Source: Escherichia coli O127:H6 str. E2348/69
GTDB lineage: Bacteria > Pseudomonadota > Gammaproteobacteria > Enterobacterales > Enterobacteriaceae
Assembly (NCBI RefSeq): GCF_000026545.1
Contig: NC_011601.1
Strand: one strand, 5' to 3'
Length of the DNA stretch: 64,000 nt
The translations under genes were made by a program, and so were the position numbers. This document shows, piece by piece, positions 1-64,000 of the stretch. Under the pieces are notes generated by a model. That model saw only the letters and a program-made list of their open reading frames with translations. It made no database searches and was not told the DNA's origin. The number at the start of each line of letters is the position of its first letter. Positions within the stretch are counted from its first letter, which is position 1.

Positions 1-2045
1 AGCCAGCTCTGGTGCATGGCCTGCACGTAGCCTTTTACCGTTTCGGCGCGGCTCGGCATCGCACCGTCGATCCAGACACCGAGTTCCACGGGCGTACCAC
101 GCGCGATATCGCGGCCAAAATTGGGAGGGATCTCAATCGCCACCGTGATATCGCCCACACGCATCCGACGATCAAGTTCGTCATAACTGGTGAGCGGCGG
201 CTGTTCGATAAAATAACGGGAACCGGAGAGATTGAGCGTCCACGCCTGGCTACTGACGGTCTGGTCGCGATCAAGCACCGCAAAGCGCAGATTTTCCACA
301 TCCATACTGATGCCGTAACCCATTATCAGCATCAGGATCACCGTTCCCATCAGCGCCAGCGTCGAACGTACCGGATCGCGGCGCAGTTCCAGTGCTTCGC
401 GACGGCTGTAGCTAAACAGACGTCGCAGGCTAAATCCCTGACGCGGCGCGTGGGTGGTGTCATGTACCACAGGCGGCGCTTCGGCTTCGTTGCTCTGCCC
501 TGCCGCTTCCTGCAAATAGGCGATAAATGCCTCTTCCAGACTGGCGGCTCCGCGTTTCTCAACCAGTTCCTGCGGTGTACCGCTGGCGAGCACTTTTCCG
601 GCGTGCATTAGTGAGATGCGATCGCACCGTTCCGCTTCGTTCATAAAGTGGGTGGAGATGAAAATGGTCACTTTGTCCTGGCGCGAAAGATCGACCATTA
701 ACTGCCAGAACATATCCCTCGCCACCGGATCGACGCCAGAAGTTGGCTCATCGAGGATTAACATCTCCGGGCGATGAATCACCGCCACCGCCAGCGAAAG
801 CCGCTGGCGAATGCCGAGCGGTAATGACTCCGGCAGAACATCTTCAACGTCGTTGAGCTTAAAACGCTCGCTCATTTCAGCCACTCGCGCGGGAATTTCC
901 GCTTCCGGGATGTGAAACAAACGGGCATGTAACTCCAGGTTTTGCCGCACGGTGAGCTCGTTATAGAGCGAAAACGCCTGCGACATATAGCCCACCCGAC
1001 GGCGAGTATCGATATCTTTTGGATCAACCGGTTGCCCGAACAGCCACGCCTCACCTTCGCTGGCGGGCAGCAATCCGGTAAGCATTTTCATGGTGGTGGA
1101 TTTACCACAGCCGTTCGAACCAAGAAAACCAAAAATCTCCCCGCGTGGAATGCGGAAATTGACGTGATCAACGGCAACGAAGGAACCAAAACGCATGGTC
1201 AGATCGCGCGCTTCGATGGCAATCTCTGCGTTTTCAGGTTGATACGGTGGGATCACTACCGCCTGATGCGCCTGCCGTTGTGCTTGCGGTAACAGATTTA
1301 TAAATGCTTCTTCCAGCGTGGCGCTTTGCGTTTGCTGCCGCAACTCTTCGGCGCTACCGGTTGCCAGCACTTCTCCGGCATTCATCGCTACCAGCCAGTC
1401 GAAGCGTTCCGCCTCTTCCATATAGGCGGTGGCAACCAGCACGCTCATATTGCTCTGCCGCTGGCGAATACTGTCGATCAAATCCCAGAACTGGGCGCGA
1501 GAGAGCGGGTCAACCCCCGTTGTTGGCTCATCAAGAATCAACAATTCCGGGTCGTGGATTAACGCACAGCACAGCCCAAGTTTTTGCTTCATCCCGCCGG
1601 AGAGTTTCCCTGCCGGACGATCGCGAAACGGTGCTAATCCGGTGCTGGTCAGCAGCTCATTAATTCGCACTTCCCGCTCCGCTTTGTCGTGACCGAACAG
1701 GCGGGCGAAAAAATCGACGTTTTCATACACCGACAAGGTGTGGTAGAGATTTTTGCCCAGCCCCTGCGGCATCCAGGCGATGCGCGGGCAGACGTCGCGG
1801 CGATGCTTTGGGTCGCGCATATCGCCGCCCAGCACCATCACGCCGCCCTGCTCAATGACGCGGGCACCGGAAATCAACGACAACAAGCTCGATTTACCGA
1901 CACCATCCGGTCCAATCAGCCCGACCATGCAACGGGCCGGAATATCGAGTGTGATATTGTTCAGCGCAACGGTTTTTCCATAATGCTGGCTCACGCCCGC
2001 CAGTTGCGCGACAGGCGGGACGGGAACCAGTTCCAGATGCGTCAT
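1..2045 (-). CDS. rbbA: Ribosome-associated ATPase RbbA (fused ABC ATPase/permease), N-terminal portion; gene runs past the window start
   Basis: Minus-strand reading from ATG at 2045..2043 gives [53 protein letters not shown] with a Walker A motif. Plus-strand ORFs 12..611, 942..1292 and 1689..2366 are antisense to it. Confidence 0.9.
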
Positions 2046-3109
2046 TGCGGCAACCTCACCACCAGGTCGTCAGGCCACGGAAGTTCTTCATTCACCCGCA
2101 CCCACGCTACGCCCGGCAATCCGGTTTTGACATATTCCAGATGCTGCTGGAGTAATTCCGGTGGGATACGCGCTTTGACACGGAACATCAATTTCAGCCG
2201 TTCATCGCTGGTTTCGACGGTTTTTGGCGTGAACTGGGCGACGCTGGCGACAAAACTGATGGTCGCGGGAATACGCAGATCTGGCGCGGCATCGAGGATC
2301 AGCCGTGCTTCACCGCCCAGTTTCAGCGTGCCCGCCTGTTCGGTTGGCAGAAAGAAAGTCATATAGACGTCGCTGAGATCGACCATATTCAGCACCCGAC
2401 CGCCTGCTGCCAGCACTTCGCCTGGCTCGGCAACCCGATACTGCACGCGTCCGTCACGCGGGGCTTTCAGTTCGCTGTCATCGATATCTGCGGCAATGCG
2501 CCGTTCAGTGGCTTGTGCCGCTTCGACGCGAGTTTGCGCCTGAATGATATTGGTGCGTGCCGCCTCTATAGCGGCTTTAGAAGCAGAAACCTGAGCTTTT
2601 GCCGATTCCAGCGCAGCTCGGGCGCTCTCAGCGGCGGCGCGGTCGTCATCCAGCTGTTGCGCAGAAATTGCCCCCCGTTGTGCCAGTGAGCGGGAACGCG
2701 TATGACGTTTTGCTACGGAGTCCAGTTCTGCCTGGCGTTGATTAACCAGCGACTGTGCGGCACGAGTTTCGCTTTGGCGTTGCTCCAGCAAAGCCTGCGC
2801 GGCGGCAACGGCACTTTGTGCTTCTTTGATTTGCGCGATGGCTTCCAGTCGCTGTTCCTGCAACACGCGAGTATCCATCTTCGCCAGCACTTCACCTTCT
2901 CGAACAAACTGGCCTTCTTTCACCAGAATGGTGTCGATACGCCCGGCAATTTTGCTGGCGATATCCACTTCCGTCGCTTCAATGCGCCCATTGCTGACAG
3001 CAAAGCCTTCCGGCACACCCGCCGGGCGCAACAGCCACCACGCCACGACGGCAGCCACCGCCAGTGCCCCGACACCCCACCACGCCAGATGGCGCTTACT
3101 CTTATCCAT
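2042..3109 (-). CDS. yhiI: HlyD-family membrane fusion protein (efflux adaptor) YhiI
   Basis: 355-aa ORF with N-terminal membrane anchor, long coiled-coil and beta-barrel regions typical of HlyD/EmrA adaptors. Its stop overlaps the rbbA start (ATGA). Confidence 0.9.
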
Positions 3110-3842
3110 AATCGATCCGCCATAATCCCTGTAAGCAATCGACGCGTGTTACAACTGCCACCGAACGATGTTCAGCGGATTCTTCCATCCGGGATAAGAA
3201 GGAAATGGCAAATACGACCAGCGCACAGAGCATTGAGCGCCAATGGGGAAGGCTTAGTGAAAACGGGTAGTAATGTTGTCATCATCAGCATTCCTGGCCG
3301 TAAATGAAACACGCATACTCATAAGTGAAATCAATTAAATACTAACATTTATATTCATGTTGTCTATTTGATTGCCATCAACTTGTGATACATCGCGATG
3401 TTCTTCCGTTCGCTGGTGTTTTTTCCAAAAATATTCTGTACAGGTTCACAGATTCTGTTGCACAGGTTTCCGTAACAGGGAAACCTGATGACTATCACAT
3501 AGCGTTATTATCGCCTGATGTGCGAATAAATACCGAATATAAAATAATTTATTCTGAAAAGATGATAGATGATAAAGGCTCGTGGGTTTAATAAAATATT
3601 CCCTAAAAGACTCATTTAAAACAACAAAATAAGATAAAGATATTAATTCAGAGTTTATCTTAGGATAAATATTTATTTAATAGCATTAACTCACCGCTAA
3701 AAGTTGATCCCCATAACGCTAAATCCGATTATAGTGAAGTTACTTTTTTTAATTGATGGCATCTTATAGACATATTTAACTAACTGAAAAGACGAATCAT
3801 ATGTTTTTCGAAGTGTAGCAGAAAATATATATGGGGTTTAAA

Positions 3843-4895
3843 ATGAATATATATATCGGATGGTTGTTTAAATTAATTCCTTTACTGATGGGTATAATAT
3901 GCATCGCATTAGGTGAGTTTGTATTAACCGGTTCAGGGCAAAGTGAATATTTCGTTGCAGGGCATGTTCTGATTTCTCTTTCTGCGATATGTCTGGCATT
4001 GTTCACTACCGCATTTATTATTATATCTCAGTTAACTCACGGCATGAATAAATTCTACAACAGGTTATTTCCCGTTATTGGTTATGCCGGTTCTGCTACA
4101 ACTATGATTTGGGGATGGTCACTGTTGGCAAGCAATAATGTGATGGCAGATGAATTTGTCGCCGGTCATGTTATTTTCGGCGTTGGCATGATTGCCGCTT
4201 GTGTATCAACCGTAGCGGCATCTTCCGGACATTTTCTGTTGATCCCCAAAAACGCCTCGGGCAGTAAGAGTGACGGTACGCCATTGCAGGCCTATTCTTC
4301 AACAATCGGTAATTGCTTAATTGCCGTTCCCGTTCTGCTTACTCTCTTTGGTTTCATTTGGTCAGTCATACTGTTACGTAGTGCAGATATCACACCACAT
4401 TATGTTGCAGGTCACGTACTAATGGGGTTAACGGCAATTTGCGCTTGTCTTATTGGCCTTGTCGCCACTATTGTCCATCAAACGCGGAATACGTTCTCAG
4501 TGAAAGAACATTGGCTGTGGTGCTATTGGGTTATTTTGCTTGGCTCACTTACCATTATTTTTGGTATCTACGTATTAATCAGTTCAGATGCAAGCGCCCG
4601 CCTGGCCCCCGGCATTATTCTCATTTGCCTGGGGATGATCTGCTACAGTATTTTCTCCAAAGTGTGGTTGTTAGCGCTGGTATGGCGACGCACATGTTCG
4701 TTAGCCAACAGAATACCCATGATTCCGGTATTTACCTGTCTGTTTTGTCTGTTCCTTGCTGCGTTCCTGGCTGAAATTGCGCAAACCGATATGGCTTACT
4801 TTATTCCTTCGCGAGTTCTGGTTGGCTTAGGTGCAGTTTGTTTTACACTGTTTTCCATCGTTTCTATATTAGAAGCGGGTTCAGCGAAAAAATAA
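3843..4895 (+). CDS. yhiM: Inner-membrane protein YhiM (acid-resistance associated)
   Basis: Polytopic membrane ORF with repeated FVAGHV/YVAGHV motifs. Start chosen at the second in-frame ATG (MNIYIGW), giving 350 aa; the ORF track begins 12 nt earlier. Confidence 0.8.
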   Translation: MNIYIGWLFKLIPLLMGIICIALGEFVLTGSGQSEYFVAGHVLISLSAICLALFTTAFIIISQLTHGMNKFYNRLFPVIGYAGSATTMIWGWSLLASNNVMADEFVAGHVIFGVGMIAACVSTVAASSGHFLLIPKNASGSKSDGTPLQAYSSTIGNCLIAVPVLLTLFGFIWSVILLRSADITPHYVAGHVLMGLTAICACLIGLVATIVHQTRNTFSVKEHWLWCYWVILLGSLTIIFGIYVLISSDASARLAPGIILICLGMICYSIFSKVWLLALVWRRTCSLANRIPMIPVFTCLFCLFLAAFLAEIAQTDMAYFIPSRVLVGLGAVCFTLFSIVSILEAGSAKK

Positions 4896-4910
4896 TAAAA
4901 AAGGCTTCAG

Positions 4911-4931
4911 ATAAGGCGTTGGGCGCCTTAT
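4911..4931. terminator. Hairpin between convergent yhiM and yhiN
   Basis: Inverted repeat ataaggcg-ttgg-gcgccttat. Confidence 0.5.
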
Positions 4932-4981
4932 CTGGTTTTATTCAGGTTAATCCCTCCGGTATCGAGAGCGCATTTTGCTTC

Positions 4982-6175
4982 TTATTCTGCCACCAAATCC
5001 TGCGCACAAGCCCACGCACTCGACCACGCCCACTGGAAATTATAGCCCCCCAGCCAACCGGTGACGTCCATCACTTCGCCGATGAAGTACAGCCCAGGCA
5101 CTTTGCGCGCTTCCATCGTCCGTGAAGAGAGTTCGTTGGTGTCCACGCCGCCGAGCGTCACTTCAGCAGTACGATAGCCTTCAGTGCCGTTGGGTTGTAC
5201 GCGCCAGTCGGTCAATGTGCTAATCAGTGCCTGTTGGTCACGCACGTTGAGCTGTTTTAGCGAAACATCCGGGATTTGCCCGAGTTGCTGTAAACGTTCA
5301 ACCAACCGCTTCGGTAGATGAACCGCCAGTGTGTTTTTCAGGCTCTGATTCGGATGTGCATTACGCTGCTCATTCAGGAAGGTTTCGAGGTCCACATCCG
5401 GTAGCAGATTGATGCTGACAAATTCACCCGGTTGCCAGTAGCTGGAAATCTGCAACACCGCCGGTCCAGATAAGCCGCGGTGGGTGAAGAGTAAGTTCTC
5501 ACGGAAAACGGTACCGTTTTCAGCGGTAATCACGGAAGGCACCGCCACGCCCGCCAGCACCTGTAACTCTTCAAGCAACGGTTTATGCAGAGTGAATGGC
5601 ACCAGACCCGCACGGGTCGGCAGCACGTTGAGGCCAAATTGTTCGGCAATCTTATAACCAAACGGCGATGCGCCCAGCCCCGGCATTGACAGTCCACCGG
5701 TCGCGATGACCAGCTTTTCGCAACCGACAGTCATGCCGTTCAGTTCAAGCGTGAAGCCTGTATCATCCTTCGCCACGCTCAGCACTTCGCTACGCAATCT
5801 GAAGGCCACATTGCCCTTCTCGCACTCATCCACCAGCATGTCGACAATCTGCTGCGCGGAGTCATCGCAGAAGAGTTGCCCTAACGTTTTCTCGTGCCAG
5901 GCGATGCCGTGTTTATTGACCAGATCAATGAAATCCCACTGGGTAAAACGCGCGAGTGCAGACTTACAAAAATGCGGATTCTGGCTCAGATAAGCGCCCG
6001 GTTCGACATAAAGGTTGGTAAAGTTGCAGCGCCCACCGCCAGACATGAGGATTTTACGCCCTGGTTTTTTACCATTATCGATCAGCAGAACCCGGCGTCC
6101 TGCCTGACCTGCCAGCGCAGAACAGAACATCCCTGCCGCACCAGCGCCTATAATAATGGCATCAAACCTTTCCAC
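4982..6175 (-). CDS. yhiN: FAD-dependent oxidoreductase YhiN (HI0933 family)
   Basis: 397-aa ORF with N-terminal dinucleotide-binding motif IIGAGAAG. Confidence 0.9.
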   Translation of the reverse strand: MERFDAIIIGAGAAGMFCSALAGQAGRRVLLIDNGKKPGRKILMSGGGRCNFTNLYVEPGAYLSQNPHFCKSALARFTQWDFIDLVNKHGIAWHEKTLGQLFCDDSAQQIVDMLVDECEKGNVAFRLRSEVLSVAKDDTGFTLELNGMTVGCEKLVIATGGLSMPGLGASPFGYKIAEQFGLNVLPTRAGLVPFTLHKPLLEELQVLAGVAVPSVITAENGTVFRENLLFTHRGLSGPAVLQISSYWQPGEFVSINLLPDVDLETFLNEQRNAHPNQSLKNTLAVHLPKRLVERLQQLGQIPDVSLKQLNVRDQQALISTLTDWRVQPNGTEGYRTAEVTLGGVDTNELSSRTMEARKVPGLYFIGEVMDVTGWLGGYNFQWAWSSAWACAQDLVAE

Positions 6176-6406
6176 GTTGCGCTCCTCTAAGAAAAAACGG
6201 GCGTGAATTGTAAAGATTCCTCAGTAGTCGCACCAGCATCAATATTACTAAAAGGAAGTATTTGCCTGAATTATATAAGATAATTATTTTTTGAGTGGAA
6301 TCCATACAGGAGGCAAATCAAAAAAAGTCTATATTTCACTTTGCCCGCGCCGCGAAAGTCACTGATAATGCGCCGCGTTCATGTCCTCAAAATGGCGTAA
6401 CGTCCT

Positions 6407-7906
6407 ATGCTACATTTGTTTGCTGGCCTGGATTTGCATACCGGGCTGTTATTATTGCTTGCACTGGCTTTTGTGCTGTTCTACGAAGCCATCAATGGTT
6501 TCCATGACACAGCCAACGCCGTGGCAACCGTTATCTATACCCGCGCGATGCGTTCTCAGCTCGCCGTGGTTATGGCGGCGGTATTCAACTTTTTGGGTGT
6601 TTTGCTGGGTGGTCTGAGTGTTGCCTATGCCATTGTGCATATGCTGCCGACGGATCTGCTGCTTAATATGGGATCGTCTCATGGCCTTGCCATGGTGTTC
6701 TCTATGTTGCTGGCGGCGATTATCTGGAACCTGGGTACCTGGTACTTTGGTTTACCTGCATCCAGCTCTCATACGCTGATTGGCGCGATCATCGGGATTG
6801 GTTTAACCAATGCGTTGATGACCGGGACGTCAGTGGTGGATGCACTCAATATCCCGAAAGTATTAAGTATTTTCGGTTCTCTGATCGTTTCCCCTATTGT
6901 CGGCCTGGTGTTTGCTGGCGGTCTGATTTTCTTGCTGCGTCGCTACTGGAGCGGCACCAAGAAACGCGCCCGTATCCACCTGACCCCAGCGGAGCGTGAA
7001 AAGAAAGACGGCAAGAAAAAGCCGCCGTTCTGGACGCGTATTGCGCTGATCCTTTCCGCTATCGGCGTGGCGTTTTCGCATGGCGCGAACGATGGTCAGA
7101 AAGGCATTGGTCTGGTTATGTTGGTATTGATTGGTGTCGCACCAGCAGGCTTCGTGGTGAACATGAATGCCACTGGCTACGAAATCACCCGTACCCGTGA
7201 TGCCATCAACAACGTCGAAGCTTACTTTGAGCAGCATCCTGCGCTGCTGAAACAAGCGACCGGTGCTGATCAGTTAGTACCGGCTCCGGAAGCTGGCGCA
7301 ACGCAACCCGCGGAGTTCCATTGCCATCCGTCGAATACCATTAACGCGCTCAACCGCCTGAAAGGCATGTTGACTACCGATGTGGAAAGCTACGACAAGC
7401 TGTCGCTTGATCAACGTAGCCAGATGCGCCGCATTATGCTGTGCGTTTCTGACACTATCGACAAAGTGGTGAAGATGCCTGGCGTGAGTGCTGACGATCA
7501 GCGCCTGTTGAAGAAACTGAAGTCCGACATGCTTAGCACCATCGAGTATGCGCCGGTGTGGATCATCATGGCGGTCGCGCTGGCGTTAGGTATCGGTACG
7601 ATGATTGGCTGGCGTCGTGTGGCAACGACTATCGGTGAGAAAATCGGTAAGAAAGGCATGACCTACGCTCAGGGGATGTCTGCCCAGATGACGGCGGCAG
7701 TGTCTATCGGCCTGGCAAGTTATACCGGGATGCCGGTTTCCACTACTCACGTACTCTCCTCTTCTGTCGCGGGGACGATGGTGGTAGATGGCGGCGGCTT
7801 ACAGCGTAAAACCGTAACCAGTATTCTGATGGCCTGGGTATTTACCCTTCCGGCTGCGGTACTGCTTTCCGGCGGGCTGTACTGGCTCTCCTTGCAGTTC
7901 CTGTAA
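6407..7906 (+). CDS. pitA: Low-affinity inorganic phosphate transporter PitA
   Basis: 499-aa polytopic ORF with PiT-family motifs ([23 protein letters not shown]). Confidence 0.95.
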
Positions 7907-7923
7907 TCGTACGCACCAAAACG

Positions 7924-7953
7924 AGCGGGTCAGTTTACTGGCCCGCTTTTTTT
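7924..7953 (+). terminator. Rho-independent terminator after pitA
   Basis: agcgggtcag-tttactg-gcccgct hairpin followed by a T-run. Confidence 0.7.
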
Positions 7954-7976
7954 ATGCGTCATTATTGCTGAAGTGC

Positions 7977-8312
7977 TTAATGCCAAATCATCAATGCAAT
8001 CAGGCTGACCACCACCAGACCACACAATGCGCTGGTCAGAATAAACTGCCGACGCACCCGCTCACAGCGGCGAATAAACTCATCATCGTGATGATCGCGA
8101 TAACGTTGGGCATAGATATACCAAACGAGACGCACCTGTTTGTTGGGTTGGCCATGTGAGGTAAAAAAGCCCCCTCCATCAACATATTGATAGAGCAATG
8201 GATCGCAGTTACGCAGTACCACTAACAACGCGCGTAGTGATGAGAAATAGCGCGCCATGTTAACAATGCAAACGACACATAAAGCCCAAAATAATGCGAC
8301 GGTGCTTATCAT
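7977..8312 (-). CDS. uspB: Universal stress protein B
   Basis: 111-aa two-TM ORF ([50 protein letters not shown]...) divergent from uspA. Confidence 0.95.
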
Positions 8313-8702
8313 ACCTCCTCCCCGGCGACCTGCCCGCGGAGTTCCACCCCGGGGCTACCGCTCCCGATACGCTGCCAATCAGTTAACACCAGGTCCTGGA
8401 GAAACCGCTTTTGTGGTGACCAACATCCGAGCGGCTCTATAGATAGTGTAGGAGATCAGGTTGTTTTTTTTCCAGAAGGTTAACCACTATCAATATATTC
8501 ATGTCGAAAATTTGTTTATCTAACGAGTAAGCAAGGCGGATTGACGGATCATCCGGGTCGCTATAAGGTAAGGATGGTCTTAACACTGAATCTTTACGGC
8601 TGGGTTAGCCCCGCGCACGTAGTTCGCAGGACGCGGGTGACGTAACGGCACAAGAAACGCTAGCTGGCCAGTCATCGACAACTTTATGGAAGGAGTAACA
8701 CT

Positions 8703-9137
8703 ATGGCTTATAAACACATTCTCATCGCGGTCGACCTCTCCCCGGAAAGCAAAGTTCTGGTAGAGAAAGCAGTCTCTATGGCTCGCCCCTACAATGCGAA
8801 AGTTTCTCTGATCCACGTAGATGTAAACTACTCTGACCTATACACCGGGCTTATCGATGTGAATCTGGGTGATATGCAGAAACGCATCTCTGAAGAGACA
8901 CATCATGCACTGACCGAGCTTTCAACCAATGCAGGCTACCCAATCACTGAAACCCTGAGCGGCAGCGGCGATCTGGGCCAGGTACTGGTCGATGCAATCA
9001 AGAAATACGATATGGATCTGGTGGTTTGTGGTCACCACCAGGACTTCTGGAGCAAACTGATGTCTTCCGCACGTCAGCTGATCAACACCGTTCACGTTGA
9101 TATGCTGATTGTTCCGCTGCGCGACGAAGAAGAATAA
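8703..9137 (+). CDS. uspA: Universal stress protein A
   Basis: 144-aa [46 protein letters not shown]... Confidence 0.95.
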
Positions 9138-9162
9138 TCTTCCCTCCACGACGTGTTCCTGA

Positions 9163-9191
9163 ACGCCCGCATATGCGGGCGTTTTGCTTTT
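9163..9191 (+). terminator. Rho-independent terminator after uspA
   Basis: acgcccgcatatgcgggcgt hairpin followed by ttttgcttttt. Confidence 0.75.
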
Positions 9192-9453
9192 TGGCGCGCC
9201 TTGTTACCTGATGCAGCGTAAACGCCTTATCTGGCCTGCGGTCTGCGTACGCAATCAAAACCCCTGCCAATACAACATTTAACACCATTATATTTTCTAT
9301 CATTAGTGTGATCAGCTGGTTATTTTCTGTTGTAATAGTGTATTAATCTATTCGCCGCATCAATATTAAGAATCTCTGACAGATGTAAACTTTTTCGCGC
9401 GTTATCCCTTACGCGTTCATACTTTTCAGGATGGTATTGGAAGGTTAATAAAT

Positions 9454-10923
9454 ATGAATACAACAACACCCATGGGGATGCTGCAGCAACCTCGCCCATT
9501 TTTCATGATCTTTTTTGTCGAGTTATGGGAGCGATTCGGCTACTACGGCGTGCAGGGCGTACTGGCGGTTTTCTTCGTTAAACAGCTTGGGTTCTCGCAA
9601 GAGCAGGCTTTTGTCACTTTTGGTGCTTTTGCTGCGCTGGTCTATGGCCTCATTTCCATTGGTGGCTATGTTGGCGACCACCTGCTGGGAACCAAACGCA
9701 CCATTGTTCTCGGAGCACTTGTGCTGGCGATTGGCTACTTCATGACCGGCCTGTCGCTACTTAAGCCTGACCTGATTTTCATCGCCCTGGGGACTATCGC
9801 TGTCGGTAACGGCCTGTTTAAAGCTAACCCAGCCAGCTTGCTTTCGAAGTGCTATCCGCCGAAAGATCCGCGGCTTGATGGCGCATTTACCCTGTTCTAT
9901 ATGTCGATCAACATCGGCTCGTTGATAGCGTTATCGCTGGCCCCTGTGATCGCTGATAAATTCGGCTATTCAGTCACCTACAACCTGTGCGGTGCGGGAT
10001 TAATTATCGCGCTATTGGTTTACATCGCCTGTCGCGGAATGGTGAAAGATATTGGTTCTGAACCCGACTTCTGCCCGATGAGCTTCAGTAAACTGTTGTA
10101 CGTGTTACTTGGCAGCGTGGTGATGATCTTCGTCTGTGCATGGCTGATGCACAACGTAGAAGTCGCCAATCTGGTGCTGATTGTTCTCTCCATCGTCGTC
10201 ACCATCATTTTCTTTCGTCAGGCATTCAAGCTGGATAAAACCGGGCGCAATAAAATGTTTGTCGCCTTTGTCCTGATGCTCGAAGCGGTGGTGTTTTACA
10301 TTCTCTACGCCCAGATGCCAACGTCGCTGAACTTCTTTGCCATCAACAACGTGCATCATGAAATTCTCGGCTTTTCCATCAACCCGGTCAGCTTCCAGGC
10401 GCTTAACCCGTTCTGGGTGGTACTCGCCAGCCCAATACTGGCAGGCATTTACACGCATCTGGGTAACAAAGGCAAAGATCTCTCGATGCCGATGAAGTTT
10501 ACTCTCGGCATGTTTATGTGCTCACTGGGCTTTTTGACGGCTGCAGCGGCTGGAATGTGGTTTGCGGATGCCCAGGGGCTGACATCGCCATGGTTTATCG
10601 TGCTGGTGTACTTATTCCAGAGCTTAGGTGAACTGTTTATTAGCGCCCTTGGCCTGGCGATGATTGCTGCCCTGGTGCCGCAGCATTTGATGGGCTTTAT
10701 TCTCGGGATGTGGTTCCTGACGCAGGCTGCCGCGTTCTTGCTGGGCGGCTATGTGGCAACATTTACCGCAGTACCAGACAACATTACCGATCCACTTGAG
10801 ACGTTGCCCGTCTATACCAACGTGTTTGGTAAGATTGGCCTGGTTACGCTGGGCGTTGCGGTGGTGATGCTGCTGATGGTGCCGTGGCTGAAACGAATGA
10901 TTGCGACGCCCGAAAGCCATTAA
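9454..10923 (+). CDS. dtpB: Proton-dependent di/tripeptide permease DtpB (POT family)
   Basis: 489-aa MFS-type ORF with the POT signature region [26 protein letters not shown]. Confidence 0.93.
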
Positions 10924-10938
10924 TTATTCTTGCAGAAA

Positions 10939-10964
10939 GCAGGGTAGCGATAACGCTACCCTGC
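10939..10964. terminator. Bidirectional hairpin between dtpB and rsmJ
   Basis: gcagggtagcg-ataa-cgctaccctgc perfect inverted repeat. Confidence 0.6.
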
Positions 10965-10971
10965 TTTACTT

Positions 10972-11724
10972 TTACACCGGCGTTCCGGCATAAATATCAA
11001 AGCGATGCCCTTTGGTCACTACCGCGTTTGGCGTGGCGACATTCGCCAGCGGCGGCGCGTAGTTCGGGCGCTTTACCACAACGCGTTTGGTCGCCAGCAA
11101 GCGTGCAGGCTCCAGTAATCCATCGGCATCAAGATCCGGCCCCACCAGCGACTGAAACACGCGCATCTCTTTTTTCACCAGCGCGCTTTTCTGCTTATGC
11201 GGGAACATTGGGTCAAGATAAACTACCTGCGGACGCGGGGTGATATCGCTCAGCGCCGTCAGGCTGGAAGCGTGAATTAACTGCAACCGCTCCTGCAACC
11301 AGCCGCCGATTTCCGCATCCGCATAACCACGCGCCAGGCCGTCGTCGAGCAATGCGGCAACGACTGGATTACGCTCCAGCATCCGCACGCGGCAGCCGGC
11401 TGAAGCCAGCACAAAGGCATCGCGCCCCAGCCCTGCGGTGGCGTCCACCACATCCGGCAAATAATCGCCTTTAATGCCCACCGCTTTCGCCACCGCCTCT
11501 CCGCGACCACCGCCGAATTTGCGTCGGTGCGCCATCGCCCCGCCAACAAAATCAACAAAGATGCCGCCAAGTTTCGGCTCATCACGCTTGCGCAGTTCCA
11601 GATGCTCCGGCGTTAACACCAGCGCCATCAGGTTGTCTTCATCGTGTTCCAGCCCCCAGCGGGCCGCCAGAACAGATAAGGCGCCGTCTCCGGCGCCTGT
11701 TTCATCAATTAAGCAGATTTTCAC
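10972..11724 (-). CDS. rsmJ: 16S rRNA m2G1516 methyltransferase RsmJ
   Basis: Start taken at [24 protein letters not shown] (250 aa); the ORF track extends 35 codons upstream into the prlC 3' end. Confidence 0.88.
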
Positions 11725-11731
11725 TGAATGT

Positions 11732-20905: not shown

Positions 20906-22888
20906 TTACCATTGATAACTCACGAAAATTTTTCCGTTACGACCATCCTGTGGGATGCCTTGCGGCGACCAGTACTCTTTATCGAAGGCGTTGCCCAATA
21001 CCAGAGTAGTGGTCATGCCTTTGAGCGCCTGCTGCCCTTGATAACTGACGTAGAAATCATTCACACCATAGCCAGGTTGTTTGCTGTAGCTGCTGCTGAT
21101 ATGTGTTGAGCGATCGGCAAACGTACCGACCCAACCAACAGAGAAGCCACTGTGAGCGATCGGAATATTCAGGGTACTGGTAACGGTATCCGGGTTAATG
21201 CTGGAGATATATTCCCCGGTATCGGTGTCTTTGCCGCGGGTACGGTTATAGGCCACATCAAGGCTAAACAGATCAGTGGTATATTTCGTCATCACATCCC
21301 AGCCCCAGATTTTGGCGTTCGGGACGTTATACGACATAGTTGTCGCCGCCGCGAAATCGACGGTCGTGGAGATATAATCTTTCGCTTTGGTATCAAAGTA
21401 GCTGGCTTTAAATTCCAGAGCATCATTGGACAACATCAGGTCATCAAAACGCAGCCCAAAACCGTACTCCTGAGTTTCGTTAGTTTCCGGACGTAAGTTC
21501 GGGTTTGGCACCCAATAGTTGGTATAGAAGCGACCAATCGAGAAGTGTTTAGAATCGTTATACATTTCGCCCATCGTCGGGGCGCGGAATGCCTGAGCAT
21601 ATGAGCCAAATAACATCAGCCAGTTGGTCGGGTTGATAGTCATCCCCGCACGAGATGACCATTTGTCGGCATCAACATCTTTGTAGCCGTCGCTGCTACC
21701 GCGATAACTGTCATAGCGGGTTCCGCCAAGCAGGGTAATCGGCAGATCGCGTAAGGTGATCTCATCTTGTAGCCAGCCAGAGCTAAAATCGATTTTTGCT
21801 TGCGGGAAGCCCGTCGTCGCGCCACCCGGATGTTGTTCCTGACGATAATACTCACCGCCATATGTCAGTAAGTGAGAAGCGAAACTGTCGGCAAATAGAG
21901 TGGAACGGTTCTCCAGCCTTGCTCCTTTTGTTATCTGTTCACGATACTCGCCTGAACTCCCCGTGTTTTGCGCATTAATACGGACTTCCGACCAGTAAAT
22001 TTTTGCATCTGCATTTAACCAGTCGTTACCCTGCGGGGCGAGTTTATAAGAAAGCTGCGCATCGCGTTGAATTGTTGAACGATCGACCATCGGGTTGCTG
22101 CTATCAGAAGCTTCAACGGTCTGCGGATTTTTTGGTTCACGCGCGTCGTTGTTGTAGTAACGCACTAAACCGCTCAGAGACTGGGCTGAATCAATTTGCC
22201 AGGTCCCTTTCGCCAGCATGTTATTAATGGACTCGTCATTCGGCGCGGTTTCACCATTGCTCTGGCGTAAATCACCCCGATCGCGACTGGACCAGGCCAC
22301 AATACCATCCAGATTTTCAGTTCGCCCAAACGCGCTCGCGCCTAATCCCAGGCTATGGTCCCCCGTGCCGCCAGTACCAAAGACACTAAAACCACTACTT
22401 TGTCCTTCCTGCAATAAATCTTTTGCATCGACCGTATCGTAGGAGATCACCCCACCCAGCGCGCCACTGCCATACAGTAATGCTGAAGGTCCGCGAACAA
22501 TCTCAACACGCTTGATCAGCGCCGGATCAAGAAAAGTACCATTCAGGTGTCCGGTATCCGTTCCCTGGCGAACACCATCGACAAGAACCAGCACGCCGCG
22601 ATGATCATAGCCACGCATATTTACATCCTGACCGTTGGTTCGTCCGGTACCATCAAGAGTAATTCCAGGAACATGACGCAGCAAATCAGTGGCTGAAGTA
22701 GCCGTTTGATTTTCAGGAGCGGAAGTGTCGATAACGCTGACCATCATAGGCGCTTCGAAGGAACTACGTGCATTCCCCGTTGCCGTAACGGTCATGGTTT
22801 CAGTAGCAAAAGCAAACGTTGGCAAGGTGGCAGAAACAGCCAAAGCCAACAAACTCAAACGCAACGAGGTAAATTGCGGACGTGACAT
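20906..22888 (-). CDS. chuA: TonB-dependent outer-membrane heme/hemoglobin receptor ChuA
   Basis: 660-aa ORF with signal peptide, TonB-box region, the heme-receptor FRAP and NPNL motifs, and a C-terminal aromatic residue. Confidence 0.95.
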   Translation of the reverse strand: MSRPQFTSLRLSLLALAVSATLPTFAFATETMTVTATGNARSSFEAPMMVSVIDTSAPENQTATSATDLLRHVPGITLDGTGRTNGQDVNMRGYDHRGVLVLVDGVRQGTDTGHLNGTFLDPALIKRVEIVRGPSALLYGSGALGGVISYDTVDAKDLLQEGQSSGFSVFGTGGTGDHSLGLGASAFGRTENLDGIVAWSSRDRGDLRQSNGETAPNDESINNMLAKGTWQIDSAQSLSGLVRYYNNDAREPKNPQTVEASDSSNPMVDRSTIQRDAQLSYKLAPQGNDWLNADAKIYWSEVRINAQNTGSSGEYREQITKGARLENRSTLFADSFASHLLTYGGEYYRQEQHPGGATTGFPQAKIDFSSGWLQDEITLRDLPITLLGGTRYDSYRGSSDGYKDVDADKWSSRAGMTINPTNWLMLFGSYAQAFRAPTMGEMYNDSKHFSIGRFYTNYWVPNPNLRPETNETQEYGFGLRFDDLMLSNDALEFKASYFDTKAKDYISTTVDFAAATTMSYNVPNAKIWGWDVMTKYTTDLFSLDVAYNRTRGKDTDTGEYISSINPDTVTSTLNIPIAHSGFSVGWVGTFADRSTHISSSYSKQPGYGVNDFYVSYQGQQALKGMTTTLVLGNAFDKEYWSPQGIPQDGRNGKIFVSYQW

Positions 22889-23178
22889 AGCGATTCTCCA
22901 TGAGGAAAATAAAAAATGCTGGCTGCCTGGGTTAATACCGGGGTGGCTGGCGAAAAATAAATTTATTTACAATTCAAATGATTAGATATCACCACGGGAA
23001 GCTATTAGCGTATATATCCCGTAAAATTGCCGAATATTTCTGATAATTCAGCAAAAGCACGCCCTCTTTGTCAGGCAAAGTAGTACGCCACGTCTGAAGT
23101 GAAGAGTGCTGTGCGTTTTCCCTTACAAAAGATATGATTTTGTTATCCATGATGTCATATTTTGTTAAACTCAAACGT

Positions 23179-23197
23179 GATAATGAGAATTATTATC
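23179..23197. promoter_or_regulatory. Fur box in the chuA–chuT divergent region
   Basis: gataatgagaattattatc matches the Fur consensus GATAATGATAATCATTATC at 17 of 19 positions. Confidence 0.6.
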
Positions 23198-23524
23198 GAT
23201 CAATTTTTTATGATCAAGCTTTTTTTAACCGCCATTAACGCAATAAACAGGGGGTTATGAAATCTATCCAGCATCCAGAAAACCATCCTGTGTTTATGGC
23301 TATCCCCCCACAACCTCATCACAAAACGTTGTCGTTAACAGTGATAATTTTCTCTTCTCTTTGCTCTGCAAGCCGCGATATCTCCGGGTTCTCAGCTTTT
23401 TCCCGCGCTGAAATTTAATCGGTAACAAGAACATTAGCTGACGAAGCATCTTGATAAAAATCAAAAATAAATACGCTTGTAACGCCGTGCGTATTGAATC
23501 GACGGTTGTATTTCATATATAACT

Positions 23525-23547
23525 CAAATGATAATCATAATCATTCT
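23525..23547. promoter_or_regulatory. Fur box just upstream of chuT
   Basis: aaatgataatcataatcattctc, 25 bp upstream of the proposed chuT ATG. Confidence 0.6.
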
Positions 23548-23571
23548 CAATTTGATAAGAGTTCTCACATT

Positions 23572-24486
23572 ATGCCAAGGATCATCACCAGGCCGTTTCT
23601 TTTTTCCCCACTAACGTTATGTATTTCAGCCGTGGCCTCTGCCGCGAAGACCATGGTAAAACGAAAAAAATTGTTTACGGCATTACTGGCTTTTAGCTGG
23701 ACTTTTAGCGTAACGGCTGCCGAACGTATCGTGGTCGCAGGAGGATCGCTGACGGAGCTAATCTACGCGATGGGCGCTGGCAAACGCGTGGTTGGTGTCG
23801 ATGAAACGACATCTTATCCACCAGAAACCGCCAAACTGCCGCATATTGGTTACTGGAAACAACTCAGCAGCGAAGGCATTTTGTCACTTCGCCCGGATAG
23901 CGTAATTACCTGGCAGGATGCAGGACCGCAAATTGTGCTCGACCAACTGCGGGCGCAAAAAGTCAACGTCGTCACTCTGCCGCGTGTACCAGCCACCCTT
24001 GAGCAGATGTACGCCAACATTCGCCAACTGGCAAAAACGTTACAGGTTCCTGAACAAGGCGAGGCGCTGGTGACACAGATCAACCAACGCCTGGAGCGAG
24101 TACAGCAAAACGTGACGGCCAAAAAAGCCCCGGTTAAAGCCATGTTTATTCTCTCCGCAGGCGGAAGTGCGCCACAGGTTGCCGGTAAAGGCAGCGTCGC
24201 GGACGCCATTCTTTCGCTTGCCGGAGCAGAAAACGTCGCTACCCACCAGCAGTACAAAAGCTACAGCGCGGAATCGCTGATTGCGGCTAACCCTGAAGTG
24301 ATTGTCGTCACCTCACAAATGGTCGATGGCGATATTAATCGGCTACGTTCTATTGCCGGAATTACCCACACTGCCGCCTGGAAAAACCAGCGCATTATCA
24401 CCGTTGATCAAAACCTGATTCTGGGAATGGGTCCGCGTATTGCTGATGTCGTTGAGTCTTTACACCAGCAGCTTTGGCCGCAATAA
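23572..24486 (+). CDS. chuT: Periplasmic hemin-binding protein ChuT
   Basis: Class III periplasmic binding-protein fold. Start at 23572 (304 aa) is chosen because the longer ORF-track start (23494) overlaps the Fur box; a third in-frame ATG at 23653 is also possible. Confidence 0.85.
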   Translation: MPRIITRPFLFSPLTLCISAVASAAKTMVKRKKLFTALLAFSWTFSVTAAERIVVAGGSLTELIYAMGAGKRVVGVDETTSYPPETAKLPHIGYWKQLSSEGILSLRPDSVITWQDAGPQIVLDQLRAQKVNVVTLPRVPATLEQMYANIRQLAKTLQVPEQGEALVTQINQRLERVQQNVTAKKAPVKAMFILSAGGSAPQVAGKGSVADAILSLAGAENVATHQQYKSYSAESLIAANPEVIVVTSQMVDGDINRLRSIAGITHTAAWKNQRIITVDQNLILGMGPRIADVVESLHQQLWPQ

Positions 24487-24505
24487 ATGGATTTAAATCA
24501 GACGA

Positions 24506-25843
24506 ATGAACACAAATAACACCCTGGATCTCACGCCACATTTTGCTTTAGACGGTGATCAGCCATTTAAAGACAGGCGCGCCATGATGCCGTTTCGTGG
24601 GGCCATTCCGGTTGCCAAAGAGCAACTGGCACAGACCTGGCAAGAGATGATCAATCAAACGGTATCACCACGTAAGCGACTGGTTTACCTACACATTCCT
24701 TTTTGTGCGACACACTGCACGTTTTGTGGTTTTTATCAGAACCGTTTTAATGAAGATGCGTGTGCTCATTATACCGACGCCCTGATTCGTGAAATAGAAC
24801 TGGAAGCAGACAGCGTATTGCATCAGTCTGCCCCCATCCACGCGGTCTATTTCGGTGGCGGTACGCCTTCCGCGCTTTCAGCACACGATTTGGCCAGAAT
24901 CATCACCACATTACGAGAAAAGCTGCCACTGGCCCCTGATTGTGAAATCACTATTGAAGGCCGGGTACTGAATTTTGACGCTGAGCGAATCGATGCTTGC
25001 CTTGATGCAGGAGCAAACCGCTTCTCAATTGGTATTCAGTCGTTTAACAGCAAAATCCGCAAGAAAATGGCCCGCACCTCGGATGGCCCAACCGCTATTG
25101 CGTTTATGGAAAGCCTGGTCAAACGCGATCGTGCCGCGGTGGTCTGTGACCTGCTGTTTGGTCTGCCGGGTCAGGATGCGCAAACCTGGGGAGAAGATCT
25201 GGCTATTGCCCGCGATATCGGTCTCGACGGCGTCGATCTCTATGCGCTCAATGTCCTGCCCAATACACCGCTGGGCAAAGCCGTGGAAAATGGGCGTACT
25301 ACCGTGCCCTCTCCGGCAGAACGTCGCGATCTTTACCTGCAAGGGTGTGATTTTATGGACGATGCCGGTTGGCGCTGCATCAGTAACAGCCACTGGGGCC
25401 GTACCACACGCGAACGCAATCTCTATAACCTGCTGATTAAACAAGGTGCCGATTGTCTGGCCTTTGGTTCCGGAGCCGGCGGTTCGATTAATGGTTACTC
25501 CTGGATGAACGAACGCAATCTTCAGACCTGGCATGAATCCGTCGCAGCAGGCAAAAAACCGCTGATGATGATCATGCGTAACGCCGAACGTAACGCGCAG
25601 TGGCGTCATACCTTGCAGTCGGGCATTGAAACGGCGCGTGTACCGCTGGACGAACTTACGCCACATGCCGAAAAACTCGCGCCGTTACTGGCCCAGTGGC
25701 ACCAAAAAGGCTTAAGCCGCGATGCGTCAACGTGTCTGCGGTTGACCAATGAAGGTCGTTTCTGGGCAAGCAACATTTTGCAGTCTCTTAATGAACTGAT
25801 TCAGGTACTTAATGCGCCAGCAATTGCGCTTGAAAAACCATAA
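24506..25843 (+). CDS. chuW: Radical-SAM anaerobic heme-degrading methyltransferase ChuW (HemN-like)
   Basis: 445-aa ORF with the radical-SAM motif CATHCTFCGF. Confidence 0.9.
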   Translation: MNTNNTLDLTPHFALDGDQPFKDRRAMMPFRGAIPVAKEQLAQTWQEMINQTVSPRKRLVYLHIPFCATHCTFCGFYQNRFNEDACAHYTDALIREIELEADSVLHQSAPIHAVYFGGGTPSALSAHDLARIITTLREKLPLAPDCEITIEGRVLNFDAERIDACLDAGANRFSIGIQSFNSKIRKKMARTSDGPTAIAFMESLVKRDRAAVVCDLLFGLPGQDAQTWGEDLAIARDIGLDGVDLYALNVLPNTPLGKAVENGRTTVPSPAERRDLYLQGCDFMDDAGWRCISNSHWGRTTRERNLYNLLIKQGADCLAFGSGAGGSINGYSWMNERNLQTWHESVAAGKKPLMMIMRNAERNAQWRHTLQSGIETARVPLDELTPHAEKLAPLLAQWHQKGLSRDASTCLRLTNEGRFWASNILQSLNELIQVLNAPAIALEKP

Positions 25844-25855
25844 CAGGAGTGATTT

Positions 25856-26350
25856 ATGAGCCATGTCTCGTTACAGGAATTTTTGAAAACGGAGCCAGAC
25901 GGTACGCTGGAGGCGATCGCCGAACAATACAACACCACGCTGCTGGAGGTAGTGAAAAATCTGCCCTCTCCGACTGTTGTGCCAGGTGATAAATTCGATA
26001 CTGTCTGGGATACCGTCTGCGAATGGGGCAACGTCACCACGTTAGTACATACTACCGATATAATACTCGAATTTAGCGGCGAACTGCCTTCGGGTTTCCA
26101 TCGCCACGGCTATTTCAACCTACGCGGAAAGCACGGCATGTCCGGGCATATCAAAGCAGAAAACTGCACGCATATTGCCTTGATCGAACGTAAATTTATG
26201 GGCATGGACACCGCCTCTATTCTCTTTTTCAATAAGGAAGGCAGCGCAATGCTGAAAATCTTCCTCGGTAGGGATGATCATCGTCAGCTCCTGAGCGAAC
26301 AAGTCAGCGCCTTCCATGCTCTGGCAGCATCGTTAAAGGAACACGCCTGA
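25856..26350 (+). CDS. chuX: Heme-binding/trafficking protein ChuX
   Basis: 164-aa ORF with an aggag SD, in the expected position within the chu operon. Confidence 0.85.
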   Translation: MSHVSLQEFLKTEPDGTLEAIAEQYNTTLLEVVKNLPSPTVVPGDKFDTVWDTVCEWGNVTTLVHTTDIILEFSGELPSGFHRHGYFNLRGKHGMSGHIKAENCTHIALIERKFMGMDTASILFFNKEGSAMLKIFLGRDDHRQLLSEQVSAFHALAASLKEHA

Positions 26351-26973
26351 TGACACCGTGGCTACTCTTTGGCGCAGGCGGAAAAGGTGTGGGTGCCAGA
26401 ACGCTTGAACTGGCGCTGGCGGAACAACGTCCGGTCGTTGCTGTCATTCGTCATGCCAATGCCGCCATGAAACTGGCGCAACAAGGCGTACAGGTTTTTA
26501 CAGGCGACGCCTGTGATGCCAGCGTAGTCGCGGCTGCTTGCCGCGCAGCTGGCCCGGATGCGCTTATCATCTCAACAATGGGCGGAGCTCAGGATTATCT
26601 GGCGCACAGAACAGTGATTGATGAGGCCGAGAAGGCTGGCATCAGTCGCATGATTCTGGTGACCTCTTTGGGATGCAGCGATAGCTGGCCGTTTTTATCA
26701 GAGCGGGCAAAGGCTGCGTTTGGTCAGGCGGTACGGGAAAAAACGCTGGCGGAAACCTGGTTGCAAACCAGCCAGCTTGATTATGCCATTCTCCGCCCCG
26801 GCGGTCTGCTTGATGGTGCGGCAACGGGCAAAGCACAACGGATACAAAATCAGGAGTGTCATGGTTTTGTTAACCGTGCTGATGTCGCCGCACATATCCA
26901 TGAACTGGCAAATGCGCCAGCACTTAACCAGCAGGTCTACAGTCTGATTGAACCGGACCTGAAACCGGCGTGA
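26350..26973 (+). CDS. chuY: NAD(P)-dependent anaerobilin reductase ChuY
   Basis: 207-aa ORF with an N-terminal Rossmann-type motif; start overlaps the chuX stop. Confidence 0.85.
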   Translation: MTPWLLFGAGGKGVGARTLELALAEQRPVVAVIRHANAAMKLAQQGVQVFTGDACDASVVAAACRAAGPDALIISTMGGAQDYLAHRTVIDEAEKAGISRMILVTSLGCSDSWPFLSERAKAAFGQAVREKTLAETWLQTSQLDYAILRPGGLLDGAATGKAQRIQNQECHGFVNRADVAAHIHELANAPALNQQVYSLIEPDLKPA

Positions 26974-27021
26974 TCCCCCGGCGCGGCATATCCGCGCCGT
27001 AATGTCGTAACGGAGTTTTGC

Positions 27022-28014
27022 GTGCTCAAGGATTCACTCTCTTCCGCCAGGATCTTTATGGGGCTATCACTATTATTGCTCGCTCTGGTGCTGTTCAGTG
27101 CCAGTCAGGGAGCGTTAAAGATCAGTTTTGATGCCCTTTTTGATGAGGAATACCGCGATATCTGGCTCAATATTCGTCTACCACGGGTTTTGCTGGCGGT
27201 GCTGGTAGGTGCAGCGTTGGCAACCGCAGGGGTAATTATGCAGGGGCTTTTTCGCAACCCAATGGCTGACCCTGGATTACTTGGCGTCAGTAGCGGTTCT
27301 GCATTAATGGTTGGCGTTGCTATTGTGCTGCCCTTCTCCTTCCCAGTGGTGCTGGTGCTCTATGAGCAAATGGTGTTTGCCATTGCCGGAAGTTTAGTGG
27401 TCTGCACCATCATTTTTCTCATCACGCAGCGCCATCGCGATGGCAGCATGATGCAATTATTACTCGCCGGTATCGCCATCAATGCCCTGTGCGGCGCAGC
27501 GATCGGCATCCTGAGCTATATCGGCGATGAGCAGCAGCTACGACAACTCACATTGTGGATGATGGGCAATCTTGGACAGGCGCAATGGCCGACGTTATTG
27601 GTTGCCAGTTCATTCATCCTACCGGCCATTATCGCAACAACTTGTCTCGCCGGAACGCTGAATTTACTGCAGCTCGGTGATGAAGAAGCCCACTACCTCG
27701 GCGTGAACGTGAAGCGTAAACGCCAGCAATTACTGTTAGTGAGCTCACTGCTCGTTGGTGCTGCCGTATCGGTAAGCGGCATTATCGGCTTTATTGGCCT
27801 GGTGATCCCGCATCTGATTCGCATGACTACCGGGGCAAATCACCGCTGGCTAATCCCTTGTTCCGCCCTCGCCGGAGCCTGTTTATTGCTGATGGCAGAC
27901 ACGCTTGCCCGCACGCTGGTACAGCCAGCAGAAATGCCCGTGGGATTATTAACCAGCCTGCTTGGTGGCCCTTATTTTATGTGGTTGATTCTGCGCAACC
28001 GGAGGATCACATGA
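27022..28014 (+). CDS. chuU: Hemin ABC transporter permease ChuU (FecCD family)
   Basis: 330-aa polytopic ORF of the FecCD/BtuC permease family. Confidence 0.9.
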
Positions 28015-28781
28015 TCAGCGCCCAGAATCTGGTTTATAGCCTTCAGGGGCGGCGTCTGACTGATAATGTCTCGCTGACTTTTCCCGGTGGGGAAATTGTT
28101 GCCATCCTCGGCCCTAATGGTGCGGGAAAATCTACGCTGCTTCGCCAGCTAACCGGCTATCTTCAACCTGATAGCGGCGAATGTTGGTTGTTTAATAAGC
28201 CATTAAATGAATGGTCGATTACTGAACTGGCGAAACACCGGGCCGTGATGCGTCAAAATAGCCACATGGCGTTTCCATTCAGCGTACAAGAAGTTATCCA
28301 GATGGGGCGGCATCCGCATCGTACTGGTAATCAGGATAATGAAACAGCACAAATAATGGCGTTATGTGACTGTCAGGCGTTAGCAAACCGCGACTATCGG
28401 CAATTATCCGGTGGTGAACAACAGCGCGTGCAATTAGCGCGCCTGCTGGTGCAACTCTGGGAACCTACTCCCTCACCGAAATGGTTATTTCTTGATGAAC
28501 CAACTTCGGCGCTGGATATTCACCATCAGCAGCACTTGTTTCGTTTATTACGCCAGTTAGTTCACGAACGGCAGTTCAATGTTTGCTGCGTATTGCACGA
28601 TCTAAATCTTGCCGCGCGTTATGCAGACCGTGTTGTATTAATGCAAAAAGGAAAGGTTATCGCAAATGGTAAGCCGCAGGACGTATTGACACAGCAGGCG
28701 CTGACAATGCTCTACGGCGCGGATATTACCGTACTTAAAGATCCTGCCAACCATTCACCACTGATCGTCCTCGATCATTAA
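28011..28781 (+). CDS. chuV: Hemin ABC transporter ATP-binding protein ChuV (HmuV)
   Basis: 256 aa from [11 protein letters not shown]; Walker [10 protein letters not shown], signature LSGGEQQR, Walker B LFLDEP; ggagg SD; ATGA overlap with the chuU stop. The ORF track starts 51 codons upstream inside chuU. Confidence 0.92.
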
Positions 28782-28787
28782 AACCAA

Positions 28788-28812
28788 CAGGAGTACCGCC
28801 CTGGTACTCCTG
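28788..28812. terminator. Bidirectional terminator hairpin between chuV and yhiD
   Basis: caggagtacc-gccct-ggtactcctg inverted repeat. Confidence 0.6.
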
Positions 28813-28832
28813 CGAATAAATAACTATACAGA

Positions 28833-29480
28833 TTAGCTAATTGAAACGCCTTTCACCCCTGCCATACCTTTTAATAATCGCAACAGATCTTCTATCGACG
28901 TTGTGGCATGAAGCTGGATATCAATGGCGACCACTTCATGATCTTCATTTTCCTGCAACGAAACTAAATCCGTTTTTATTTTTTGCTGCTTAAACCAGTC
29001 GAGCATTGATACCGTATTACCGTTCACTAATGTCAGCTGTAAATGGTAATTTTTGTTCATCAGGCGGAAGGTTAATTGATGGAAGACTTCCAGCACCAGC
29101 AAGGTCATCACTGAACCATAAATACCCAGTTCGTACATACCGCTGCCAATAACCATACCAATGGCTGCGGTCACCCAGATATCCGCTGCCGTCGTCAGAC
29201 CTACAATATTTTGGTTACGAACGAGAATGTTACCTGCACCGATAAACCCGACGCCCGTCACAACCTGAGCAGCAATACGGCTGGGATCCAGTCCGACGTG
29301 ACCTAAAGACAGCACGTCAGCAAAACCATATTTCGAAACAATCATAAACAGGGCGCTTCCCATGCCAATTAATACATGTGTACGTAACCCTGCTCCTTTG
29401 CCGCGCATTTGCCTTTCCATGCCAATAGCGCCACAGGCAATTACCGCAAGTATAAGTCGTATAATAAATTCTGCTGTCAT
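28833..29480 (-). CDS. yhiD: MgtC-family inner-membrane protein YhiD
   Basis: 215 aa from MTAEFIIRLILAVIACGAIGMERQ. Confidence 0.9.
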   Translation of the reverse strand: MTAEFIIRLILAVIACGAIGMERQMRGKGAGLRTHVLIGMGSALFMIVSKYGFADVLSLGHVGLDPSRIAAQVVTGVGFIGAGNILVRNQNIVGLTTAADIWVTAAIGMVIGSGMYELGIYGSVMTLLVLEVFHQLTFRLMNKNYHLQLTLVNGNTVSMLDWFKQQKIKTDLVSLQENEDHEVVAIDIQLHATTSIEDLLRLLKGMAGVKGVSIS

Positions 29481-29543
29481 ATAAAAATGCAAAAAGGAGC
29501 AGCAAGATGGCTCAACTTGCTACTCCTTTTTACTTGTACCTTA

Positions 29544-29870
29544 TTAATTCGGCAAGTCATTAGATGCTTGATTTTTGAAGGTATACAAATTTTTCTGCGG
29601 GTTTTTCTTGCAGTATTCGATCACTTTAGGAATTTGAGTGAGATCGGTTTCATTTAAAGTAACGGTATCGCCACCTTTATATACTGTTTCTTCATGCAGC
29701 ATCCACCACGCAACTGGTGTCATTGCTTTTGGATTCAGATCAATAAATTCCTGGCAGGTCATATCTTTAGCGGATTCATTGGCTGCCAGCGCAGATTGTG
29801 CGTTCACCAGTGACAAAGCCGCTACAGCGCCCATAAAAATAAACGCTTTACGGAGAGATGAAATGTTCAT
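29544..29870 (-). CDS. hdeB: Periplasmic acid-stress chaperone HdeB
   Basis: 108 aa from MNISSLRKAFIFMGAVAALSLVNAQSALA. Confidence 0.93.
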   Translation of the reverse strand: MNISSLRKAFIFMGAVAALSLVNAQSALAANESAKDMTCQEFIDLNPKAMTPVAWWMLHEETVYKGGDTVTLNETDLTQIPKVIEYCKKNPQKNLYTFKNQASNDLPN

Positions 29871-29985
29871 TTTGTAACCCATTCAATATAGAGATTATAT
29901 ACAAACAGGAGGAATAGCTGCTTTTAAAGAAGATATTCCGGCCTGTTCAATATGCAAGGAAATACGATGTAACGCATTCCCGGAA

Positions 29986-30318
29986 TTACATATCTTTCTT
30001 AATTTTGTCCCATTCGCCTTTAACTTTATCTTTAAAGCTGGCTTTTTTATCCTGAGTACAAGCCTGAACGATAGCTGGGGTTACGGTTGCAATACCCTGA
30101 ACATCTAAAACCGCATCTTCTGGTTTATCTTTGTTGTTCAGTGCTTCAGCAAAACCAACTGCAGTTGGCTGGAAGGATTCGTCCACAGCCAGGAAATCTT
30201 CACAGGTCCAGGAGTTGACCGGTTTTTTGTTATCAGCTGCTTTTTGTGCATCCGCTGCATTGCTCACTACTGGCAGAAGAAGCAGACCACCAAGAATAAC
30301 GCCTAATACTTTTTTCAT
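29986..30318 (-). CDS. hdeA: Periplasmic acid-stress chaperone HdeA
   Basis: 110-aa ORF MKKVLGVILGGLLLLPVVSNAADAQKAADNKKPVNSWTCEDFL... Confidence 0.95.
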   Translation of the reverse strand: MKKVLGVILGGLLLLPVVSNAADAQKAADNKKPVNSWTCEDFLAVDESFQPTAVGFAEALNNKDKPEDAVLDVQGIATVTPAIVQACTQDKKASFKDKVKGEWDKIKKDM

Positions 30319-30572
30319 CGTAATATCCTCAACTATAAAGTGAAAGAGCCGTCACGAATCAATTTCGACACTGAGGTTATAACCTGGTTTTCTGTATATG
30401 TCATGTTGATGGAAAATATCAAAATCAGATATTTTTATTTCAATACAATGAGTTACAGATGCATCAGATACTGTAATTAGGAAATTTTTATTAAATCGAC
30501 TGCATTCTTAGACGCGTTTTTGGCATAGATTGATAGCAGGGGATTTTCTTCTTAATTTTATAGGGTGGTTCT

Positions 30573-31145
30573 ATGTTATATATAGATAAGGCAACAATTT
30601 TGAAGTTTGATCTGGAGATGCTTAAAAAACATCGCAGAGCAATCCAGTTTATTGCCGTGCTGCTGTTTATCGTCGGGTTGCTGTGTATCAGTTTTCCGTT
30701 CGTCTCTGGCGACATTTTAAGCACAGTAGTGGGTGCATTATTAATCTGCTCGGGCATTGCGCTTATTGTCGGGCTATTCAGCAACCGCAGTCATAATTTC
30801 TGGCCGGTATTATCCGGTTTCCTCGTCGCAGTCGCCTATTTATTGATCGGCTATTTCTTCATCCGTGCACCAGAGCTGGGCATTTTTGCCATTGCGGCAT
30901 TTATTGCCGGTTTGTTCTGTGTGGCAGGGGTTATTCGCCTGATGAGTTGGTATCGTCAGCGTTCAATGAAAGGCAGTTGGCTACAGCTCGTTATTGGTGT
31001 GCTGGATATCGTCATTGCCTGGATATTCCTTGGTGCTACGCCGATGGTGTCGGTAACGCTGGTTTCCACACTGGTGGGAATTGAACTGATATTTAGCGCC
31101 GCCAGTCTGTTCAGCTTCGCCAGTTTGTTCGTTAAAAAGCAATAA
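30573..31145 (+). CDS. hdeD: Acid-resistance membrane protein HdeD
   Basis: 190-aa polytopic ORF divergent from hdeAB. Confidence 0.93.
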   Translation: MLYIDKATILKFDLEMLKKHRRAIQFIAVLLFIVGLLCISFPFVSGDILSTVVGALLICSGIALIVGLFSNRSHNFWPVLSGFLVAVAYLLIGYFFIRAPELGIFAIAAFIAGLFCVAGVIRLMSWYRQRSMKGSWLQLVIGVLDIVIAWIFLGATPMVSVTLVSTLVGIELIFSAASLFSFASLFVKKQ

Positions 31146-31161
31146 TTATCCCTATTTCCAC

Positions 31162-31196
31162 CTGGATCATAGTCACATTAAGTGACTATGATCCAG
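31162..31196 (+). terminator. Hairpin after hdeD
   Basis: ctggatcatagtcac-attaa-gtgactatgatccag perfect inverted repeat. Confidence 0.6.
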
Positions 31197-31943
31197 TTAA
31201 TACTCTCTTAGCTATACAGTGTTTCAGTTCAATTACGCACTATCATTGAAACAATTGCCTGCTGTTGATTATTTCAACCTACTGAATTTAATCTGATTTT
31301 TTTCGTTCCATGGCAAATTAGCCATTTCAAACATTATCATGGCTGATATTTTCCGTGGTCAGGTTTAATGTTTTAAAAGTGCTGTGGGAAAGTGAACAAA
31401 GAGTTCCGTAAGCGTTGATGCTATGGGCGGTTAAATAAGCAATCCGGGTTCATTTTTTTGCAACTGGCGTTGATTACATTGCATAAATATCCGTGTCTCC
31501 AGACGCTATATAAAAACCTGAAGACATGAATGAGTTATTTAATCAGGTAATTTTAATGCGTTAAAAGAAAGCTGGCAATCCAATTGCCAGCCTAAGTCGA
31601 AACAAGGAGACTCGATATTTAAATCGGATTACATTTTAACTTTAGTAATATTCTTCAGAGATCACAAACTGGTTATTGATAACTTATTCTTGGGCAGCAA
31701 TCCGCAAAAGTTAACCTTTTGTTTACTAGTTACAAATTGATAACAACCAGGAATCTTACTTAGGACCAATATATGGAGTGCGTGATGGATAAATCTGAAG
31801 TATTGATTAGTGTTAATAGACGTATTAGTTCACGAAGGGCAAAGTTCTTATAGGCGTTTACTATATTGAACAACGATTCGGACAAGGATGTAAATAATGG
31901 AAAGGATGACATGTTCGAAACGATAACGGCTAAGGAGCAAGTT

Positions 31944-32471
31944 ATGATTTTTCTCATGACGAAAGATTCTTTTCTTTTACAGGGCTTTTGGCAGTTGAAA
32001 GATAATCACGAAATGATAAAAATCAATTCCCTGTCAGAGATCAAAAAAGTAGGCAATAAACCCTTCAAGGTGATCATTGACACCTATCACAACCATATCC
32101 TTGATGAAGAAGCGATTAAATTCCTGGAGAAATTAGATGCCGAGAGAATTATTGTTTTGGCACCTTATCACATCAGTAAACTAAAAGCTAAAGCGCCTAT
32201 TTATTTTGTCAGCCGTAAAGAAAGTATCAAAAATCTTCTTGAGATTACTTATGGTAAACACTTGCCCCATAAGAATTCACAACTATGTTTTTCACATAAT
32301 CAGTTCAAAATTATGCAACTGATTCTGAAAAACAAAAATGAAAGCAATATCACGTCAACGCTCAACATTTCGCAACAAACATTAAAGATTCAGAAATTCA
32401 ACATTATGTACAAGCTGAAATTAAGACGTATGAGCGACATCGTCACCCTGGGTATCACATCTTATTTTTAG
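31944..32471 (+). CDS. gadE: LuxR-family acid-resistance master regulator GadE
   Basis: 175 aa from MIFLMTKDSFLLQGFWQLKD with an aaggag SD; the ORF track starts 26 codons upstream. Confidence 0.92.
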   Translation: MIFLMTKDSFLLQGFWQLKDNHEMIKINSLSEIKKVGNKPFKVIIDTYHNHILDEEAIKFLEKLDAERIIVLAPYHISKLKAKAPIYFVSRKESIKNLLEITYGKHLPHKNSQLCFSHNQFKIMQLILKNKNESNITSTLNISQQTLKIQKFNIMYKLKLRRMSDIVTLGITSYF

Positions 32472-32809
32472 TAAGGACATAAGCAACTGAAATTGATGGC
32501 TGGCATGACGAGGGATGCAGATGCTGATTTCAATACCCCCGGTGATTATTGAAGGAGAGACGAAAACGACTTTATTCCCCTGGTATGTGTATCCACCAGT
32601 AGAACCCTTCGTTGCCCGAATGCTGGCAGAAACTGTTGGCAGAACGGCAACATTTTTTTTGTCGTTGACCTCACCATGTCGATCACTGTGCTTGCATCCC
32701 ATCTTACTGGCTGACAACCCCACTATGCCGCTGGTCTGTAAATCCCTCATATCTCTCCTCGCGCGCAATTTAAAGAACCGTTATTTCTCAAGAATTTTCA
32801 GGGACTAAA

Positions 32810-33967
32810 ATGAACAGAAGAAGAAAACTGTTAATACCGTTGTTATTCTGCGGCGCGATGCTCACCGCCTGCGATGACAAATCGGCGGAAAACGCCGCCG
32901 CCATGACGCCTGAGGTCGGTGTCGTCACACTCTCCCCCGGTTCGGTCAATGTGTTGAGCGAATTGCCCGGTAGAACCGTTCCTTATGAAGTTGCCGAGAT
33001 ACGTCCCCAGGTGGGCGGTATTATCATTAAACGCAACTTTATCGAAGGCGATAAAGTGAACCAGGGCGATTCGCTGTATCAGATTGATCCTGCGCCTTTA
33101 CAGGCAGAGCTGAACTCCGCCAAAGGCTCGCTGGCGAAAGCGCTCTCTACCGCCAGCAATGCCCGCATCACCTTTAACCGCCAGGCATCGTTGCTGAAGA
33201 CCAACTATGTTAGCCGTCAGGATTACGACACCGCGCGCACCCAGTTGAATGAAGCAGAAGCCAATGTCACCGTCGCCAAAGCGGCTGTTGAACAGGCGAC
33301 GATCAATCTGCAATACGCGAATGTCACCTCGCCGATTACGGGCGTCAGCGGGAAATCGTCGGTGACCGTCGGCGCACTCGTTACCGCTAATCAGGCAGAT
33401 TCGCTGGTTACCGTACAACGTCTGGACCCGATTTATGTCGATCTCACGCAGTCGGTGCAGGATTTCTTGCGCATGAAAGAAGAGGTCGCCAGTGGGCAAA
33501 TCAAACAGGTTCAGGGCAGTACGCCAGTACAGCTCAATCTGGAAAATGGTAAACGTTACGGCCAGACCGGCACGCTGAAATTCTCCGACCCGACGGTGGA
33601 TGAAACCACGGGCTCCGTGACGTTACGGGCGATTTTCCCCAACCCAAATGGTGACTTGCTGCCTGGCATGTATGTCACGGCATTAGTGGATGAAGGTAGC
33701 CGCCAGAATGTATTACTGGTGCCGCAGGAAGGCGTCACCCACAACGCCCAGGGTAAAGCAACGGCACTCATTCTGGATAAAGACGATGTCGTGCAGCTAC
33801 GCGAAATCGAAGCCAGCAAAGCCATCGGCGACCAGTGGGTTGTCACCTCTGGCTTGCAGGCTGGCGATCGGGTGATCGTTTCCGGTTTGCAACGCATTCG
33901 TCCGGGTATCAAAGCACGTGCAATTTCCTCCAGCCAGGAAAACGCCAGCACCGAATCGAAACAATAA
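32810..33967 (+). CDS. mdtE: Multidrug efflux membrane fusion protein MdtE
   Basis: 385-aa ORF with lipoprotein signal (LTAC) and HlyD/AcrA-family domains. Confidence 0.95.
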   Translation: MNRRRKLLIPLLFCGAMLTACDDKSAENAAAMTPEVGVVTLSPGSVNVLSELPGRTVPYEVAEIRPQVGGIIIKRNFIEGDKVNQGDSLYQIDPAPLQAELNSAKGSLAKALSTASNARITFNRQASLLKTNYVSRQDYDTARTQLNEAEANVTVAKAAVEQATINLQYANVTSPITGVSGKSSVTVGALVTANQADSLVTVQRLDPIYVDLTQSVQDFLRMKEEVASGQIKQVQGSTPVQLNLENGKRYGQTGTLKFSDPTVDETTGSVTLRAIFPNPNGDLLPGMYVTALVDEGSRQNVLLVPQEGVTHNAQGKATALILDKDDVVQLREIEASKAIGDQWVVTSGLQAGDRVIVSGLQRIRPGIKARAISSSQENASTESKQ

Positions 33968-33991
33968 CGTTGCAGGCTTAAGGGGACTTTC

Positions 33992-36900
33992 ATGGCTAAC
34001 TATTTTATTGATCGCCCGGTTTTTGCCTGGGTACTTGCCATTATTATGATGCTTGCAGGCGGTCTGGCGATCATGAACTTACCGGTTGCGCAGTATCCGC
34101 AGATTGCGCCACCGACCATTACCATCAGCGCAACCTATCCGGGTGCCGATGCGCAAACGGTAGAAGACTCGGTCACTCAGGTGATTGAGCAAAATATGAA
34201 TGGGCTTGATGGCCTGATGTACATGTCTTCAACCAGCGATGCGGCAGGTAATGCCTCCATCACTCTGACCTTCGAGACGGGGACATCGCCTGATATCGCA
34301 CAGGTTCAGGTGCAAAATAAACTGCAACTCGCTATGCCTTCATTACCTGAAGCGGTGCAGCAGCAGGGGATTAGCGTCGATAAGTCGAGCAGTAATATCC
34401 TGATGGTAGCGGCATTTATTTCTGATAACGGCAGCCTCAACCAGTACGATATCGCGGACTATGTAGCGTCTAATATCAAAGACCCGCTAAGCCGTACCGC
34501 GGGCGTTGGTAGCGTACAGCTCTTTGGTTCCGAGTACGCCATGCGTATCTGGCTGGACCCGCAAAAACTCAATAAATATAACCTGGTACCTTCCGATGTT
34601 ATTTCCCAGATTAAGGTGCAAAACAACCAGATTTCCGGTGGTCAACTGGGTGGCATGCCACAGGCGGCAGACCAGCAACTGAACGCCTCGATCATTGTGC
34701 AGACGCGTCTGCAAACGCCGGAAGAATTTGGCAAAATCCTGTTGAAAGTTCAGCAAGATGGTTCGCAAGTGCTGCTGCGTGATGTCGCCCGCGTCGAACT
34801 TGGGGCGGAAGATTATTCCACCGTGGCGCGCTATAACGGCAAACCTGCTGCCGGGATCGCCATCAAACTGGCTACCGGAGCAAACGCCCTGGATACCTCG
34901 CGAGCGGTGAAAGAGGAGCTGAACCGTTTATCGGCTTATTTCCCTGCAAGCCTGAAGACGGTTTATCCTTACGACACCACACCGTTTATCAAAATTTCTA
35001 TTCAGGAAGTTTTCAAAACGCTGGTTGAGGCTATCATCCTCGTCTTCCTGGTCATGTATCTGTTTTTGCAGAATTTCCGCGCCACAATCATCCCGACGAT
35101 TGCCGTACCGGTGGTTATTCTCGGGACGTTTGCGATCTTGTCGGCGGTCGGTTTCACCATCAACACGTTAACTATGTTCGGGATGGTGCTGGCGATAGGG
35201 TTACTGGTGGATGACGCCATCGTGGTGGTGGAGAACGTCGAGCGTGTCATTGCGGAAGATAAGCTACCGCCGAAGGAAGCGACGCATAAATCGATGGGGC
35301 AGATCCAACGTGCGCTGGTCGGGATTGCCGTTGTTCTTTCCGCAGTGTTTATGCCGATGGCCTTTATGAGCGGTGCGACCGGGGAGATCTACCGCCAGTT
35401 CTCCATCACGCTGATCTCCTCCATGCTGCTTTCAGTATTTGTAGCAATGAGCCTGACCCCTGCCCTGTGCGCCACCATTCTGAAAGCCGCGCCGGAGGGC
35501 GGTCACAAACCTAACGCCCTGTTCGCACGCTTCAACACGCTGTTTGAAAAATCAACTCAGCACTATACCGACAGCACCCGCTCGCTGTTGCGTTGTACCG
35601 GTCGCTACATGGTGGTCTACCTGCTGATTTGCGCCGGGATGGCGGTGCTGTTCCTGCGTACGCCGACCTCTTTCTTACCAGAAGAGGATCAGGGGGTATT
35701 TATGACCACCGCGCAGTTACCTTCCGGTGCAACCATGGTTAACACCACGAAAGTGCTACAACAGGTGACGGATTATTATCTGACAAAAGAGAAAAATAAT
35801 GTTCAGTCGGTGTTTACCGTTGGTGGCTTTGGCTTCAGTGGTCAGGGGCAAAACAACGGTCTGGCGTTTATCAGCCTCAAGCCGTGGTCTGAACGTGTCG
35901 GCGAGGAAAACTCGGTTACCGCGATTATTCAGCGGGCAATGATTGCGCTAAGCAGTATCAATAAAGCCGTCGTCTTCCCGTTCAACTTACCCGCGGTGGC
36001 TGAACTGGGTACCGCGTCAGGTTTTGATATGGAACTGCTGGACAACGGCAATCTGGGGCACGAAAAGCTGACCCAGGCGCGAAACGAGCTGTTATCACTG
36101 GCAGCGCAATCACCGAATCAGGTCATCGGGGTACGCCCGAACGGCCTGGAAGATACGCCGATGTTCAAAGTGAACGTCAACGCTGCGAAAGCCGAGGCTA
36201 TGGGTGTGGCGCTGTCTGATATCAACCAGACAATTTCCACCGCCTTCGGCAGCAGCTACGTGAACGACTTCCTCAACCAGGGGCGGGTGAAAAAAGTGTA
36301 TGTCCAGGCAGGCACGCCGTTCCGTATGTTGCCGGATAACATCAACCAATGGTATGTACGCAACGCCTCTGGCACGATGGCACCGCTTTCTGCCTATTCG
36401 TCTACCGAATGGACCTATGGTTCACCGCGACTGGAACGCTACAACGGCATCCCGTCAATGGAGATTTTAGGTGAAGCGGCTGCCGGGAAAAGTACCGGTG
36501 ACGCCATGAAATTTATGGCAGACCTGGTCGCAAAACTTCCGGCAGGCGTCGGCTACTCATGGACCGGGCTGTCGTATCAGGAAGCGTTATCCTCAAACCA
36601 GGCTCCCGCGCTATATGCCATTTCACTGGTCGTGGTGTTCCTCGCCCTCGCCGCACTTTATGAAAGCTGGTCAATTCCGTTCTCGGTGATGTTGGTTGTT
36701 CCGTTAGGCGTCGTTGGCGCATTACTGGCCACCGATCTGCGCGGCTTAAGTAATGACGTTTACTTCCAGGTTGGTTTGCTGACCACCATCGGGCTTTCCG
36801 CCAAGAACGCCATCCTGATTGTCGAATTTGCCGTTGAGATGATGCAGAAAGAAGGGAAAACGCCGGTAGAGGCAATCATCGAAGCAGCGCGTATGCGTTT

Positions 36901-37105
36901 ACGCCCAATCCTGATGACTTCTCTGGCCTTTATTCTCGGCGTGCTGCCGCTGGTTATCAGTCATGGTGCCGGCTCTGGCGCGCAAAACGCGGTAGGTACC
37001 GGCGTAATGGGCGGGATGTTTGCCGCAACAGTGCTGGCAATTTACTTCGTTCCGGTCTTTTTCGTTGTAGTGGAACATCTCTTTGCCCGCTTTAAAAAAG
37101 CGTAA
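33992..37105 (+). CDS. mdtF: RND multidrug efflux transporter MdtF
   Basis: 1037-aa AcrB-family 12-TM ORF. Confidence 0.96.
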
Positions 37106-37467
37106 CGTGTAAATGAGAGTAAGGTTGAACGTGAAGGTTCAGCCTTACTCTTTCCTGCTAACCATTCACCACTCAACAACCAGCTAACCGTCAGGAATAC
37201 CAGGCTTAGTACACAGCACTGAAAGTAGAAACCACTCCAGCCATTCGTCATCAATTTGAACAGCACAATACTGACCCACATTCCCGTAATCGTATGAATT
37301 GTTAGCTTAATAATCCCAAACATGCCGAGTCTTTTCCTCCTGAAAATACCTATACCGCCTGGCAAACTGCGAAAGAGAACTAGCCGGTAGCTCGTCAGAA
37401 ATCATCAGGAAAGAGTTTCACATGAAGCAGACGTGAGATCCTGACCAATATTCAAATGCGAAATATG

Positions 37468-38196
37468 TCAGGAAAAGGTACCCGGCGAATGTTGCGAAAA
37501 CTGATGTGGCGTTACACCATAATATTGTCTAAATGTATTTATAAAGTATGACGTACTGCTATAGCCACATTTTTCCGCAATAGTATGCAGAGGTATTTGA
37601 CGTAACTCGAGTAATCGTCTGGCCATCGACATCCTGGAGGCGAGTAATATTTTACTGAAACAGGTATTTTCATCCTGCAACTTTTTTTTGATGAGACTCT
37701 CGCTGGTGTACATTCTTTCTGCGATATCGCGTAGATACCAACGTTTAGCGATATCAAAGCTAATAAGGCGTTCAACTTTTCCTGAAACAGTACTGATACT
37801 ATTGAAAAGTAAGGGGATCAGTTCTTTCTTATGAGAAAACATTGATAAACAGGAAAGGTAGAGCATTTTGCTCAGTATCGGCGAATTGACCCGGGGGTCA
37901 TTGAAACTATCAAAAATCGCCGTCACCAGCTGAATGGGGGGTGACTGGTTAATTAACAAACGGTCTTTGCTATGCAATCCTAAATTGCGTGGCAACTGAC
38001 GAATATTTTGTAAGTAATGGCAAACTGTCAGCTCTTCGATATCCAGCCGTCGCGTATCCAGTGAACAAAACGCAAAATCGTCTGCCAAATTTTTATCCAG
38101 CAGCAGGATACTCTCGTTATGCAACGATATTTTTTGCTGTTCATGATGAATATCGAATGAACGACGAACGAGGATCACCGAGCAGACATGAGTCAT
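37468..38196 (-). CDS. gadW: AraC-family regulator GadW
   Basis: 242-aa ORF with a C-terminal AraC-type HTH. Confidence 0.92.
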   Translation of the reverse strand: MTHVCSVILVRRSFDIHHEQQKISLHNESILLLDKNLADDFAFCSLDTRRLDIEELTVCHYLQNIRQLPRNLGLHSKDRLLINQSPPIQLVTAIFDSFNDPRVNSPILSKMLYLSCLSMFSHKKELIPLLFNSISTVSGKVERLISFDIAKRWYLRDIAERMYTSESLIKKKLQDENTCFSKILLASRMSMARRLLELRQIPLHTIAEKCGYSSTSYFINTFRQYYGVTPHQFSQHSPGTFS

Positions 38197-38442
38197 GACT
38201 ATTCCTTATATTTCATTACTGCGATTATTTCAATGTCAGTATACTAATGAAATGACGCCAGACTGTTTCTGTGTGCAAAAACTGCCATATTTGGTAGGAC
38301 CAAATTTTATCCACAAAGTAGTTTTGCATAACAGTTAATTGATAATAAGTAAATGCAACACGATTATATTTTCACACAGCGTATAGCTTATGTTTATAAA
38401 AAAATGGCTGATCTTATTTCCAGTAAAAGTTATATTTAACTT

Positions 38443-38548
38443 ACTGAGAGCACAAAGTTTCCCGTGCCAACAGGGAGTGTTATAACGGTTTATTAGTCTG
38501 GAGACGGCAGACTATCCTCTTCCCGGTCCCCTATGCCGGGTTTTTTTT
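38443..38548 (+). ncRNA. gadY: GadY small RNA (overlaps the gadX 3' UTR on the opposite strand)
   Basis: actgagagcacaaagtttcccgtgccaacagggag...ccggtcccctatgccgggtttttttt matches my recollection of GadY and ends in an intrinsic terminator. Confidence 0.75.
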
Positions 38549-38564
38549 ATGTCTGAGTAAAACT

Positions 38565-39389
38565 CTATAATCTTATTCCTTCCGCAGAACGGTCAGTGCC
38601 GTAAAAATTCCCTTGCGCAGCCATACTTGCCGCCGGGCCACAGTTCGGTAATTCCTGCGCCGATCGCTCCTGATACTCTGTGGGCGTCATCCCATAATAA
38701 TTTCGAAAAACGTAAATGAAATACGACACGCTGTGATATCCACAGGATACTGCAACTCGCTTAATTGAAACCCCATATATAACAATAAGTTGTAAAGCAC
38801 GCTGCATCCTACACTCAGTAAGCAACTGTGAATATGACGTACCTTCTTCGCGCAATTTTTTCTTTAACAGGCTTGGACTCATCAACAATTCGCTAGCGAT
38901 TCGGGCTAATGTCCACTCATGGGCGATATTATTATTGATGACCGTACAAACTCGTGTTCGCATATTCGGTTGCAACACGTTCAGAAGTAACGGTATAAAT
39001 TGCGTATCCTCAAGAAAAACAGATAACAACGCAAAGATTAATGCCCTTTTACGTAGCATTTCTGCATAGCGAAGATTCTTATTCTGCGATAGTTGCGCAA
39101 CTTCCTGAAAAACAGGAATATCTCTGGTACAGTGATGAACGAGTAATGAAGGAACTTTTTTATGTGCATGAAGTTTTAATGCCTCCTCCTTGAGCATCGG
39201 GAGAAATAATGAAAGCGTGTCTCTTGAAACTAATACGAAATTCTCAACACACTTATCCACTTGAATTTGGCTTGCATCCGCAAAAACCAGATCACCGCCA
39301 TTAAAATAGCGATATTCACCATTAACCATGGTGAGAATATATTTATGTCTTGCGTACGCAATTAGACAATTACCATGTAGTGGTTGCAT
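38565..39389 (-). CDS. gadX: AraC-family regulator GadX
   Basis: 274-aa ORF MQPLHGNCLIAYARHKYILTMVNGEYRYFNGGDLVFADASQ... Confidence 0.93.
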   Translation of the reverse strand: MQPLHGNCLIAYARHKYILTMVNGEYRYFNGGDLVFADASQIQVDKCVENFVLVSRDTLSLFLPMLKEEALKLHAHKKVPSLLVHHCTRDIPVFQEVAQLSQNKNLRYAEMLRKRALIFALLSVFLEDTQFIPLLLNVLQPNMRTRVCTVINNNIAHEWTLARIASELLMSPSLLKKKLREEGTSYSQLLTECRMQRALQLIVIYGVSIKRVAVSCGYHSVSYFIYVFRNYYGMTPTEYQERSAQELPNCGPAASMAAQGNFYGTDRSAEGIRL

Positions 39390-39756
39390 AGTTGACTTAA
39401 TATTACATAAACATATTACTGTTTATTAATGTAGCACGCCGCCCTCTTAAGTCAAATTGATTGATAAATAAATTTAAACGAAGCGGGAAAACAGGATGAT
39501 AATGAGCGATGATACTCGGGCTGGATGACTGGATTTATTATATAAAAAGGGGACTTAAGAACGAAGAGGAATTAATAGTAAGCAAATAATTCATCATCGT
39601 AATATTAAGCAGTATCGCTATGCTCCATAACATTCATATAACATATATCTTATCAACACGATGAATAGACAGGTAATATATTATTGCAATTAATAAGTAG
39701 CCGAATACCCACCTGTTTTTAAAGGTTGGGCATTCGGTTTTTACAACGTGATGTTA

Positions 39757-41157
39757 TCAGGTGTGTTTAAAGCTGTTCTGCTGGGCAATACCCTGCAGTT
39801 TCGGGTGGTCGCTGAGATATTTCAGGGAGGCTTTGTAGTCTTCCAGCAACAGTTCAGCAAAGTCCATTTCGAAGCCGCGACGACACATAATGCGCATCAC
39901 CACGATGTCGGTGGCTTCACCGCCGAGAGTGAAAGCCGGAACCTGCCAGCCGCGCAGACGCAGACGTTCAGAGAGGTCGTACAGGGTGTATCCCGGATCT
40001 TCACCATCTTTCAGTTTGAAGCAAACCGCCGGGATGCCTTCGTCCGGGCGACCGGTACAGATGAACTCATACGGCCCCAGTTTGGCGATTTCATCCGCCA
40101 GATAAGCGGCAACCTGGTAGGAAGCGTTCTGTACTTTGGTATAGCCTTCACGACCGAGGCGCAGGAATTCATAGTACTGTGCAATCACCTGACCCGCCGG
40201 GCGGGAGAAGTTGATGGCGAAAGTACCAATCTGACCGCCGAGGTAGTCAACGTTGAACACCAGTTCCTGCGGCAGCGCTTCTTCATCACGCCAGATAACC
40301 CAGCCGCAGCCCAGCGGAGCCAGACCGAATTTATGGCCTGAAGCACTGATCGATTTCACACGCGGCAGGCGGAAGTCCCAGACGATATCCGGGGCGACGA
40401 ACGGTGCCAGGAAGCCACCGCTGGCGGCGTCGATGTGCATGTCGATGTCGATACCGGTGTCGGCCTGGAATTTATCCAGCGCATCGTGCAGCGGCTGCGG
40501 GAACTCATAGTTACCGGTGTAGGTCACGCCGAAAGTCGGCACCACGCCGATGGTATTTTCGTCGCAGGCTTCAATCATGCGTTTCGGGTCCATAAACAAC
40601 TGACCGGGGCGCATAGGGATCTCACGCAACTCCACATCCCAGTAGCGGGCGAATTTATGCCAGCAGATTTGTACCGGACCGCACACCAGGTTTGGTTTAT
40701 CCGTTGGTTTGCCTGCGGCTTCCATACGCTTGCGCCAACGCCATTTCATCGCCATCCCGCCGAGCATACAGGCCTCGGAAGAACCAATGGTGTTGGTGCC
40801 AACGGCCTGACCATTTTTCGGTGCAGGCGCATGCCACAGATCGGCAACCATGTTTACGCAACGCAGGTCGATTGCAGCGGATTGCGGATATTCTTCTTTG
40901 TCGATCCAGTTTTTATTGATCGACAAATCCATCAATTTATGGACGTTTTCGTCGTCCCAGGTCTGGCAGAAAGTGGCCAGGTTCTGACGAGCGTTGCCAT
41001 CAAGATATAATTCATCATTGATAATCTGAAATGCAACATCATCGCGCATTTCGTGCAGCGGAAATCGTTTTGACTCCGCGATAGTAGAAATGGCCTTTGC
41101 GCCAAAACGTGAATCGAGTAGTTCTGAGCGGAAATCCGTTAACAGCTTCTGGTCCAT
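39757..41157 (-). CDS. gadA: Glutamate decarboxylase alpha
   Basis: 466 aa from [21 protein letters not shown] with the PLP-lysine region [19 protein letters not shown]; the ORF track starts 21 codons upstream. Assigned gadA rather than gadB from position next to gadX. Confidence 0.93.
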
Positions 41158-41236
41158 TTCGAACTCCTTAAATTTATTTGAAGGCAATAAAAAAGTAGGA
41201 TTTATCCGCAATGGAAGCAAGGTATTACAGGATTAA

Positions 41237-41256
41237 TTTAAATAACAAAATCCTAA
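41237..41256 (-). promoter_or_regulatory. GAD box (GadE/GadX/GadW site) upstream of gadA
   Basis: Plus strand tttaaataacaaaatcctaa is the reverse complement of the consensus TTAGGATTTTGTTATTTAAA (20 of 20), about 80 bp upstream of the gadA ATG. Confidence 0.8.
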
Positions 41257-41331
41257 GCAGAAAAACGACTTTTTATAATATAAACATTTAATATGATAAT
41301 ATTAAAAACAGACTTTATTATCGTAATAAAA

Positions 41332-41359
41332 ATCGCCCAAACACTCCTGTTCGGGCGAT
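41332..41359 (-). terminator. Hairpin after yhjA
   Basis: atcgcccaaacactcctgttcgggcgat inverted repeat. Confidence 0.5.
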
Positions 41360-41367
41360 CAAATTAA

Positions 41368-42765
41368 TTATTGTTTATCCTGCATATACGGCGTGTAAAC
41401 CCCGTTCAGACTGTGCAGGAAAGCGACGATATCATCCACATCCTCCTGCGGCAGCTCTTTGCCTACCTGATAGCGCAGCATCAGTTTCACCGCCCCGTCC
41501 AGCGTCGGCACGTCACCGCGATGGAAGTACGGTGCCGTTAAAGCAACGTTACGTAAACCGGGTACTTTCTGACGCAATTTATCACGCTCTTCTTTAGTAA
41601 CATTCATACGACCAATATCCGCCGCCGTAATTTCACCAAAGTTAAAGTCTTTTTTCAGCCCCAACGGTTCAAAGGAACGTCCGCCGAGAATAATACCACC
41701 ATGACAAGTTGCACATTTATTATCTTTAAATAATTGATAGCCTTTTTTCTGTTGTGCCGTCAGAGCATTCTCATCTCCACGCAACCATTTATCAAATGGG
41801 GAATCCGGCGTAATTAATGTTTTCTCAAATTCAGCAATGGCATCAGTAATATTTTCGCCACTGAAACCTTGCGGATAGACTTCGAGGAACTGCGCTTTAA
41901 GCTGCGGATCTTTTTCCAGCTTAGCAATAATTTCGTCCCAGGATTTCGACGCCATTTCAATCGGGTTCAACGGCGGTCCACCAGCCTGATCCTGCAATGT
42001 TGCCGCACGACCATCCCAGAACTGCTCAACGTTAAATACTGAGTTAAATACCGTCGGCGCGTTAATCGGCCCAACTGCGCCACCAACACCAATCGATGTT
42101 TTTCTGCCATCGACGCCCCCCGCATTCAACGCATGGCAATGAGCGCATGAAATGGTGCTATCAGCCGATAAACGGGGATCGTGATACAGCGCAAAACCCA
42201 ACGCCACTTTTTGCGCATCGGTAGGCAGTTTTTGCGGGATGGGCTGCACCGGTTCATTGCGATGCTCCGGAGCAGTATCATTGCTGGCGTAATATTCCGC
42301 ACGCTGTTTTGCAATCCAGGCCAGTATTTCCGCCCGCTCTTCATCACTCACCTTACCCGCCCAGTGTAGCGCGGTATAACGCGTTGGCGGCATAGTTTCA
42401 TACTGCATCACCCATTCAATCTTATTCAGATCGCTTTGCGAAACGAGTTTATTAGCCAGCAGAGCCGCACGCACGGCCTCGAGGTTAAAAGATTTATATC
42501 CAAGCTTTATGTCGTAATCCATCAACTGTTTCGCGCCGGGAATATAATAATAGGCGGGTAATTCTGCCGAAGGTGTATGGCAATAGTCGCATCCTTTTTC
42601 ACGGAGAAAGCCTAAAACCTTATTATTTTCACTGACAGCAGATGCCTGAACATCGGCCTGTTTACTGCGTTTATTATCGTGGTACCACACATAACCAGAT
42701 AACCCTAAATAGCAAATCGCGACGCCAGCCAGGCCGATCGCGGTAATACGTGAGACCATTTTCAT
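41368..42765 (-). CDS. yhjA: Tri-heme cytochrome c peroxidase YhjA (Ccp)
   Basis: 465-aa ORF with three CxxCH heme motifs (CDYCH, CAHCH, CATCH). Confidence 0.92.
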   Translation of the reverse strand: MKMVSRITAIGLAGVAICYLGLSGYVWYHDNKRSKQADVQASAVSENNKVLGFLREKGCDYCHTPSAELPAYYYIPGAKQLMDYDIKLGYKSFNLEAVRAALLANKLVSQSDLNKIEWVMQYETMPPTRYTALHWAGKVSDEERAEILAWIAKQRAEYYASNDTAPEHRNEPVQPIPQKLPTDAQKVALGFALYHDPRLSADSTISCAHCHALNAGGVDGRKTSIGVGGAVGPINAPTVFNSVFNVEQFWDGRAATLQDQAGGPPLNPIEMASKSWDEIIAKLEKDPQLKAQFLEVYPQGFSGENITDAIAEFEKTLITPDSPFDKWLRGDENALTAQQKKGYQLFKDNKCATCHGGIILGGRSFEPLGLKKDFNFGEITAADIGRMNVTKEERDKLRQKVPGLRNVALTAPYFHRGDVPTLDGAVKLMLRYQVGKELPQEDVDDIVAFLHSLNGVYTPYMQDKQ

Positions 42766-42872
42766 TATTCTTCCCTCACGGTGGTGAGTTATTGTGACCC
42801 AGAAAATTTTCCAGAATGCTGCAAACGTCTCTGCGAGACAAAGCCATCATAAAAAACAGGGAGATATGCTTT

Positions 42873-42886
42873 TTGATAGGAATCAA
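42873..42886. promoter_or_regulatory. FNR-type box upstream of yhjA
   Basis: ttgataggaatcaa matches TTGAT-N4-ATCAA exactly, about 110 bp upstream of the yhjA start. Confidence 0.6.
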
Positions 42887-43139
42887 TCAATTACATGAAT
42901 ATAAACTATCAATAAGATAGCCAGTGCCTATTATCCAGCTCAGGAATGGCATATCATGATTGCGGCGAGAGCAGGATTGAATGTTCTGAAAATGAAAAAC
43001 AACACGAAATCCGTATTTTTATAAATTCCATTGATATTAGTGCGTTATATTTTTTGGCAGGTTAATAAACGTGATCCACCGCACGCTTTGTCGCCCACCA
43101 GGCGGAGCGAATGACTACCCTTAAAGAAAAGCCCGATAA

Positions 43140-44819
<1,680 letters not shown>

Positions 44820-44823
44820 TATT

Positions 44824-44859
44824 TTTACAGCCAGCCGCTAACTTCCTGCTGGCTGTAAA
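44824..44859. terminator. Bidirectional terminator between treF and yhjB
   Basis: tttacagccagc-(12 nt)-gctggctgtaaa inverted repeat. Confidence 0.65.
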
Positions 44860-44869
44860 ATTATCCTCT

Positions 44870-45472
44870 TCAGGAGGAGATATTTAACATCATTGCCGCC
44901 TGGGTGCGATTTTTGACTTCCAGACGGCGATACAGTGATTCCAGATGCGCTTTTACCGTTCCGGTACTGATATTCAGCGCCCTGCCGATCTCTTTATTTG
45001 ATTCGCCCGCCGCTAACATGGTTAAAATCTCCCGCTGGCGGGCGCTTAACGATTTGAGATCTTTAATGTCCTTTTCCGGCGTCGTTCGCCAGTCTCCAGG
45101 CAGAAACATCATCCCCATCGCCGCACTATTGACCGCCAACGCAAATGTCTCGACGGTTGAATCACGAGGCACAATGGCCAGCACATTAAAATGAATAACT
45201 TCCTGTAACCACCGTTTGTTGCAATCCGTCGCCGTAATTAACACCTTAACCTCAGGAAATTGCACCACGGTTTTTTGCAGCAACCTGTAGCAAAACTCAC
45301 CATCCTGATCGCCATCGAGCATCACTAAGGCTTCAGGGTAACTTTCCAGCTTTTGCCATAACTCGTCTGCCTGACTGGCCCCCTGAATACTCACTCCTGG
45401 AATACGATGCTGTAAACTGATTTTCATTCCATGAATAAATATTGACTGCCTGTCAAACATGACTATTTGCAT
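44870..45472 (-). CDS. yhjB: LuxR/FixJ-family response-regulator-like protein YhjB
   Basis: 200-aa ORF with receiver-like N-terminus and C-terminal LuxR HTH. Confidence 0.9.
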   Translation of the reverse strand: MQIVMFDRQSIFIHGMKISLQHRIPGVSIQGASQADELWQKLESYPEALVMLDGDQDGEFCYRLLQKTVVQFPEVKVLITATDCNKRWLQEVIHFNVLAIVPRDSTVETFALAVNSAAMGMMFLPGDWRTTPEKDIKDLKSLSARQREILTMLAAGESNKEIGRALNISTGTVKAHLESLYRRLEVKNRTQAAMMLNISS

Positions 45473-45991
45473 AACTGAATCTCCACCTGAATACGTTAAA
45501 AAGACTTAAGTAGTGGAAGGGTATTACCCGCGAGAAAAAATAAGAATTCGCCATTTGGCGGTGGCCATTCTACAGAGATGACGCGTAGAAAATAGTTACC
45601 GATATAAATAGTTACAGCTAAACGCCTGAAATTATATGTCGAGGGCACTATTTAAAACATTTTTGAGGATTTCCTTATATCGGTAGTTAGTACGCATGCA
45701 ATTAAAAATGAAATTCCGCGACCATAAACAAAAATAACAAACGGCAATGAGATAAAAATAAGCACAAATAGCCAATACATCTTCTATTCACTTTAAAGGG
45801 AATCGCTGAAAAATACGCTCTGTTTAAGGGAATTCACCTTTCTCATAAAGCTATTCCTCCCTTTTCCTGCTGAGAAATCGCCACATTCATCATGACAACA
45901 TTGTGAAACCCGGCATTAGATGTTAGAAAAAACAATAAACAATGCGATATGCGCGCTACTGTTTCGTTGTGAACAACAATCGGTCAAAGAA

Positions 45992-46891
45992 ATGGATAAA
46001 ATTCACGCAATGCAGTTGTTCATCAAAGTCGCGGAGCTGGAAAGTTTTTCCCGCGCGGCGGATTTCTTTGCTTTGCCAAAGGGAAGTGTTTCGCGCCAGA
46101 TACAGGCACTGGAACATCAACTTGGCACCCAGCTTCTCCAGCGCACCACGCGACGGGTCAAACTCACGCCAGAAGGCATGACCTATTATCAACGAGCAAA
46201 AGATGTGTTGAGTAATCTCAGCGAACTGGACGGTCTGTTTCAACAGGATGCCACCAGTATCAGCGGTAAATTACGCATCGACATCCCGTCAGGAATCGCG
46301 AAAAGCCTGTTACTGCCGCACTTGTCGGAATTTCTCTATCTGCATCCGGGAATTGAGCTGGAACTGAGTAGCCATGACCGTCCGGTAGATATTCTTCATG
46401 ATGGTTTTGATTGCGTGATACGCACTGGCGCATTACCGGAAGATGGCGTTATCGCCCGTTCTCTCGGCAAACTGACCATGGTCAACTGTGCCAGTCCACA
46501 CTATCTGACGCGCTTTGGTTATCCGCAAAGCCCCGATGATCTGACTTCACACGCAATAGTGCGTTATACACCGCACCTGGGTGTACATCCGTTAGGTTTT
46601 GAGGTTGCCAGCGTTAATGGCGTCCAGTGGTTTAAGTCTGGCGGCATGTTGACGGTAAACAGTAGCGAAAACTATCTCGCCGCCGGTCTTGCCGGTCTGG
46701 GGATTATTCAGATCCCGCGCATTGCCGTGCGCGAAGCCCTGCGTGCCGGGCGGCTTATTGAAGTGTTGCCTGGCTACCGTGCCGAGCCGCTGTCCCTTTC
46801 ACTGGTTTATCCGCAGCGTCGGGAGCTTTCCCGGCGTGTAAACCTGTTTATGCAGTGGCTGGCTGGCGTAATGAAAGAGCACCTGGACTGA
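45992..46891 (+). CDS. yhjC: LysR-family transcriptional regulator YhjC
   Basis: 299 aa from MDKIHAMQLFIKVAELESFSRAAD (LysR HTH); the ORF track starts 24 codons upstream. Confidence 0.85.
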   Translation: MDKIHAMQLFIKVAELESFSRAADFFALPKGSVSRQIQALEHQLGTQLLQRTTRRVKLTPEGMTYYQRAKDVLSNLSELDGLFQQDATSISGKLRIDIPSGIAKSLLLPHLSEFLYLHPGIELELSSHDRPVDILHDGFDCVIRTGALPEDGVIARSLGKLTMVNCASPHYLTRFGYPQSPDDLTSHAIVRYTPHLGVHPLGFEVASVNGVQWFKSGGMLTVNSSENYLAAGLAGLGIIQIPRIAVREALRAGRLIEVLPGYRAEPLSLSLVYPQRRELSRRVNLFMQWLAGVMKEHLD

Positions 46892-46939
46892 CCGACTATA
46901 CTTTTTAAGAATAACCACGACAGAAGGACAAAAGAGCGG

Positions 46940-47953
46940 ATGACGCAGGAAAACGAGATCAAACGTCCCACCCAGGATCTGGAGCACGAGCCGATTAAGC
47001 AGTTGGATAATAGCGAGAAAGGCGGCAAAGTTAGCCAGGCGCTGGAAACCGTCACCACCACTGCCGAGAAAGTCCAACGCCAACCGGTTATTGCGCACCT
47101 GATTCGCGCGACAGAACGCTTTAACGATCGGCTGGGTAACCAGTTTGGGGCGGCTATCACCTATTTCTCATTTTTGTCGATGATCCCCATTTTGATGGTG
47201 TCGTTTGCCGCAGGGGGCTTTGTGCTGGCCTCCCATCCGATGTTGCTACAGGATATCTTCGACAAAATTCTGCAAAACATTAGCGATCCGACGCTAGCCG
47301 CCACGTTGAAAAACACCATCAACACCGCCGTTCAGCAGCGTACGACTGTAGGGCTTGTCGGTCTGGCAGTGGCGCTTTATTCCGGCATCAACTGGATGGG
47401 TAACCTGCGTGAAGCGATTCGCGCCCAGTCACGCGATGTCTGGGAACGCTCGCCGCAAGATCAGGAGAAGTTCTGGGTAAAATATCTGCGTGATTTTATT
47501 TCGCTGATTGGTTTGTTGATTGCGCTGATTGTGACGCTTTCTATCACCTCGGTTGCCGGTTCTGCGCAGCAAATGATTATTAGCGCCCTGCACCTGAACA
47601 GCATTGAGTGGCTGAAACCGACATGGCGGTTGATTGGCCTGGCGATTTCCATCTTCGCCAACTATCTGCTTTTCTTCTGGATCTTCTGGCGGTTGCCGCG
47701 CCACCGTCCGCGCAAAAAAGCCCTGATCCGCGGAACATTTCTGGCTGCTATTGGTTTTGAAGTGATTAAAATCGTGATGACCTACACCCTGCCATCGTTG
47801 ATGAAATCACCCTCTGGCGCAGCATTTGGTTCCGTGCTGGGGCTGATGGCATTTTTCTACTTCTTCGCCCGTTTGACGCTGTTTTGCGCGGCGTGGATTG
47901 CCACCGCCGAATATAAAGACGACCCGCGAATGCCGGGGAAAACGCAGCCTTAA
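46940..47953 (+). CDS. yhjD: Inner-membrane protein YhjD (YihY/virulence-factor BrkB family)
   Basis: 337-aa polytopic ORF. Confidence 0.9.
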   Translation: MTQENEIKRPTQDLEHEPIKQLDNSEKGGKVSQALETVTTTAEKVQRQPVIAHLIRATERFNDRLGNQFGAAITYFSFLSMIPILMVSFAAGGFVLASHPMLLQDIFDKILQNISDPTLAATLKNTINTAVQQRTTVGLVGLAVALYSGINWMGNLREAIRAQSRDVWERSPQDQEKFWVKYLRDFISLIGLLIALIVTLSITSVAGSAQQMIISALHLNSIEWLKPTWRLIGLAISIFANYLLFFWIFWRLPRHRPRKKALIRGTFLAAIGFEVIKIVMTYTLPSLMKSPSGAAFGSVLGLMAFFYFFARLTLFCAAWIATAEYKDDPRMPGKTQP

Positions 47954-47956
47954 AAT

Positions 47957-48033
47957 AGGCCGGATGCGGCGTACGAATTTATTCGGCCTGGCTCCCCGTA
48001 GGCCGGATAAGATGCGCCAGCATCGCATCCGGC
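47957..48033. repeat. REP element pair
   Basis: ggccggatgcggcgtacgaatttattcggcctg / ggccggataagatgcgccagcatcgcatccggc. Confidence 0.75.
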
Positions 48034-48345
48034 TATAATGCGCACATAACCTCTTGAAACTCTTTCCCAGAGCCTCTTTAGCCATCTATTCAGGAGCAAA
48101 CAATTTCATTCCAACTCATAACCCCAGCATATAAATCCAGTTGGTAACTTTTATTTAACCTAAAACCAGTTTAATCCACCATTTATAAAATTATGTGAAG
48201 CATTTCATAGAAGAAAAATCACTGGCCTAAACATTATCCCCTTTTTGCCTGATTTTTGACCATTTCCGCGATTTGTTACACATTGAAATATCACTTTTGC
48301 TGTGCGTAATATGGCTATTCGTTAGCCAAAAAATAAGAAAAGATT

Positions 48346-49668
48346 ATGCAAGCAACAGCCACAACACTCGACCACGAGCAAGAATACACGCCGATCAACT
48401 CGCGTAATAAAGTCCTTGTCGCCTCTCTCATTGGCACGGCCATTGAGTTCTTCGACTTTTACATTTACGCCACTGCGGCCGTTATTGTGTTTCCGCATAT
48501 CTTCTTCCCGCAGGGCGATCCAACGGCAGCAACGCTACAGTCGCTCGCCACCTTCGCCATCGCCTTCGTCGCGCGCCCCATTGGCTCTGCCGTTTTTGGT
48601 CATTTTGGCGATCGCGTTGGGCGTAAAGCGACGCTGGTCGCCTCGTTGCTAACGATGGGGATTTCGACCGTGGTGATTGGTCTGCTGCCAGGCTATGCCA
48701 CGATTGGTATTTTCGCCCCGCTGCTGCTGGCGCTGGCTCGATTTGGTCAGGGTCTGGGCTTAGGTGGTGAATGGGGCGGCGCAGCGCTGCTGGCGACTGA
48801 AAACGCCCCACCGCGCAAACGTGCATTGTACGGCTCCTTCCCGCAGCTGGGCGCACCGATTGGCTTCTTCTTTGCCAACGGCACTTTCTTGCTGCTTTCC
48901 TGGCTACTGACCGACGAGCAGTTTATGAGCTGGGGCTGGCGTGTGCCATTTATCTTCTCGGCGGTGCTGGTCATTATCGGCCTGTATGTTCGCGTGTCGC
49001 TGCATGAGTCGCCGGTGTTTGAGAAAGTCGCTAAAGCGAAAAAACAGGTGAAGATCCCGCTGGGTACGCTGCTGACCAAACATGTTCGCGTAACCGTACT
49101 GGGTACGTTCATTATGCTGGCAACCTATACGCTGTTTTACATCATGACGGTCTACTCTATGACCTTTAGTACCGCCGCCGCGCCAGTTGGGCTTGGCCTG
49201 CCGCGTAACGAAGTGTTGTGGATGCTGATGATGGCGGTTATCGGTTTTGCAGTGATGGTTCCGTTGGCGGGTCTGCTGGCAGATGCTTTTGGTCGCCGTA
49301 AAAGTATGGTGATCATCACCACGCTGATCATCCTGTTCGCGCTATTCGCCTTTAACCCTTTGCTCGGTTCTGGCAACCCGATTCTGGTTTTTGCCTTCCT
49401 ACTGCTGGGGTTAAGTCTGATGGGGCTGACCTTCGGTCCGATGGGCGCGCTGTTACCAGAGCTGTTCCCGACAGAAGTGCGTTACACCGGAGCATCGTTC
49501 TCTTACAACGTATCGTCGATTCTCGGGGCTTCCGTTGCGCCATATATCGCAGCCTGGTTGCAGACTAACTATGGGTTAGGCGCGGTGGGGTTATATCTGG
49601 CGGCGATGGCCGGACTGACGTTAATTGCCCTGCTGTTAACGCATGAGACGCGGCACCAGTCGTTGTAG
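48346..49668 (+). CDS. yhjE: MFS transporter YhjE (metabolite:H+ symporter family)
   Basis: 440-aa 12-TM ORF with MFS signature GHFGDRVGRK. Confidence 0.92.
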   Translation: MQATATTLDHEQEYTPINSRNKVLVASLIGTAIEFFDFYIYATAAVIVFPHIFFPQGDPTAATLQSLATFAIAFVARPIGSAVFGHFGDRVGRKATLVASLLTMGISTVVIGLLPGYATIGIFAPLLLALARFGQGLGLGGEWGGAALLATENAPPRKRALYGSFPQLGAPIGFFFANGTFLLLSWLLTDEQFMSWGWRVPFIFSAVLVIIGLYVRVSLHESPVFEKVAKAKKQVKIPLGTLLTKHVRVTVLGTFIMLATYTLFYIMTVYSMTFSTAAAPVGLGLPRNEVLWMLMMAVIGFAVMVPLAGLLADAFGRRKSMVIITTLIILFALFAFNPLLGSGNPILVFAFLLLGLSLMGLTFGPMGALLPELFPTEVRYTGASFSYNVSSILGASVAPYIAAWLQTNYGLGAVGLYLAAMAGLTLIALLLTHETRHQSL

Positions 49669-49677
49669 TCGTTTTAA

Positions 49678-49702
49678 TTGCCGGATGTCAGACATCCGGC
49701 AA
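49678..49702. terminator. Bidirectional hairpin between yhjE and yhjG
   Basis: ttgccggatgtc-a-gacatccggcaa inverted repeat. Confidence 0.6.
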
Positions 49703-49708
49703 TTATCA

Positions 49709-51769
49709 TCACTTCTTCATCTGCGACAAAATTGTCCTGCACTGATTAGCCTCCCTTTCGGAAGGTGAGATCAGCGCCAGTAACGCCGCCGCCGGTGTTA
49801 CCAGCGTTGCCAGTGCCGCCGCAACGGCTCCGCGAGCAATCAACGGCCCGGCTTTCACCCCAGCCTGCGGATTTTTAAACGTCCCACGCACATACAGCGG
49901 CGAACGCAGTGTGATAATCCGAATCCCTTTACTCTCCGGATCAATAGTCAAATCCAGCTGTTCCGAAGCAAAACTTGCCGTGCCGGTAATGTTAATCAAC
50001 GCGTTCTCAGTATCGAAAGCAAAAATCTGCGGGCGCGCCACGCCGTTGGCAATATCCAGATTCGCCGCCGCGCAGTTCACCCGCACCTCATCATCACCAA
50101 ATATCGCACCGACAATGTAGTTGCCGACATTCAGCCCAACAATCTCCATCAGGTTGCGGCTCACTAGCCCGTCATTCATCAACAGTTTCAGGTTGCCGTT
50201 ACTGTTGCCTAAAAGCGCCGCCACCGAGTTACCGCTACCGCGCAGTTCCGCGTCACCGTTCATTTCCCCCAGCGTCTTCTGCATCAGTTCTACATCGGGC
50301 ATCAGTTCTTTCAGTTTCAGTCGACGAGCCTGAATATCTGCCCGCCCCTGCATCGGCTTTTTATCGCCTTCCAGATGAATATTCGCCGCAATGCTGCCGC
50401 CCGCTATGCCAAATTTCAGCGGTTGCAGGCGCAGGTCAGCATTTTTGAGGATGATATGAGTAGAAAGATCGCTAATCGGCAGGCTACTGCCATGCTCAAT
50501 GCGCCGCCCTTTGAAGCGAACATCGGCATCCATGACGTCCCATTTATCGGTTTCGAAGCGGTCATAAGGCAGCACTTTGCCCGCAGGCTGAACGCTTTTT
50601 TCACCCTTCTTCTGTTCAGACCGTTTCGACTTTTCTGCCCCTTTCCCGGAATCAACGCCAATCAACGGTCCCAGGTCCGCCAGCCGCAATTGCCGCGACT
50701 CGACATCACCTTCCAGTTTTGGTCGTGGCTTGCCGGTGGTGTAGATCAGAGAACCGTGGATATCGCTATCGCCAATGCGCCCATTAAAACCGCGATAATC
50801 AAAGACCGACGATTTTTCAGTGTCGATTTTCGCTACCAGCCGACCATCCGTTTCAAACGGCGGTGTATCGGGCAGCAGAACGCCCGTCAGTTCATAGAGA
50901 TCACCCAGCGAATCGCCAGAAAATTTAAGCCGTAAATCGACACCCCCCATCTTCATTGGGTCATTCACAACGCCATCAAAAGCAACACGGGTGTTACCAG
51001 AGCGGAAATCAGCCTGTACCGGAAACGGCGTTCCTTCGCCACGCAGCGCCAGCATACCGCCTATTTTTCCCGTACCAGTGAGCGGTTCACCGTTATAACG
51101 TCCCTGCGCCTTCAGGCCAAAAACGTAATCGCCCACCTTTTCTTTATCCGCTTTACCTTTCGATCCGGTAACTTCGCTGAACGGCAGCGGCTTGCCTAAC
51201 GGATCGACAAAAATTTCCAGATCCGCTTTGCTTACTTTGTCATCAATGGCGATCCGCCCTTGATCGAAAAGAATATTATCCAGCTGAAACGACCACGCCG
51301 ACGGCTTTGCATTCGCGTCTTTGTTGTCATCGTTGGCGAGATTAAACGTCCAGTTATTGTTCTTTTCGGAGAGGCGAATCAGGCGCGCGTCGGGCTTTTC
51401 GAGCTTGATCCACGGCAACCAGACCGTTTTGGTCAGCAGCGCCAGCGGGGCCAGCGTCGCTTCTACTCGCGGCAAATGCACCATTGTGACTTCGGGAATA
51501 TCCGGTGGATTGCCAAGAATGATGTCTTCCGCGTGTACATGGGGCCACGGCACCCAACTGCGCCAGCCAGTTTCTTGTTTTTGCCGCTCCCACACCACGC
51601 CCAGATCGCCACGGATAGCGAACGGACGATTCAACTCCGCAGAGACTTTCTGGTTGATGGTCGGTTTGAGTCGATTCCAGTCAAAAGTTGCAATCAAAAT
51701 GATCGCTACGACAATCAACAACAAGAAAGCCCCTGAAATCGCAGCGGTTATTTTGCCTGCCTTGCTCAT
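49709..51769 (-). CDS. yhjG: AsmA-family protein YhjG
   Basis: 686 aa from MSKAGKITAAISGAFLLLIVV with a gaggaag SD; the ORF track adds 5 upstream codons. Confidence 0.9.
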   Translation of the reverse strand: MSKAGKITAAISGAFLLLIVVAIILIATFDWNRLKPTINQKVSAELNRPFAIRGDLGVVWERQKQETGWRSWVPWPHVHAEDIILGNPPDIPEVTMVHLPRVEATLAPLALLTKTVWLPWIKLEKPDARLIRLSEKNNNWTFNLANDDNKDANAKPSAWSFQLDNILFDQGRIAIDDKVSKADLEIFVDPLGKPLPFSEVTGSKGKADKEKVGDYVFGLKAQGRYNGEPLTGTGKIGGMLALRGEGTPFPVQADFRSGNTRVAFDGVVNDPMKMGGVDLRLKFSGDSLGDLYELTGVLLPDTPPFETDGRLVAKIDTEKSSVFDYRGFNGRIGDSDIHGSLIYTTGKPRPKLEGDVESRQLRLADLGPLIGVDSGKGAEKSKRSEQKKGEKSVQPAGKVLPYDRFETDKWDVMDADVRFKGRRIEHGSSLPISDLSTHIILKNADLRLQPLKFGIAGGSIAANIHLEGDKKPMQGRADIQARRLKLKELMPDVELMQKTLGEMNGDAELRGSGNSVAALLGNSNGNLKLLMNDGLVSRNLMEIVGLNVGNYIVGAIFGDDEVRVNCAAANLDIANGVARPQIFAFDTENALINITGTASFASEQLDLTIDPESKGIRIITLRSPLYVRGTFKNPQAGVKAGPLIARGAVAAALATLVTPAAALLALISPSEREANQCRTILSQMKK

Positions 51770-51838
51770 CGTTCGCTTCCTCATATTCTTCCTGTGCCAG
51801 TCCTAAAGATAGTCCAGCCAGGCGGAAAATGAGGCAGC

Positions 51839-52606
51839 TTATAGCGCCAGAACCGCCGTATTCAGCGTTTCTATCGGTGCCGGGCGTGAAAGAAACCAGC
51901 CTTGTGCGGCGAATGCGGGCGAGTTCTGAACATCACGCCACTCTTCTGGTGTTTCTACGCCCTCGACAATCACCCCGCGACAATAGCGATTCATTAGATG
52001 TAAAAGCTGAGAAAAGAGTGTGCGTCCTTCCGGTGACTGACGCAGCATCACAAACAGTTCTCGCGCGATTTTGATGTAGTCATAACGCACTTCACTTAGT
52101 GCAGAGAAATTTGCCATCCCGGAACCAAAATCATCCAGCCACAGCGGGCCAAATTCACACATCGAGGCAAAGGTTGAATCTTTCGGCAGGCGGATGTGTT
52201 CCACCAGTTCGAAACGCAGCCAGGGAAGATCCTCAATCTGGCGCAGGATTTTTGGTTGCTGACGCAGGGCGATGAGCGTAGGGCCATCAATATTGACCGA
52301 TGCCAGCAGGCCGTGCTCTACAAAGAAGTCGGCTTTTTGCGCCAGCAAATCAATCTGCTCTTTCACAACCTCCATCCGATGGCTAACGGTGATTTCAGTA
52401 AAATAGCGATCCGGCGGCAGGCGTTGCGAAGGGTTCAAGGGATGCGTGACCACCGTTAATAGCTCCACGGCCATTAACCGCCCGCATGTTTGATAGATCG
52501 GCTGCCAGGTGTAAGCACGCTCACACTGCAACCAAAAACGCCGTTCCTGCAAGCTCTCGATGCTTGCTTCAGGGTTGCTTATTCGCTGGATAACCTGCCT
52601 TATCAT
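51839..52606 (-). CDS. pdeH: c-di-GMP phosphodiesterase PdeH (EAL domain)
   Basis: 255 aa from MIRQVIQRISNPEAS; EAL-domain motifs including ELLTV and DDFGSG; the ORF track starts 15 codons upstream. Confidence 0.92.
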   Translation of the reverse strand: MIRQVIQRISNPEASIESLQERRFWLQCERAYTWQPIYQTCGRLMAVELLTVVTHPLNPSQRLPPDRYFTEITVSHRMEVVKEQIDLLAQKADFFVEHGLLASVNIDGPTLIALRQQPKILRQIEDLPWLRFELVEHIRLPKDSTFASMCEFGPLWLDDFGSGMANFSALSEVRYDYIKIARELFVMLRQSPEGRTLFSQLLHLMNRYCRGVIVEGVETPEEWRDVQNSPAFAAQGWFLSRPAPIETLNTAVLAL

Positions 52607-52752
52607 CAAAGATGTCCTGTGTTTAAAAGTGATGCTGCCCGGACTCGACAAAGATTATCGGCGCGCAAGGGCAGAACTTTACCGCCTGGCCGGGGTAAAT
52701 TTCCCCACTCCACAACGGAATCTTTCAGGAATACGTTCTGGCTCAAAAAAAT

Positions 52753-52771
52753 AATGGAACACTGTTTTAAT
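52753..52771. promoter_or_regulatory. Possible KdgR-type operator upstream of kdgK
   Basis: aatggaacactgttttaat is an imperfect palindrome resembling KdgR boxes. Confidence 0.3.
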
Positions 52772-52837
52772 ATGGTTGACCAGCAAACCACCACAGCGCA
52801 AACTAACGCTAATTTTTTACAGATCAGGTTCACGACT

Positions 52838-53767
52838 ATGTCCAAAAAGATTGCCGTGATTGGCGAATGCATGATTGAGCTTTCCGAGAAAGGCGCGGAC
52901 GTTAAGCGCGGTTTCGGCGGCGATACCCTGAACACTTCCGTCTATATCGCCCGTCAGGTCGATCCTGCGGCATTAACCGTTCATTACGTAACGGCGCTGG
53001 GAACGGACAGTTTTAGCCAGCAGATGCTGGACGCCTGGCACGGCGAGAACGTTGATACTTCCCTGACCCAACGGATGGAAAACCGTCTGCCGGGCCTTTA
53101 CTACATTGAAACCGACAGCACCGGCGAACGTACGTTCTACTACTGGCGTAACGAAGCTGCCGCCAAATTCTGGCTGGAGAGTGAGCAATCCGCGGCGATT
53201 TGCGAAGAGCTGGCGAATTTCGATTATCTCTACCTGAGCGGGATTAGCCTGGCGATCTTAAGCCCGACCAGCCGCGAAAAGCTGCTTTCCCTGCTGCGCG
53301 AATGCCGCGCCAACGGCGGAAAAGTGATTTTCGACAATAACTATCGTCCGCGCCTGTGGGCCAGCAAAGAAGAGACACAGCAGGTGTACCAACAAATGCT
53401 GGAATGCACGGATATCGCCTTCCTGACGCTGGACGATGAAGACGCGCTGTGGGGTCAACAGCCGGTGGAAGACGTCATTGCGCGCACCCATAACGCGGGC
53501 GTGAAAGAAGTGGTGGTGAAACGCGGGGCGGATTCTTGCCTGGTGTCCATTGCTGGCGAAGGGTTAGTGGATGTTCCGGCGGTAAAACTGCCGAAAGAAA
53601 AAGTGATCGATACCACCGCAGCTGGCGACTCTTTCAGTGCCGGTTATCTGGCGGTACGTTTGACGGGCGGCAGTGCGGAAGACGCAGCGAAACGCGGGCA
53701 CCTGACCGCAAGTACCGTTATTCAGTATCGCGGCGCGATTATCCCGCGTGAAGCGATGCCAGCGTAA
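52838..53767 (+). CDS. kdgK: 2-dehydro-3-deoxygluconokinase
   Basis: 309 aa from MSKKIAVIGECMIELSEKG (PfkB ribokinase family); the ORF track starts 116 codons upstream, overlapping pdeH. Confidence 0.93.
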   Translation: MSKKIAVIGECMIELSEKGADVKRGFGGDTLNTSVYIARQVDPAALTVHYVTALGTDSFSQQMLDAWHGENVDTSLTQRMENRLPGLYYIETDSTGERTFYYWRNEAAAKFWLESEQSAAICEELANFDYLYLSGISLAILSPTSREKLLSLLRECRANGGKVIFDNNYRPRLWASKEETQQVYQQMLECTDIAFLTLDDEDALWGQQPVEDVIARTHNAGVKEVVVKRGADSCLVSIAGEGLVDVPAVKLPKEKVIDTTAAGDSFSAGYLAVRLTGGSAEDAAKRGHLTASTVIQYRGAIIPREAMPA

Positions 53768-53862
53768 AAGCAGCATATGCAAAAGGCTGGATAGAGTGTT
53801 ACCCCCCTATCCAGCTCATCCATAAATACCTGATGGTTGTGCTAACTCATCACCATCATGCA

Positions 53863-55359
53863 TTACTGTACAGGTGGAATATCCGTCACTTCAGGATGTA
53901 CGTCATCCGTGGCGACAGATGTGGCGGCAGCCGCAGTCGATGGGGCCATGATTTGATCCCAGGCCGCCTGCAACGCTTTCATGTTAAATTCCGGCTCGCC
54001 TTTCGGCTGCAGCAGTATTAACGCCATATCATTCGACAACTGCTGACGCAGATCCTGATTTAACATCTCCACCGTCAGGCTGTTAAGGAAATCCTGACGC
54101 AGTTTCTGATATTGCTCCGGCGCGATATCGACGACCTGATTTTGCAACGAACGCATCCGCTGCCCCATCAGAATATCGGTATCAGCTCGCGCATAGGCGG
54201 CAAACAGTTTCTGCAGCTCCAGTTTCTTTTGCGCCACTAACGCATTGAACTCTTCTTCCGGCAGACCTTTATCGCGAACCTTCGCCAGTTCACGCGCCAC
54301 CAGATTAAGGTTGCTGTTCAGCTTGTCGTTTGGTGATTCGATGTTGATGGCACACTGCGCACGCAGATACAGCACACGACAGTCAAATCCAAGACCGATG
54401 TCTTTACTGTTACTGGCGCTTAACGCTTGCTGAACATGCCAGAACAGCGCCTCACGGGCCAGGTCCGCACGCCAGTAGCGCAGCAGTGCGGCTGATTCAC
54501 GAATCGGCTGCCACGGCGTATCCCACATGATAGATAGCCGGTCCTGACGCACCGCGTCGGTCATAATACTCACCGCTTCCGCACGCAGCGGAGAAAGCGT
54601 CGGCACCGGAGCCGGTGTTTCACGTTTGCCTTTCAGTTCGCCAAACGTTTTATTGATTTGGTCGACGACCGAGCGCGCATCCACGTTTCCCACCACCAGC
54701 AGCGTCATTGCATCCGGGGTGTACCATTTCTGATAGAAATCTTTAATCTTTTCCGCTTCAACGGGTTGTTTCAGCGGATCGGCAGGATCGTGACCTAACA
54801 AGGTTGATCCTTTCAGACGATAACGCCACCAGCCCTCTTTAGTATCGGCAGGCCAGGTTGCCACCATGTCCTGACTTTGCAACGCATGGTTGATGGTTTC
54901 TGGCGTGATAGTCAGTTTGCCAGTGGCATTTGCCAGATAAGAGAGCGCCTCTTTCAGCAAGTCGTTACGGTTATTGGGCAAACTCAGATTAAACAGCGTG
55001 GTGTCATAAGAGACAATTACTGGCGGCATCGGGCGTTTAGGGTCGATCCCCTGCTGCCACAATGAACGCGCCTGCGCTGCGTCAAGGCCACCGCTTTGCG
55101 TTAGCGCAATACGAGGGATGGCGTGACTGTAACCGCTCTGTTGTGTACTTTCGGCGAGCGAACCGGTATTAACCAGCAGGCGAATTTCAACACGATCGCT
55201 GGGACGCTGGGGCGTGGTCAGCACTTGCCACTGTAAACCGTTGGAAAGCGTCCCCTGTTGCCATGCTGGATCAGGCTGGAGCGCATCTGCCTGCACATAG
55301 CCAGCAGTGGCCATCATCAGCAAACCGCCCGCTAAAAGTCGAATTTTTGTGCCCTGCAT
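53863..55359 (-). CDS. yhjJ: Periplasmic M16-family zinc peptidase-like protein YhjJ
   Basis: 498-aa ORF with signal peptide. Confidence 0.9.
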   Translation of the reverse strand: MQGTKIRLLAGGLLMMATAGYVQADALQPDPAWQQGTLSNGLQWQVLTTPQRPSDRVEIRLLVNTGSLAESTQQSGYSHAIPRIALTQSGGLDAAQARSLWQQGIDPKRPMPPVIVSYDTTLFNLSLPNNRNDLLKEALSYLANATGKLTITPETINHALQSQDMVATWPADTKEGWWRYRLKGSTLLGHDPADPLKQPVEAEKIKDFYQKWYTPDAMTLLVVGNVDARSVVDQINKTFGELKGKRETPAPVPTLSPLRAEAVSIMTDAVRQDRLSIMWDTPWQPIRESAALLRYWRADLAREALFWHVQQALSASNSKDIGLGFDCRVLYLRAQCAINIESPNDKLNSNLNLVARELAKVRDKGLPEEEFNALVAQKKLELQKLFAAYARADTDILMGQRMRSLQNQVVDIAPEQYQKLRQDFLNSLTVEMLNQDLRQQLSNDMALILLQPKGEPEFNMKALQAAWDQIMAPSTAAAATSVATDDVHPEVTDIPPVQ

Positions 55360-55539
55360 GTGAACCCCTGATCAACTATCCTGGTAATAAAAAAACTGCC
55401 CGTTGTCGGTCAGTCTAAATGACGTTAAAAACACTTCGTGTTAGACCGCAAGAACATGAAAATGTCACGGAAGAAGTGAAATAAACCTGAACTCACCCAG
55501 GTGGTAAGTTCAGGCACAGGGGTCAATTATGCGCAAACA

Positions 55540-55565
55540 CCCGCACTCGGGGAAGGGAGTGCGGG
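55540..55565 (-). terminator. Hairpin after dctA
   Basis: cccgcactc-ggggaagg-gagtgcggg inverted repeat. Confidence 0.55.
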
Positions 55566-55579
55566 CATAAGTGGTGAGA

Positions 55580-56902
<1,323 letters not shown>

Positions 56903-57048
56903 TTATGGGGTACCTGCGGCCTTAAAATAACACTCAGACAACATCACAGAAATGTACCTGGATCATAATTGAAACAAAAAGGTTAAAAAGTTTGAGCTGG
57001 CTCGCACAAACCAGCACTTTTTAAAGTTTTGTAATCAGTTTGGGGTAG

Positions 57049-59037
57049 CTACTTTTCTTCCAGGTAACTCTCTTCGAAGATTTCAATAGGGAGTGGGCGA
57101 GCAAAAAGGAAGCCCTGGGCAATACCAACGCCCGCTTTTGCCAGCCAGTCGCGTTGTGCTTCAGTCTCCACGCCTTCGGCAATCATTTGTAAGTTCAGGC
57201 TCTGCGCCAGCATGATAATTGCAGCAATCATGCTGCTATCTTCCGGCAAACCTTCAACAAACATTTTGTCGATTTTCAGTACGTCGATTGGCAACGATTT
57301 CATATGCTGCAGCTGACGCAGCCCTGCGTAGCCCATGCCGAAATCATCCAGCGCCACCCGAACTCCGGCATTGCGCAGCGGACGGAGGATTGCCACCGCA
57401 GCATGAGGATCGTCAATACGTCGGCTTTCTGTAACTTCCAGAATCAGTGTTCCCGGCTGAATGCGATAGCGGGTTAACAGTTCCAGCATATCCGCCACCA
57501 TATTTGGATGCATCAGTTGCAGCGCTGAGAGGTTTACCGACAAGGGCAGCATAATGCCGCGCTCTTGCCAGGCAGCAAGCAATCGACAGGACTCTTCCAG
57601 CACCCAGTGACCGACGGTAACCATCAGCCCACAGCACTCAATGCGATCGATTAAGCCATCGGGCAGGTCCCAACTGCCATCCGGTTGCTGGATACGCAGT
57701 AACACTTCCGCACTGACCAGTTTACCGCTGGTCATCTCGACCTGTGGCTGTAACCAAATCGCAAACTGATGATTTTCCAGTGCATTAAGGATATCGCTCT
57801 CTTCCGTCAACCGCTTCTGGGCGGCTTCCATCTGCTGCGGATCAAAGAACTGAATCTGATTTTTGCCTTTATGGCGAGCGGTAAATGCCGCAGAAATAGC
57901 GCGACTGTAAAGCTGTTCGGCGGTGAGATCGCCGTAGAACATCGCCACGCCAATGCTACAGTGCGGACGGAGTTGAATACGTTCAATCGGCAGGCGCTCG
58001 CTCATGATAGTGAGCACTTGCTGACCTAATGTAATAGCGTGCCACGGTTCCTGTACACCGTTGGCAATGACAGCAAAGTCATAACCGCTAATCTGCGCGA
58101 GGATCATGCGTGGCGACAGTACCGATTTGAGTTTTTCCACCAGCGTCAGCAGCAGAATTTCTCGTTGCGCCTCTTTCAGCACACCCGCAGTATCACGCAG
58201 GGTTTCACAGGTGATGATCATCAGCGCGGTGGTTTGTTTACGCGCCACCACCTGCTCCAGCATCTCCATCAGCAAGGCTTTGTTCGGCAAATCCGACACC
58301 GGGAAGCGCATCGCATTTTCGTTCTGTTCTTCATAATGGCGCTGCAGCAATTGCTGGTTGAGGTTGTAACTGCGAACCAACATACCGATTTCATCGTCCT
58401 GATGCAGACGCGGTAATGCCAGTTGGTGACCAACAAGCTCCTGGGGTGGGATGGCGTTAAGTTCGCGAGCAATATTGCGCAACGGATGCAAAATCAGGCG
58501 GTTAATGCACCAGCTAATCGCCACCGTCAATATTAACGACAAAAGTAAGTAAATGGTCACTAACGTTGAGAGGGTGCTCATCACGAACTTATACATGCGG
58601 AAGGAATCCGCCTGTAACACCAGATAGGCAATTGGCTGCGGGTTTGCCGGACGTTCCAGCGAGTAAACGCCCAGCGAGATTTGCACCGGTAGCTCAAACA
58701 GGCGAGTAACCATTACCGGCACCGGACGCTCTGGAATAAAACTTTTACGCAGCGCCTGGAACTGGTTAGGCAGCACTACATCGGCACGGCTGACCACGCC
58801 TGCCGGTTTAATGCTGGCAAGAATAGCTTCCGCTTCGGGAATATCGCCTTTCAAAATGGCAGAAGATAAGGGTTCGCGGACAGAGCGAGCAATGCTTTCC
58901 AGTTGCGTAGCCGTGTTATAGCGATTCTGCTGGACCAGATGGAACAGCAAAACGGTGCAAAAAATAAAAACGAACACCAGGACAACGGCTGCCACCATTG
59001 CCATCTGCTTGATTGTTAACGAGCGACTTACGCGCAA
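57049..59037 (-). CDS. pdeK: Membrane HAMP-GGDEF(degenerate)-EAL c-di-GMP phosphodiesterase PdeK (YhjK)
   Basis: 662-aa ORF with two TM segments and a C-terminal EAL domain; true start may lie a few codons downstream. Confidence 0.88.
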
Positions 59038-59118
59038 ATTGTCTCCCCCCGGAAATCCCAGATTGCCGCCCGAGTATACCCGATCGCAGCGGCATTAAGA
59101 GAAGCGCTATCTGAAAAC

Positions 59119-62100
59119 TTACCAGTCGGCGTAAGGTATCAGCGGCTGCGGCGGTAAATCCATGTCACCCTGCCATCCGGCGGCGGAATAACGTACGTAG
59201 AGCAGAAAATGGCTGGGTGCGTAATCTTTTGCCTGCTGGATATCAATTGCCGTGCCGACAAACCAGTTGGAAGTAACACGTCGTTCAAGTAATGCCCGCG
59301 CCGTGTAGCCAAAGCCCTGACTGCTGCCGCCATCGTTGGATTGCCGCGCAGCTTCTTCCTGCCAGTCGGTCGGGATCAGATTCATCAGCGGATAACGCGG
59401 CATGGTTTTGGTGCGTGAATGCGACCACGAGCCAGACGCCCCCAGCTCCCACGACCAGTTTTCCGTGCGCTCCCGCCACATCACCGGTATGGCAAACGAC
59501 AGGTATTCCTGCGGACTGTAGTAACCGCCCTGTCCGAGTGAGTAGCCACTCAGGTCTTTGTCATAATGCCAGATCATGTTGTTCAGGCCGATTGTGACGC
59601 GTCGATTGTTCTGGTTGATGACCTTATAGTAATAGCCCGTCATCCAGCGCACGCGCCAGTTATCTTCGACATTTTTACCGGTTAACTGATCACCGCTAAG
59701 CGATGCCCAGACGCCGTTTGCTTCACCTTTATCGTAGCTCAGACTTAGCCCCACGCCGTCGGCACGCACGCCGCCCCATTTTTTCCCGGTATTGCTCGGA
59801 GAGTCTTTTTGCCCACCAAAGGCCAGCAAAGAACTGGAGATGGGCCGACGGTGGGCGTTAACGGTGTAACCCAGCGGCCCGATATCATCGTTGTAACTGA
59901 TGCCGCCGACCACATCCACCACGTTGAAGCCCATCGGCGTGGTACCGATATCCCAGCTCCAGACGTCATTTCGCCAGCCGACCGCCACGCTGGCACCGGA
60001 ATCCGACTGGCTGCGGTTGCCGCTACAGTCCTGTAATGTACAGGTGCCCCAGTTGTCATCCCATTTGCCATCGGCATTAGTGGAGAAACTGCCGACGTTC
60101 ATATTGACGAAATCACTGCGAAAGAACATCCGCCCGTCAGAATACGGCGCGTCCACCTGCAACATAGTGGTGTGCGCTTTCAGATCGGAGTAACCACCGG
60201 TGCCGCTCGAACCCCAGTAATCGTGCTCGAGAGTGACGTTAAGATCCTGCTGGCGATAGAGGTCCGCCGCATCGCTGCGCACGCCGCGTTTCAGCCAGTC
60301 ATCTTTCTCGTCGTTACGGGTCAGCCGGGTAAAGGTGTCGTTATCCTGCGGACGCGTCGTGGTCACACCGGATGCAACCATAGCGTCTTTGTAGGTTTCC
60401 AGCGCCTGCGTTGGATCGCCCGCCTGCGCTTCAAACTTCGCACCATCACGCAGTACCATCGCGCTTTCCATCGACGGTGGCTGAGATTTTGCCTGCGGGA
60501 TCAACTTATTAAATGTCTGCTGCGCCGCTGCGGTATCGCCAAGCTGCGCCTGTGCCAGCGCCACGCGCCGCTGTGTGTTCAGCGAGGCGTTATCAGTGGC
60601 AGGCAGTTTCGCCAGCTGGCTACGTGCCGCCGCTTTGTCACCGGCAGCAATATCCACTTCCGTCAGACCAAGAATGGCATCGGCGTTAGTTGGCTCCCGC
60701 GCCAGAACATTCTGATATGCAGCGCGGGCGGCGGTGTAATCACGTCGCTGCTGCGCCCAGTCAGCCAGCGTGAGGTCAATACGCGAGGAAGGCGGTTGCT
60801 GGCGCAGCATCGCTTCCGCTTCTGCCTCTTTACCGTTTTCTCGCAGGCGATTAGCGGTTTCCAGCACCTGATCGTTTTGCAGTCGATTAACCAGCTCCTG
60901 AATATTGCTGTTCCACTGCGCGCGCGGCAGGCTGTTGATATGCGCCAGCGCCGCTCTGTCCTGGTCGTGACCGGAGAGGTACAGCCCGTAAGCGTAAACC
61001 TGCTCCGGGTCGTTGGGCTTCTGCTGCGCCAGATTGCGCATTAACGTATCGGCCTGGCTGCGTTGTCCGGCTTGCCAGAGATCCTGCGAAAGTCGGTAAG
61101 TAATCCATACACTGCCGGGGTCCAGCGCCAGTCGTTGCCGCTGAAGTGCTGCCGCCTGCGCCCATTTCCCCTGGTTTTCCAGTGCCTCTGCCTGCTGTGC
61201 CAGACGGTCGTTTTGCAGGCTGCGTTCGATATCATCAATGCTGCGCCGCTGGCTGGCAGAGAGCGAGGCGATATACGCTTCGGCTTTTTCTGGCGACTGC
61301 TGGCGGTAAATATTCGCCAGCCCGCGCACGGCGTTAGTGTTGCCGCTGTCCATACGCAAGGTCTGCTGGTAATAGCGTTCGGCGGCGGGATAATCTTTGC
61401 GCGCCATCGCCACATCGCCCAGCCCAAGCACTGCATAGCTGTCGGTGTTATCGACATTACGTGCCTGCTGGAACAGCCGTTCTGCCCGGTCAGGATTATT
61501 GGCTTTCAGCGCGGCATCGCCCTGCTGGATCGCCAGCCAGTAGCGGTTTACTTTCAGCAGGCTGTTCCATTTGTCGTTATTGCTGTTGTGCGGATCCAGC
61601 GCGAGGGCTTTTTCCAGATTCACCACTGCATTGGCGCGATCGCCTTTCTGGGAATACGCCTGGCCCAGCGCCCCCAGAGCCTCACTGTCTTTCGGGTTCG
61701 CCCGCACCGCCTGTTGTAGTTCGGGAATGGCTTTACCCGCCATGCCAGAGTCCACCGCCGCTAAACCTTGCGCACGAGCGCGGAAAGCAGGGTCGGCCAG
61801 CTGTTTTTGCTGTTCTGCCAGTTGCGATTGTGCAGCAGCCACGCTATCGCCATCGCTAAAGATCGAGAGATATTTTTTCAGTGCCTGAACGCTGGCATCG
61901 CTGACGGGCATGTCTTTAATCTGCCCGTACCAGATTTTAGAGGCCCCTTCGCGCCCGGCGTTCGATTTCGCCATCTGTTCCAGGACGGCAAAACCTTCAT
62001 CACGGCGATCGCTACTAAACAGTAATAGCGCCAGATTGTTTTGCAGGCCCGTGTTGCCCGGCGTATCCGCATTAATGCGTTTTAGCTGATTAATCGCTTC

Positions 62101-62592
62101 GCCACGGCGGGCCGGAATTTTCGCCACCGTACTCCAGTACTCGACAGCAATGTCACCTTCCGGCGGCGCACCGTTGAACAGTTTGTTGTAACTCGCCACA
62201 GCCTCTTCCGCATGACCAGTCGTCGCCTGCAATCTTGCCTGTTGCAGTGCCTGACGACCATCTGGCGCGGAAAGCAGCATCGTAGTCCGCGACGATTTAT
62301 ACGCATTTGAACTCGGCGCTAACTGCGACAGCCGATCGAGCTGTTTTTGTGCGCCATCAATATCGCCCTGACGTAACAGAGAACGAAAACGGGCAGCAAT
62401 CACATCCGGGTTATTCGGATCAATAAGTTCCAGCCGATACAACGACTGTTGCACCAGGTCTTCACGATGGGTCGCTTCGCCTAACCGAACTTGCTCCAGC
62501 AACTGTTGCTGAGCGGTTGGTGCTGCCTCGACCATCGGCATGACGGCCAGACCGAGGGAAAGCGTGAATATGTTTAGTGTGAATTTGCGCAT
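59119..62592 (-). CDS. bcsC: Cellulose synthase operon protein BcsC (TPR repeats plus outer-membrane beta-barrel)
   Basis: 1157-aa ORF with signal peptide, many TPR repeats and a C-terminal barrel; overlaps the bcsZ stop by 19 nt. Confidence 0.95.
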
Positions 62593-63680
62593 TCCTGGCC
62601 CCAGTCAGGTAATAACTCACCTTTTGTCGAGAAGCGGAAACGGTGTTGATCCCAGCCTTGTCCAAACAGGGTCAGCACATAGTTGTAATAGGCATCGCTG
62701 CCGGGAAAGTTATCGGCCACGCGCTGGCGCTGAACGGCCTGCGCATCGCGGTTTTGTAAAAAGGGCAGCATGGCGGCAGAAAAACCGACCGGTCCTTTAC
62801 CCTGCGCTTTCCCCGTAGCCACATCCACTTTTTCCGGCGGATAACCGTTTTTCTCAGTGAATGTCGCCATCGGTTTAAACCGGTTGAGCATCCGCGCTTT
62901 TTGCGGATCGCTGTCAGGCATCATGCCTACCCACATGTAAACGCGGATAGCGTCGTAGCTGCTGATCAATGTTTTTTCGGCTTTTAGCTGCCAGCCTTTG
63001 TCTTTCTCATAGCGCACCCAGTCTGGCGAAAAGCCTTTCGGGGCGGTTTCCAGCAATAAACGTTGATTGGTTTCGCGCAGCGTGGTCCACGGCGCGCCAA
63101 AGCGGGTGAAATACTGCGCCAGCGTCGGCGGCAGGTAGCTGGGGTTAAAACGCCAGCTGTTATCCTCAGCAAAACCCACTTTGCCCGGTAACAACATGGA
63201 GCCCAGCCCAGGCACCGTCACCACTTCCTCCCGCACGATACGTTTTAGCAATGCGCTGCCGATGTCGGTATAACGCTGCTCTTTCCACAAACGCCCCGCC
63301 TCCAGCAACGACCAGGCCATCCAGACATCACCATCGGAGGCCGAATTGCTGTCCAGCACTTCCCACTTACTGTTCTCTTTCTTGCCCCACAGCCAGGCGG
63401 GCAAATGTTCTTTTAAAGAACCCTGTGCGAGATTGTTCTGCGTCCAGTCGAGAAGATTATCGAAAGCTGCACGGTCGTTAGCCGCCAGGGCAAAGAACAT
63501 GCCGTAACTTTGCCCTTCGGAGGTGGTGATTTTGCGCGCGTCACTGGGGTCGATGACGCGCCCTTCCTGACTGATGTAGTCCTTTTTAAACTGCTCCCAG
63601 GCAGGCCAGGTACAGGCTGCCTGAACACTAAAGGCAGCCAGCAGCAGCATCGTCACGAGTCCACTACGCAACACATTCAT
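62574..63680 (-). CDS. bcsZ: Endo-1,4-beta-glucanase BcsZ (GH8)
   Basis: 368 aa from [28 protein letters not shown]; the ORF-track start at 63686 is a TTG two codons upstream. Confidence 0.93.
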
Positions 63681-63686
63681 CTTCAA

Positions 63687-64000
63687 TTACTCGTTATCCG
63701 GGTTAAGACGACGACGACTAATAATACGCAGCAGACGCCACAGTACCCATGCCAGCAATATCACACTGATAGCCGCCAGCACCGCCAGCAGAATCGGATG
63801 GTTTGCCAGCGCATACCACAAGCGCTCGAACCACGGCAGATGACCTACGTAATAAACATCGCCAACACGTAGGCTGTTGATACCGGACTCGCGGATCACC
63901 GCGACCGAACCGAACATGGTGGCGCGTTTGCCGCTATCGTTCACCGCATCGTTAAGCATTTCATAACCGCGTGGGCTATCTGCCAGCAGCGCAATCACGC
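63687..64000 (-). CDS. bcsB: Cellulose synthase regulatory subunit BcsB, C-terminal end only; gene continues past window end
   Basis: Minus-strand reading ends ...LAAISVILLAWVLWRLLRIISRRRLNPDNE* with a C-terminal TM anchor. Confidence 0.85.
   Translation of the reverse strand, partial: VIALLADSPRGYEMLNDAVNDSGKRATMFGSVAVIRESGINSLRVGDVYYVGHLPWFERLWYALANHPILLAVLAAISVILLAWVLWRLLRIISRRRLNPDNE

Follow-up and report, generated by a model that had tools for sequence, protein, structure and literature searches.

The short AT-rich stretch between yhiI and yhiM in Escherichia coli E2348/69 lies where E. coli K-12 carries additional genes. Is it what deletion left of those genes, or an arrangement in its own right? 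We addressed this question in a stretch of 64,000 nucleotides (the window; all positions are counted from its first letter), which matches E. coli E2348/69 at 100% over 2800..4200. In our reading, to which we give a probability of roughly 80%, this locus of Escherichia has long existed as two alleles, and the yhiI–yhiM interval represents the short one, intact and organized as a compact divergent control region. The reading is carried by the anatomy of the interval, the absence of remnants, the allele counts in E. coli, the depths of divergence, the junctions shared between species and one recombinant locus.

Gene content and composition of the interval

Between the end of yhiI at 3109 and the annotated start of yhiM at 3843 lie 733 bp (3110..3842) with a GC content of 35.7%, compared with 50.3% for the whole window. 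A preliminary description, made from the sequence alone, had spoken of an AT-rich non-coding spacer of about 730 bp. Length and overall composition agree with this, but the AT-richness is not uniform: GC is ~49% in 3110..3285, 30.8% in 3300..3842 and 27.2% in 3600..3842. Nor is the interval non-coding, since it contains yhiY, a gene that the preliminary description missed (Table 1). The product of yhiY is a protein of 37 aa, MMTTLLPVFTKPSPLALNALCAGRICHFLLIPDGRIR, which matches Pfam entry PF23514 over its full length (1–37), scoring 96.2 bits (E=8.6e-28) where the cut-off is 27. The gene is annotated in both E2348/69 and K-12, in a conserved position upstream of yhiI, and it is intact in four of the five Escherichia species, with an invariant N-terminus. 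Of three in-frame AUGs, the second is its start codon, a choice consistent with the K-12 ribosome profiling in which yhiY was detected as a small ORF (bioRxiv 10.1101/511675).

Table 1. Features of the yhiI–yhiM interval and its surroundings (window coordinates)
Feature	Position	Strand	Description or source
yhiI	2042..3109	-	HlyD-family membrane-fusion protein, left flank; RefSeq, ORF; Pfam HlyD_3/HlyD_D23
yhiY–yhiI gap	3110..3171	-	
yhiY	3172..3285	-	RefSeq annotation of E2348/69
Nearly invariant block	3257..3405	.	Alignment of five Escherichia genome-species
Predicted yhiY 5' leader	3286..3332	-	47 nt in the short allele
Sigma-70 promoter of yhiY-yhiI	3339..3366	-	Promoter scan
Predicted FNR box	3368..3381	.	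TTGATTGCCATCAA; perfect TTGAT-N4-ATCAA, 10/10
Short-allele-specific DNA	3368..3599	.	Without counterpart in K-12 or E. albertii long alleles
yhiM upstream regulatory region	3600..3842	+	27% GC
GadE/RcsB GAD-box-like block	3660..3679	.	TTAGGATAAATATTTATTTA; alignment of short and long alleles
K-12-equivalent yhiM promoter	3784..3820	+	-35 CTGAAA 3784..3789; -10 TTCGAA 3807..3812; A3820
Two in-frame ATGs	3831..3845	+	ATGGGGTTTAAAATG
yhiM	3843..4895	+	DUF2776, short-type allele; RefSeq
Short-type yhiM–yhiN spacer	4896..4986	.	
Terminator-like hairpin	4907..4935	bidirectional	In the yhiM–yhiN spacer; terminator scan
yhiN	4982..6175	-	RefSeq
pitA	6407..7906	+	RefSeq

The two ORFs that had been listed as the only ones in the interval, 3385..3591 on the plus strand and 3797..4006 on the minus strand, both exist and have no Pfam match, but with yhiY they are not the sole ORFs. 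The first (68 aa) is not a gene, since stops or frameshifts interrupt it in each of the four other species. The second (69 aa) runs mostly antisense inside yhiM, over its start, and has no support as a gene. It is highly improbable that a further small protein or a small RNA, hitherto unannotated, is encoded by the spacer itself. The 68-codon ORF would be the obvious candidate, and one promoter-like site at 3569..3597 (+) makes transcription plausible. Against this stand the broken state of that ORF in the other species, its lack of a Pfam match and the absence of any match at E<=1 to the Rfam 15 covariance models across 2900..5100. The promoter scan also found five promoter-like sites, compared with 6.2 in shuffled sequence, i.e. 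not above chance, and the short-specific DNA carries no annotated feature in any of the 1,128 genomes that possess it.

Two alleles in E. coli and in other Escherichia species

In K-12, the same flanks enclose yhiJ and a frameshifted pseudogene of the YhiJ/YhiL family between yhiY and yhiM. The preliminary description had correctly placed yhiJ and a yhiL pseudogene in this interval, and the K-12 spacer is not short. A blastn comparison of window positions 1..8000 with the K-12 locus gave three segments: 3..3339 (96.3% identity), 3833..4896, which is yhiM (80.4%), and 4987..7948 (98.2%). Alignment to K-12, which had been proposed as a check, thus reveals variability, but the variable segment is larger than the spacer. 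It extends from about 3328/3368 to 4986 and takes in yhiM. Its right edge, at 4986/4987, falls among the final codons of yhiN, and the C-termini of YhiN differ; the flanks are 96–99% identical to K-12. At the left junction, K-12 is collinear with the window up to 3327 and then has ~105 extra bases, followed by the homolog of 3331..3367 and the 3' end of yhiJ. Because K-12 passes into yhiJ directly after the homolog of 3367, 3368..3599 is specific to the short allele. The remainder, 3600..3842, has its homolog in the yhiL–yhiM intergenic region of K-12, with an identity of only about 67%.

The two strains therefore share a framework and differ in what it holds. Common to both are rbbA, yhiI and yhiY on the left, yhiN and pitA on the right, the orientation of yhiM, and the yhiY ORF with its promoter up to 3367. 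Absent here are yhiJ, yhiL and the 105-bp leader segment, with 232 bp of unrelated DNA in their place, and the yhiM–yhiN spacer is 86–90 bp compared with about 320 bp in K-12. The two copies of yhiM are 80.2% identical as DNA and 90–91% as protein, with a dS of 1.36 (dN/dS 0.046), compared with a dS of 0.125 for yhiI (96.6% identical) and 0.047 for pitA. About 5.4 kb take the place of ~3328/3368–4986 in K-12, as in some 79% of the E. coli genomes. This long allele consists of the ~105 additional bases of yhiY leader, the two fast-evolving DUF4049 genes yhiJ and yhiL, a different yhiM promoter region, a synonymously saturated copy of yhiM and the longer yhiM–yhiN spacer.

The distribution of the two arrangements was determined in 5,426 complete E. 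coli genomes. The yhiM gene is at least 99% identical to that of the window in 1,127 of them, 95–99% identical in one and about 80% identical in 4,250. A short-specific 237-bp probe is found in 1,128 genomes, in single copy, on the chromosome and unannotated; the contiguous window-type order yhiI–spacer–yhiM is present in 1,123, and the yhiJ/yhiL region in 4,288. These counts fit two mutually exclusive alleles, short (1,128) and long (4,288), and together with the different gene content of K-12 they bear out the earlier description of the junction as strain-variable. The short-allele strains listed include E2348/69, Nissle 1917, ST131, LF82 and IMT5155, which we take to be members of phylogroup B2.

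The preliminary description leaned towards a deletion scar, in which a K-12-like ancestor with yhiJ-yhiL lost these genes in the B2 lineage and decayed remnants stayed behind. K-12 and 4,288 of the 5,426 genomes do carry yhiJ/yhiL, the spacer is AT-rich as these genes are, and deletions are known at the locus, namely one that left a yhiM remnant in an E. albertii long allele and one that left a yhiJ fragment in another Escherichia locus (L006). However, we found no remnants to support such a loss. Searches of 3000..3950 with K-12 YhiJ (tblastn) and the yhiL pseudogene (tblastx) returned only matches at E>0.3, so no YhiJ-like frame was recovered, and the same queries gave no match at E<=0.01 in the whole window. 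A DUF4049 (PF13258) profile was built from five proteins, including E. albertii copies 55–57% identical, and run with all filters off (--max) against the six-frame translation of 3100..3900; its best hit had E=0.29 and negative bits. As a positive control, the same profile detects the 141-bp yhiJ fragment of L006 at E=5.6e-20. In addition, the 232 bp of short-specific DNA, for which the long allele has no counterpart, could not arise by simple deletion, the linked yhiM differs at a dS of 1.36, and other Escherichia species share this short spacer together with its constrained blocks. We regard a deletion scar as very unlikely.

The arrangement in other species was obtained from a scan of species-representative genomes with two strict peptide patterns, which returned only six Escherichia outgroup loci, E. 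fergusonii not among them. The order yhiI–yhiY–short spacer–yhiM is present in E. albertii (L008), E. whittamii (L007), Escherichia sp. E1V33 (L004) and a further genome (L005). One more locus (L003) has a short-type yhiM and spacer on a contig that begins within the spacer, with its left side out of view. A short spacer with visible constraint is thus common to five other Escherichia genome-species. A locus at first considered an outgroup with a yhiM–DUF4049 pair (L011) turned out to be a noisy E. coli assembly of the long type.

Flanking genes and yhiM group differently. In the flanks, the window and K-12 are closest to each other (96–99%). By its yhiM, the window belongs with the other species (88–97%), and K-12 is about 80% identical to every one of them. 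Between the window and the other species, the dS of short-type yhiM is 0.33–0.54 and that of the flanks 0.18–0.39, a match that would fit vertical descent of the short allele. In L003, yhiM is 97% identical to the window and the flanks 91–95%, so short alleles also move between lineages. The yhiM of L006 is a mosaic, long-type over the first ~720 nt and short-type thereafter, and the short and long alleles therefore recombine. Homologous recombination, in yhiM itself or in the conserved flanks, would be the route of exchange between them.

The long allele is also found outside E. coli. Some E. albertii strains have the order pitA–yhiN–(no yhiM)–yhiL'–yhiJ'–yhiY–yhiI at the same locus, with a YhiJ-related protein 57% identical. 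This allele has the same left junction, the 105-bp leader segment and the join to the 3' end of yhiJ, next to a yhiY flank of the E. albertii type. It keeps a remnant of the 3' end of yhiM, evidence that this allele lost the gene by deletion. Between E. coli and E. albertii, dS is 1.15 for yhiJ (dN/dS 0.25) and 0.94 for yhiL (dN/dS 0.37), a divergence about four times deeper than the split of the two species. Given the short allele in other species and this diverged long allele in E. albertii, both alleles are old and the short one is not a decayed long copy. We conclude that both predate E. coli and that the short allele did not derive from the present long one.

With the same junction in a diverged E. 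albertii allele, the view that the short allele is ancestral and the long allele a recent insertion in the K-12 lineage had to be softened. A version of it is possible, though we consider it the less probable account. The short arrangement would be ancestral across the genus, and a foreign AT-rich cassette, yhiJ-yhiL with a xenologous yhiM, would have entered once from a source other than Escherichia; E. coli and E. albertii would then have exchanged it through recombination in the flanks. Several observations favor such an entry: K-12-type yhiM falls outside the clade of all short-type alleles, the cassette has 36–37% GC compared with 59% for yhiI, the short arrangement occurs in six genome-species, the long alleles of E. 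coli and E. albertii share one junction, which implies a single origin, and yhiM occurs patchily, other enterobacteria having no close relative of it. Others speak against it. In K-12 and strain 3036, the annotation of the cassette between yhiY and yhiM includes neither an integrase or transposase nor any other mobility gene. There is no copy on phages or true plasmids, the ‘plasmid’ matches being records of 4.8–4.9 Mb, i.e. mislabelled chromosomes. DUF4049 matches are almost all from Escherichia or Shigella, with no donor visible, and the dS of 1.15 between long alleles is as deep as that between long and short, implying a very long stay in the genus or in an unsampled relative. Outside Escherichia, even the nearest YhiM shares only about 60% identity, too little to root the yhiM tree, and with the long allele in two species at very deep divergence, neither allele can be called derived with certainty.

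An intact short allele of an old two-allele locus resembles, in part, the strain-variable replacement regions and integration hotspots of the E. coli chromosome, which likewise place alternative AT-rich genes between core genes and show further rearrangements at the same site in other lineages. It differs from them in lacking a mobility gene, a tRNA or a repeat signature (on a non-systematic look for flanking direct repeats) and in having two main alleles in 5,400 genomes, with dS>1 and both in two species. As a strain-to-strain difference, the locus is routine and belongs to a known type of genome variation. How deep the split is, that it occurs in two species and that it is linked to yhiM are points absent from the literature that we searched, and searches on yhiJ, yhiL and DUF4049 found no description of the polymorphism. 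A PADLOC search with YhiJ and both YhiM alleles gave no match to a defence system.

Leader and promoter of yhiY

The left third of the interval (3110..~3405, minus strand) comprises the yhiY upstream ORF, its predicted 47-nt leader and the sigma-70 promoter of yhiY-yhiI-rbbA-yhhJ. The promoter has a -35 hexamer TAGACA (3366..3361), a 16-nt spacer and a TG-extended -10 hexamer TAGTAT (3344..3339), i.e. TAGACA-16-TGtTAGTAT, with a spacing within the 16–18 nt of sigma-70 promoters, and 5' end mapping is available for its K-12 homolog. The published K-12 yhiI 5'-UTR construct starts at GAGACTGTTGATAAAACG (Adams et al., PMC7815308). Its 5' end lies 7 nt past the TACTAT -10 hexamer of the K-12 promoter homolog, and the homologous G in the window is 3332; transcription of yhiY would on this basis start at 3332, with a leader of 47 nt to the AUG. 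The long allele has its ~105 extra leader nucleotides just downstream of this start.

The nearly invariant block covers the start of yhiY, the leader, the promoter and the FNR box described below; 3259..3318 is 100% invariant in the alignment (counted per 30 columns), compared with differences of 5–8% in coding genes of the same genomes. Beyond 3405, the short-specific DNA is the least conserved part of the spacer, with an invariance of 10–50% and indels in the cross-species alignment. The predicted fold of the yhiY leader RNA is no better than that of shuffled sequences (z = -0.8).

In K-12, yhiY was flagged as an upstream ORF with an RNA 3' end downstream (Adams et al., 2021, PMC7815308), and Rho-dependent RNA 3' ends were reported at -43 and -65 from the start of yhiI (main text and supplementary file 3 of the same paper). 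These correspond to ~3152 and ~3174 in the window, which is collinear with K-12 and gapless there. The K-12 leader is subject to Rho-dependent premature termination, and we regard yhiY as a candidate regulatory upstream ORF of yhiI-rbbA-yhhJ, with the evidence for its translation coming from K-12. The ORF, its Shine-Dalgarno sequence and the gap to yhiI are 96–97% identical and collinear with the candidate upstream ORF and Rho-dependent attenuator of K-12 (Adams, 2021, eLife; Weaver, 2019). The short allele differs in its leader, ~105 nt shorter, and in an FNR consensus upstream of the promoter; the regulation studied in K-12 is that of the long allele.

The short-allele-specific DNA begins with the FNR consensus, which abuts the -35 region. 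The box is absent from K-12 and from the long allele of E. albertii, where the sequences diverge, and other short-type species have TTGATTAC[C/T/A]ATCAG at this place, a 9/10 match. The window contains three perfect FNR sites compared with 0.08 expected, the other two being in the promoter regions of ccp and the chuT operon, upstream of these genes. FNR promoters of class II have their site centred near -41.5. The box described here would be placed in the same manner, its centre being about 42.5 bp upstream of the homology-based start at 3332 (-42.5 compared with the textbook -41.5), and it shares with members of this class such as ccp/yhjA a perfect TTGAT-N4-ATCAA adjoining the -35 hexamer. 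The yhiY-yhiI operon may therefore be controlled by FNR through 3368..3381 in short-allele strains. Our literature search for FNR with yhiI returned no experiment linking the two. A leader 105 nt shorter together with a perfect FNR box makes for a testable regulatory difference from the long allele.

Upstream region and start codon of yhiM

The right part of the interval (~3600..3842) would serve as the AT-rich regulatory region of yhiM, with a GadE-like box in both alleles and binding of CpxR in UPEC. Few stretches are conserved in the short as well as the long allele, and the GAD-box-like block is one of them. We compared it with the motif TTAGGAttTTgTTATTTAAa and with the GadE ChIP-exo motif TTARGAWWWWAAATA; 3660..3674 matches the latter in 12 of 15 positions, and its core is conserved in both alleles. 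The matching parts are its TTAGGA core and A/T-rich right half. From the GAD boxes of gadA and gadBC it differs in position, since the box of gadA is centred at -63 and the predicted site lies ~150 bp upstream of A3820, the equivalent of the K-12 yhiM start. In K-12, yhiM is reported to be controlled by GadE and GadX (PMC4918353), and the block could mediate the GadE control.

The K-12 yhiM transcript starts 22 nt upstream of the GTG codon (PMC6604978), and the equivalent position A3820 is the probable start in E2348/69. The short-allele -10 hexamer TTCGAA lacks the terminal T of its K-12 counterpart TTCAAT. A TATAGT block at 3730..3735, conserved in both alleles, was examined as a possible second -10 hexamer of yhiM and left unassigned, as it has no acceptable -35 hexamer at 16–18 nt. 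In UPEC strain CFT073, the 500 bp upstream of yhiM complement a mutant and bind CpxR by EMSA (PMC11005409). The CpxR box GTAAA-N5-GTAAA has two matches at two mismatches in our search compared with 1.7 expected, which is at the level of chance, and the UPEC paper reports no CpxR consensus either, despite the binding.

In the same paper, yhiM counts as a conserved core gene whose differences are ‘minor’ (PMC11005409). The yhiM copies of UPEC/B2 strains and K-12 show silent-site divergence like that of genes from different genera, and they have different promoters and neighbours, so phenotypes should not be carried over from one to the other. We tentatively suggest, as one possible explanation among others, that the yhiY–yhiN segment is an ancient dimorphism across Escherichia kept by selection, one state ‘empty’ and the other with a fast-evolving DUF4049 phosphoesterase-like pair, each with its own deeply diverged yhiM and its own promoters to the left and right. 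If so, the allele state, and not ‘minor variation’ in a core gene, would explain why yhiM mutants have a copper phenotype in UPEC and an acid phenotype in K-12, and it would also decide whether the yhiY-yhiI-rbbA-yhhJ transporter operon is controlled by FNR.

The start codon of yhiM bears on the published work as well. Of the two in-frame ATGs in the window, the one at 3843 is annotated by PGAP and aligns with the K-12 GTG start, which is preceded by GAGGAG-N6. The upstream ATG at 3831 gives the N-terminus MGFKM, that of the 354-aa database form (P0122), and it is this sequence that corresponds to the ‘MXXXM motif’ reported for UPEC YhiM (PMC11005409). If the transcription start is conserved, the 3831 ATG would have an 11-nt leader without a Shine-Dalgarno sequence, and GGGG at 3833..3836 would serve 3843. 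The motif thus depends on the upstream ATG, and the 3843 codon aligns with the experimentally supported K-12 start. With 3843 as the equivalent of that start, removing ‘XXXM’ would also remove the ribosome-binding site and the start codon.

Candidate leader ORF yhiY and the start of yhiM

We find that yhiY fits better as a regulatory leader ORF than as a protein with a function of its own. This preference follows from four features taken together. In the alignment of five Escherichia genome-species, the N-terminus MMTTLLPVFT is identical in all of them and the DNA surrounding the start shows no variation, the middle part of the ORF varies among species, dN/dS between the window and K-12 is 0.70, and the copy in Escherichia sp. 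E1V33 carries a frameshift.

The 'MXXXM copper motif' described for UPEC YhiM (PMC11005409) corresponds here to MGFKM, an N-terminus that results from the upstream in-frame ATG. The second ATG is the alignment counterpart of the mapped K-12 yhiM start (GTG after GAGGAG-N6), and the published 'XXXM' deletion would therefore take out the probable ribosome-binding site and start codon as well.

Upstream of yhiM, the TATAGT hexamer and its surroundings are conserved in short and long alleles (without and with yhiJ and yhiL, respectively), although the region overall is only ~67% identical. No acceptable -35 element was found at a distance of 16–18 nt from the hexamer.

Features of the window
Feature	Position	Sequence	Remark
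yhiY	3172..3285
Hexamer upstream of yhiM	3730..3735	TATAGT
yhiM start	3831..3845	ATGGGGTTTAAAATG	Two in-frame ATGs (3831, 3843)
yhiN 3' end	4982..4986		Clipped by haplotype boundary
Predicted FNR box	23451..23464	TTGATAAAAATCAA	Perfect consensus match; chuT–chuA divergent region, ~121 bp upstream of chuT
Predicted FNR box	42873..42886	TTGATAGGAATCAA	Perfect consensus match; ~108 bp upstream of ccp (yhjA)

Allele states and flanking DNA

At the right edge of the variable block, the YhiN C-terminus reads ...AQDLVAE in the window versus ...AQDLIAAKSS in K-12. The long-type locus of E. albertii is a third allele state, a long cassette without yhiM, in which only a yhiM 3'-end remnant (residues 327–346) and a terminator-hairpin region lie between yhiN and yhiL' (L009 5381..6120). 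In the locus of Escherichia sp. MOD1-EC7003 (L006 1..11200), from which yhhJ-rbbA-yhiI-yhiY are absent, yhiM is a mosaic, K-12-type for the first ~720 nt and window-type thereafter. Upstream of it lies a 141-bp yhiJ fragment adjoining a nik-like ABC transporter, a GntR regulator, PTS EIIA/EIIC-GAT, an FGGY kinase and a class II aldolase.

In two other genome-species (L005 11054..21050; E1V33, L004 8964..18960), yhiM is not followed by yhiN-pitA, and the DNA present there has no match in the 64-kb window. L005 carries an ArsP-type permease, an OYE-type oxidoreductase and a 1,965-aa protein of helicase-nuclease architecture (DUF4011/AAA_11/AAA_12/REase_MTES_1575/DUF3320); E1V33 has an ORF of 2,964 aa.

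The yhhJ-rbbA-yhiI operon also has variable DNA at its far end, where rhsB, yhhH and an ISEc1 transposase adjoin yhhJ in K-12 (L002 1..4400) and a HicAB toxin-antitoxin pair lies between yhhJ and nikR in E. coli strain 3036 (L012 1197..1783) and E. albertii (L009 14988..15619).

YhiJ and other DUF4049 proteins

The DUF4049 proteins look like divergent metallophosphoesterases, since K-12 YhiJ (L002 9676..11298, outside the window) contains GDQTGDR and LAGNHE motifs and matches Pfam Metallophos below threshold (17.4 bits; cut-off 21.5). A comparison of these proteins with PADLOC gave no match. Within E. coli, protein identity among YhiJ variants is as low as ~75–87%.

Predicted FNR boxes elsewhere in the window

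Perfect FNR consensus matches also occur near chuT and ccp (see table). The anaerobic haem-degradation gene chuW/hutW is part of the chuT operon.

Follow-up and report, generated by a model that had tools for sequence, protein, structure and literature searches.

The closest described systems are the haem-uptake loci of Escherichia coli and Shigella. Fur binding/iron-dependent repression has been published for shuA/chuA and for shuT (PMC3660397, PMC5458455). The receptor leader contains a FourU thermoregulator (RF02597; Kouse et al. 2013, PMC3660397), for which mutagenesis has been published, and a temperature response, with more translation at 37 C than at 25 C and an effect of stem mutations, was reported for shuA and for the chuA leader of UPEC. 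In EHEC Sakai, the chuA leader is also regulated by the sRNA CyaR and by ChiX, with Rho-dependent termination (Sy and Tree 2022, PMC9002310). For shuT, 5'-RACE and mutagenesis placed the Fur site at the unusual position +1..+19 (Wei et al. 2017, PMC5458455). The Shigella locus is treated in the literature simply as lacking hemP. More distant systems are the Yersinia-type operon hemPRSTUV with HemP/HmuP (PF10636) and the HmuP-responsive element or HPRE (Amarelle et al. 2019, as quoted in PMC9131926 and PMC9241770), a direct repeat with a GCCAGCC core in the leader of a haem TonB receptor gene, some tens of nucleotides before the ATG.

The window, that is the whole stretch of 64,000 nucleotides analysed here, is 100% identical to E. 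coli E2348/69, and its haem locus is annotated chuS-chuA / chuT-hutW. We consider it very likely that the region between chuA and chuT represents, in EPEC E2348/69, the divergent control region through which Fur represses the haem-uptake locus of E. coli and Shigella, with the known architecture of chuAS and chuT. The Fur boxes, the leader of 291-293 nt, the FourU thermometer, the control by CyaR and Rho, and the Fur site and thermometer of chuT have all been published already. The data on transcription start, CyaR and Rho come from EHEC Sakai and those on the thermometers from Shigella and UPEC. On the chuAS side these experiments concern alleles that are identical or nearly so, and the data were mapped to E2348/69 by homology.

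Divergent promoters and Fur boxes

The chuA–chuT spacer extends over 683 bp (22889..23571) as annotated by RefSeq for E2348/69, whose sequence is identical, since the start codon of chuA occupies 22888..22886 on the minus strand and that of chuT begins at 23572. Its promoter elements are the following.

22886..22888, minus strand: chuA start codon ATG (RefSeq annotation; 660-aa ORF 20906..22888)
23179..23197, unstranded: Fur box 1 (chuA), GATAATGAGAATTATTATC, 17/19 match to the consensus GATAATGATAATCATTATC, covering the -10 hexamer and +1
23189..23217, minus strand: chuA sigma-70 promoter from a consensus scan, -35 TTGATC (23217..23212), 17-nt spacer, -10 AATAAT (23194..23189)
23218..23489, unstranded: central spacer between the divergent promoters, found by blastn in Escherichia loci only
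23494..23523, plus strand: probable chuT promoter, inferred by eye, -35 TTGAAT (23494..23499), 18-nt spacer, -10 TATAAC (23518..23523)
23530..23548, unstranded: Fur box 2 (chuT), GATAATCATAATCATTCTC, 17/19, at +1..+19 of the chuT transcript
23530..23571, plus strand: chuT 5' UTR of 42 nt, carrying a shuT-type RNA thermometer that pairs U15-C19 with the AAGAG ribosome-binding site (PMC5458455)

A scan of both strands of the 64-kb window detected only these two sites with at most three mismatches to the 19-bp Fur consensus; by our own arithmetic, about 7e-4 sites with at most two mismatches are expected by chance. The proximal end of box 1 is located 291 nt from the chuA ATG, and this box contains both the -10 hexamer AATAAT and the homologous +1. 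Box 2 begins at the equivalent of the shuT +1 and ends 23 nt ahead of the chuT ATG; an overlapping site at 23524..23542 matches 15/19 positions. An earlier note on this DNA had described a 683-bp spacer, a strong Fur box at 23179..23197 about 290 bp upstream of the chuA ATG and a second Fur-like box at 23525..23547 beside chuT. The annotated start codons bear out the spacer, the consensus-mismatch scan recovered both boxes at 17/19, and only the limits of the second are adjusted, its best 19-mer being 23530..23548. Since a 17/19 Fur box covers the -10 and +1 of the sigma-70 promoter, Fe-Fur prevents chuA initiation.

The chuA promoter and its Fur box are identical to those of Sakai at 37/37 positions, and the promoter is correctly placed for the mapped +1. 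The chuT promoter is identical at 40/40 positions and fits the shuT start mapped by 5'-RACE 42 nt before the ATG (PMC5458455); hexamers proposed for chuT by an automatic promoter scan were set aside because they fall downstream of this published start. By analogy with the Shigella orthologue, the chuT side would consist of a promoter, a Fur box at +1..+19 and a 42-nt leader with its own small thermometer. The distance from the start of the Fur box to the ATG is the same 42 nt as in shuT, whereas the Fur box, at 17/19 here, has three mismatches in Shigella. This leader is 95% identical to that of Sakai (two substitutions), and its fold in ViennaRNA is weak (-4.5 kcal/mol at 25 C and -1.6 kcal/mol at 37 C).

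The central spacer 23218..23489 is 90.4% identical to Sakai, near the value of the four-fold sites of the flanking genes, and has no match in Rfam. It contains a 53-aa ORF (23257..23418, plus strand) with GGGGG just upstream, which was judged non-coding because a frameshift reduces it to 26 codons in Sakai and its substitutions are mostly non-synonymous. Three aspects of the locus had been missed by the earlier note: the thermometer and Fur position of chuT, the control by CyaR and Rho, and the probable hemP origin of the chuA leader.

The chuA leader and its thermometer

The structures of the chuA transcript ahead of the coding sequence are listed below.

22889..23180, minus strand: chuA 5' untranslated leader of about 292 nt, with +1 at ~23180 (within 2 nt) by homology with Sakai
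22893..22910, minus strand: FourU RNA thermometer hairpin, 5' arm AUUUUCC (22910..22904), loop UCAU (22903..22900), 3' arm GGAGAAU containing the SD (22899..22893)
22911..22917, minus strand: distal U-tract AUUUUUU, a second possible anti-SD strand, forming the consensus hairpin family-wide

In EHEC Sakai, according to dRNA-seq, 291 nt separate the chuA +1 from the ATG (PMC9002310). For S. dysenteriae, RT-PCR gave a leader of 278-342 nt; the reporter construct made for UPEC contained 293 nt (PMC3660397). Nagy 2001, as cited in PMC9002310, had predicted that chuA starts some 300 nt ahead of its ATG. Because the promoter is identical to that of Sakai at 37/37 positions and the leader has a single 1-nt indel, the homologous +1 falls at ~23180 and the UTR measures ~292 nt. 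The long leader claimed in the earlier note thus agrees with the mapped Sakai start, which lies some 291 nt from the ATG and not within 50 nt of it, as well as with the RT-PCR. The RfaH ops element GGCGGTAGNNTG was rejected as a leader component, with no match at up to two mismatches in 22889..23180. Nagy 2001 is also said to report an effect of RfaH on chuA.

Relative to the EHEC leader of Sy and Tree (PMC9002310), the promoter, the last 66 nt and the predicted CyaR site are the same and the UTR is of 292 instead of 291 nt. No variation occurs in the 66 nt that precede the ATG, with 100% identity between E2348/69 and Sakai, while +1..+229 of E2348/69, a B2/UPEC-type allele, is only 77% identical. 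The UPEC allele of chuA was 55% more fluorescent and without repression by ChiX (PMC9002310). Leader truncations showed that +1..+217 represses expression and is required for sensitivity to bicyclomycin (PMC9002310), so at least part of the leader has a function today.

An Rfam search of 18000..28000 (E<=10) gave only chance-level matches besides RF02597 (shuA_thermo), which was detected at 22886..22917 on the minus strand with 60.1 bits (gathering score 58, E = 1.1e-7). All 32 model positions (1-32) are covered and every base is identical to the consensus. The chuA leader is therefore a member of the FourU family from which it shows no difference. The SD string cauuuuuuauuuuccucauggagaaucgcuAUG given by the earlier note is present exactly at 22918..22886 (minus strand), and the U-rich, FourU-type character attributed to it is supported by this match and by a run of four U that pairs with the SD. 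Folding at 25 and 37 C, the check proposed for this claim, gave a stable hairpin of AUUUUCC with GGAGAAU that occludes the SD (-8.4 kcal/mol at 25 C, -6.1 kcal/mol at 37 C; z = -2.83 relative to shuffles). Even at 42 C the minimum-energy structure predicted in silico is this hairpin, and modelled folding alone is insufficient to show thermosensing. In the published scheme, the hairpin pairs UUUUCC with the SD, gates the translation of chuA and opens at 37 C.

The distal U-tract may provide a second partner for the SD. In the family-wide alignment, 96.7% of the cells of the pairing between this tract and the SD form pairs, with one compensatory change from C-G to U-A. The comparison across genera indicates that outside Escherichia the distal (upstream) tract is the better-conserved partner, and in the U274A mutant folded in silico the SD pairing moves to 22911..22917.

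The hemP interval in related bacteria and in Escherichia

In other Enterobacterales, all the 73 loci encoding a ChuA homologue contain an intact hemP (PF10636) in the interval from the Fur box to the receptor gene, and the ORF ends with GKLILTK. Four representative hemP ORFs score 57-64 bits on PF10636, for a cut-off of 25. A protein homologue search with HemP returned close enteric relatives only, and a search of a representative library reached distant HemP. The receptors of the hemP-bearing Enterobacterales share 57-88% identity with ChuA. The genes of 71 loci run hemP-R-S-T-U along a single strand, whereas chuW/chuT are inverted in Escherichia. The Escherichia locus shares with the Yersinia-type hemPRSTUV a Fur-regulated promoter ~290 nt upstream of the receptor gene and an orthologous pre-receptor spacer; it differs by the absence of a recognisable hemP, by the inversion of the transporter genes into a separate divergent operon and by the addition of chuWXY. 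The distance from the Fur box to the ATG is 273-310 nt in the hemP loci devoid of insertions, compared with 291 nt here, and the spacer between hemP and the receptor gene measures 66-103 nt. Similarity of the leader to other genera is limited, by blastn, to its last 58-84 nt.

The position of hemP is occupied in E2348/69 by one candidate feature.

22989..23150, minus strand: candidate hemP relic, a 53-codon ORF MDNKIISFVRENAQ…FPW* at leader +31..+192

The hemP start context (C/T)ATGGATAACA is kept in the Escherichia leader, where ATGGATAAC is retained. Six Escherichia alleles display six different truncations of the ORF in the hemP interval, and their frameshifts differ too. Between E2348/69 and Sakai, this middle part is 77% identical, compared with 90% for the four-fold sites of chuA/chuT and 100% for both flanks. 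These observations suggest that the long chuA/shuA leader is probably the decayed remains of an ancestral hemP-hemR arrangement, a reading that would be a modest addition and is probably unpublished.

Direct similarity to hemP was searched at the protein and DNA levels. The HMM of the HemP protein, run on six-frame and on stop-to-stop translations, did not detect the leader (about 0 bits), nor did a hemP DNA profile with nhmmer; the E-values of both HMMs were 2.7 or worse in a search space of 84 segments. Pairwise local alignments of the mid-leader with hemP reach z ~2-3 relative to shuffles, and global ones do not outscore shuffled sequences. The best patch, 29 nt with 69% identity on the syntenic diagonal, was equalled or exceeded by 67 of 1000 shuffles. 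As neither HMMs nor alignments find significant similarity, it is the position, the flanks and the length, and not the sequence, that support homology of the middle 160 nt. The same lack of significant similarity would be expected if the leader had arisen independently as a regulatory RNA platform (sRNA/Hfq sites, a rut site, inhibitory structure) with no descent from hemP, its equal length being coincidental or hemP having been replaced by unrelated DNA; the repression by +1..+217 and its requirement for bicyclomycin sensitivity also speak for such a platform. We nevertheless find this unlikely, because hemP lies in exactly this interval in all the 73 other loci, the flanks are orthologous with the ATGGATAAC start context kept, and the mid-leader, unlike a constrained RNA, diverges faster than four-fold sites and contains lineage-specific indels.

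The ORF 23150..22989 could also be read as a functional small protein or as a regulatory upstream ORF modulating the access of Rho. Its frame is open in the B2 allele of E2348/69, and the missing SD does not exclude translation since the intact hemP genes of other genera are likewise without an obvious SD. This function is highly improbable: the frame is stopped or shifted at different points in Sakai, E. albertii and three more Escherichia alleles, the substitutions between alleles are mostly non-synonymous, and the KLILTK C-terminus and the family-defining, heme-binding H/Y residues are absent. In a Pfam search at E<=10, the E2348/69 and Sakai versions alike had no match, PF10636 included. 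Decay of hemP is the reading that we retain: the ancestral gene would have decayed in Escherichia and the transporter genes moved onto the opposite strand. The hemP-hemR spacer, with an HPRE-like repeat, two U-rich anti-SD tracts and the SD, would have been kept unchanged and would now form the platform on which CyaR and the thermometer operate.

The HPRE-like repeat, the CyaR site and premature 3' ends

Upstream of the thermometer, the conserved end of the leader contains two overlapping features.

22918..22951, minus strand: HPRE-like element GCCAGCCACCCCGG-UAUUAA-CCCAGGCAGCCAGC, of the pattern GCCAGCC-N20-AGCCAGC
22912..22931, minus strand: predicted CyaR pairing site, composed of the 3' half of the HPRE-like element and the U-tract

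The HPRE-like pattern is unique in the 64-kb window, where 0.03 occurrences are expected by chance. Across 60 leaders of many different genera, the element shows no or almost no variation, and it is 100% identical between E2348/69 and Sakai. In the hemP-bearing enterics the GCCAGCC repeat is found downstream of hemP in all cases, and a paired motif of the GCCAGCC type also follows hemP in distant, non-enteric metagenomic loci. It resembles the C. violaceum HPRE in the form quoted in PMC9131926. Compared with the published HPRE, as it is given in the quoting papers, the repeats here are 19-20 nt apart and include a CCCAGG sub-repeat. The GCCAGCC…AGCCAGC repeat thus resembles an HmuP-responsive element, its dependence on HmuP being putative. 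Among 5,426 complete E. coli genomes, no co-occurrence of hemP with the HPRE-like element was detected by blastn (E<=10, 'distant' mode, Kluyvera hemP as query), a search sensitive to DNA similarity only.

The CyaR site was obtained from a windowed seed scan, as RNAduplex applied to the whole length gave meaningless long-range pairings. The best duplex (-18.1 kcal/mol) covers leader +250..+269 (22931..22912) and agrees with PMC9002310, where compensatory mutagenesis supported direct pairing of CyaR ~15 nt upstream of the SD and a 1.3-fold activation. In E2348/69 CyaR would likewise pair about 15 nt upstream and activate chuA. The same study reported a Term-seq 3' end at Sakai +271, which corresponds to ~22909 here, just past the distal U-tract; some chuA transcripts would terminate early around this position in a bicyclomycin-sensitive manner.

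From this arrangement we judge it somewhat probable that the leader consists of a decayed hemP and an intact hemP-hemR spacer, and that its GCCAGCC…AGCCAGC repeat is a gammaproteobacterial HmuP-responsive element which persisted after the loss of its regulator and came to be used by CyaR and the FourU thermometer. The invariant block may instead be kept in E. coli only as a CyaR/Hfq site, its likeness to the HPRE being irrelevant. The position of the best CyaR duplex, the compensatory mutagenesis and the lack of hemP-like DNA in the 5,426 E. coli genomes are all compatible with this explanation, which we hold to be rather doubtful. The first repeat (22938..22951) is outside the CyaR duplex, yet equally invariant; the paired motif follows hemP in the metagenomic loci mentioned above and in C. 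violaceum; and a 1.3-fold activation is weak for a conservation of 66/66 positions.

Another explanation concerns the +271 ends, which could reflect weak intrinsic termination or pausing and not purely Rho. The HPRE would form an imperfect hairpin followed by AUUUUUUAUUUU, and HemP would act elsewhere as an RNA-binding antiterminator. The hairpin (-8.5 kcal/mol) ends at 22918 and the +271 end falls 8-9 nt later, inside the U-run. Bicyclomycin raises read-through just 1.3-1.5-fold (PMC9002310), and ChuP raises the mRNA of chuR, a gene lacking its own promoter, even though this protein does not bind the DNA (PMC9131926). We regard this model as quite improbable: the hairpin is imperfect, with tandem C·A mismatches and a z-score of merely -1.4; the terminator scan reported nothing at 22911..22951, and the published ARNold run was also negative (PMC9002310); and the U-run is only four long in other genera. 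Covariation is uninformative for this hairpin because seven of its eight pairs never vary.

The reading of the leader as the remains of a hemP region offers an explanation for a chuA leader whose length is ten times the usual one, and links two literatures without mutual citation, that of chuA riboregulation in E. coli and Shigella and that of HemP/HmuP-HPRE control in alpha- and betaproteobacteria. According to this link, the part to dissect is the invariant block of 66 nt and not the whole 292 nt. If the link is true, E. coli would provide a tractable system for the action of HemP on RNA, with a leader that has the element without the protein. If the HPRE reading is also true, it would contrast with the absence of HPREs from gammaproteobacteria stated in PMC9241770. 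The element would then be the RNA target of HemP in Citrobacter, Enterobacter and Yersinia, and E. coli chuA would be regulated again by HemP provided in trans.

The chuA–chuT control region

The divergent control region between the RefSeq genes chuA and chuT measures 683 bp (22889..23571), exactly as the earlier note had given it. The 1.3-kb stretch around this spacer displays 100% identity with E. coli O127:H6 E2348/69 and was found in 2,236 of 5,426 complete E. coli genomes, chromosomal in every case, with two allele groups (at least 99% identity in 1,218 genomes, 90-95% in 1,007). It is an ordinary feature for a pathogenic E. coli. Downstream of chuT, RefSeq annotates hutW, hutX, chuY, chuU and chuV in this order. 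The chu locus is bounded by slp-dctR on one side and by yhiD-hdeB (acid-fitness island) on the other; a frameshifted, incomplete hypothetical gene (RefSeq) lies just outside the chu island, between arsC and slp (17956..18333; L001:1357-1734 in the fetched locus).

Features of the control region and published elements placed on the window
19829..20857, minus strand: chuS (RefSeq annotation, ORF call)
20906..22888, minus strand: chuA (RefSeq annotation, ORF call)
~22909: Term-seq / Rho site (Sakai +271)
~23004..22964: strongly inhibitory leader segment (+177..+217)
23179..23197: Fur box 1, GATAATGAGAATTATTATC, 17/19 match to the 19-bp consensus
23194..23189, minus strand: chuA -10, AATAAT, of a sigma-70-like promoter
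23217..23212, minus strand: chuA -35, TTGATC, 17-nt spacer
23530..23548: Fur box 2, GATAATCATAATCATTCTC, 17/19, overlapped by a 15/19 site at 23524..23542
23572..24486, plus strand: chuT (RefSeq annotation, ORF call)

The 19-bp Fur consensus was scanned against both strands of the whole 64-kb window. Only two sites have at most three mismatches, each with 17/19 matches and each within the spacer, far beyond chance; the two Fur boxes of the earlier note are thereby confirmed. The chuA -10 sits within Fur box 1. Two copies of the hexamer TTGATC, spaced by 14 nt (23217..23212 and 23203..23198, minus strand), lie directly upstream of this box and abut it; the predicted -35 is the first of them.

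The chuA transcription start of EHEC Sakai, obtained from dRNA-seq by Sy and Tree, gives a 291-nt UTR (PMC9002310). When the Sakai spacer is aligned to the window, the promoter is identical and the leader differs by a single 1-nt indel, which places the homologous +1 at about 23180 and gives a UTR of about 292 nt. The long 5' UTR that had been proposed is thus borne out, in agreement with RT-PCR in S. dysenteriae (278-342 nt) and with a UPEC reporter carrying 293 nt (PMC3660397). No RfaH ops element was detected in the leader (22889..23180, at most two mismatches).

Concerning the chuT side, transcription of Shigella shuT starts 42 nt from the ATG according to 5'-RACE, with a functional Fur site at +1..+19 and a 42-nt UTR that is itself a thermometer (PMC5458455). 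The chuT +1 would therefore be at 23530, exactly where Fur box 2 begins. The earlier note had recognized this box near chuT and overlooked both its unusual +1..+19 position and the second thermometer. Read by eye, TTGAAT-18-TATAAC at 23494..23523 is a plausible chuT promoter. ViennaRNA predicts only weak structure in the chuT UTR. The annotated ChuT N-terminus (23572..23660, plus strand) contains two signal-peptide-like segments in tandem, MPRIITRPFLFSPLTLCISAVASA and MVKRKKLFTALLAFSWTFSVTA, the latter beginning with an in-frame ATG (position 23655) and running into AERIVV. The second more closely resembles a typical signal peptide, so that the real start may be ambiguous; published shuT work used the upstream one.

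Pairing of the chuA SD

The U-rich SD string quoted in the earlier note has an exact copy in the window, and its FourU-type thermometer corresponds to the Rfam family shuA_thermo (RF02597), matched at 22886..22917 (minus strand) with 60.1 bits (gathering score 58) and all bases equal to the consensus. Folding at the two temperatures that had been suggested gave a stable hairpin burying the SD, AUUUUCC-UCAU-GGAGAAU (-8.4 kcal/mol at 25 °C, -6.1 at 37 °C), equalled by 5 of 200 shuffles. Since this hairpin remains the minimum-energy structure at 42 °C in silico, melting is not demonstrable by folding alone, and chuA thermosensing rests on published reporter and mutagenesis data. The strongest CyaR seed duplex (-18.1 kcal/mol) is predicted at +250..+269 (22931..22912), where the published site also lies, some 15 nt 5' of the SD.

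Across genera, the proximal tract (the published FourU arm) pairs with the SD in 88.8% of cells. For a distal U-rich tract, which directly follows the second GCCAGC, the figure with GGAGAG(U) as partner is 96.7%, and sliding the partner strand lowers it to 45-73%; the distal pairing includes one C-G to U-A compensatory pair, Escherichia included. In silico, the wild-type E. coli SD is held by the proximal hairpin (P at least 0.98). A mutation equivalent to the published U273A moves it to the distal U6 tract (P 0.65-0.85), and blocking the CyaR site in addition raises P(SD unpaired) from 0.04-0.09 to about 0.28. We propose, with low confidence, that the leader may possess two alternative anti-SD tracts. 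This model would be compatible with CyaR activation, reported as independent of FourU and slightly greater in U273A (1.6-fold vs 1.3-fold; PMC9002310), and it leaves the CyaR effect in the wild type unexplained.

In the full-length fold, leader +87..+97 (GACGUGGCGUA, 23084..23094, minus strand) forms an 11-bp pairing with the region of the start codon (UAUGUCACGUC, 22880..22890, minus strand). Sakai has three substitutions in this stretch, two preserving the pairing (C to U, G to A) and one disrupting it, and published truncations removing +87..+97 gave no extra derepression; this pairing is probably not important.

hemP in the interval between Fur box and receptor

Eighty loci encoding ChuA relatives (one per species, 57-98% identity) were compared. 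Almost all of them have their top Fur box 273-310 nt ahead of the receptor's ATG (291 in the window), the greater distances of a few loci being due to insertions. In 73 of 73 non-Escherichia loci, an ORF of 52-78 codons ending in GKLILTK occupies the interval between Fur box and receptor; four representatives score 57-64 bits on the Pfam family of the haem-uptake regulator HemP (PF10636, cut-off 25), and public sources name these proteins HemP. Their gene order is hemP-hemR-hemS-hemT-hemU on a single strand, which is the Yersinia hemPRSTUV layout, whereas in Escherichia chuW and chuT are inverted and upstream of chuA. No counterpart of the central spacer and chuT promoter region was found beyond Escherichia by blastn. 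ERIC/IRU-type elements (…AGCTTACATAAGTAAGTGATTCGGGTGA…; L003:2760-2873 and L038:2684-2900 in the fetched loci) interrupt the leader of Escherichia sp. MOD1-EC7003 and, in several Buttiauxella species, separate hemP from the conserved block before the receptor, stretching the Fur-box-to-ATG interval to 400-490 nt.

Each Escherichia allele has a different ORF in this interval, and none matches PF10636 even at E<=10.

ORFs in the corresponding interval of Escherichia
E2348/69: 23150..22989, MDNKIISFVRENAQ…FPW*, 53 codons
Sakai: 45 codons, following a 1-nt deletion
E. coli E69: 40 codons
E. albertii: 34 codons
Two further Escherichia alleles: start lost

Identity between E2348/69 and Sakai
chuA promoter and Fur box: 37/37
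Leader +1..+229 (22952..23180): 176/228 (77%)
Final 66 nt, ATG included: 66/66
Four-fold degenerate sites: chuA 90%, chuT 90%, chuS 95%
Non-transcribed central spacer: 90%

Leader +1..+229 has diverged about twice as much as the four-fold sites of chuA and chuT. Mid-leader sequence therefore changes at least as freely as silent sites, and both ends of the leader are frozen. The cause could be relaxed constraint together with mild silent-site constraint, old recombination or diversifying selection.

The interval may descend from hemP, or hemP may have been replaced by unrelated DNA. Neither a HemP protein HMM, nor a hemP DNA HMM (nhmmer), nor global alignment detected hemP in the mid-leader, and blastn found no hemP-like DNA among the 5,426 complete E. 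coli genomes. The E. coli leader keeps the hemP start context (C/T)ATGGATAACA, correctly spaced from the Fur box. A 29-nt patch, 69% identical, lies on the Kluyvera hemP diagonal (LPDKEGVLL vs LLGEEGWVL), and was equalled or exceeded in 67 of 1000 shuffles. Synteny, flanks, length and parsimony carry the case for descent from hemP, which we consider likely and do not rate higher because the mid-leader is statistically unrecognisable as hemP.

The invariant block and its likeness to the HPRE

From about 17 nt before the invariant block that ends the leader, the sequence is alignable to the ATG in all genera (blastn E 1e-14 to 1e-7, 65 loci). The block core is GCCAGCCACCC(A/C)GG - 6 to 14 nt - CC(C/A/G)AGGCAGCCAGC, with most positions unchanged in 60 sequences, including Budviciaceae at 57-59% receptor identity. 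The window contains a single GCCAGCC-N(4-30)-AGCCAGC motif (22918..22951, minus strand; 0.03 expected). The HmuP-responsive element (HPRE) of C. violaceum, in the form that de Lima et al. quote (PMC9131926), is CCCGCAAGCCAGCCGACAGCCAGCCAGCG, 26 nt before chuR; in this quoted form, its repeated core is the same as in the chuA block. A profile search that reached distant HemP proteins recovered 5,765 representatives (E<=0.001). GCCAGCC-type repeats stand just 3' of hemP in three of four genomic contexts examined (e.g. AGCCAGCCAACCCTTCCGGGCAAGCCAGCCAGC in the distant locus L086); in the fourth, hemP is placed after the receptor and no such repeat was found. In two loci of one distant metagenomic lineage (L086:1501-2703, L087:583-1785), the Fur box, hemP and HPRE-like repeat are followed by DUF6662 and FMN_bind genes in place of a TonB-dependent receptor, which suggests that the hemP/HPRE module can control cargo other than the receptor.

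RNAalifold folds the block into a hairpin of two-base-pair G-C steps with tandem C·A mismatches between them. Pairing holds in all 480 cells, yet seven of eight pairs never vary, and the eighth shows one G-C to A-U double change limited to four Budviciaceae; the z-score in E. coli is -1.4. Any GCCAGC direct repeat pairs this way, so the predicted hairpin is possible only.

A paper citing the primary HPRE study (PMC9241770) states that HPREs are "absent in gammaproteobacteria", and the S. dysenteriae locus is described as having no hemP homologue (PMC6158557). Neither chuA/shuA leader paper mentions hemP or hmuP, and full-text literature searches, whose reach did not include the primary HPRE paper, found no link between this leader and hemP or the HPRE. 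The earlier note was right in its observation and in its interpretation, each of which the literature and Rfam already contain. What is added is, on one hand, an exact coordinate map of the published chuA–chuT elements onto the window and, on the other hand, the comparative argument on hemP, which is probably new: the long chuA leader would probably be a hemP relic that retains an HPRE-like element overlapping the CyaR site, a reading that sequence can prove only in part.

Follow-up and report, generated by a model that had tools for sequence, protein, structure and literature searches.

Intact chuW, chuX and chuY Genes in the chu Heme-Utilisation Locus of Escherichia coli O127:H6 E2348/69

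Does the EPEC reference strain E2348/69 carry an intact set of the genes chuW, chuX and chuY, and what would these genes allow the strain to do with heme when oxygen is absent? Our data leave little doubt on the first point: the region that we analysed holds chuW, chuX and chuY, all intact, as part of the chu locus for heme utilisation in E. coli O127:H6 E2348/69. It is an ordinary and already annotated set, and the genes, the products, the pathway and two of the three structures are published. The present analysis established gene integrity, family membership, near-identity to characterised proteins, purifying selection, promoters with Fur boxes and an intact set of uptake genes. The EPEC reference strain thus has a complete and apparently functional chu locus that includes the oxygen-independent heme-degrading branch, which is in keeping with an anoxic gut habitat and with the membership of E2348/69 in the chuA-positive lineages of E. 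coli.

Organisation of the Three Genes

The window, that is the whole stretch of 64 kb that was analysed, is identical at 64000/64000 positions to NZ_LT827011.1 3756443–3820442 (E. coli O127:H6 EPEC E2348/69). Three ORFs with ATG start codons lie next to each other on the plus strand: chuW at 24506–25843 (RefSeq gene name hutW, CDS WP_001095625.1), encoding a radical-SAM methyltransferase of class C with 445 aa, the anaerobilin synthase; chuX at 25856–26350 (RefSeq hutX), encoding a cytoplasmic heme-binding protein of 164 aa; and chuY at 26350–26973, encoding an NADPH-dependent anaerobilin reductase of 207 aa. The RefSeq CDS coordinates of E2348/69 correspond exactly to these ORFs, and the products are named ChuW/HutW, HutX and anaerobilin reductase ChuY. 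None of the three genes contains an internal stop codon. The E-values against the ChuW/HutW (2e-171), HutX (2e-62) and NAD_binding_10 (3e-36) profiles show that the ORFs are not due to chance.

An earlier reading of the sequence alone had described the set as uninterrupted and tightly packed, with an aggag Shine-Dalgarno sequence in a 12 nt gap before chuX, and with chuY overlapping the chuX stop codon. The exact ORFs, free of frameshifts, and both junctions bear this out. The stop codon TAA of chuW (25841–25843) is followed by a plus-strand spacer of 12 nt (25844–25855, CAGGAGTGATTT), in which AGGAG at 25845–25849 is 6 nt away from the ATG of chuX. At the second junction we read TGATG on the plus strand (26348–26352): the stop codon TGA of chuX (26348–26350) and the ATG of chuY (26350–26352) have one base in common, an arrangement that is typically seen with translational coupling.

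ChuW Matches the ChuW/HutW Family over Its Full Length

The motif CATHCTFCGF is found at residues 67–76 of ChuW, and the cysteine triad CxxxCxxC of radical-SAM enzymes, which the sequence-only reading had noticed, is complete (Cys67, Cys71 and Cys74). A best match to an unrelated radical-SAM enzyme would have spoken against ChuW, but the best profile was the ChuW/HutW equivalog TIGR04107 with 570.2 bits at a cut-off of 400, covering residues 19–432 and profile positions 2–418 of 419. The Pfam Radical_SAM profile matched residues 62–230 (E = 2e-20), and a GGGTP motif was found at residue 117. A search of the PDB revealed no solved structure of ChuW; the best matches were HemN (1OLT) and NocN (9P2U). 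In the alignment to 1OLT (residues 56–303, E = 2e-25) the HIPFC..C.FCG, GGGTP, IE, GxQ and DLxxGLP segments are kept. We take GGGTP, GxQ and DLxxGLP to be SAM-binding segments, with single residues putatively assigned to a SAM1 and a SAM2 site as in the HemN structure.

ChuW is identical to ChuW of O157:H7 at 437/445 residues (98%) in a gapless full-length alignment. The eight substitutions (T3A, V53A, L99M, P252S, M355L, I374V, A441M, L442R) leave all Cys, Asp and Arg residues in place and are located outside the recognised motifs; in ChuW and ChuX together, whose key residues include a critical Asp and heme-ligand histidines, respectively, no Asp, Cys, Arg or His of the O157:H7 counterparts is replaced. 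Residue R311, which was named for ChuW in PMC10114669, reads Ile at position 311 in the present numbering. Since residues 253–354 are the same as in the O157:H7 protein, this mismatch is a matter of numbering.

The sequence-only reading had also named the HemN C-terminal domain as a means of recognising ChuW. This did not hold: the Pfam profile HemN_C (PF06969) gave no significant match in ChuW; it reached 12.8 bits where 24 are required (E = 0.12) and covered residues 388–420 only. Class C enzymes have diverged in the 'CpdH-like' domain (PMC10114669), and because the review places the divergence in that domain, we did not treat HemN_C as family-defining. It was dropped as a criterion; the equivalog match over the full length and the 98% of residues shared with the characterised enzyme were considered decisive. 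Judged by these similarities, ChuW of E2348/69 is predicted to open the heme ring in a SAM-dependent and O2-independent reaction that yields anaerobilin.

ChuX and ChuY Are Nearly Identical to Crystallised Proteins

ChuX was recognised by the Pfam model PF06228 (ChuX_HutX; E = 9e-35, 120 bits at a cut-off of 25) and by TIGR04108 (HutX; 209.9 bits at a cut-off of 110), and the ChuX structure 2OVI matched all residues from 1 to 164 (E = 8e-107). The alignment to the O157:H7 protein is gapless over the full length, with 157/164 identical residues (96%) and the substitutions A20V, I21V, K34R, P39S, T67A, I69V and A155T. All ten histidines are unchanged, His65 and His98 among them. Binding of heme in a 1:1 ratio and hand-off to a degrading enzyme were reported for ChuX and HutX (PMC10404700).

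For ChuY, the profile PF13460 (NAD_binding_10) matched residues 8–190 over its entire length (positions 1–184/184) with E = 3e-36. The glycine-rich loop GAGGKGVG is present at residues 8–15, and the strict GxxGxxG pattern is absent from the protein. The structures 5GUY and 5FFQ matched the whole length (residues 1–207, E about 1e-131), and 202/207 residues (98%) are identical to O157:H7 ChuY in a gapless full-length alignment, the differences being N37D, M40T, S110G, T136S and N175R. None of the NCBIfam models matched ChuY at E <= 0.001. Its identification therefore rests on near-identity to crystallised and characterised proteins, and RefSeq presumably derived the name anaerobilin reductase from a rule other than an HMM.

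Gene Context and Regulation

None of the eight chu CDSs is disrupted, and they are collinear with those of O157:H7. The plus-strand run begins with chuT (23572–24486, periplasmic heme-binding protein), which ends 19 nt upstream of chuW; downstream of chuY follow chuU (27022–28014, heme ABC permease with a GTG start) and chuV, also named hmuV (28011–28781, heme ABC ATPase). The divergent minus-strand genes are chuA (20906–22888, TonB-dependent heme receptor) and chuS (19829–20857, cytoplasmic heme-binding and heme-degrading protein). The coordinates of these five genes are those of RefSeq.

A promoter-like site on the plus strand upstream of chuT (−35 element at 23512, −10 element ending at 23541) is overlapped by a Fur box at 23530–23548, which agrees with the consensus at 17/19 positions; together they span 23512–23548. 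The same agreement is shown by a Fur box at 23179–23197 that overlaps a promoter-like site of chuA on the minus strand (23217–23189). These are the only sites with two mismatches in the window; among the remaining sites, one has four mismatches (23524–23542, within the chuT cluster) and all others have six. The shuA/chuA thermometer scored above its Rfam gathering score.

An internal Fur box or promoter of chuW or chuU was considered as evidence of separate operons and rejected, as only Fur sites with six mismatches occur inside chuW and chuX, and no promoter-like sites were found on the plus strand between 23541 and 28781. A terminator scan showed no strong terminator-like site on the plus strand between chuT and chuV; the few matches on this strand there were short intracoding stems, and the shuffled control of the scan already gave 11.2 sites. 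In a Ler microarray of E2348/69, chuT, W, X, Y, U and hmuV (E2348C_3744–3749) were shifted together 5–6-fold (PMC3891560). This joint change implies that chuTWXYUhmuV is expressed and co-regulated in E2348/69.

Published operon maps disagree, giving chuTWXYUhmuV, or chuTWXY and chuUV, or chuWXY. A conserved GC-rich hairpin (26979–26999) is located in the 48 nt spacer between chuY and chuU. As an unusual fold it was discarded, since its z value of −0.8 is no different from that of shuffled sequence. We considered it improbable that this hairpin acts as a processing or stability element which uncouples chuUV from chuTWXY in their levels, and that the chuX-chuY overlap fixes the ratio of ChuX to ChuY, with ChuX handing the tetrapyrrole to ChuY. 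If true, uncoupling by the hairpin would reconcile the conflicting operon maps. In E2348/69 the factor of change was the same for all six genes (PMC3891560), and the support for the hairpin and for the ratio of ChuX to ChuY does not go beyond anatomy.

Proposed Pathway of Heme Degradation

The mechanism is that published for the proteins of O157:H7 and CFT073 (PMC10114669, PMC10114718, PMC12670364, PMC10404700), and its steps were carried over to E2348/69 by near-identity. Under iron limitation Fur would leave the chuT promoter, and chuT-W-X-Y-U-V would be transcribed together. Heme would be imported via ChuA/TonB and ChuTUV, and would then be bound in the cytoplasm by ChuS and possibly by ChuX. 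A [4Fe-4S] cluster of ChuW, held by Cys67, Cys71 and Cys74 and reduced by flavodoxin, is expected to split one SAM, and the resulting 5′-deoxyadenosyl radical would remove a hydrogen from a second SAM at its methyl group. The methylene radical thus formed would join a meso carbon of the porphyrin, and beta-scission would open the ring without O2, freeing the iron and the linear tetrapyrrole anaerobilin. ChuY would finally reduce anaerobilin with NADPH, which probably serves detoxification. From the intact genes we infer that E2348/69 can use heme iron anaerobically.

The sequence-only reading had relied on this published pathway of ChuW, ChuX and ChuY. The three identities stand, supported by profiles, gapless alignments and the structures 2OVI and 5GUY/5FFQ, and no feature of the sequence speaks against them. 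No particular step of the ChuW/ChuY route has been defined for ChuX, which is described as a heme-binding protein that regulates ChuS (PMC12670364, PMC10404700); it may take part in the anaerobic route of E2348/69, and its role there is not agreed in the literature (PMC12670364). The further view of heme-iron use without oxygen as well as through ChuS, taken as a split between an anaerobic ChuW and an aerobic ChuS, is simpler than the literature has it, since ChuS was reported to give heme to ChuW, and the division of aerobic and anaerobic labour with ChuS is not agreed upon (PMC12670364).

Alternative Explanations

The module may chiefly serve to detoxify heme and tetrapyrroles and to maintain their homeostasis rather than to acquire iron, with ChuX acting mainly as a heme buffer and ChuS regulator and not as a partner of ChuW. 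Reviews increasingly view anaerobic heme degraders as detoxifiers, and the phenotype of a ChuY deletion in CFT073 was put down to the build-up of toxic tetrapyrroles (PMC10114669, PMC12670364, PMC10404700); the reported regulation of heme degradation by ChuS through ChuX points in the same direction (PMC12670364, PMC10404700). Control by Fur boxes and the link to heme import that is induced by iron starvation favour iron acquisition as the selected function, and we therefore regard a primary role in detoxification as possible but somewhat doubtful. Both roles are compatible, and this explanation overlaps with iron acquisition through anaerobic heme degradation, from which it differs only in emphasis.

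It is very unlikely that chuW, chuX and chuY are intact yet silent or dispensable in E2348/69, as passengers of the chu island, with ChuS alone releasing the iron. For homologues of ChuS, anaerobic degradation of heme with NADH was reported in vitro (PMC12670364), no obvious Shine-Dalgarno sequence was seen before chuW (aaatcagacgaATG), and our literature search found neither strain-specific functional data nor an experiment that directly addresses how E2348/69 uses heme anaerobically. Selection, distribution and expression argue against a silent module. Compared to O157:H7, dN/dS was 0.069 for chuW, 0.089 for chuX and 0.110 for chuY (0.07–0.11 for chuU and chuV, 0.02 for chuA, 0.13 for chuS), which indicates that the three genes are under continued purifying selection. 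The module is present in 2238/5426 complete E. coli genomes and is of full length in 2235 of these 2238 carriers, as judged by coverage and identity. In addition, transcription and co-regulation were recorded in E2348/69 itself (PMC3891560).

That chuW encodes a HemN-, HemW- or HemZ-type enzyme, i.e., an oxygen-independent coproporphyrinogen oxidase or a heme chaperone and not a heme degrader, is hardly credible: the HemN-like radical-SAM core is recognised by 1OLT and by the HemW, HemN and HemZ models (E = 1e-43 to 1e-29), older annotations of the gene read 'putative coproporphyrinogen oxidase', and the 2014 annotation of E2348/69 also names a coproporphyrinogen oxidase (PMC3891560), but the scores of the sister models lie far under their curated cut-offs (HemW 147 bits against 205, HemN 128 against 325, HemZ 103 against 321) while the ChuW/HutW equivalog is matched well above its own, the nearly identical O157:H7 protein was shown to make anaerobilin (PMC10114669, PMC10114718), and the gene is set within a Fur-controlled heme-uptake locus.

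Comparison with Known Systems

The closest relative of the E2348/69 enzyme is the anaerobilin synthase ChuW of O157:H7 (LaMattina et al. 2016, according to the review PMC10114669), which has the same 445 aa, the same CxxxCxxC and GGGTP motifs and the same place between chuT and chuX, and which differs by the eight substitutions only. ChuX passes both models of the family formed by O157:H7 ChuX (2OVI) and HutX of V. cholerae, with seven substitutions compared to O157:H7. ChuY, with its 207 aa, is nearly identical to both crystallised anaerobilin reductases of CFT073/O157:H7 (5GUY, 5FFQ), with five differences from the O157:H7 protein. HemN (CpdH) of E. coli (1OLT) and ChuW have in common a radical-SAM core that holds two SAM sites. 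They differ in the diverged C-terminal domain, as reflected by the HemN_C result, and in their chemistry: HemN catalyses a decarboxylation, whereas ChuW is assigned a ring-opening methylation.

In hutWXZ of V. cholerae and hmuW-hmuF of F. nucleatum, as in chu, the gene for a radical-SAM anaerobilin synthase adjoins a gene for a heme-binding protein within a heme-uptake locus; of these loci, only those of V. cholerae and E. coli are reported to be regulated by Fur (PMC10114669, PMC12670364, PMC10404700). The loci differ in their further genes. V. cholerae has hutZ, the gene of a heme oxygenase, in third place, and NADPH is used there by HutW itself, whereas F. nucleatum has the flavodoxin-like HmuF in place of ChuX/ChuS and ChuY. 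The window of E2348/69 shows the arrangement of E. coli and Shigella, with ChuY.

Identity and anatomy of chuW, chuX and chuY

The sequence-only reading had called chuW-chuX-chuY an intact module for anaerobic heme degradation. The six-frame ORF list has all three genes on the plus strand with ATG starts: chuW (24506-25843, 445 aa), chuX (25856-26350, 164 aa) and chuY (26350-26973, 207 aa). No internal stops were found in their translations. The junctions are as described by that reading: chuX starts 12 nt after chuW (TAA, then CAGGAGTGATTT, then ATG, with AGGAG at 25845-25849), and the start of chuY overlaps the stop of chuX (TGATG, 26348-26352); the three genes are tightly packed and uninterrupted. 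For chuW, the 19-nt gap that follows chuT (24487-24505, aaatcagacgaATG) contains nothing recognisable as a Shine-Dalgarno sequence, in contrast to chuX, chuU (GGAG) and chuV (GGAGG). This gap is identical in O157:H7.

RefSeq annotation was taken from NZ_LT827011.1 (E. coli O127:H6 EPEC E2348/69, 3756443-3820442), which the window matches without mismatch over 64,000 bases. It has CDSs at the exact coordinates of all three ORFs, named heme anaerobic degradation radical SAM methyltransferase ChuW/HutW, heme utilization cystosolic carrier protein HutX, and anaerobilin reductase (gene chuY). The independent profile searches agree with this naming. ChuW scored 570 bits against the NCBIfam equivalog TIGR04107, whose cut-off is 400, with nearly the entire profile covered. 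Pfam detected the Radical_SAM domain, and the cysteine triad is present in F-C-A-T-H-C-T-F-C-G-F (CxxxCxxC; Cys67, Cys71, Cys74). Among the proposed checks only the one for a HemN C-terminal domain failed, since Pfam HemN_C was not significant (E = 0.12); this is expected because in class C radical-SAM methyltransferases the "CpdH-like" C-terminal domain is the part that has diverged (PMC10114669). The models for HemW, HemN and HemZ, considered as other identities for ChuW, all scored far under their own cut-offs. ChuX exceeded the cut-offs of both PF06228 and TIGR04108, as proposed for the ChuX/HutX family, and aligns end to end with the sequence of crystal structure 2OVI. ChuY, expected to be an NAD(P)-binding reductase, is an NAD_binding_10 protein over its full length and almost identical to ChuY as crystallised in 5GUY and 5FFQ; the profile search gave no NCBIfam HMM match for it. 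Every tested defining feature of ChuW/HutW, ChuX/HutX, ChuY and the chu locus was found, with two exceptions: HemN_C, which is non-defining, and an NCBIfam model for ChuY, which is missing.

The characterised ChuW originates from E. coli O157:H7, and an O157:H7 locus was therefore chosen for comparison. Full-length alignments were gapless throughout, with 437 of 445 (ChuW), 157 of 164 (ChuX) and 202 of 207 (ChuY) residues identical (96-98%). The eight ChuW substitutions (T3A, V53A, L99M, P252S, M355L, I374V, A441M, L442R) hit no cysteine, nor the GGGTP segment or any Asp or Arg; neither a frameshift nor a loss of catalytic cysteines was seen. DNA identity is only about 96%, and most differences are therefore synonymous. 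The dN/dS values (Nei-Gojobori) of 0.069 for chuW, 0.089 for chuX and 0.110 for chuY point clearly to purifying selection acting on working genes.

Proposed heme degradation pathway

From the literature we infer the following mechanism for E2348/69. The [4Fe-4S] cluster of ChuW would be reduced via flavodoxin/Fpr/NADPH, and ChuW would cleave SAM to a 5'-deoxyadenosyl radical, which would abstract a hydrogen from a second SAM at its methyl group. The resulting methylene radical would add to the porphyrin and beta-scission would open the ring, freeing iron and yielding anaerobilin (PMC10114669, PMC10114718), which ChuY would reduce with NADPH (PMC10114669, PMC10404700). In CFT073, the harm from losing ChuY is attributed to tetrapyrrole accumulation (PMC10114669, PMC10404700). 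ChuX binds heme 1:1 and shares its fold with ChuS and HutX (PMC10404700); PMC12670364, citing Ye et al. 2024, lists it as regulating heme degradation by ChuS. To assign ChuS to oxic and ChuW to anoxic conditions, as suggested, is a simplification, since ChuS is reported to pass heme to ChuW, and anaerobic, NADH-dependent heme degradation in vitro is reported for ChuS homologues (PMC12670364).

Locus organisation and regulation

The three genes form the middle of the plus-strand run chuT (23572-24486)-chuW-chuX-chuY-chuU (27022-28014)-chuV/hmuV (28011-28781), with gaps of 19, 12, -1, 48 and -4 nt; chuA (20906-22888) and chuS (19829-20857) are divergent on the minus strand. None of the eight chu genes is disrupted, and their order is collinear with that in O157:H7. 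Within the acid-fitness region the locus is flanked by dctR and yhiD, and the block (19829-28781) has about 49-55% G+C versus about 37-43% in the acid-fitness-island flanks (slp-dctR on the left, yhiD-hdeBA-hdeD-gadE on the right).

Several features were seen elsewhere in the window. Between dinQ and slp (16297-18333), arsC (16914-17339) is the sole annotated gene, and RefSeq has no arsR or arsB CDS between dinQ and arsC; an Rfam AgrB antisense RNA (16655-16739) and a frameshifted, truncated pseudogene (17956-18333) were also observed. Between gadE and mdtE, the sRNA ES205 (Rfam, 106.5 bits, 32589-32660, plus strand) lies within, and antisense to, a minus-strand "hypothetical protein" CDS (32421-32750) that overlaps the 3' end of gadE and may not be a real gene. 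GadY (Rfam, 150 bits, 38440-38553, plus strand) occupies its expected acid-fitness-island position between gadW and gadX.

The entire 64-kb window was scanned with the 19-bp Fur consensus. Only two sites had two mismatches (17/19): 23179-23197, on the promoter-like site of chuA (minus strand), and 23530-23548, on a promoter-like site of the plus strand, 30 nt before the ATG of chuT. A third site with four mismatches (23524-23542) overlaps the latter, and Fur hexamers may therefore be arrayed at the chuT promoter; all other sites had six mismatches. The mechanical chuT ORF begins with TTG at 23494, and the annotated ATG (23572) is favoured because this extension (23494-23571) contains the -10 hexamer as well as the Fur box. 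The chuA start codon region is overlapped by a match to Rfam shuA_thermo, a FourU RNA thermometer of the shuA/chuA 5' UTR (22886-22917, minus strand; 60.1 bits versus a gathering score of 58). RefSeq has no feature in the 683-bp divergent intergenic region (22889-23571), where locus tags skip from RS20250 (chuA) to RS20265 (chuT). A long, 291-nt chuA 5' UTR with sRNA and Rho inputs is described in the chuA-chuT intergenic region (PMC9002310).

The only loose end is the conflict between published operon maps, which give chuTWXYUhmuV (PMC12670364), chuTWXY plus chuUV (PMC9002310), or a three-gene W-X-Y operon (PMC10114669). Between chuT and chuV we found neither a plus-strand promoter-like site nor a strong plus-strand terminator-like site. 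In an E2348/69 microarray, chuT, chuW, chuX, chuY, chuU and hmuV (E2348C_3744-3749) shift together 5-6-fold (PMC3891560); E2348/69 therefore expresses these genes, and they respond as a single block. Together with the single Fur-box promoter and the tight spacing, this favours one six-gene unit, chuT-W-X-Y-U-V. The chuY-chuU spacer holds an 8-bp GC-rich hairpin without T-tract (CGGCGCGG-CAUAU-CCGCGCCG, 26979-26999, plus strand). Its stem is kept in O157:H7 with a single loop change, and its folding energy is unremarkable (z = -0.8). This hairpin might be related to the disagreement between chuTWXY plus chuUV and the six-gene unit.

Comparison with known chu loci

The identification of chuW-chuX-chuY is correct, ordinary and already known: the genes are annotated in the source genome, and their orthologues at 96-98% identity have been characterised biochemically, two of the three also structurally. 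The module is present in 2238 of 5426 complete E. coli genomes, always chromosomal and in single copy, and 3188 have no match to it. It is full length in 2235 carriers and falls below 80% coverage in three. One of these, E. coli HH45 (NZ_CP116411.1, 5433-8103), has a degraded locus in which a deletion from dctR into chuY removed chuS, chuA, chuT, chuW and chuX, leaving a 3' chuY fragment directly after dctR and intact chuU and chuV. HH45 exemplifies a broken module, and that of E2348/69 is unlike it.

Follow-up and report, generated by a model that had tools for sequence, protein, structure and literature searches.

The spacer between gadE and mdtE in the E. coli acid fitness island holds an open reading frame of 97 codons, here called ORF97, that ends almost at the mdtE start codon. 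The question raised by this locus is whether ORF97 is a gene or an open string lying over DNA that serves another purpose. The window is a 64,000-nucleotide stretch of Escherichia coli O127:H6 str. E2348/69, in which gadE (31944-32471), mdtE (32810-33967), and mdtF (33992-37105) all lie on the plus strand. ORF97 runs from ATG 32515 to TAA 32806-32808, also on the plus strand, and has a length of 294 nt. One base (32809) separates its stop from the mdtE ATG at 32810. The sequence-only reading had placed a GAGGG upstream of the frame and its stop 1 nt before the mdtE ATG; those coordinates are exact, and the juxtaposition with mdtE holds.

31944-32471, plus strand: gadE coding sequence, 175 codons; its 3' UTR runs through GadF to the terminator.
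32487-32527, plus strand: conserved block in the gadE 3' UTR, 5' of mature GadF; contains the ORF97 Shine-Dalgarno sequence and both ATGs.
32510-32514, plus strand: GAGGG, Shine-Dalgarno-like, 7 nt 5' of ATG 32521; pairing with the GadF CCCCUGG region is predicted for the precursor.
32515-32808, plus strand: ORF97; exists as a string and is not considered a gene (it lacks a coding signature and is interrupted in natural lineages).

ORF97 has two possible starts. The GAGGG at 32510-32514 directly adjoins the first ATG, a spacing too short for initiation at 32515. A second in-frame ATG at 32521 gives the arrangement GAGG-N7-ATG, which is correctly spaced, and ATG 32521 is the start used by gene callers in the few genomes where ORF97 has been called. 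To judge the length of the frame, the 338-nt spacer was shuffled 5,000 times with its dinucleotide composition preserved. In 10% of the shuffles, one of the six frames was open for 97 codons or more, and the length of ORF97 by itself is no more than chance expectation.

We consider ORF97 to be a chance open frame over a non-coding functional RNA and not a gene, with a probability of roughly 0.8. The gadE 3' UTR, from which the Hfq-dependent small RNA (sRNA) GadF is processed, ends at a strong intrinsic terminator. The DNA under ORF97 is made up of the gadE 3' UTR with GadF, a fast-evolving stretch, and the mdtE leader with its ribosome-binding site. Selection would act on the GadF seeds, the terminator stem, the U-tract, and the mdtE ribosome-binding site, and on no part of the peptide; ORF97 is presumably untranslated. 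The element positions, the evolutionary pattern, and the frame-breaking alleles come from this analysis, and GadF function, Hfq binding, and processing are taken from the literature. The frame had already been thought most likely non-coding, a view now supported by the presence of GadF beneath it, by natural breaks, and by the lack of a coding signature.

32570-32660, plus strand: GadF sRNA (K-12 b4718, 3658992-3659082, mapped by offset); Rfam ES205 covers 32589-32660.
32577-32599, plus strand: GadF seed region, CCCCUGG at 32577-32583 and CACCAG at 32594-32599, both within invariant blocks.
32611-32660, plus strand: intrinsic terminator of gadE/GadF, with an interrupted hairpin at 32611-32651 and U8 at 32653-32660.
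32661-32720, plus strand: fast-evolving stretch right after the U-tract, part of a C-rich, G-poor segment, with a 9- or 12-nt indel between species.

GadF is an Hfq-bound sRNA that is processed from the gadE 3' UTR (Melamed 2016). In the window, the Rfam family RF02754 (ES205) matches 32589-32660 on the plus strand over the whole model (1-72 of 72), with 106.5 bits against a gathering score of 86 and an E-value of 1.8e-18. The GadF site lies on the same strand as gadE, directly 3' of the gadE stop (32471), and ends in a Rho-independent terminator with a U-tract. In the curated K-12 record (NC_000913.3), gadF (b4718) is the sole feature in the spacer, and no coding sequence is annotated there on either strand. 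Hfq CLASH identified CCAGGGG and CUGGUG as target motifs for GadF (Iosub 2020), and the two seeds in the window are the complements of these motifs. The effect of GadF on cfa is minor (Bianco 2019). Another report, on sRNA-17, was set aside because it concerns a different locus.

GadF accounts for 91 of the 294 nt of ORF97. The remainder lies in the 3' UTR upstream of it (~55 nt) and in the mdtE leader (~150 nt). The mature sRNA (32570-32660) includes neither of the ORF97 starts (32515 and 32521), so GadF itself cannot encode ORF97. The suggestion that a gadE 3' UTR sRNA lies under the frame is thus confirmed by GadF, and the accompanying suggestion of an active mdtEF promoter in the spacer is left unsettled (Deng et al. 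2013).

The terminator fold has an energy of -30 kcal/mol and a z-score of -2.9, and the fold of the 3' UTR as a whole is no better than that of shuffles (z = -0.69). The outer stem of the terminator and U8 are invariant. Changes in the inner stem preserve pairing (G-U to G-C or A-U) and at the same time alter the amino acids of ORF97. A consensus fold pairs the block that contains the Shine-Dalgarno sequence and the ATGs with the GadF seed region, and the changes found there are one-sided, with no compensatory pairs. Pairing of the Shine-Dalgarno block with the GadF seed in the precursor is only a suggestion from this predicted fold.

Conserved stretches of the spacer are found at 32496-32525, at 32571-32600 (the seeds), at 32646-32660 (the 3' arm of the terminator and U8), at 32721-32750, and at 32796-32810 (the mdtE ribosome-binding site). 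Invariant columns make up only 13-27% of 32661-32705 and 40% of 32706-32720. As read from the alignment, conservation tracks the RNA elements, not the ORF97 peptide.

Matches in the protein database are biased to genomes in which ORF97 has been called, and the locus was therefore re-sampled by DNA, by scanning species-representative genomes with the GadE protein. The sources were E. coli, Escherichia sp. MOD1-EC7003, strain E69, E. whittamii, E. albertii, and Escherichia sp. E1V33. One locus (L009), on a contig labeled 'Flavobacterium', was left out as an error-ridden contaminant in which mdtE is broken. Across the eight Escherichia lineages sampled, parsimony assigns 156 substitutions to ORF97, and these are spread over codon positions 1, 2, and 3 as 52, 50, and 54. 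Within E. coli, the dN/dS of ORF97 is 0.9-2.6; between species, it is 0.44-0.50, which falls inside the range of five control frames (0.43-1.15 between species). For gadE and mdtE, dN/dS is 0.01-0.11 in all comparisons. Purifying selection on the ORF97 peptide, looked for in dN/dS and as a third-position excess, is absent, and ORF97 does not show the pattern of a protein gene.

A small gene from the same island shows what these tests can detect. This gene, sORF15, has a length of 93 aa, is induced by acid, and lies in the gadW 3' UTR (37042-37323, minus strand); it is supported by Ribo-seq and by Western blot (Schumacher et al. 2023). Its dN/dS is 0-0.14 within E. coli and 0.07-0.23 between species, and its variable sites fall on the three codon positions as 11, 10, and 32. 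Because sORF15 shows purifying selection in the same tests, the tests are able to detect a small gene of this size here. Comparative genomics of the spacer, which had been proposed as a check, thus finds ORF97 without a coding signature, whereas nearby sORF15 has one.

Codon usage, another check proposed from the letters, turned out to be less informative. ORF97 does score low, with -0.17 bits per codon, below all 138 real-gene windows (real genes, +0.27 ± 0.13). However, sORF15, which has experimental support, reaches only -0.15 with this model; codon usage is therefore non-discriminating and was dropped as evidence against ORF97.

The frame is broken in natural populations at the U-tract of the terminator, where a length polymorphism (T8, T7, T9, or T6) changes the phase. 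A change from T8 to T7 truncates ORF97 to 50 codons (TTT TTT TGT CGT TGA), with the stop 9 nt after the U-tract and 141 nt from mdtE. The spacer is found in 5,411 of 5,426 complete E. coli genomes. Among 3,455 complete genomes with a K-12-like or window-like flank, 3,221 are T8, 229 are T7, and 2 are T9; among 1,914 with a second flank allele, 1,900 are T8 and 10 are T7. The total for T7 is about 239 of 5,369 complete genomes, on two haplotypes, and T6 was seen in one genome among 5,413 matching genomes. Versions of ORF97 in the protein database also change phase at the U-tract, in keeping with a T6 or T9 length.

Carriers of T7 on the window-like haplotype include IAI39, CE10, and AR_0013, and carriers on the K-12-like haplotype include Sanji, M217, and many similar 4.8-Mb clinical isolates. 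The occurrence of T7 on two haplotypes points to at least two origins, each fixed in a lineage. Both gadE and mdtE are intact in the T7 loci long enough for this check (IAI39, CE10, and Sanji). Sequencing error was considered for T7, given the two haplotypes and the many long-read assemblies among the carriers, and was rejected as the main explanation. The T7 rate differs 13-fold between the haplotype groups (6.6% vs 0.5%), IAI39 and CE10 are early finished reference genomes, and T7 also occurs in metagenomic DNA with intact flanks; each of these argues against error.

On metagenome contigs, ORF97 is intact in 23 of 28 copies. Three of the five broken copies were discarded, as gadE or mdtE is also broken there and the contigs have 1-2x coverage. 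The two credible broken copies have intact flanking genes; one is T7 (L023), and the other (L030) has a 13-nt deletion, 32731-32743, that leaves 36 nt between the ORF97 stop and mdtE. A further locus (L003) has a +1 insertion near the 3' end that produces a TGA stop overlapping the mdtE ATG (ATGA). The frame is thus not intact across strains and relatives, being altered by T7, by the 13-nt deletion, and by this 3' shift. Frame-disrupting indels in other strains had been named in advance as evidence against gene status, and they do occur, in ~239 T7 genomes and in the contig with the 13-nt deletion.

No relatives of ORF97 were found outside Escherichia by a word-seeded and a full profile search, and all matches are from the same locus. 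ORF97 belongs to no Pfam family. It has no confident fold; the AlphaFold mean pLDDT is 58 with a pTM of 0.47, and the five models disagree (39-58). No translated ORF is given at this locus in the supplementary lists of Stringer 2021 and PIRT-seq. Nothing in the published small-ORF lists examined points to translation of ORF97, a weak negative with partial coverage of the published data. Log-phase studies barely express gadE, and the acid-stress study was filtered for 10-70 aa, which weakens these negatives.

The ORF97 stop adjoins mdtE, and the mdtE leader therefore bears on the meaning of the frame.

32722-32751, plus strand: second conserved block, ACTATGCCGCTGGTCTGTAAATCCCTCATA, in the mdtE leader; partly deleted in one metagenome contig (L030, 32731-32743).
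32800-33967, plus strand: mdtE with its ribosome-binding site; Shine-Dalgarno AGGGA at 32800-32804, ATG at 32810, 385 codons, lipoprotein signal MNRRRKLLIPLLFCGAMLTA followed by C.

The ORF97 stop (TAA, 32806-32808) falls within the ribosome-binding region of mdtE. It adjoins the mdtE ATG because the TAA happens to lie within the conserved, A-rich spacer between the mdtE Shine-Dalgarno sequence and its start. A PmdtE-lacZ fusion was inactive, and mdtEF is co-transcribed from the gadE promoters (Deng et al. 2013). A scan of 32300-32900 found no sigma-70-like promoter. Given this co-transcription of mdtEF and gadE, there is a read-through mRNA that includes ORF97. Such an RNA has a rut-like composition downstream of the terminator (43 C vs 21 G in 32661-32790).

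One aspect of the frame is only partly explained. ORF97 is open in all eight Escherichia lineages sampled, with 97-101 codons, including E. albertii and E. whittamii, and its internal indels between species are 9 and 12 nt, which keep the frame. The other two plus-strand phases contain 17 stop-trinucleotide sites, and the ORF97 phase contains none. Of these 17 sites, nine do not depend on the window sequence, and the corresponding probability is (2/3)^9 = 0.026. In simulations, all eight lineages stayed open in 0.6% of runs when substitutions were re-placed anywhere, and in 1.8% when they were re-placed among variable columns only. With the simulation made conditional on an open window copy, which corrects for ascertainment, the proportion was 1.3-3.8%. 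When positions were fixed and only target bases were randomized, it was 51%. That the frame stays open in all eight lineages amounts to a modest signal, noted post hoc, with P of about 0.01-0.04.

This signal is one of the reasons to weigh translation of ORF97. The main rival reading, though unlikely, is that ribosomes translate ORF97 as a leader or spacer ORF of the gadE-mdtEF transcript, in full or at any rate over its first 47-50 codons, and that the act of translation matters and not the peptide. Doubtful to a like degree is the mechanism that would follow, in which ribosomes crossing the GadF hairpin would suppress termination and shield the C-rich RNA from Rho. The proposed outcome is just as tentative; read-through into mdtEF would be favored over release of GadF, and T8 strains would also have ribosomes brought to the mdtE start. 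The frame being open in eight lineages (P 0.013-0.038) speaks for such a translated leader, although this signal vanishes once substitution positions are fixed, and the first 47 codons alone are not significant, having four independent stop sites, (2/3)^4 = 0.2. The GAGGG and the GAGG-N7-ATG at 32521 are invariant in the eight lineages; their conservation has an RNA-level alternative in the predicted pairing of the same block with the GadF seed region. In every lineage, T7 strains included, the frame is open from the start to the U-tract, and the hairpin begins at 32611, 30 codons past ATG 32521, so the spanning geometry is present, a function not being implied by it. The rut-like composition of 32661-32790, the co-transcription of mdtEF with gadE, and the silent PmdtE fusion (Deng 2013) also agree with a translated leader, and the flat codon-position pattern is what would be expected of an ORF without constraint on its product. 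Against it, no translation is seen in any study examined, mdtE has its own well-spaced Shine-Dalgarno sequence, and the T7 and 13-nt-deletion lineages lose the juxtaposition yet keep mdtE intact. Translational coupling through the adjacent stop and start, which the sequence-only reading had allowed for, fits the 1-nt gap of T8 strains and fails with the gaps of 141 nt in T7 and 36 nt in the deleted copy. Less probable again is a product-independent switch operated from the GAGG-N7-ATG at 32521, in which translation would prevent the hairpin, shield the RNA from Rho, and lead to production of MdtEF. The other state of this switch, equally remote, is one in which an untranslated ORF97 would let transcription end at U8 and GadF be released. 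A switch of this kind would explain how the frame stays open in eight lineages while the peptide drifts freely.

Two further explanations invoke a protein, and a frame on the opposite strand enters into one of them.

32421-32750, minus strand: antisense ORF, PGAP 'hypothetical protein' WP_001205317.1 (shorter in K-12, WP_001205329.1); judged spurious.

It is very improbable that ORF97 encodes a true orphan protein of 95-101 aa, specific to Escherichia and functional in its own right. Every sampled species does have the frame open and co-linear, with indels that keep the phase, ATG 32521 has a plausible ribosome-binding site, and the dN/dS between species (0.44-0.50) ranks lowest, or ties for lowest, among the six frames compared. 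Yet the even spread of its substitutions (52/50/54), a dN/dS of about 1 or higher within E. coli, and truncation to 50 codons in lineages including IAI39 and CE10 are at odds with a selected product, as are the lack of homologs, domains, and a confident fold. Its conserved residues fall exactly on the GadF seeds and the terminator, the ORF is absent from the curated K-12 annotation, and sORF15, a real small gene, gives quite different results in these tests. Equally improbable is the proposal that the antisense ORF is the real gene and ORF97 its shadow. PGAP annotates the antisense ORF in almost all of the 5,411 genomes and leaves ORF97 uncalled, and the antisense ORF is also called on >1,000 contigs in the protein collection. 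The pair of long frames (ORF97 plus 103 codons open on the other strand) arises in only 0.36% of the shuffles and is rarer than ORF97 alone. Still, the antisense ORF has stops in E. albertii and in strain E69, varies in length by strain (92/93, 98, 110, and 115 aa), and is flagged by PGAP as frameshifted in T7 strains. Its differences between the window and K-12 are 9 non-synonymous and 0 synonymous changes, its dN/dS is 0.6-0.7 between species, and it scores -0.19 on codon usage; no Pfam family matches it, and it is absent from the curated K-12 annotation.

A chance frame over GadF remains the preferred reading, and its parts can be compared with known systems. The likeness to GadF (b4718; RF02754) includes the same strand, a full-length covariance match, the U8 terminator, and the seeds; the difference is that GadF covers 91 of 294 nt, and we found no description of it as coding. 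ORF97 also resembles the spurious 'hypothetical protein' ORFs, which are confined to one genus, contain no domain, change by neutral substitutions, and lie over a functional non-coding element. The antisense ORF, with its variable length, is an example of this class at the same locus. Unlike the antisense ORF, ORF97 is almost never called by pipelines and is open in more lineages.

The geometry of ORF97 is like that of trpL-type attenuators and of MdtU upstream of mdtJI (cited in PMC10746267), namely an ORF on the same transcript that spans an intrinsic terminator and ends at the start of an efflux-pump gene. The trpL-type and MdtU ORFs are short, are shown to be translated, and have defined regulatory codons or antiterminator structures. 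For ORF97, by contrast, no alternative antiterminator structure came to light, and T7 strains have lost the link to mdtE. AzuCR, SgrS/SgrT, and the candidate small ORFs in OmrA, OmrB, and RybB (PMC10746267) are cases in which an ORF and a base-pairing sRNA share nucleotides, as ORF97 and GadF do. In such dual-function sRNAs, the ORF is located inside the sRNA and translated from it, whereas mature GadF lacks the ORF97 start. sORF15 is like ORF97 in its similar length, its island, its position in a 3' UTR, its poor codon score (-0.15), and in being unannotated in K-12. It differs in its strong purifying selection and in its Ribo-seq and Western support.

The functional content of the spacer, i.e., GadF, the terminator, and the mdtE leader, is already known. 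For annotation hygiene, ORF97 should not be called a gene, and there is as little support for the antisense 'hypothetical protein' that PGAP annotates in thousands of RefSeq E. coli genomes. If the improbable switch were true, E. coli would choose between release of an acid-stress sRNA and production of an efflux pump from one transcript. This would be of interest to the sRNA and efflux fields; nothing here shows it.

The start of mdtE itself is annotated differently between records. PGAP places it at 32858 and the curated K-12 record at the equivalent of 32810. ATG 32810 is invariant, follows an AGGGA at a distance of 5 nt, and is the first codon of a lipoprotein signal peptide; ATG 32858 is ATA in three Escherichia species. 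Because of this invariance, the AGGGA, the lipoprotein signal, and the curated K-12 start, 32810 is the better start for mdtE, and the PGAP start probably removes the lipoprotein signal peptide.

Antisense to GadF, the sRNA derived from the gadE 3' UTR, lies an ORF that PGAP calls in almost every one of the 5,411 complete E. coli genomes in RefSeq. This ORF and the other features of the region and its surroundings are as follows.

32421-32750, minus strand: antisense ORF, annotated by PGAP as 'hypothetical protein' (WP_001205317.1, WP_001205329.1, WP_001205333.1)
32487-32527, plus strand: strongly conserved 41-nt block in the gadE 3' UTR, ahead of the point where mature GadF begins (32570)
32722-32751, plus strand: conserved 30-mer ACTATGCCGCTGGTCTGTAAATCCCTCATA, the core of segment 32661-32790
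37042-37323, minus strand: sORF15, 93 aa, in the gadW 3' UTR
38440-38553, plus strand: GadY sRNA (Rfam RF00122, full-length match, 150 bits)

The antisense ORF is probably a spurious call that has been propagated. It is interrupted by stops in E. albertii and in Escherichia strain E69, and the window differs from K-12 by nine non-synonymous and no synonymous changes within it. PGAP labels it 'frameshifted' in strains carrying T7, a length allele of the GadF terminator U-tract, and the curated K-12 record (NC_000913.3) does not contain it.

This U-tract (32653-32660) varies in length within E. coli. T8 is found in ~95% of genomes and T7 in ~4.5%, while T6 and T9 are rare. Between the two flank haplotypes, the frequency of T7 differs 13-fold. 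The loci concerned are the window tract and sampled gadE–mdtE loci L011-L013, L015, L023, and L046-L048. The spacer of locus L041 (an ERZ832973 contig) and database protein P0006 is recombinant: its 5' part, as far as the U-tract, is E. coli-like, and the remainder up to mdtE is E. albertii-like and has the 12-nt insertion of that type. The breakpoint is apparently within or close to the invariant terminator. E. coli gadE–mdtE sequence also occurs on contigs of two assemblies labelled as other genera, which look like contamination in public assemblies. One, labelled Flavobacterium paronense (L009), carries many frameshifts, and the other, labelled Streptomyces sp. DH24 (L010), holds a 466-bp fragment with 100% identity.

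Upstream of mature GadF, RNAalifold pairs the conserved block, including its GAGGG, with the GadF seed region CCCCUGG/CACCAG. Because of this predicted pairing, which is supported by one-sided changes only, the block could serve as an anti-seed within the GadF precursor molecule itself. Downstream of the terminator, plus-strand segment 32661-32790 is G-poor and C-rich (21 G, 43 C), with GC skew down to -0.41, a rut-like composition. A natural 13-nt deletion in locus L030 removes part of its 30-mer core.

PGAP places the mdtE start at 32858 (+), giving a 369-aa product stripped of its lipoprotein signal peptide (MNRRRKLLIPLLFCGAMLTA/C). In E69, E. whittamii, and Escherichia sp. E1V33, the codon at this position reads ATA. 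The ATG at 32810 is invariant and follows AGGGA at a distance of 5 nt; NC_000913.3 uses this start.

sORF15 is a 93-aa ORF named by Schumacher et al. (2023) and is not annotated in NC_000913.3. It is convergent with mdtF and shares the last 64 nt of that gene. Its purifying selection is clear (dN/dS 0-0.23; variable sites 11/10/32) and supports sORF15 as a real gene. GadY is an already known feature, and its position fits the acid fitness island.

What the first reader, a model, noticed from the sequence alone, without database searches (positions are those of the whole stretch)
37042..37323. Candidate 93-codon small membrane ORF in the mdtF–gadW spacer, antisense to the mdtF 3' end
On the minus strand an ATG (complement of 37321..37323) preceded by aggagg (12-nt spacer) opens a frame encoding MFGIIKLTIHTITGMWVSIVLFKLMTNGWSGFYFQCCVLSLVFLTVSWLL... 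with two hydrophobic segments. Its last 21 codons overlap the mdtF C-terminus, and it reads through the hairpin that likely terminates mdtF, so it may be spurious. Small membrane proteins are common regulators of efflux pumps and acid stress and are often unannotated, which is why it merits a look.
Basis: seen in the sequence. Interest (0 to 1): 0.3.

Follow-up and report, generated by a model that had tools for sequence, protein, structure and literature searches.

The report
Acid-induced small membrane protein gene (sORF15)
The 93-codon reading frame between mdtF and gadW is a real gene for a small two-helix membrane protein, kept by selection across the genus Escherichia, but it was already published in 2023 as "sORF15" and its function is still unknown.

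Summary

It is not new. It is exactly sORF15 of Schumacher et al. 2023 (mSystems, PMC10746267), at NC_000913.3:3663464-3663745(-). That study found it in the gadW 3' UTR. Ribosome footprints rose 18-fold at pH 4.4, and a FLAG-tagged product expressed from a plasmid was seen on a Western blot.

What I add is evolutionary evidence.
- **Intact in every genome lineage checked.** The frame is 93 codons with no indels in six Escherichia species-level lineages, including E. albertii.
- **Purifying selection.** In the first 57 codons dN/dS is 0.05-0.12, against about 0.8-1.3 in the other two frames. The neighbouring gene gadW gives 0.07-0.13.
- **Near-universal in E. coli.** The core is present in 5,414 of 5,426 complete genomes and is annotated in none of the records listed.
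- **A short E. fergusonii version.** It has 54 codons, lies 19 nt after the gadW orthologue and lacks the tail.

The tail's conservation is explained by mdtF and its hairpin, so the tail is probably dispensable.

Verdict: a real gene, already known, function unknown. The most likely role is a membrane accessory or regulator of the acid-resistance island.

The parts
37042..37323 (-). sORF15 coding sequence (93 codons plus TAA). It is identical to the published K-12 sORF15 except R65 (CGT) in place of C65 (TGT).
   Evidence: coordinates and sequence matched to Table S7 of PMC10746267.
37336..37341 (-). Shine-Dalgarno AGGAGG, 12 nt before the ATG. The block TATTTTCAGGAGGAA is invariant in all 8 aligned Escherichia genome sequences (six species-level lineages plus K-12 and this window); only E. 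fergusonii differs.
   Evidence: The published FLAG construct kept only the 15 nt upstream of the ATG (AGGAAAAGACTCGGC), which holds just the last three bases of this hexamer.
37153..37320 (-). Conserved core, codons 2-57. It holds helix 1 (about residues 2-26), an invariant short turn TNGWSG, and helix 2 (about residues 31-55) with an invariant Cys36-Cys37 pair.
   Evidence: dN/dS 0.05-0.12. Fisher p = 1e-11 for the E. albertii pair. No indels. AF2 helices 2-26 and 31-55. Residues invariant including E. fergusonii.
37045..37152 (-). C-terminal basic tail, codons 58-93. It is encoded by the mdtF hairpin and by the antisense of the last mdtF codons, and shows no independent evidence of selection.
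   Evidence: Variable sites 3/4/7 in codons 58-72. In codons 73-93 all 5 variable sites fall at third positions, which coincide with mdtF third positions. Tail-altering variants occur in databases and metagenomes. The tail is absent in E. fergusonii.
37115..37152 (.). Inverted repeat (hairpin). Its stem is 16/16 paired on the + strand (two G.U pairs) and 14/16 on the - strand. It is most likely the 3'-end hairpin of the mdtF transcript, which the sORF15 frame reads through.
   Evidence: -27.3 kcal/mol, z -5.9 on the + strand; -23.0, z -3.6 on the - strand. One search shows the pairing kept across species, with one compensatory double change in L006.
37042..37105 (+). 3' end of mdtF (last 20 codons plus stop and one extra base), overlapped antisense by sORF15. 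Third codon positions of the two frames coincide.
   Evidence: mdtF tail dN/dS 0-0.05.
37468..38196 (-). gadW, the upstream gene of the same transcription unit. sORF15 starts 145 nt after its stop.
   Evidence: Co-induction at pH 4.4: GadW RPF log2FC 3.03, sORF15 4.21. In E. fergusonii the gap is 19 nt.
37395..37421 (-). Remnant of the published candidate sORF14 (13 aa in K-12). In this window TGC>TGA cuts it to 8 codons, and the region carries indels between species. It is probably not a conserved gene.

Best explanation
This is a genuine protein-coding gene, the published sORF15. It encodes a small inner-membrane protein with two transmembrane helices joined by a very short periplasmic turn (invariant GWSGF, followed by a Cys-Cys pair). 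Both termini are predicted to be cytoplasmic.

It is the distal cistron of the gadW (gadXW) transcript and is translated from its own Shine-Dalgarno sequence. It is switched on transcriptionally together with gadW under severe acid stress (pH 4.4).

The functional module is the first ~55 residues. The basic C-terminal tail of the 93-aa form arises because the frame stays open through the mdtF hairpin and 21 codons of antisense mdtF. That tail is probably dispensable.

Shown: the ORF, its SD, purifying selection, conserved synteny, acid-induced ribosome occupancy, and a tagged product (the last two from the literature).

Inferred: membrane topology, co-transcription with gadW, and function. My best guess for function is that it binds and modulates a membrane component of the acid-stress response, such as MdtEF, GadC or a sensor kinase, in the way other small membrane proteins act. 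I put about 0.3 on any one named target class.
For: - **Identity with sORF15.** K-12 coordinates 3663464-3663745(-) and the sequence match Table S7.
- **Published expression data.** RPF log2FC +4.21 (padj 1.1e-38), RNA +4.03, TE unchanged at pH 4.4. DeepTMHMM predicts two TM helices. A C-terminal 3xFLAG product was seen on a Western blot.
- **Unbiased comparative sample.** Loci anchored on GadW have the frame intact at exactly 93 codons with no indels in 6 Escherichia species-level lineages.
- **Coding signature.** Variable sites by codon position are 17/10/34. NG86 dN/dS is 0.05 (E. albertii, dS 1.09), 0.09 and 0.11. Pooled pN/pS is 0.18, against 0.81 and 1.30 in the other frames. Fisher p is 1e-11 to 8e-8. 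gadW gives 0.07-0.13.
- **E. coli population.** In 40 sequences the core has 11 synonymous changes, 3 singleton missense changes and 1 singleton nonsense change. Nucleotide diversity is 0.0096 in the core and 0.038 in the upstream spacer.
- **Complete genomes.** The core is in 5,414 of 5,426 genomes. The three most divergent full-length matches listed (4 and 3 nt differences) encode the identical protein.
- **E. fergusonii orthologue.** CAQ90533.1 is 54 aa, lies 19 nt after the gadW orthologue and converges on mdtF. Nucleotide identity to E. coli is only 56%, differences by codon position are 21/9/34, and the GWSGF.F.CC motif is kept.
- **Topology.** 11 K/R in the tail, none in the turn. AF2 gives three helices.
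Against: - No function, phenotype or interaction partner has been shown anywhere.
- The Western blot came from an arabinose-induced plasmid, not from the chromosome.
- The ORF is not in the held text of the Stringer et al. Ribo-RET supplement. Those data were taken at neutral pH.
- It is not annotated in MG1655 RefSeq or in any RefSeq genome listed.
- The SD-ATG spacing of 12 nt is long.
- The E. fergusonii copy lacks a recognisable SD and starts at GTG.
- There is no Pfam, NCBIfam or PDB relative to support any functional inference.
- The AF2 model has low confidence (pLDDT 61.8).
- No promoter or terminator was identified, so the transcript boundaries are not defined.
Confidence: 0.8

Rival explanations
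1. The ORF is translated, but the peptide itself has no function. What matters is the act of translation. Ribosomes running through the gadW 3' region, the hairpin and the antisense mdtF end would stabilise the gadW transcript or interfere with the convergent mdtF mRNA 3' end.
For: The frame crosses the mdtF hairpin and overlaps mdtF by 64 nt. Both convergent units belong to the same acid-fitness island. No canonical terminator was found for the minus-strand transcript.
Against: dN/dS of 0.05-0.12 in codons 1-57, with conservative replacements and invariant motifs, shows that the amino-acid sequence is under selection. The E. fergusonii gene stops before the hairpin and does not overlap mdtF, so read-through is not a conserved feature.
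Confidence: 0.07
2. It is a small hydrophobic membrane toxin resembling a type I toxin. When expressed under acid stress it depolarises or perturbs the membrane.
For: The protein is small, strongly hydrophobic and two-helix, with a basic tail. Its 3' end overlaps an antisense transcript, mdtF.
Against: No Hok, Ldr, TisB, Ibs or other toxin family was matched. No known sRNA lies in the spacer; Rfam finds only GadY, farther upstream. The gene is co-transcribed with a regulator rather than having its own tightly repressed promoter. The published arabinose induction yielded detectable protein, and the passages I read report no toxicity. It is present as a single chromosomal copy at this locus, whereas type I toxin genes are often duplicated.
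Confidence: 0.05
3. It is a spurious ORF. The sequence is conserved as a non-coding RNA or DNA element, such as a gadW 3' UTR structure or a protein-binding site, and the footprints are noise.
For: The ORF is not annotated by PGAP or in the MG1655 record. The tail region is indeed constrained by other features.
Against: The three-nucleotide periodicity of substitutions is specific to this frame. There are no indels over 282 nt while the adjacent spacer has several. The upstream region shows no significant RNA structure, and no Rfam family matches in the spacer or the ORF. The literature reports even ribosome coverage and a tagged product.
Confidence: 0.03

Closest known systems
sORF15 of Schumacher et al. 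2023 (mSystems 8:e01037-23, PMC10746267); database entries UniProt A0A0D6GAG9_ECOLX and A0A0J2E9I0_ECOLX, GenBank AQV29643.1 and others ('hypothetical protein')
   Same: It is the same gene: same position in the gadW 3' region, same start, stop and SD, and 92 of 93 residues identical to the K-12 protein.
   Different: The only difference is the R65/C65 polymorphism in the hairpin-loop codon. The paper did not test selection. It also reported >80%-identical 'homologues' in Vibrio, Klebsiella, Salmonella and Enterococcus. I found the family only in Escherichia, so those hits are most simply E. coli DNA in misassigned assemblies (inference).
E. fergusonii CAQ90533.1 / B7LQH3 ('hypothetical protein; putative exported protein', 54 aa)
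   Same: It is the orthologous position: directly after the gadW orthologue and convergent with mdtF. It has the same two-helix core with the GIIKL...GWSGF.F.CC motifs.
   Different: It is only 42-49% identical. It has a GTG start and no clear SD, lies 19 nt after gadW, and ends right after helix 2, before its own terminator hairpin. It has no basic tail and no overlap with mdtF.
AcrZ, the 49-aa small membrane protein that binds the RND pump AcrB (own knowledge). AcrZ also pulled down MdtF in PMC11539335.
   Same: It is a small hydrophobic inner-membrane protein encoded in a stress regulon. sORF15 lies next to an AcrB paralogue, mdtF, and the original authors suggested an MdtF association.
   Different: AcrZ has one TM helix and sORF15 has two. 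There is no sequence similarity and no Pfam hit. sORF15 is co-transcribed with the regulator gadW, convergent to the pump rather than in its operon. No binding data exist. The 2025 MdtF cryo-EM paper mentions no small partner.
SafA (B1500), the small membrane protein co-transcribed with the AraC-type acid-resistance regulator YdeO; it activates PhoQ (own knowledge: Eguchi et al. 2007)
   Same: The arrangement is the same: a small membrane protein shares a transcript with an AraC-family regulator of the acid-resistance network. This suggests a 'connector' role.
   Different: SafA is single-pass, with a periplasmic C-terminal domain that contacts the sensor. sORF15 is predicted to expose only about 4-6 residues to the periplasm. 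There is no sequence similarity. The gene order is reversed: safA precedes ydeO.

Membership tests
Published sORF15 (Schumacher et al. 2023) | Same genomic position and sequence: NC_000913.3:3663464-3663745 minus strand, between mdtF and gadW | tested here: met
   The window ORF aligns to K-12 L001 965..1246, which is 3663464..3663745, with 3 nt differences in 282. The Table S7 sequence is identical to the K-12 ORF.
Published sORF15 (Schumacher et al. 2023) | Acid-induced ribosome occupancy and a detectable protein product | not testable with these tools
   Taken from the paper: RPF log2FC 4.21, padj 1.1e-38, and a FLAG Western blot. The data are for K-12, not for the E2348/69-type sequence in the window.
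Bona fide protein-coding gene | Purifying selection on the encoded amino-acid sequence, specific to this frame | tested here: met
   dN/dS is 0.05-0.12 in frame 0, against pooled 0.81 and 1.30 in frames +1 and +2. Variable sites by codon position are 17/10/34. Fisher p = 1e-11. gadW gives 0.07-0.13.
Bona fide protein-coding gene | Frame kept open in relatives | tested here: met
   43 of 48 sequences anchored outside the ORF show an intact 93-aa frame. A 44th (L037) missed the motif search only because of an extra A between the SD and the ATG; it has no indel inside the ORF. The other four are one nonsense singleton, two hairpin deletions and, counted separately, one chimeric contig. 5,412 of 5,426 complete genomes have the core in one piece. 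Two had less than 80% in one piece; the one examined carries an IS3 insertion.
Bona fide protein-coding gene | Conserved ribosome-binding site and start codon | tested here: met
   TATTTTCAGGAGGAA and the ATG are invariant in six species-level lineages. This is not met in E. fergusonii, which has a GTG start and no SD.
AcrZ-type small partner of RND pumps | Sequence membership (Pfam AcrZ family) and a single TM helix of about 49 aa | tested here: not met
   No Pfam or NCBIfam hit even at E <= 10. Two hydrophobic helices are predicted.
AcrZ-type small partner of RND pumps | Physical binding to the pump's transmembrane domain, altering its substrate profile | not testable with these tools
   No multimer prediction or experiment is available here. 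Literature searches found no report.
SafA/MgrB-type connector of two-component systems | Small membrane protein co-encoded with a stress regulator | tested here: met
   The gene lies downstream of gadW on the same strand in all seven Escherichia lineages. The gap is 145 nt in E. coli and 19 nt in E. fergusonii.
SafA/MgrB-type connector of two-component systems | Periplasmic domain that contacts a sensor kinase; sequence similarity to SafA or MgrB | tested here: not met
   The predicted periplasmic turn is only TNGWSG. No family hit was found.
Type I toxin (Hok, Ldr, TisB, Ibs, ShoB) | Family HMM match and a dedicated antisense sRNA | tested here: not met
   No Pfam or NCBIfam hit. The Rfam E-value scan of 33000-41000 finds only GadY at 38440-38553.

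The most novel reading that the evidence does not exclude
The conserved ~55-residue two-helix core may be a dedicated membrane partner that ties the GadW branch of the acid-resistance circuit to a membrane machine. That machine could be the adjacent anaerobic/acid RND pump MdtEF (an AcrZ analogue for MdtF), the GadC antiporter, or a sensor kinase (a SafA-like connector). The 93-aa form would then be a lineage-specific C-terminal extension, made by reading through a convergent gene's terminator hairpin and 21 codons of its antisense strand. That would be a clean natural example of overprinting that supplies a 'positive-inside' anchor.
Probability: 0.3. Interest if true: 0.55.

Novelty: already known. 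Interest (0 to 1): 0.3.

Why it matters
E. coli K-12 is the best-annotated bacterium, yet this gene is still missing from its reference annotation and from every RefSeq E. coli record listed. It sits in the middle of the intensively studied acid-fitness island. The evolutionary evidence here puts the published candidate on the same footing as its annotated neighbour gadW, so it deserves a gene name and a knockout study. If it modulates MdtEF, GadC or a sensor kinase, it would add a component to acid resistance or to stress-linked drug efflux. Knowing that the first ~55 residues are the selected part tells experimenters where tags and truncations are safe.

Tried and rejected
- **Family and structure searches.** Pfam and NCBIfam (E <= 10) and a PDB profile search gave nothing.
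- **Rfam.** An E-value scan of 8 kb gave only GadY and a chance mir-51 hit.
- **Promoters and terminators.** The scans found no minus-strand promoter for the ORF and no canonical terminator on either strand near it. Transcript ends therefore remain undefined.
- **Upstream spacer structure.** Its RNA fold is no better than shuffled sequence (z +0.9), so an RNA-element explanation was dropped.
- **Upstream TTG start.** The TTG at 37365 (107 aa) was rejected because it is not conserved in other species. In addition, the published construct carried only 15 nt upstream.
- **Independent detection.** The Stringer et al. 2021 supplement held here has no entry at 3663745. No supplement is held for the Mg-starvation study.
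- **Follow-up literature.** Searches for follow-up papers, and for Term-seq or 3' UTR data on gadW, found nothing relevant. One search failed on syntax.
- **Structure.** Single-sequence AF2 gave only a low-confidence three-helix model (pLDDT 61.8). I did not run a fold search on it because the matches would be meaningless.
- **Remote homologues.** The profile search of 1.84 billion representatives found no relative outside Escherichia.

Full report
**1. The observation**

The window is identical, over the 651-base stretch compared (36950-37600), to the E. coli E2348/69 chromosome (H1 100%). On the minus strand an ATG at 37323 opens a frame of 93 sense codons that ends with TAA at 37044..37042. 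AGGAGG lies at 37341..37336, 12 nt before the ATG. mdtF is 33992..37105(+), gadW is 37468..38196(-), GadY is 38440..38553(+) and gadX is 38565..39389(-). The last 21 sense codons and the stop overlap the mdtF 3' end. Codons 58-70 run through an inverted repeat at 37115..37152.

**2. It is already published**

A full-text search led to Schumacher et al. 2023, mSystems 8(6):e01037-23 (PMC10746267). Their Table S7 lists 'sORF15' at NC_000913.3:3663464-3663745(-), between mdtF and gadW. The protein sequence is [93 protein letters not shown]. My independent mapping of the window ORF onto MG1655 gives exactly these coordinates. The window protein differs only at R65 (C65 in K-12).

The paper reports the following.
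- The ORF was found by manual inspection of the long gadW 3' UTR.
- At pH 4.4 versus 7.6, ribosome footprints rise with log2FC 4.21 (padj 1.1e-38) and RNA with log2FC 4.03. Translation efficiency is unchanged.
- GadW footprints rise with log2FC 3.03.
- Coverage is even across the ORF.
- DeepTMHMM predicts two TM helices.
- A C-terminal 3xFLAG fusion, expressed from pBAD24 and retaining 15 nt of native upstream sequence, was seen on a Western blot.
- The authors speculate about an association with GadC or MdtF.

I found no follow-up paper. The gene is absent from the MG1655 and E2348/69 RefSeq annotation, and the 25 complete-genome hits listed show no feature under the match. GenBank and UniProt hold it only as 'hypothetical protein' (A0A0D6GAG9_ECOLX, A0A0J2E9I0_ECOLX, AQV29643.1 and others).

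**3. Is it under selection as a protein?**

To avoid sampling bias I fetched loci by the neighbouring GadW protein from one genome per GTDB species. Six Escherichia lineages were returned and no other genus. They were E. coli, Escherichia sp. MOD1-EC7003, a divergent 'E. coli E69', Escherichia sp. E1V33, E. whittamii and E. albertii.

In all six the frame is exactly 93 codons, with no indel from ATG to stop. The block TATTTTCAGGAGGAA is invariant. The 145 nt between the gadW stop and the SD, by contrast, carry several indels and are far more variable.

Results for codons 1-57:
- Variable sites fall 17/10/34 on codon positions 1/2/3 (p = 5.6e-4).
- Nei-Gojobori dN/dS against the window sequence is 0.05 for E. 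albertii (dS 1.09), 0.09 for E. whittamii and 0.11 for E1V33.
- Pooled pN/pS is 0.18 in the ORF frame, against 0.81 and 1.30 in the other two frames.
- Fisher tests on synonymous versus non-synonymous changes per site give p = 1e-11 to 8e-8.
- gadW itself gives 0.07-0.13, and its dN to E. albertii is three times higher (0.171 against 0.055).

The core of sORF15 is therefore constrained at least as strongly as its annotated neighbour.

**4. Population level**

A metagenome scan anchored in mdtF, outside the ORF, returned 45 loci.

Together with the genome sequences, 48 sequences covered the region:
- 43 encode an intact 93-aa protein.
- One has a singleton nonsense change at W48 on a low-coverage contig.
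- One has an in-frame 15-nt deletion in the hairpin.
- One has an 18-nt deletion across the mdtF stop.
- One has an extra A in the SD-ATG spacer and an otherwise intact ORF.
- A further locus was a chimeric contig and is not among the 48.

Among 40 E. coli sensu stricto sequences, the core has 11 synonymous polymorphisms, including all the common ones. It has only 3 singleton missense changes and 1 singleton nonsense change. Nucleotide diversity is 0.0096 in the core and 0.038 in the upstream spacer.

In 5,426 complete E. coli genomes the 171-nt core is found in 5,414. In 5,412 of these at least 80% of it lies in one piece, and all are at least 95% identical. The three most divergent full-length matches listed (4 and 3 nucleotide differences) encode the identical protein. 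One disrupted case is an IS3 insertion at codon 41.

**5. Range of the family and the short E. fergusonii form**

A profile of residues 1-72 was searched against 1.84 billion representative proteins. It found only Escherichia variants and fragments, plus one divergent relative, P0050. That relative is E. fergusonii ATCC 35469 CAQ90533.1 / B7LQH3, 54 aa.

It lies 19 nt downstream of the gadW orthologue (61% identity) and is convergent with mdtF-mdtE-gadE. Its sequence is MIVGIIKLALLGITAISVCMVLLNLILHGWSGFFFHCCLICLGLLASCLVVNKN. It keeps both helices, the GWSGF turn and the Cys-Cys pair. It stops just before its own terminator hairpin, so it has no tail and no overlap with mdtF.

Nucleotide identity to the E. 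coli core is only 56%, with differences 21/9/34 by codon position. This is again a coding signature.

The paper's reported >80%-identical homologues in Vibrio, Klebsiella, Salmonella and Enterococcus are not supported by these searches. They are most simply E. coli DNA in misassigned assemblies (inference). UniRef likewise lumps identical sequences under 'Enterobacteriaceae' and 'Gammaproteobacteria'.

**6. The tail and the hairpin**

In the mdtF overlap (codons 73-93) all 5 variable sites are third positions of sORF15. These coincide with third positions of mdtF, since both fall at window coordinates equal to 1 modulo 3. The strongly conserved mdtF (dN/dS 0-0.05) therefore explains the tail's invariance.

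Codons 58-72 show no codon bias (3/4/7). They lie in a hairpin that pairs 16/16 on the + strand (two G.U pairs; -27.3 kcal/mol, z -5.9) but 14/16 on the - strand (-23.0, z -3.6). This asymmetry holds across species, with one compensatory double change. The hairpin therefore looks like the mdtF transcript's 3' structure.

Databases hold E. coli variants with frameshifted or truncated tails of 54, 76, 141 and 148 aa, all with the first ~52-57 residues intact. Together with the E. fergusonii form, this indicates that the selected module is the two-helix core. Whether the tail was gained or lost cannot be decided from these data.

**7. How it most likely works**

Shown: the gene, its RBS, selection on the core, conserved linkage to gadW and mdtF, acid-induced ribosome occupancy and a tagged product (the last two from the literature).

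Inferred:
- **Co-transcription with gadW.** The two genes are on the same strand. No promoter or terminator was detected between them. They are induced in parallel, and the gap is only 19 nt in E. fergusonii.
- **N-in/C-in topology.** This follows from the positive-inside rule.
- **Function.** By analogy with AcrZ, SafA, MgrB and MgtS (own knowledge), a role as a membrane-embedded modulator of a component of the acid response.

The protein does not belong to any of those families. There is no HMM hit and it has two helices rather than one. AcrZ may already serve MdtF, and the MdtF cryo-EM study mentions no small partner.

The rival explanations are cis-acting translation, a toxin-like peptide and a spurious ORF. 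The frame-specific selection, the E. fergusonii architecture and the absence of toxin or sRNA features weigh against each of them.

**8. Verdict**

The new contributions are the evolutionary proof of coding, the delimitation of the functional core, the tail-less E. fergusonii orthologue and the restriction to Escherichia. Function remains open. Interest is modest.

Noticed in passing
window 37395..37421 (-): The published candidate sORF14 (13 aa, GTG start, K-12 3663802-3663843) is cut to 8 codons in this E2348/69-type sequence by TGC>TGA. The region also has indels between Escherichia species, so it does not behave like a conserved coding sequence.
   Followed up: partly
L058 (NZ_CP023386.1) and L059 (NZ_CP006834.2): RefSeq locus tags skip one number between gadW and mdtF (RS01335 to RS01345; RS01065 to RS01075). 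This suggests that an earlier PGAP run called a gene here and later withdrew it.
   Followed up: no
L056 2635..3863 (NZ_CM129860.1); also H30 (O121 strain 201805972): An IS3-family transposase is inserted inside sORF15 at codon 41 in strain SW070912. An O121 strain also shows the region split into two places. Natural knock-outs therefore exist that could be phenotyped.
   Followed up: partly
window 36800..38196 and loci L003-L008: Synonymous divergence to E. albertii differs sharply between adjacent genes: gadW dS 2.37, sORF15 core 1.09, mdtF 3' end 0.53. GadW is only 73% identical in E. albertii and 61% in E. fergusonii. This hints at different histories or recombination across the island.
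   Followed up: no
window 37115..37152: The mdtF-proximal hairpin pairs perfectly only on the + strand (G.U pairs there become C.A mismatches on the - strand). E1V33 shows one compensatory double change. Neither strand has a proper U-tract after it, and the simple terminator scan does not call it.
   Followed up: partly
L048 (metagenome contig ERZ809276 NODE-13369): AT-rich, unrelated sequence is joined to the ORF at codon ~27. This is most likely a chimeric assembly rather than a real rearrangement.
   Followed up: partly
PMC10746267 Fig. S9C: The published list of sORF15 'homologues' in Vibrio, Klebsiella, Salmonella and Enterococcus at >80% identity is not reproduced by species-representative or profile searches. 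It probably reflects mislabelled or contaminated assemblies.
   Followed up: partly
window 38939..38996 (-): A sub-threshold Rfam hit to the mir-51 microRNA precursor lies inside gadX (24.4 bits against a gathering score of 70, E = 0.19). It is a chance match.
   Followed up: no
and summaries: One copy of the mdtF-gadW spacer and core lies on a plasmid record among the complete E. coli genomes. I did not examine it.
   Followed up: no
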